The notes below the pieces were generated by a model. The model worked only from the letters and a program-made list of their open reading frames with translations. It was not told the DNA's origin and ran no database searches. This document shows, piece by piece, positions 1 through 64,000 of a stretch of DNA of 64,000 nucleotides (within the stretch, counting starts at the first letter, position 1; each line of letters begins with the position of its first letter). This stretch comes from Macrostomum lignano (taxonomy: Eukaryota), in NCBI GenBank assembly GCA_002269645.1, contig NIVC01003614.1, positions 1-64,000 on the forward strand, in the 5' to 3' direction. Made by a program: the position numbers and the translations under genes.

Positions 1-159
1 ATTAATGGGTTCGCATTTAGCAAGACAAAAGCAGTTTATAACATAAGATAATCTGTAAAAACAGTTTTCTGCTTTAAATACTATGCATGAGAAAGAGAAC
101 ACCAGCTAACTTAAGATTTTTTATACTGCTTTACGCTAAAAGTTTTCCTCGAAAGTAGT

Positions 160-536
160 GGGTCTCCCTAAAACACGCACCGCCCCGCCCCACAGCGCTG
201 CACGTTAAAACAATTGGACTATAACTGAAGACATTTCAAAATGCGTTTTATGTTAAGCTTTAAGCTTTTATTAAAATTTAGTTTTTTTACTTTAAAATAT
301 TAAATTCGGTGATATAATAAGTGATACAATTAATAATATTAATAAAATAATAATAATTTAATTTAATAATGCAAACAAGAATATGAAAAATAATAATAAT
401 ATTTAAAGTAATAATTAAAGTTAATTATTCTGTTACTCTTACAACAAATAGTTTTCTTTGCAATCAAAATACTGCATTGACAAAAATGTTATAATGTGTA
501 GCGGTCGGGCGGTGCGGTGCGTGTTTTAGGAGACCC
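160..536. mobile_element. MITE (377 bp) with ~50-bp imperfect TIRs and 8-bp TSD
   Basis: Left end GGGTCTCCCTAAAACACGCACCGC (160) is the reverse complement of right end GCGGTGCGTGTTTTAGGAGACCC (536). AAAGTAGT flanks both sides (152-159, 537-544). AT-rich non-coding interior. Confidence 0.9.
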
Positions 537-833
537 AAAGTAGTAGGCCTGCAGTTTGTTCTCTTAAAATCAAATCAAATCAAATCTGTTAAACAGAGAG
601 AGAGAATATCTGCTGTTAAAATATTTTTTAAAACCTGCACTGGTCAGCAGTGTAAACACTTATGCGGTTTTAAAATTACAAGCGAAAGGGATCAGCCAGA
701 CAAATAATCGACAGGCCTCACCTCAGACCGTAGTTAAGATTTAACCTTTAAATTTCTCGAAATCAATTTTGTATAGGCCTCCTAATATTTTTGGCTGCCC
801 AATAAGCTAAGCTAACTAAGGTCGGATCAGGCC

Positions 834-3800
834 ATGTCTTTTCCTTGCATTTCTTGTGGAGTTATACTCGCCAGCTCAGCTGAACAGCGAGAGCATTATA
901 AAAGTGAATGGCACAGATATAATCTGAAAAGAAAAGTAGCTAATCTACCCCCCATTCCTATTGATGAGTTTAATTTGAAAAAGACATTGTTTGCTAAGTC
1001 AGATTATGAGGCTCACAATCCAACTGGGAGTGGTGGAGAAGAGAAATCTAAAAAGAGCTTGTAAGTACCTCAAGGCTTGATTCCTAATTTTAATTTTAAT
1101 TTATTTTTAAGCAAACATTTAACAAAAAAGCAAGGCTTATCAATATCATTTAGAATTAAAAGATATTTATATATTAGCCCTTCCTCTATTTATTGAGAAG
1201 GCTTAGGTTTAGTATAATAAATTGCAGTCTGTAGACCATTATAGGCCTATCCAAGCAAGCATGACAAACCTTAGTGATTTAGTATATTTGGATATAAATT
1301 CCTAGATAATAAATTTAAATATGGCATTATCTATTATGATTATGAAGTTAGAAACCTTTCTAGGTTATCATTATCAAAATTATACAAAAAGACTTTATAT
1401 TCTAAGCAATAATAATTTTTTAAAGTCTAGGCCTACAATTAGGCCTAGGCCAAATGTAATTGTCAATTCATTTTTAAAAGTATTAAACATTATATGCCAC
1501 TATCAGAAAGGCCAAAGATGTCTAATGTATACCAGAGTTTTTTTGGCATTCTTTCATTTTACAATCCCCATTCCTAGGCACTTTCGTTATACGATCCCTA
1601 TGTAAAAGACACAGTGAAAGAATATAGACACAAAAGACTAGAACATATCCATCAAAGAGTCAAAGTCACTGCACTAAGGCAGTTTCAAAAGCTGTCTATT
1701 TTGAAGGCAACCAAACAAAGCCTGGACAAGAGTCTTCGCAAGAACAGTATAGGAGCCTCCCTATATTCACTTTCATTATACAATCGTTTAAATGGAGGAA
1801 GTGTATTGAAAGGGATCGGATAACAAAACTTAGGCTTTTCATCAATTTCGTAATATGATCCTTTAAGTTAGAAATTTTTTTGCAGGGGATCGTATATCAA
1901 AAGTGAAATTTGATATCGTAGGCTACTAATTATATATGAAGTAAAAATAGTTCATACAACTTGTTCGATGCCGCCTGACACCCCCTCACTTTTGTTTTAT
2001 GATCCCCTTACAGTATGGAGAGTATTGTTTCATGCTATTGGGGATCATATAATGAAAGTGAGGGGGGTAAAAAATAGATGAATATCATATCATATTATAT
2101 ATGATATGATATGTGAATTGTATAGAACGACCTATGAGACTTCTTTTTATTGGCCATTGCTGAAATTTTTACAAGGTGTTTTTTTGCATGTTAGGTACAC
2201 AATCCCCTCCAAACAAATTTTGCCTTGAGGGATCGTATTACAAAATTGATGAAAAGCTTAAGTTTTGTTATCTAATCCCTTTCTATACATTTCTTCCATT
2301 TAAATGATTAAATGCTTTTGATTTTCTATAATAGTGATCATATATCCAATCTTACTAGATTTTAGACAATATTAGATCAATTTGTGCATATTACTGCACC
2401 TGGTCCTGTTCATTATAATTTTGACTTTTTTCTACATTTTTTATGCTAGCCCACTGGTTTAACTATAATCGCTATAGATTTTCTTAGTTCTTGACAGAAA
2501 GCTATTTTTCCCTATTGCTTTATGGTTATTAATTTATATAAATAACTCGAGTTGCAAACCTATGCAGTACACACATGCAGCTCTTACTTTTGACTTAGCT
2601 GCAGGGGCTCTGTGTGTCCAGAAACAGCGAGGCGTTGCCACCCCTAGCGACATACATGTAGCCCAAGCTGCAGTCTATTCTATTTTTTTTATTAGAGGCA
2701 GGGGGTTGTGTGTACCCTATCGCACTTTAAGCGATATGGGCACACAACCGGCGAGAGGCATTACTGCCCATTCCGCCAACTCCCCTGAGCAGGCACACAA
2801 GCGCGCGGATACATACGCAGGCACACACTCACATAGGAGTGTACAGCAGCCCTAACTTTATTTTATCGTTAGGCATGTACACTTCATTGCACCTTGGGGG
2901 TTGGCTCTCAAGGTCATTAATTGCACAAGCGGAGCCAAGCTGAGATTCCAATTCAGCCCCAAATTAATGTGACTGCACTTGGAATTGAGCCTGGGTCGCG
3001 GCACACCAGAGCAGCTGCGCTACTGCTGGGCTACGGCCCCCTCGCAGTCTATTCTAGGATGCATGTGCATTTTGTGTTACACATGCGGATAGCTTTACAC
3101 AGGTTGTATAGCGGCCAAGGCGCAATCAATCCCAGGTCTGAATGTACCTTGGCACCATAATAGAGATGCATTAGCAAGTTTACCCCTGTAGATCCTGTAA
3201 ATTGTCTTGCTTCGCGAATGATTAAAAAGTCATAATAAAAAAACTTTCGATTGGCATTTTAATTTTATCGAATAGACTTAGTCTGTCCTCCTGGAATTGT
3301 GCACTTTGTCCTTCAGCCCCAATCCCCATGCCCGCTAATCCGCAGCCCTACTGCTCCGCCTGTCACAAGAAATTCTCCAGCGCTAAAGCTTTCGAAAATC
3401 ACGTTGCTTCGAAGAAGCACAAGCAGCGCGAAGCCGAGCAGCTGGAGCAGCGCGAGACGCCTGGCCGCTCCGACTCGCCCGATTGGCTCAGCGTTGACGG
3501 CGACTCTGACTCAGACTCGGGCGAACTCGATGGCGAGTCTCCACTCGGCCAGGAGGAGTGCCTGTTCTGCCCGAATGTGGCCGCCAGCCTGGAGGCCAAC
3601 TGCGCGCACATGCTGCGCGAGCACGGGTTCGCTCTCCCCGACCCGGACCTGCTGTCCGACCTGGAGGGCCTCATCACTCTGCTAGATTATAAAGTTGGCG
3701 TCGGGCGCGAGTGCCTCTGGTGCCACGGGGCCAGACGATTTGACAGCGTGCGAGCGGTGCGCAGCCACATGCTGGACAAGGGCCACTGTCGGTATAACCT

Positions 3801-5056
3801 GGCCGGGGAGCACGCCTTTGATCTTGCCGACTTCTACGACTATAGCAGTCTGGGGGTGAGCAGCATCAGGGTTGGGATTGAGTGCGGATTGGGATCATTA
3901 GATGGGATCAGATTAGATGAGATCGGGTTAGATGGGTTCGGGTTAAATGGGATCAGATGAGATGGGATCAGATTAGATGGGATCGGGTTAGATGGGTTCG
4001 GTTTAGATGGGATCAGATGAGATAGGATCAGATTAGATGGGATCGGGTTAGATGGGATCAGATTAGATGGGATCGGGTTAGATGGGATCGGGTTAGATGG
4101 GATCGGGTTAGATGGGATCGGGTTGGATGGGATCAGATTAGATGGGTTCGGGTTAGATGGGTTCGGTTTAGATGGGATCAGATGAGATAGGATCAGATTA
4201 GATGGGATCGGGTTAGATGGGATCGGGTTGGATGGGATCAGATTAGATGGGTTCGGTTTAGATGGGATCAGATGAGATGGGATCAGATTAGATGGGATCG
4301 GGTTAGATGGGTTTGGGTTAGATGATATCAGATTGGATGGGATCAGATGAGATGGGATCAGATGAGATGGGATCAGATTAGATGGGATCAGATTAGATGG
4401 GATAAGGTTAGATGGGATCGGGTTAGATGGGATCAGATTTGATGGGAAAAAGATCAGATTAGATGGGATCAGATTTGATGGGAAAAGATCAGATTAGATG
4501 GGATCAGATTGGATGGATCCGATTAGATGGGATAGGATTAGATAGGATAGAATGAAATGGGATCAAATTAGATTTGATCAGACTGGATGACATCAGTTTA
4601 GATGCGATGGGATCTTATTAGTATTGCATAATCTCGGGCAGAATTTTCAAGCAGAATTCCTCTGCTTGCCGATCGGATCCCCCAGCTCGATCCCAACGCC
4701 GGCGAAGACGACGCCGACTCAGGCGAAGAAGACGCGCCAACCGATCTGGAGACATTCGAGCTGGTGCTGCCGTCCGGCGCCGTTGTCGGGCACCGCTCTC
4801 TGATGCGCTACTACAGGCAGAGCCCGGCCCCTCCCGGGCGGTGGCCCTGCCTGCGGCCGGCGGCAGCCTGCAGCATCAGCGCCTGCTGGCTCAGTACAGA
4901 TCCATTGGCTGGCACGGCCCGACCCGCGGCCAGGCCGAGGTGGCCACCCTGCGCGATCGGGCCTTCGTGCAGCGGCATCGGCAGCGGGCGGCTGTGCAGC
5001 TCGGCTTGGGCGCCAATCGGCTGCAGAAACACTTCAGGGATCAGAATCCCAAGTAG
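834..5056 (+). CDS. ZNF622: Cytoplasmic pre-60S maturation zinc-finger protein ZNF622/Rei1. Exons 834-1060, ~3276/3282-3855, 4686-5056 (1-nt frameshift near 4835)
   Basis: N-terminal CxxC...EQREHYKSEWHRYNLKRKVANLPP; second finger CSACHKKFSSAKAFENHVASKKH; CLFC...HMLREHGF; CLWC...HMLDKGHC; ELVLPSGAVVGHRSLMRYYRQ; C-terminal LLAQYRSIGW...KHFRDQN. Donors GTAAGT (1061) and GTGAGC (3856), acceptor CAG (4683-4685). The exon-2 acceptor is uncertain. Confidence 0.9.
1576..2315. mobile_element. Degenerate foldback/MITE-like element built from a ~20-bp motif in alternating orientation
   Basis: ~85-bp inverted repeat 1782-1868 vs 2226-2312, inner inverted pair ~1981-2009 vs 2040-2068, recurring motif GGGATCRTATWAYRAAAGTG. 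No TSD found. Confidence 0.55.
2683..3043 (-). mobile_element. tRNA-derived SINE (family B), full length, with 13-bp TSD
   Basis: Minus-strand head GGGGCCGTAGCCCAGCAGTAG (A-box-like) and GGCTCAATTCC (B-box-like). A8 tail (T run 2683-2690). GCAGTCTATTCTA at 2670-2682 and 3044-3056. Confidence 0.8.
3870..4620. repeat. Pentamer-based satellite (GATGG/GATCA/GATTA; ~15-bp higher unit) in a ZNF622 intron
   Basis: Tandem GATGGGATCAGATTA variants starting ~15-25 nt after the donor at 3856. Confidence 0.95.
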
Positions 5057-5184
5057 ATGCTGGCTCTGGGTCCTCTGCCCATCTTTCATTGCTGCGTCTC
5101 TGCTTGCCAATCCAATGGCCTGCAGAGTTATGAAAATGATTTTTTGAGTCTTCTATCTGGATCACTGAGATGCGATTGCTGTGT

Positions 5185-5263
5185 TTTTGTCTGCCTGTCT
5201 GACTGTCTGTCTGCCTGTCTGTCTGTCTGTCTGTCTGTCTGTCCTTCTGCCTGTCTGTCTGCC

Positions 5264-5318
<55 letters not shown>

Positions 5319-5325
5319 GTCTCTG
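5185..5325. repeat. (TCTG)n microsatellite in the ZNF622 3' UTR
   Basis: Direct reading. Confidence 0.95.
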
Positions 5326-5462
5326 TGTCTGAGTGTCAGCCCATTTGTCCCATTGAGTTCATCTCCCTGTTCGCCCTGCAAGCCAGTCATAACTGATGTC
5401 GCTATCCAGTGTCAATATAAACTGTACTGTTTGTTGATCAGCTCCCTCCCAAATGGTTGATA

Positions 5463-5468
5463 AATAAA
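5463..5468 (+). terminator. Candidate polyadenylation signal of ZNF622
   Basis: AATAAA ~400 nt after the stop codon. Confidence 0.45.
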
Positions 5469-7035
5469 ACATTGCACCGCACTGTTTTCGGTGATGCTAA
5501 GAAATCTTCGCACTGTTTTGTTTTAAATTTCTGTTTGCAGCAGAGTCCCATCGCACCGAGCGAAGTGCAGCCATCCAAGTAATTAGTTTCTGCAGCTTTT
5601 AGATTAGCATGCATACAAGGTGACTAGGGGGATTCGGAATGCCTTAAGGAAATGGGATCTCTCTCTCCAGACAGCCTGGTTTATGAGGACCCGACGGTAG
5701 GGGGGAAGAGAGGTGACAGGCTTATTTCCGCCCAGCCTTCTCGTTTCCACTTCTTTCGGTTGCTATTGGCAACTTGAAAAAGATTGGGTGATTATAGAAA
5801 CGGAGCGAACTGGCACTTTAATTACTGAGGCCTGCCTTGCCTGCTGTCCCAGTTCCCGGTCCGGGTCGTCTTGACAAATCATAAAACACCCGCCTTCTTC
5901 TTCTGTCTCCCCCCCTCGAGTCAGTCTTTATGCACCTGCACGTCACGCCACCTACCCTCCTCCCCTCTCTCGATTATAAAACTGTGGCTTGCATGAGCTC
6001 TCGAAGTATTCGTTTTTGATAATAAAAAAATCCGTAAAAAATTCTTTTGATTTTGTTTGTCAATAAGAAGCAGTAGAAGTTTTCATGTTGCTATCTCGAA
6101 TGCGGTAAGTTGGAACAGTAAGTTTGCTATGTTGGTTGTTGGTTGGGACTCGTACTATCCTAGTATAAAGACAAACAACAAGGCCTTTTTTAATGACAAG
6201 CCCCAACCAACACTGAATTCGCGGTACCCACCCAGTGCCCGAGTCTGGTAGAGAATGAATTGAAAAAGAGTTTGACCAGGGACCTCTGAATACACTTGGA
6301 CTGGTAACCAGTAACCTAAAAGTTGTAGCAGAATTCACTAATTTATAGAGCATAACTTGTTTTCATAATTTTCATATTTTTCATTATCTAAGCTATAAAC
6401 ATAAAAAACAGTCATTCGCGCGAGAGCTCTGGGATGGAGGGGCATCATAAAACCGAAATATCATAACTCCGAATGTTTTAGCAATGTCCAATGCTATTTT
6501 GGTTTTTCTAGTTATTATTTTTGCACGAATTCAAACAGTCCATGTGCATCCAGAGGTCCCTGAGCTGGCGCAGCGAGCAGATCGTGAGAAGCAAATTGCA
6601 GGAGAAGAGATTGCGAAGAGCTGACAATGAAAGAGTGCAAACGGAGCAACGCCCCTACCGTGCACAGCTTATAAATTAGACATGCAAAACCCATCATACA
6701 AACTGCTTCTCTGTTAAATTATTTCATCTCGAGCTATTCTTCTGCGTGAGTTAACAACAATTTATTAGTTACCTTCACTTGTTATTTTGTAATGCGAGAC
6801 TTCTCATGTGCAACAGTTTGTGCTTAGCTTGGAGTGTCAAAAATAGAGTTAAAAAACAGATTTGATTTCAACTTACCGGTAGATTAGATAAACTGTTCAA
6901 TGTTATAAATTTCGCTTTGTAACTGGAATTCCTGTGACAACACTAAATTTGATTGAGGAAGCTTGTTTGTCACGTGTCGGTTGATTCTGTTGACCGTGTT
7001 TTTGCACCGCTTGTCTGTTCTGTAGGAATGTGTAC

Positions 7036-7037
<2 letters not shown>

Positions 7038-7092
<55 letters not shown>
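7038..7092. repeat. (GT)n microsatellite
   Basis: Direct reading. Confidence 0.95.
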
Positions 7093-7094
<2 letters not shown>

Positions 7095-7294
7095 CACAGG
7101 CATGCGCTTGTATTGTGCTTTGCGTGAGTCAGACATTTTTATGTGAAACTTTCTATGTGAAAATTAACTGTGAAGATTAGCTACCAACACTGCCGTGCCG
7201 CTGCTCTTTAAAAAACCTCTTTATTACATGAAAGACTTTGCAATGTCTTTTGCACTGCTAGGCCACCGCCTTTACCACACATCCTTAGTTCCTG

Positions 7295-7630
7295 CGCCAG
7301 CCTCTCAGATCCTCAGTTGTTAATTTATTCTCCCAGATCCTCAATTGCCAAGCTGTTGTCCCAGATCCTCAGTTGCTGGGCCAGCCTGCCAGATCCTCAG
7401 TTGCTGGGCCAGCCTCCCAGATCCTCAGTTGCTGGGCCAGCCTGCCAGATCCTCAGTTGCTGGGCCAGCCTCCCAGATCCTCAGTTGCTGGGCCAGCCTC
7501 CCAGATCCTCAGTTGCTGGGCCAGCCTCCCAGATCCTCAGTTGCTGGGCCAGCCTCCCAGATGCTCAGTTGCTGTGCCAGCCTCCCAGATCCTCAGTTAC
7601 TGTGCCAGCCTCACAGATCCCCAGTTGCCA
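7295..7630 (+). repeat. 28-bp minisatellite CAGATCCTCAGTTGCTGGGCCAGCCTCC upstream of the first ALAS coding exon
   Basis: About 10 tandem units. Explains the spurious N-terminus of ORF 7373-8389. Confidence 0.95.
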
Positions 7631-7747
7631 TCCCCACCTTACACACATCTGGGGCTCATATTGGTCAGGTCTAGCTCAGCATTGGGGATATTTAATCCAA
7701 GCATTTTCCCACAAGTCGCAGTCCCGCCCGCCCGCAGCCCGGCAGCC

Positions 7748-10700
7748 ATGCTGTCCTGCCCGTTTCTCAGCCACCTGCCGAGCGGCCTCATCCAGTCCCG
7801 GCCCTGGTCTCTGCTGCGCTTCGCCCAGCGCTGCCCCGTGATCGGCAAGCACATCCAGCGGGCCATGACAGCCGGCGTTGAGGAATCTACGCAGTCGCAG
7901 CGACATCAGCAACCGCCGCCGCCTTCGTCAATGTCTGAGACGAAGAAGTGCCCGTTTCTCAGCGGCCGCCTAGCTGCTAGCGACGCCGCCGTCTGCGGCC
8001 TGTCGCCGCCCAGCGAGTGTCCGTACAGCCGCATGGCCGGCCGGCCGCTGACCGTCTGCTGTATGGACGAGCAGCAGGCGGCTCCAATGCCAGCCGAGCC
8101 GCTGGTGCCGCAGGCTGAGCCCCCCAACCTCTACAACTACAAGGCCCGCTGCGAGGCCCAGCTGCAGCGGAAACGCGACGATTACAGCTATCGGGTGTTT
8201 CGCAAAGTGAACAGGCGCGGCCCGAGTTTCCCCCTGGCCGAGGAGCACACGGGCGGCAGGAAGGACATCACGGTGTGGTGCAGCAATGACTATCTGGGCA
8301 TGAGCTGGCATCCCGTGGTGCAGGTATTGGCAATTTCTGCTTCTAGTAGGGATTGTTGTCTAGTTAGTCTTCTCGTACGAGTACAATAAATGTATGAAAG
8401 TAGATCCTGAGGTGTGATGGGGGTAGAAGGGTAAGATGTTAGAGGCTGAGAGAGTCGGTTGGGGGGAGAAGTAGGCTGAGACAATCGGGGGAGATGTAGG
8501 CTGAGAGAAACGGGGGAAAAGTAGGCTGAGAGATTAGGGGGAAAAGTAGGCTGAGAGAAACGGGGGAGAAGTAGGCTGAGAGAAACGGGGGAGAAGTAGG
8601 CTGAAAGAATCGGGCGAGAAGTAGGCTGAGAGAAACGGGGGAGAAGTAGACTGAAAGAATCGGGGGAGAAGTAGGCTGAGAGAGTCGCTGGAGAAGTAGG
8701 CTGAGAGAATCGGGAGAGAAGTAGGCTGAGAGAGTCGCTGGAGAAGTAGGCTGAAAGAATCGGGGGAGAAGTAGGCTGAGAGAGTCGCTAGAGAAGTAGG
8801 CTGAGAGAGTCGCTGGAGAAGTAGGCTGAGAGAGTCGCTGGAGAAGTAGGCTGAAAGAATCGGGGGAGAAGTAGGCTGAGAGAGTCGCTAGAGAAGTAGG
8901 CTGAGAGAGTCGCTGGAGAAGTAGGCTGAGAGAGTCGCTGGTGAAGTAGGCTGAGAGAGTCGCTGGAGAAGTAGGCTGAGAGAGTCGCTGGAGAAGTAGG
9001 CTGAGAGAGTCGCTGGAGAAGTAGGCTGAGCACAGAAGATCAGCGGTGCCGATCGGTGACCGCCCACAGGAGGCGGTGATCGAGGCGGCCAGGCAGCACG
9101 GTGTGGGCTCGGGCGGCACCCGCAACATATCGGGCAACACCATCCATCACGAGGCGCTGGAGGCCGAGCTGGCCGACTGGCACGGCAAGGAGGCCGCCCT
9201 GCTGTTCACCTCGTGCTACGTAGCCAACGAGGCGACTCTGTACACCCTTGGCCAGCTGGTGCCCGGCCTGGTGTTTCTGTCCGATGCCGGTAATCACGCG
9301 AGCATGATTCACGGCATCCGCACTAGCAACTGTCGCAAGGTGAGCTGCTGCACTAACGAGTCAGTTTTAACCAAGCGTTCACGATGTTAAAACTGACTGT
9401 TCACAATGTTTCACTGCCAAAAATTCACATTTGTAAATATGCGTTCACAGTGTTGTAACCGAGGATTCACAGTTGTAACCGAGCGTTCACACTATTGCTA
9501 CATAAGGATTCACAGTTGTAACTAAGCGTTCACAATATTGCTACATAAGAAGGATTCACAGTTGTAACCGAGCGTTCACACTATTTCTACATAAGGATTC
9601 ACAGTTGTAACTAAGCGTTCACACTATTGCTTCATAAGGATTCACAGTTGTAACTAAGCGTTCACAGTATTGCTACATAAGGATTCACAGTTGTAACTAA
9701 GCGTTCACAGTATTGCTACATAAGGATTCACAGTTGTAACTAAGCGTTCACACTATTGCTACATAAGGATTCACAGTTGTAACTAAGCGTTCACAGTATT
9801 GCTACATAAGGATTCACAGTTGTAACTAAGCGTTCACACTATTGCTACATAAGGATTCACAGTTGTAACTAAGCGTTCACAGTATTGCTACATAAGGATT
9901 CACAGTTGTAACTACAGGGTGTCGACGGCCTCCTTTATATCCTTTATCTCCTTTATTATAGTTGTATTTTGTACAGTTTTGTACATTTGTGTACTTTTTG
10001 TACATTTATTACTCTCAACTGATATAATGTGCTGCATCAAAATAGTAGCAATAAATTTTTATTAACTGTCTAGCACGCCTGCAGCTACCTGTAGACCACC
10101 TGGTGCAGGTTGGTATGGATGGCCCAAGTGTCAATTTGAAGATTTTTTGCGATTTAAAGACAAAGCTACAGTCTGAGACTGAAGATCTCGCTGGTTCGGT
10201 TGTTCTTGACACTGGTACCTGTGGATTGCACACAGCAAGCCGATCATCCCATTGCAGCCATGACGCCAGTGGTTGGCATCTTCAGCAGTTTCTACGCAAC
10301 CTGTATTATTTGTTTAAAGACTGTCCAGCTCGAGTTACAGAATTCAAGCAGTGACACTGCTACAATCTACGCCCAATCAAGTTCTGTACTGTCCGCTAGC
10401 CAGAGAATTCCAAAGCAGCCAACCGAAGCACTGGAAATGCTTCCTAGCTTACTCCAGTGGCTGGCTGCAAAGAGACCTGATGATTCAGAGTCCCTCATGT
10501 CACAGCTTCGATCTGCTTGTGCTGACAAGTACTTAGAGGCCAAGCTTCATTTTTTGTCTCTATCGCCAACCTACTTGAGCCATTTTTGCGACAGTTCCAA
10601 GCTGCTGCACCAATGTTTCCATTTTTGTACGAATCTCTAGGAGAAGTGCTTCGCAGTGTCATGCTACGATTTTTGGATGCCGACGTGATGAAGAAGTGCC

Positions 10701-22368: not shown

Positions 22369-22376
22369 GCATAAAT
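22369..22376 (+). promoter_or_regulatory. TATA-like box of the neuropeptide gene
   Basis: CATAAATA ~130 nt upstream of the ATG at 22504. Confidence 0.4.
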
Positions 22377-22503
22377 ACTAGCGATTGGGCAGCTCCTCGC
22401 CACTGGAGTGCGAACGCCAGCTGGGCATTTGAGTAACCCAAGCCATCGCAGTGCAGTTGCAAATCCTGCTAAACGTTTCGAGCACGGAGAGACAACGACG
22501 GAT

Positions 22504-23442
22504 ATGACGAAACTGCTGCTACTGCTCTCGGCTGCTCTGATGGCGGTCAACTTGCTGAGTCATTCAGCCAGTGCCAAGGGTGAGAGCGTGTCTCCTTAAT
22601 TTACTCGTATTACCAAATTTGGGGTCAGACTCGAAAAATGGTTTAAGTACTAATATAATCCGCACATTTCAGACCTGCTGGACACTGATGAGCTCGATAA
22701 GGCCGACATAAACGGTGATGCATCTCTTTGGCAAGACAAAAAGCGGGCCGGAGCCTGGAACAGCGGATTCGGTAAACGTGCCGGAGCCTGGAACAGCGGA
22801 TTCGGTAAACGTGCTGGAGCCTGGAACAGCGGATTCGGTAAACGTGCTGGAGCCTGGAACAGCGGATTCGGTAAACGTGCTGGAGCCTGGAACAGCGGAT
22901 TCGGTAAACGTGCCGGAGCTTGGAACAGCGGATTCGGTAAACGTGCTGGAGCCTGGAACAGCGGATTCGGTAAACGTGCCGGAGCCTGGAACAGCGGATT
23001 CGGTAAACGTGCTGGAGCCTGGAACAGCGGATTCGGTAAACGTGCCGGAGCCTGGAACAGCGGATTCGGTAAACGTGCCGGAGCTTGGAACAGCGGATTC
23101 GGTAAACGTGCTGGAGCCTGGAACAGCGGATTCGGTAAACGTGCCGGAGCCTGGAACAGCGGATTCGGTAAACGTGCCGGGACCTGGAACAGTGGATTCG
23201 GTAAACGTGCTGGAGCTTGGAACAGCGGATTCGGTAAACGTGCCGGAGCCTGGAACAGCGGATTCGGTAAACGTGCCGGAGCCTGGAACAGCGGATTCGG
23301 TAAACGTGCCGGAGCCTGGAACAGCGGATTCGGTAAACGTGCTGGCGCTTGGAGCAGTGGATTCGGTAAACGACTTAGCGAGGCCAGTCAAGACATCCCG
23401 GAAGTAGCGGCCAACACCGAGTTTTACCTTGACCTTGAGTAG
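22504..23442 (+). CDS. Neuropeptide precursor (281 aa): signal peptide plus 19 copies of AG(A/T)W(N/S)SGF-GKR. Exons 22504-22579 and 22673-23442
   Basis: Exon 1 MTKLLLLLSAALMAVNLLSHSASAK. GTGAG donor at 22580, TACTAAT branch point, TTTCAG acceptor at 22672, phase 1 matches. Acidic spacer then KKR, 33-nt units 22747-23373 each ending Gly-Lys-Arg, acidic tail, TAG 23440-23442. Confidence 0.95.
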
Positions 23443-24227
23443 ATACGATACGATTCCGACAATGAGACACAAACTTTTAACTGCTACATGTACCAATATG
23501 CGTCTCTTAGGAACGCTTGAACCTGCTCCGGAATCTCCCAGAATGCGCCACAGAAACTGAGCCTCGAACCTTGAACACAGTGTACCTCTTTTCCCAGACA
23601 TCCTTAGCGAAGAGCTGGCGCTGTGTCCATAGGCATCAGTGGATGAACAGAAATATACAAAATTTAGTCGTAATGCATGCATGGCTTGCAAATCTTAACC
23701 CACGAGAGCAGCTGTGTTAGGTTGGTTTCCATGGCAAAATAACGCCGGTCTCGTTCACTGAAATACCCTCATTAGCTGAGCCCGACAACAACTGCCATTT
23801 TAAGCCCAAAAAGCGGCTCAGTGGGTAAGCAGAATGACAATAAGGAGGAATTACTAAAGTATCGCAGGTGCAAGTTTTCTCACGGGCCAAAGTAACTGAT
23901 GCCATGCTGTAGACATTGACGCCGTATTGTGTTGTTAGTTGTTAGAGATTGGGTAGGAAGTTTTGAGCACATCTCAGGTGTGCCACTCAGCTTGCAAGCA
24001 TTTGCAGACCCGAAAGGCTTGCGGTAAATCTCTGGCTCTATGCAGCTATTTCGGTACCCAAGAGGCACCAGTTATGGACAAGCTGATTCCCAATTCACCG
24101 CACGGTCTATGCTGTGATGCTGACTGCAATAAATCAGCCTCTGGCTTACTTCTAAACTAGACCAAGTCTGAGACAATAAAGAAAGTTTAAATTCTCTCAT
24201 TGTTAACTGTACGGAGTACGGATAACT

Positions 24228-24750
24228 TCAGAGTAGCGGTGTGGGGCTGAGTAGCGGTGTGGGGCTGAGTAGCGGTGTGAGGCTGAGTAGCGGTGTGGGG
24301 CTGAGTAGCGGTGTGGGGCTGAGTAGCGGTGTGGGGCTGAGTAGCGGTGTGAGGCTGAGTAGCGGTGTGGGGCTGAGTAGCGGTGTGAGGCTGAGTAGCG
24401 GTGTGGGGCTGAGTAGCGGTGTGGGGCTGAGTAGCGGTGTGGGGCTGAGTAGCGGTGTGGGGCTGAGTAGCGGTGTGAGGCTGAGAAGCGGTGTGGGGCT
24501 GAGTAGCGGTGTGAGGCTGAGTAGCGGTGTGGGGCTGAGTAGCGGTGTGAGGCTGAGAAGCGGTGTGTGGCTGAGTAGCGGTGTGGGGCTGAGTAGCGGT
24601 GGGGGCTGAGTAGCGGTGTGAGGCTGAGAAGCGGTGTGTGGCTGAGTAGCGGTGTGGGGCTGAGTAGCGGTGTGGGGCTGAGTAGCGGTGTGGGGCTGAG
24701 TAGCGGTGGGGGCTGAGTAGCGGTGTGTGGCTGAGAAGCAGTGTGGGGCG
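24228..24750. repeat. 18-bp minisatellite GCTGAGTAGCGGTGTGGG
   Basis: Direct reading. Confidence 0.95.
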
Positions 24751-25129
24751 AGTCCACAGTTAATTGAACTGCGCTAAATCGATGGCTTTAATCAAACACA
24801 GCAGTTTCATATTGGCGATGCCTCCATGCGCTGTGGCCAGTGAAATTCCTCAACAGCAGCCCCAAGGATGCAGTAAAGCCGACCCAATGCACAGAAGGCC
24901 TGGGCAACTCTCCCAAGCAGCAGAGCCGGCCCCTGCAGTCTCTGCAGTTACCTCTCCCACCGGGGCCCGCCGGCATTTAGTTTGGGGATGAGGAAGACAG
25001 TCCAGAATCCCGGAGACTCCCGAGACCGATTGAGATTTATGACCCCGAATCAGAGTAAGAAGAGTCAGAGAGAAATGAGCTGCGCAAAGTAGGGCCAATT
25101 CTCATTTCCGAAGGCCCTCACTGCTTTAG

Positions 25130-25765
25130 ACTTCTATCTGCCATTCTATCTGCTAATCTGTCTGCCATTCTATCTGCTAATCTATCTGCCATTCTATCTG
25201 CTAATCTGTCTGCCATTCTATCTGCTATTCTATCTGCCATTTTATCTGCCATTCTATCTGCTAATCTGTCTGCCATTCTATCTGCTAATCTGTCTGCCAT
25301 TCTATCTGCTATTCTATCTGCCATTTTATCTGCCATTCTATCTGCTAATATATCTGTCATTCTATCTGCTAATATATCTGTCATTCTATCTGCCAATCTA
25401 TCTGCAATTCTGTCTGCCATTCTATCTGCTAATCTGTCTGCCATTCTATCTGCTATTCTATCTGCCATTTTATCTGCCATTCTATCTGCTAATATATCTG
25501 TCATTCTATCTGCTAATATATCTGCCAATCTATCTGCAATTCTGTCTGCCATTCTATCTGCTAATCTGTCTGCCATTCTATCTTCTATTCTGTCTGCCAT
25601 TCTATCTGCTAATCTGTCTGCCATTCTATCTTCTATTCTATCTGCCATTTTATCTGCCATTCTATCTGCTAATATATCTGTCATTCTATCTGCTAATATA
25701 TCTGCCAATCTATCTGCAATTCTGTCTGCCATTCTATCTGACATTAATTCTGCAATTCTATCTCT
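25130..25765. repeat. 12-bp satellite TGCCATTCTATC/TGCTAATCTGTC
   Basis: Direct reading. Confidence 0.95.
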
Positions 25766-26064
25766 ATGTGTGAATCTGTTTACCTTTTTGTTAACGCACT
25801 TCTGAGTTTTTCAATTTTTTAATCTATTCAATCGAATAAAATAAGCAGAAAAATTTAATTTCGTGAGAACCGCCAATCTCAGTTCTCAATGTGGAAGTGC
25901 CTGCTGTCACACTGCACACACACACGAGTATATATGTGTTTTTAATGCAAACGTTGATTGCTATTAATATAATATAAAAAGTTAACTGTAGCAGCAGTAC
26001 AAAAGCAATTCTCGCAAGCTTCACACGCAAGCGATTCATCTGAACTAGCAATGCGTTAAGACTG

Positions 26065-26902
26065 GCATCTAGACTAGAAATCCATCTCTACTAGCTATCC
26101 ATCTCTACTAGCAATCTATCTAGTCTAGCAATCCATCTAGACTAGCAATCTATATAGTCTAGCAATCCATCTAGTCTAGCAATCCATCTATAGTCTAGCA
26201 ATCCATCTCTACTAGCAATCCATCTAGACTAGCAAACCATCTAGTCTAGCAACCCATCTAGTCTAGCAATCCATCTAGACTAGCAAACCATCTAGTCTAG
26301 CAATCCATCTAGTCTAGCAACCCATCTAGTCTAGCAATCCATCTAGTCTAGCAACCCATCTAGTCTAGCAATCCATCTAGTCTAGCAACCCATCTAGTCT
26401 AGCAATCCATCTAGTCTAGCAACCCATCTAGTCTAGCAATCCATCTAGTCTAGCAACCCATCTAGTCTAGCAATCCATCTAGTCTAGCAACCCATCTAGT
26501 CTAGCAATCCATCTAGTCTAGCAACCCATCTAGTCTAGCAATCCATCTAGTCTAGCAACCCATCTAGTCTAGCAATCCATCTAGTCTAGCAACCCATCTA
26601 GTCTAGCAACCCATCTAGTCTAGCAATCCATCTAGTCTAGCAACCCATCTAGTCTAGCAATCCATCTAGTCTAGCAATCCATCTAGACTAGCAATCCATC
26701 TAGTCTAGCAATCCATCTAGTCTAGCAATCCATCTAGTCTAGCAACCCATCTAGTCTAGCAACCCATCTAGTCTAGCAATCCATCTAGTCTAGCAATCCA
26801 TCTAGTCTAGCAACCCATCTAGTCTAGCAACCCATCTAGTCTAGCAATCCATCTAGTCTAGCAACCCATCTAGTCTAGCAACCCATCTAGTCTAGCAATC
26901 CA
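26065..26902. repeat. 17-bp minisatellite CTAGCAATCCATCTAGT
   Basis: Direct reading. Confidence 0.95.
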
Positions 26903-27829
26903 TCAAAATAACTGGAGATGAGGCAGCTCAGCCCTTAACCAATGCTCACGCCTGACTGCGTGTCTTACTGGGTTGGTAAAAAAATCCCAATTTCGCGACG
27001 GGAAATGGCAAAAAATGTTGAAAGTTAAAAACCGCACGGCTCGAAGCTTTAAGAAGCGAAATAATATATAAAGTCGTTAACGTTTTTAGACGGAGAGCAC
27101 AGTGAGAGAAAACGGTTGAAAAAAGCTGACTATGCTACTGAAAAGCCGTCAGTAGCAAGTAGAGAAAGATTATCAAAATTCTTGCCAGGGCTTTATGAAA
27201 ACTCGAACAAATATTGGTTTAATCCAGCCTTAAAAATCTAAACTATGTACCTAAGAGGTCCTGGGTTCGATGCCCTAGCAGAGGTGTATTGTTTAAAATT
27301 CGAATGAATAAAAACTGTGAAAACAATACCGTGGAGGAATATTTAATAACCAGTTTGGAAGGACAAGTTGACCAGTTAGTGAAAACGCGATCAAGAAGTT
27401 GAAAGCAAATTATATGAGTGAAAAACTGGCTGCTCTGAAAGGCAGGTTAATACTGGACCTTCGCAAGTGGTTGCACTTGTGTGACAAATAACAGAATATT
27501 CTTGGCTAGAAATGAATGACAAAGCAATTGATTAATTGGGGTTATCAATATTCGCAACCAGTGGAATAGCATTACTTATTGCACTGCTGGGCTTTACATG
27601 CTTACAGCAACAGTAAAACCTGTGACAGCAGCTGTAAGTAGTTCAGCTATCAGTTGAATAGCGAATCACGGCGGCTGTCTCAGACTGCGAAGCAAAGCTG
27701 CAAAGCTTGCAGTGCTATGTACAGGTGCACCTGGGAGCCAGGCTGGGGCGCTGAAATGGACAGGTATAGCGGGACAGATAGACAGAGAGAGACCATCAGA
27801 CAGACAAAATCACAGACACAATTGGAGAG

Positions 27830-28450
27830 ACATAATCAGATAGACAATCAGAAAGACACAATCAGATAGATACAAACAAACAGACACAATCGGAGAGAGA
27901 CACAACCAGAGAAACATAACCAGAGAGACACAACCAGAGAGACACAATCGGAGAGACACAACAAGAGAGACAACCAGAGGGACAACCAGAGAGACAACCA
28001 GAGAGACACAATCGGAGAGACACAATCGGAGAGAGACACAACCAGAGAGACACAATCTGAGAGAGACACAACCAGAGAGACACAACCAGAGAGACACAAT
28101 CGGAGAGACAGAATCGGACAGAGACACAACCAGAGAGACACAATCAGAGGGATACAATCGGATAGAGACATAGTCGGATAGAGACACAATCGGAGAGAGA
28201 CACAATCGGGAGAGACACAACCAGAGAGACACAATCAGAGAGACACAATCGGAGAGAGACACAATCGGGAGAGACACAACCAGAGAGACACAATCAGAGA
28301 GACACAATCAGAGACACAACCAGAGAGACACAATCGGGAGAGACACAACCAGAGAGACACAACCAGAGAGACACAACCAGAGAGACACAACCAGAGAGAC
28401 ACAACCAGAGAGACACAACCAGAGAGACACAATCAGAGACACAACCAGAG
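27830..28450. repeat. GAGAGACACAA(T/C)C-type low-complexity satellite
   Basis: Direct reading. Confidence 0.9.
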
Positions 28451-28640
28451 ACACAAGCACCAAGCAGGAAAGACAAAGACAGAAAACATGCCATTGGCAG
28501 TGCATGAAACGAATGCAGAGACGCAGTGAATGCGGCTGCATAGTGAGGGCACTAGCAACAGAGATGAAGCATTAGCAGCCCAGCTAACCGGACAGAGCGG
28601 ACGCGGGGACGGCCGGGAAGGAGGGGGACTCAGAAAATGC

Positions 28641-44369
<15,729 letters not shown>

Positions 44370-44517
44370 TTGGGTCGACAGTCTGTTGTACTGCTATCGG
44401 AGCGGCTCCCTGTGCGTGACAGGTTGGCAATATTCTTGTGAGACTATCAGAAAATCTGAGTTCTGGTCCTTCTGATTAACCAGTGAACGCGTCAATTAGT
44501 AACAATGACTCATCAGG

Positions 44518-44712
44518 CAGATGACCCATGTGAATACAGTGGGAGATGACTCATGTGAATACAGTGCGTGGTAGATGACCCATGTGAATACAGTGGGAGA
44601 TGACCCATGTGAATACAGTGGGAGATGACCCATGTGAATACAGTGGGAGATGACCCATGTGAATATAGTGGGAAATGACTCATGTGAATACAGTGCTTGG
44701 TAGATGACCCAC
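44518..44712. repeat. 25-bp minisatellite GATGACCCATGTGAATACAGTGGGA
   Basis: Direct reading. Confidence 0.9.
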
Positions 44713-47700
44713 GAGATGAGAATACAGTAAAATGCGTAATGACCGACCAGGAACAAAGGAAATAAGAAGCGACTTGAATGCAGTATCTGTAAACTGTGTG
44801 TTCCCTGGTGTGACAGGACTTACTTTAACTGAACCTTTCGCCTCGCAGACCTCAATCTAGAAGCAGGCTTGCCCAAGACAGAAGTGCTCCCCAATTAAAT
44901 ATGTAAGCAGAACGGCAGCGGAGACTGACATTGTGGTCGATGGGGCATGGATATGTCCGACCTACACCAGCTGGGGGCTGTCCCCCGGGGGTGCGGTGTG
45001 ACTGACTTTCTAAGAAACTTCCTGCATGCGGAACAGGCGGAGGCCAAGCGATGCAGAAGTGGGAAGGATGCGGCAGCTCGGACAGAACTTGAGCTCAGAG
45101 CCGAACAGAAAATTGCTGCCGGACAAAAGACAGGAAGGCGGGATCTTGAGGATCTGGGGGGTTCAGGAAGTGAACTGAAAAGAGATTTCTGAGTGGTTTA
45201 GCTAATTGCAGTGTTGTTTTGAAGCCATTAATGTGACGAGGTCTTTTTTGCAAAAACCGTTAGTTACGAGTATTAATGAATCGTTGTTACTTGTTTATGT
45301 AATTGCATATATTAATATCCTCATAGTTTTTTCAGCTTTGATTAATATGCGAAATAATATGAAACGCGAGAAAGAAAATAAAGACAGTTTATAAAATAAA
45401 CAGAATAAAAAGCAAAAGCATTGCATTAATAAAAACTTTAGTAACTCTGACTGGATTTATAATAACTTAAAAATACCTTAAGGATCAATAGCAGAAAAAT
45501 GCATACACTAAAAATACATTTACTGTTTTACATTTCTTTTAAATAAAATATCTTTAGCTAAAAACTCTAGCTCCTTTGCTATTTTATCACAGTTTTTATT
45601 ATTCCCTGATAAAGGACTCTTTTATATGTTCTCAATTTTTCATATTTTATATGTATAATTATACAATTTATTTAGGACAAAAAGTAAAATAACTAAATAT
45701 CCATTATCAAGACCTCTAGATCTATTTTTTTAAACTTTTTAAAGAGATTTTTTAATCTACGAGCGTATAAATAAATGGACCAAAGATCTCAAAAAAATTT
45801 TTAACTTTGAGTTAAGCTGCACATGAATACTTTTTGAAGCAATATAAATGTTTATAAGAATCATCTAGACTTCTTCGAAGTGAAAGGCTATATTTAGTTA
45901 ATGTAATTTAAGACAAATTAATGATAATACTAAGCCCATTTTTATTAAGATTTCTTACCTCACTTTTTACTTCAGTAGTTCATTTTTATCTGCTTTTCTC
46001 CAACTTTCGCTGGATTCATAAGGATCTGCAAAACCTATAGAGATACTGAATTTTTCAACAAATATACATGACGCGATTATTCACAACAATGGGTTATTTA
46101 TACTTCTTAAATCTTCGTAGGCTCACCATTCAAGTGGGCAGAACGTTGGCTTACGATAAATAGCGATCAAAGTTAAACTCATTATTTTTATTAGTTCACG
46201 ACTAGTAAAACAAAATAAAATAGAGACAAAAAAGACTTTTTGGTTATGAGGATAAAGGATCAGATTTTAGATACGAAAGCCATTTATATAAATTGAAGAC
46301 GGTTTCATTTGTCGAGAAAAGTTTATTATCCGAAAATACGGTGTTACCACGCGAGCAACTTGAACATGGATGTTAAAGGGAACAAAAATGTGTTTGAATT
46401 AAAAGCCACAACAAATTTTAGAACTAGAATAACTTTTTGAACGAACCTATTGACTACAAATCTGCATATTAATCGTCTTTCATCAATTTGTCATCATAAA
46501 AATCTTGGTCGTCTTTTTCCATATATCTATTGAATTTACTAGAGAATGTCAATTTTTTGCCAATCTACTGTAGTGGAAGTTTCTAAAAGCAAGTTAATGC
46601 AAAAAGACCTGAAAAAGTAAGAATTTAACTGTGCCATATGCTATAATGCAACCTCTTCAAGAGTACAACCTCTTGAAATGTTATGTAGCGCAAGTGTACC
46701 CAGCAATTTGTATAAATTCGTCGCTAACCTTGTAGTGATTCTGGGGCTTCCATACTTGTGTACTTGTAACTGATTAATTTGAATGTACATTCCATACTCA
46801 AAATTTCTGAGTTCTCAACTAATAATGCCTATTATACGTATATGGCATGATTTAGACCACCATTTTTTCCTTTCTTGTGTGTACGGCTTAGAAGCCATCC
46901 CAGTGACGATAGTACAATAGTAGTATTGTACAGTATAAATCAGTCGCCGTACTGCATGCATGTGTACGCAGTTCCATGGTCGGTAGTCCTCAATAGTCCA
47001 AACAAATAAAAATCGCATTTCGTTGTCGTTATTAACTAACAATGACTATTTGCAAGAAATTTTTTCATAAATTCAAATGATTCAAACTGTAAGTTTAAGT
47101 CGATCTTATTTTAATATTAAACAGAGCTGTGCTGGCAATATCCATGTTCTCTATATATGCCTTTATTTTGACCTTAATTTCATAAATTAAAAATGAAAAA
47201 AATGGACAGTTAACAAAGATCGATGGTCAGCGTGAATATGTAATTGTGCTCAAATATCCGACAGTTGTAGCCCGAGAAAAAGAGAATGAACCTACGAGCT
47301 ATAATCGCTACATGTAGGAGCTGAGTAAAGATCACTATCTGGGATCTCATGGATAAAAATACGCAGACATGATAAGCTTCAAAGAATTCAGTGCAAAATA
47401 GAGTATGGAAGTGTTGCAATGCGAAGTACGACATTAAGTCTGCAATAACGTGTACCAAGAGCAGGTACAGGTAAACGAAAGCATAGCTTATAGCGGACTA
47501 TTTTGGACAGAGCGGTGAACTGCGAGCGTTAGTTATGGAGCAAAGCAGCGCTGCCCGATCGGACAAGGAGGCTCTAAAGACTACGGGTTGACTCGCCACT
47601 GAATAACCGTGATTGGTTAGCCAGCCTAGCCAGCAGCTGCAGCAGGGATAGATCCGATTAATAGAAGCATGAGCCGAATGTACGTACTAAAGCGTCCACA

Positions 47701-47794
47701 TTAATGTAAATAAGTAGCGTGTCACAAAGTCGTTTATTCCCCGAGTACACGCGCGAGGTCTTCTCAATTCAATTCATCCCCTCTGCTAATTAGG

Positions 47795-50700
47795 TCAGGT
47801 GATGTGCAGCAACTTTTTGAAGGCCTTTCGGAACTCATTGTTGAATATGGTATAAATGAGCGGGTTGAGAGTGCTGTTCACGTAGCCAAGCCAGACTATG
47901 AACACCGAGATTCTCCTGTCGTAGCTGCATAGCGGGCTCTTGAACAGCTCCTCGTCGATGTTCTTCAGGCAGGCGGCCCACATGAGGTTCGAGATGAAGA
48001 ATGGCAGCCAGCATAGGAGAAACACGCCTGAAGATTGTGGTTGGATCGAATAATGCAGCACTTTTGTCATCTTTTTCAATCGATTTAGCGGCGCACCCAG
48101 AGCCACCATTGGAAAAAGATGCAACACACGATTTTCTAAGAAATGAACTGGAGGCCGGTACGGAGCGCATACTTGTCGTATTGCTAGCGCATTTTGTATG
48201 CTTTAGGGAGCGCATAGCGCTGGATGGGGTTTTGCCATAGACAAATTCGGTCGCTAATAAAGCATCAATTTTTCGAGAGCATTATTAAATACACTGGTGA
48301 TACGGACAAGTACATGTTCCTTACAGCTCATTTCTAAGAAAGTCGGGTGTAGCGTTCTTTTACTTCAGCAGCCCATGCTCTGCATTTGTTTTGTATCCCA
48401 TGGCGCTATTCCCGACAAAACAGTGATATAAGTGCAAAATAGTAGTCTTAATCGTACTTTAAATATGAGAAAGTAAAAATAAGGCAACGGACAGAGAAAC
48501 ACAATGGTAAGGAAAGCGGAATGGGAACACCTTCATTGTATATATACTCTTGGAATGCAATTTTAGTTATTTAATTTTATAATTCTAATAAATAATGTCA
48601 AGCTGAGAAACTGTCGCATTTACAGACAGCTGGTCAATCAACCAGGAATGATGGGGCTTCAGTTTCAACAGAAAAAAGGAAGCATCACAGATTGAGTCAT
48701 CAAATTAAGGATAAGACAACTCAAAATTATAGCGTAAGATTATGAAACAATTGTTCTTAGAGAGTCACACAGACTGGAGACTCGAGCTGTGTGTGTGTGT
48801 GAGGCCGTCACACAGACAGGAGTATGAGGCTGTGTGAGTGTGGGTGAGGCTGTCATACAGACAGGAGACTGAGGCTGTGAATCAGATTGTCACACAGACA
48901 GGAGTCTGAGGCTGTGTTAGTGGATGAGGCTGTCATACAGACATGAGACTGAGGCTGTGAATCAGATTGTCACACAGACAGGAGTCTGAGGCTGTGTTAG
49001 TGGATGAGGCTGTCATACAGACATGAGACTGAGGCTGTGAATCAGATTGTCACACAGACAGGAGTCTGAGGCTGTGTTAGTGGATGAGGCTGTCATACAG
49101 ACATGAGACTGAGGCTGTGAATCAGATTGTCACACAGACAGGAGTCTGAGGCTGTGTGAGTGGATGAGGCTGTCATACAGACAGGAGTCTGAGGCTGTGT
49201 GAGTGTGGGTGAGGCTGTCACACAGACAGGAGTCTGAGGCTGTGTGAGTGTGGATGAGGCTGTCACACAGACAGGAGTCTGAGGCTGTGTGAGTGTGGAT
49301 GAGGCTGTCACACAGACAGGAGTCTGAGGCTGTGTGAGTGGTTGAGGCTGTCACACAGACAGGAGACTCGGACTGTGCGAGTAAAACATCAAATTGAGAC
49401 AGATAGCTCAGTCAGGGATGGTGCCAGTGAAAGACATTCCTTCACGGTAAGCACCCCTGTCAAGCTAAGGAACTCAAACGAACTTAAAAAAGGCAGAGGC
49501 GGGGCTACTCACCGCAGACTGCAGTGCCAGTTGATTCCGGAGAAAAATGATCAGTACAAAAATTCAGACAATAAACTGATAAGTGCGTCAGTTGGAAGGA
49601 AGCTATTTTACAAGCTATCAGACAAACTTGCATAGTTATAACTGAGCATCGACTTCTGCCTATTTCAAGCTAATTTCAAGGTGTCCGTATTCTAAACTTT
49701 GCCTTGCAAAACGCTAAACAAGAGTCTCTTGGAGCAGCAACAGTTGAAAGTTTCCACTTTCACGGACTATCGTTGCCGTCTGCGTACTCAGATGCCTCCA
49801 GTAAACTCGGGTACACCCTCTTCGCCTCTCCCTGTGACTCGACTTTCCTGCCCTTTTTGCTAGATTGTCTATGGCCCAAAACCAAGCGGTGAAACCATCG
49901 ATCGCGCTTGCCCATGGACCCTTCGCGCAAGGGTGGACACTTTTCAATGTTGCTGAGTGCACTTCAATAACCTGTAGCCTAGTGGTCAGAGCGTCGGACT
50001 CACGACTGAAAGGTCGGGGGTTCGATTCCCGATCCCACAGGGACAATTTGCCAGCATTAGCTGGGGTAATTGAGGGTGTGTGTGGCGACCCCCCCCCCCC
50101 AGTCCCAACCAGGACTGAACAGCCGTACGCAGCCTTCAGATGCCCCGCGCAATCACTGCGGCTAAGCTGTCCGTTGCAAATTTGTCGCTGAGACCAGTCG
50201 GCTGGAGAGAGGACGGGCAGACGTGCGGCCCAGGTCCCTCTCTCGGTCTTTCAGTGGCCGCTTAGGCTATCAACAAAATTCCACTTTGGATCTTTGAAGA
50301 CAGCTTCAAGATGTTGAATAGACATGAACTTTTGCAGGATGATTCTGGGCTGTCTGGCGCAACGCCTTCGCCGACATTGTCCTTCAGCCAGCGCTGGGGC
50401 AACTCAGCCCATTCCGCTGAGTCCTGAGCACATACAAGCGCGCCAATACTGTAAGCAGGCACGCACTCACACACGCTCACACAGGGTGTACTGCAGCCCT
50501 TTGACTCTCTAATCGTCAGGCATGTACACTCTGTGTCCCTTCCGTGCCCACGAGCCATAAACGAATGCGGCCGCAAACGAAATCAAGCCAAGGGTCATGG
50601 GGCGAGAGTCAGACACTTCTCAGCTGAGCTGCTCTGCCCCGTGACAGTTTCCATTGTAGCAGTACATGTAAGCTCTAAGTTGACACGGAATTCGCCTTTT

Positions 50701-64000: not shown

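Follow-up and report, generated by a model that had tools for sequence, protein, structure and literature searches.

The locus lies at positions 22504-23442 on the + strand of a 64-kb stretch of Macrostomum lignano DNA, which was analyzed as a whole and is referred to here as the window. Two coding exons are spliced into a coding sequence of 846 nt, running from the ATG at 22504-22506, the first in-frame ATG downstream of a stop, to the TAG at 23440-23442. The encoded protein of 281 aa opens with a signal peptide and an acidic spacer, continues with 19 tandem AGAW[N/S]SGF-G-KR units and closes with an acidic tail; it reads MTKLLLLLSAALMAVNLLSHSASAK|DLLDTDELDKADINGDASLWQDKKR, then the 19 units, then LSEASQDIPEVAANTEFYLDLE. 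Coding exon 1 (22504..22579, +, 76 nt, phase 1) specifies Met1-Lys25 and the first base of Asp26. The predicted signal peptide that it encodes, MTKLLLLLSAALMAVNLLSHSASA (22504-22575, +), displays n-, h- and c-regions: an n-region with Lys3, a hydrophobic core of 15 residues (LLLLLSAALMAVNLL) with a mean Kyte-Doolittle value of 2.51, and alanines at positions -3 and -1 of the cleavage site (ASA|K). The public model annotated as 'Secreted protein' is identical in this region.

The intron (22580..22672, +) spans 93 nt, is in phase 1 and has canonical GT..AG boundaries (GTGAGA...TTTCAG, with the AG at 22671-22672), leading into coding exon 2 (22673-23442, +, 770 nt), which ends with the TAG. Three parts can be distinguished in this second exon. 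An acidic N-terminal propeptide, (K)DLLDTDELDKADINGDASLWQD (22673..22746, +; 8 acidic versus 5 basic residues), closes with a KKR cleavage site; 19 tandem 33-nt units follow (22747..23373, +), defined by translation and by Tandem Repeats Finder and each encoding an octapeptide plus Gly-Lys-Arg; an acidic C-terminal propeptide, LSEASQDIPEVAANTEFYLDLE (23374..23442, +, including the TAG), completes the protein with 6 acidic and 0 basic residues. The original prediction had placed the precursor at 22504-23442 and its splice junction between 22579 and 22673, coordinates that proved exact to the base.

Outside the coding region, a possible non-coding (5'UTR) exon at 22206..22253 (+) is weakly suggested by UniProt model P0174 (A0A1I8FAM5), which spans the 5'UTR, matching 22206-22253 at 100% before jumping to 22450 onward; this model derives from an older, error-prone assembly, and the splice sites of the upstream exon are approximate only. 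A TATA-like ATAAATA at 22371..22377 (+), 127 nt 5' of the ATG and recognized purely by pattern match, is at odds with the upstream-exon model and is thus retained as no more than a candidate core promoter element. Downstream of the stop codon, two AATAAA hexamers at 24128 and 24175 (24128..24180, +), likewise pattern matches, are candidate poly(A) signals and would, if used, imply a 3'UTR of ~0.7 kb. A scan for bacterial promoters and terminators was set aside, the host being a eukaryote. A functional tie to a GPCR exon located 27 kb away was also rejected, as this exon belongs to a D2/5-HT1-like amine receptor and not to a peptide receptor.

The repeat array was delimited by Tandem Repeats Finder at 22747-23372, with a period of 33, 19.0 copies and 95% matches. 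Translation of the units gives AGAWNSGFGKR 17 times, AGTWNSGFGKR once (unit 14) and AGAWSSGFGKR once (unit 19), the same tally that had been predicted. G-K-R closes 19/19 units and KKR precedes unit 1; all 19 units are short repeats bounded by dibasic sites and provided with a Gly amide donor. Variation among the units is confined to seven columns, five of which are third codon positions, and reading in the coding frame makes 17 of the 19 variant cells synonymous, compared with 1 and 5 in the other two + strand frames, in agreement with the earlier statement that most differences between units are synonymous. One antisense frame scores 16 synonymous variant cells, simply through sharing its third positions with the sense frame. 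The coding frame had been described as missing from the mechanical list of open reading frames; it is indeed absent, because no ATG, GTG or TTG follows the preceding stop.

Public gene models of the locus were recovered in an exhaustive HMMER search, in which exon 2 was used as the query against 1.84 billion representative proteins. The M. lignano entry P0029 (UniProt A0A1I8HFI7, 'Secreted protein', 68 aa) matches residues 1-68 of the spliced protein, the stretch matched by HMMER being 100% identical to the exon 2 query, and its sequence, MTKLL...SASAKDLLDTDE...AGAWNSG, corresponds to exon 1 joined to exon 2 as predicted. Its cluster mate P0151 (NCBI PAA72860.1/PAA73061.1, 'hypothetical protein BOX15_Mlig020154g1, partial', 90 aa) reproduces the same exon junction, ...SASAK|DLLDTDE.... 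The GenBank annotation of M. lignano was produced from RNA-seq data by genome-guided transcript assembly (StringTie/TACO), and transcripts overlapping the repeat annotation were dropped before submission; 15% of the genome consists of simple and tandem repeats (PMC5730564). The public models of the gene end inside the repeat array, a truncation that this filter may explain. When only the N- and C-terminal flanks were used as queries, the search returned M. lignano models only, among them one riddled with frameshifts and one 5'UTR read-through named 'RxLR effector protein'. On the evidence of the RNA-seq-derived models P0029 and P0151, the gene appears to be transcribed and spliced as predicted: both contain the exact junction of 22579 to 22673. 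The original prediction was to be abandoned if no spliced transcript joined these positions, a check that the models answer, indirectly, in favour of the gene. The precursor had also been called hidden, which holds with regard to the list of open reading frames but not to the databases, where truncated models were already public as 'Secreted protein' and 'hypothetical protein, partial'.

Two further genomic copies, L001 and L002 (the GenBank contigs carrying P0151), have an intact frame and 22 units. They share with the window copy exon 1, the 93-nt intron, the coding sequence before and after the array, and the stop codon; the N-terminal propeptide sequence is identical in all three copies, and the intron of L001 differs from that of the window copy at 1/93 nt. 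In L001, a second partial GenBank model shares its stop codon with the window gene, and no + strand frame other than the coding one is open over the range of this model. The 22-unit copies contain a different mixture of peptides (11 AGAWNSGF, 9 AGAWSSGF, 1 AGAWNNGF and 1 SGAWSSGF), while 41/41 units of the window copy and L001 retain the Trp, the Gly-Phe at the C-terminus and the Gly-Lys-Arg unchanged. Unit number differs between copies by whole units only, and the frame is kept. M. lignano became polyploid recently, and much of its sequence is duplicated (PMC5730564). The flanks of the genomic copies diverge by ~1.4%, so that conservation of the reading frame between them is weak evidence of selection, and a dN/dS test was rejected because divergence at this level is too low.

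On the basis of gene structure and RNA-seq-derived models, which support the main reading proposed at the outset (a precursor of two exons, in which a signal peptide precedes 19 octapeptides flanked by G-KR), we conclude that 22504-23442 is very probably a protein-coding gene for a multi-copy precursor of amidated neuropeptides or peptide hormones, for which processing, amidation and neuronal expression are predicted from sequence. Following the canonical rules of the regulated secretory pathway, the signal peptide would be removed after Ala24, a prohormone convertase would cut after each Lys-Arg, a carboxypeptidase would trim the basic residues, and amidating enzymes would turn the exposed Gly into a C-terminal amide. 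A homologue of the convertase PC2 is expressed in the nervous system of M. lignano, and its RNAi is lethal (PMC4490696). Each precursor would thereby release 19 octapeptides of the form AGAW[N/S]SGF-NH2, together with two acidic spacer peptides, with calculated [M+H]+ values of 808.3736 for AGAWNSGF-NH2, 838.3842 for AGTWNSGF-NH2 and 781.3627 for AGAWSSGF-NH2. For the two additional peptides of the 22-unit copies, AGAWNNGF-NH2 and SGAWSSGF-NH2, the calculated values are 835.3845 and 797.3577. These peptides would most likely act on a receptor, as neuropeptide or peptide hormone.

A genuine secreted multi-copy precursor could also serve a non-neuronal purpose, with peptides produced in gland or reproductive tissue and acting outside the body or on the mate, for instance as pheromones, seminal-fluid components, or defensive or antimicrobial agents. 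Flatworms are rich in secretory glands, the functional labels of the gene are limited to 'Secreted protein' and 'hypothetical protein', and no paper reporting its expression was found. We nonetheless regard such a role as unlikely, given that a long array of short, uncharged octapeptides with a C-terminal amide, separated by KR, is the classic form of a neuropeptide precursor and that the informative database neighbours of the protein are all neuropeptide precursors (Wx3Yamide, kinin, allatostatin-A (AstA) and pyrokinin). Moreover, mass spectrometry of oyster ganglia revealed one Wx3Yamide peptide, pQQGWHIAY-amide (PMC4200219).

The nearest of these neighbours are those at the top of the HMMER results, which contain tandem x-x-[G/A]-W-x-x-x-Y-G-K-R units (P0001 at 2e-101). 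The named members among these Wx3Yamide-type matches are all molluscs: Dreissena, Mya, Potamilus, Haliotis and Batillaria. The family was named in oysters by Stewart et al. 2014 (PMC4200219), also occurs in scallop (Zhang et al. 2018, PMC5996578) and is described as molluscan, with neither function nor receptor assigned (PMC8398477). In the case of M. lignano, several traits of the family recur: a secreted precursor that would free several short amidated peptides, a Trp five residues from the C-terminus, an aromatic amide at the C-terminus, and a small residue (G or A) before the Trp. Bivalve Wx3Yamide precursors even share the octapeptides in 11-residue tandem units with Ala as the first residue (APGWGATY-GKR, APAWQALY-GKR). 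Units of M. lignano end in A-W-N-S-G-F, which places the Trp at position -5, in the same W4 column as in the 121 mollusc units compared. The Tyr-amide that gives the family its name is replaced by Phe at the C-terminus of 41/41 M. lignano units; among the mollusc units, Tyr occupies this position in 117/121 and Phe in 4/121 (e.g. QQGWHSGF and QQGWYGHF), with QQGWHSGF-GKR occurring in P0073.

Several differences set the M. lignano precursor apart from this family. Position 2 of the peptide is Gly, whereas molluscs have Pro or Gln; the N-terminal 'RLPGWxVYY' and C-terminal 'QxWSAxY-GR' peptides of the mollusc precursors are lacking; and no similarity extends beyond the repeat units. Consistently, BLASTP of the published C. 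gigas Wx3Yamide precursor against the M. lignano protein aligns the repeat units alone, with E = 6e-6, against 7e-11 for the Dreissena match. Position-specific scoring matrices (PSSM) were built from the units of the HMMER matches, with 121 mollusc units representing Wx3Y. The M. lignano peptides score +4 to +7 bits with the Wx3Y matrix, -8 to -17 bits (-8.2 to -16.9) with the kinin matrix and about -15 bits with the AstA matrix. When all eight residues are reordered freely, only 64 of 10,080 distinct permutations reach the score of the real peptide with the Wx3Y matrix; once W4 and F8 are fixed, 59 of the 180 arrangements of the remaining six residues do so, from which it follows that the residues between the anchors fit Wx3Yamide no better than chance. 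A 4-unit profile of Wx3Y and M. lignano units gave no matches at database-wide E-values, in a word-indexed search in which the full precursor returned not even itself.

The likeness to Wx3Yamide is not strong, comprising as it does peptide length, the Trp at -5, the aromatic amide and the small residue before the Trp. Since dozens of spiralian peptide families are available to be matched, convergence is a serious possibility. We therefore treat as a lead, plausible but distinctly doubtful, the idea that AGAW[N/S]SGF-amide of the flatworm and the Wx3Yamide peptides of molluscs may be orthologous. The M. lignano precursor would work like a Wx3Yamide precursor; membership of the family is not established. 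It is still fair to say, in keeping with the earlier judgment, that no family can be assigned with confidence, given how weak the Wx3Yamide link becomes once the two anchor residues are set aside.

The original prediction had named other families as partial resemblances, namely MIP/allatostatin-B, pedal peptide/orcokinin and buccalin/AstA; the M. lignano peptide lacks the defining motifs of each, and the mollusc Wx3Yamide family, the nearest one, had been overlooked. MIP/allatostatin-B peptides carry a C-terminal Trp-amide and a second Trp 6-7 residues upstream (W-x6-W-amide). This family was rejected, as the M. lignano peptide contains only one Trp and ends in Phe-amide. Allatostatin-A ([Y/F]-x-F-G-[L/I]-amide) and buccalin (...G-L-amide) were discarded for want of any Leu-amide or FGL-amide, in line with the AstA score given above. 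Pedal peptide/orcokinin peptides are ~13-20 residues long, follow the pattern xFDSI...SxFGxx and are mostly non-amidated, unlike the M. lignano octapeptides, which carry a Gly amide donor and have no FDSI-type N-terminal half. Oyster pedal peptides served as the comparison for this family (PMC4200219).

A closer approach to a classical family is seen in hemipteran kinin-type (leucokinin-type) precursors with APAFNSWG-GKR units, which were the second-best HMMER matches (3.7e-55 to 5e-34), followed by AstA precursors. Like the M. lignano precursor, they are built of 11-residue tandem units, with identity at 7/11 positions (A.A.NS..GKR), and in both cases the C-terminal pentapeptide begins with an aromatic residue and Asn-Ser. 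The aromatic residues have traded places, the M. lignano peptide ending in W-N-S-G-F-amide and the kinin in F-N-S-W-G-amide, so that the kinin core motif, F-x-x-W-[G/S/A]-amide, is absent and the kinin/leucokinin family was rejected. These similarities, in particular the kinin units and the additional scores of AstA precursors, would be the grounds for placing the gene, as a strongly diverged form, in a classical bilaterian family, be it kinin (AFNSWG-amide), MIP/allatostatin-B or allatostatin-A/buccalin. We consider this very improbable: neither F-x-x-W-[GSA]-amide, nor a Trp-amide with a second Trp, nor FGL-amide is present, the PSSM scores are far below zero (-8 to -17 bits for kinin, about -15 for AstA), and much of the identity sits in the Gly-Lys-Arg and the Ala that the two sets of 11-residue repeats share.

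Within the flatworms, the npp, spp and cpp prohormones of Schmidtea offer a structural parallel in the same phylum, as they also consist of a signal peptide followed by Gly-extended peptides flanked by KR (PMC2953531). One of them, cpp-1, encodes V/TPGW-amide (Collins et al. 2010, PMC2953531). A word search of this planarian prohormone catalogue found no GFGKR, GAW, QGW or W-x3-[FY]-GKR unit (Collins et al. 2010, PMC2953531), and the AGAWNSGF peptide is thus not represented there. Similarly, none of the GF, FGKR or YGKR words searched for occurs in a paper on the neuropeptides of S. mansoni (PMC9495596). No orthologue in another flatworm was found with the words searched in the planarian catalogue or with the flank searches, which gave M. 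lignano only.

The repetitive surroundings of the gene have to be considered as well. The 64-kb window contains 35 tandem arrays that account for 34.8% of its bases, and since stop-free frames are common in these arrays, an open frame by itself means little. G-[KR][KR] motifs occur 18 times in the 208 codons read of the 22747-23373 array and 0-1 times in each of the others. The AGAW[N/S]SGF array is the only one of the 35 with G-[KR][KR] in its units and the only one joined in phase, through a canonical intron, to a signal-peptide exon; it is also bordered by acidic spacers on both sides (8 and 6 acidic residues). The other arrays of the window were considered as hidden peptide genes and rejected, none having G-[KR][KR] units. 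That the locus is not a gene, and that a non-coding 33-bp minisatellite acquired its open frame and KR motifs by chance, is hardly credible: tandem arrays, many of them stop-free, do fill ~35% of the window, units share 95-100% identity, a level also seen in neutral arrays, and an antisense frame has a similar 'synonymous' bias, but a signal-peptide exon joined in phase, Gly-Lys-Arg in every unit, acidic spacers on both sides, RNA-seq-derived models using exactly this junction and stop codon, and copies that differ by whole units only with the frame kept all speak for a coding sequence, and no other array of the window shares these features.

Near-identical units, and a unit number and Asn/Ser mix that vary by copy, show the array to be evolving through unequal exchange, as in the surrounding minisatellites, and the homogeneity of the units could stem from concerted evolution alone. 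The peptide dose per transcript is therefore labile over evolutionary time.

Regarding novelty, the survey of McVeigh and colleagues is said to have mined M. lignano ESTs. The AGAWNSGF peptide, the gene and its accession identifiers appear in no searchable paper, and an earlier description is possible in the surveys of McVeigh et al. 2009 and Koziol et al. 2016. The present analysis provides the first complete structure of a gene known publicly only as truncated 'hypothetical' or 'secreted protein' fragments. It is a fully resolved case of a very familiar kind of gene, and possibly the first non-mollusc relative of the orphan Wx3Yamide family.

From this structure an abundant amidated peptide is to be expected in a flatworm model organism, and its exact masses can be used in peptidomics. 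Multi-copy neuropeptide genes resemble minisatellites in repeat-rich genomes, where repeat filters can cut or drop them, and in minisatellite-rich genomes such filtering may systematically truncate or remove these genes from annotations. If the orthology with Wx3Yamide is true, 'W-x3-[Y/F]-amide' would represent an ancient spiralian signaling system, common to at least Mollusca and Platyhelminthes, and M. lignano, which is amenable to RNAi and transgenesis, would offer a tractable system in which to find its receptor and function.

Two corrupted versions of the peptide precursor gene are present in UniProt as protein models from an older M. lignano assembly (P0173 and P0174). In A0A1I8JQD3 the reading switches between the correct frame and one that gives PEPGTADSVNV, and in A0A1I8FAM5, which carries the automatic name 'RxLR effector protein', translation continues through the 5′UTR; both are annotation artefacts. 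The GenBank annotation of GCA_002269645.1 also fragments the gene: on L001 and L002, two contigs with further genomic copies (6001-7038 in each), one partial model covers 6001-6363 and a second one 6679-7038, and the mid-portion of the repeat array between them is left without any model.

Immediately 5′ of the peptide gene lies a 16-bp minisatellite (21475-22034), in which all three forward frames are open, R-[KE]-RR motifs are abundant and ORF finder reports a 198-aa ATG ORF. Because this array has neither a signal peptide nor the Gly-dibasic units (amide donor followed by a cleavage site) that recur in the peptide gene, it is probably non-coding.

The forward strand further carries a C2H2 zinc-finger exon of the ZNF622/REI1 type (3328-3960; Pfam zf-C2H2_2 at 1e-31, and zf-C2H2_jaz), which passes directly into a 15-bp minisatellite (3897-4608), and exons of a 5-aminolevulinate synthase (ALAS) gene at 7373-8389 and 13321-13827, recognised by the Pfam domains for the ALAS presequence and for aminotransferase class I/II. 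Between the two ALAS stretches sit ORFs (10200-11582) that returned no Pfam match and are suspected to be a putative transposon remnant. A 312-aa ATG ORF of coiled-coil-like composition (16648-17586, +) matched no significant Pfam family, and no database record of an identical gene product was found. On the reverse strand, a long exon (50675-51613) encodes a rhodopsin-type GPCR whose third intracellular loop is long, Gln/Lys-rich and contains a CTG/GCT triplet repeat (50890-50964). The nearest PDB entries are the dopamine D4/D2 and 5-HT1A receptors (E = 1e-16), and the protein was rejected as a candidate receptor for the peptide, since this similarity marks it as an amine receptor.

Tandem arrays occupy approximately 35% of the window, with 35 main arrays of 4-80 bp period. 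Stop-free frames are common among them, which accounts for the long spurious ORFs on both strands. Certain units recur: a 43-bp unit forms two arrays (9423-9914 and 12098-12375), and a 28-bp unit occurs at 7281-7628 (+) and, about 25 kb away in opposite orientation, at 32186-32805, the two consensus units being mutual reverse complements after rotation. This array richness fits the M. lignano genome as reported, of which 15% consists of simple and tandem repeats (PMC5730564).
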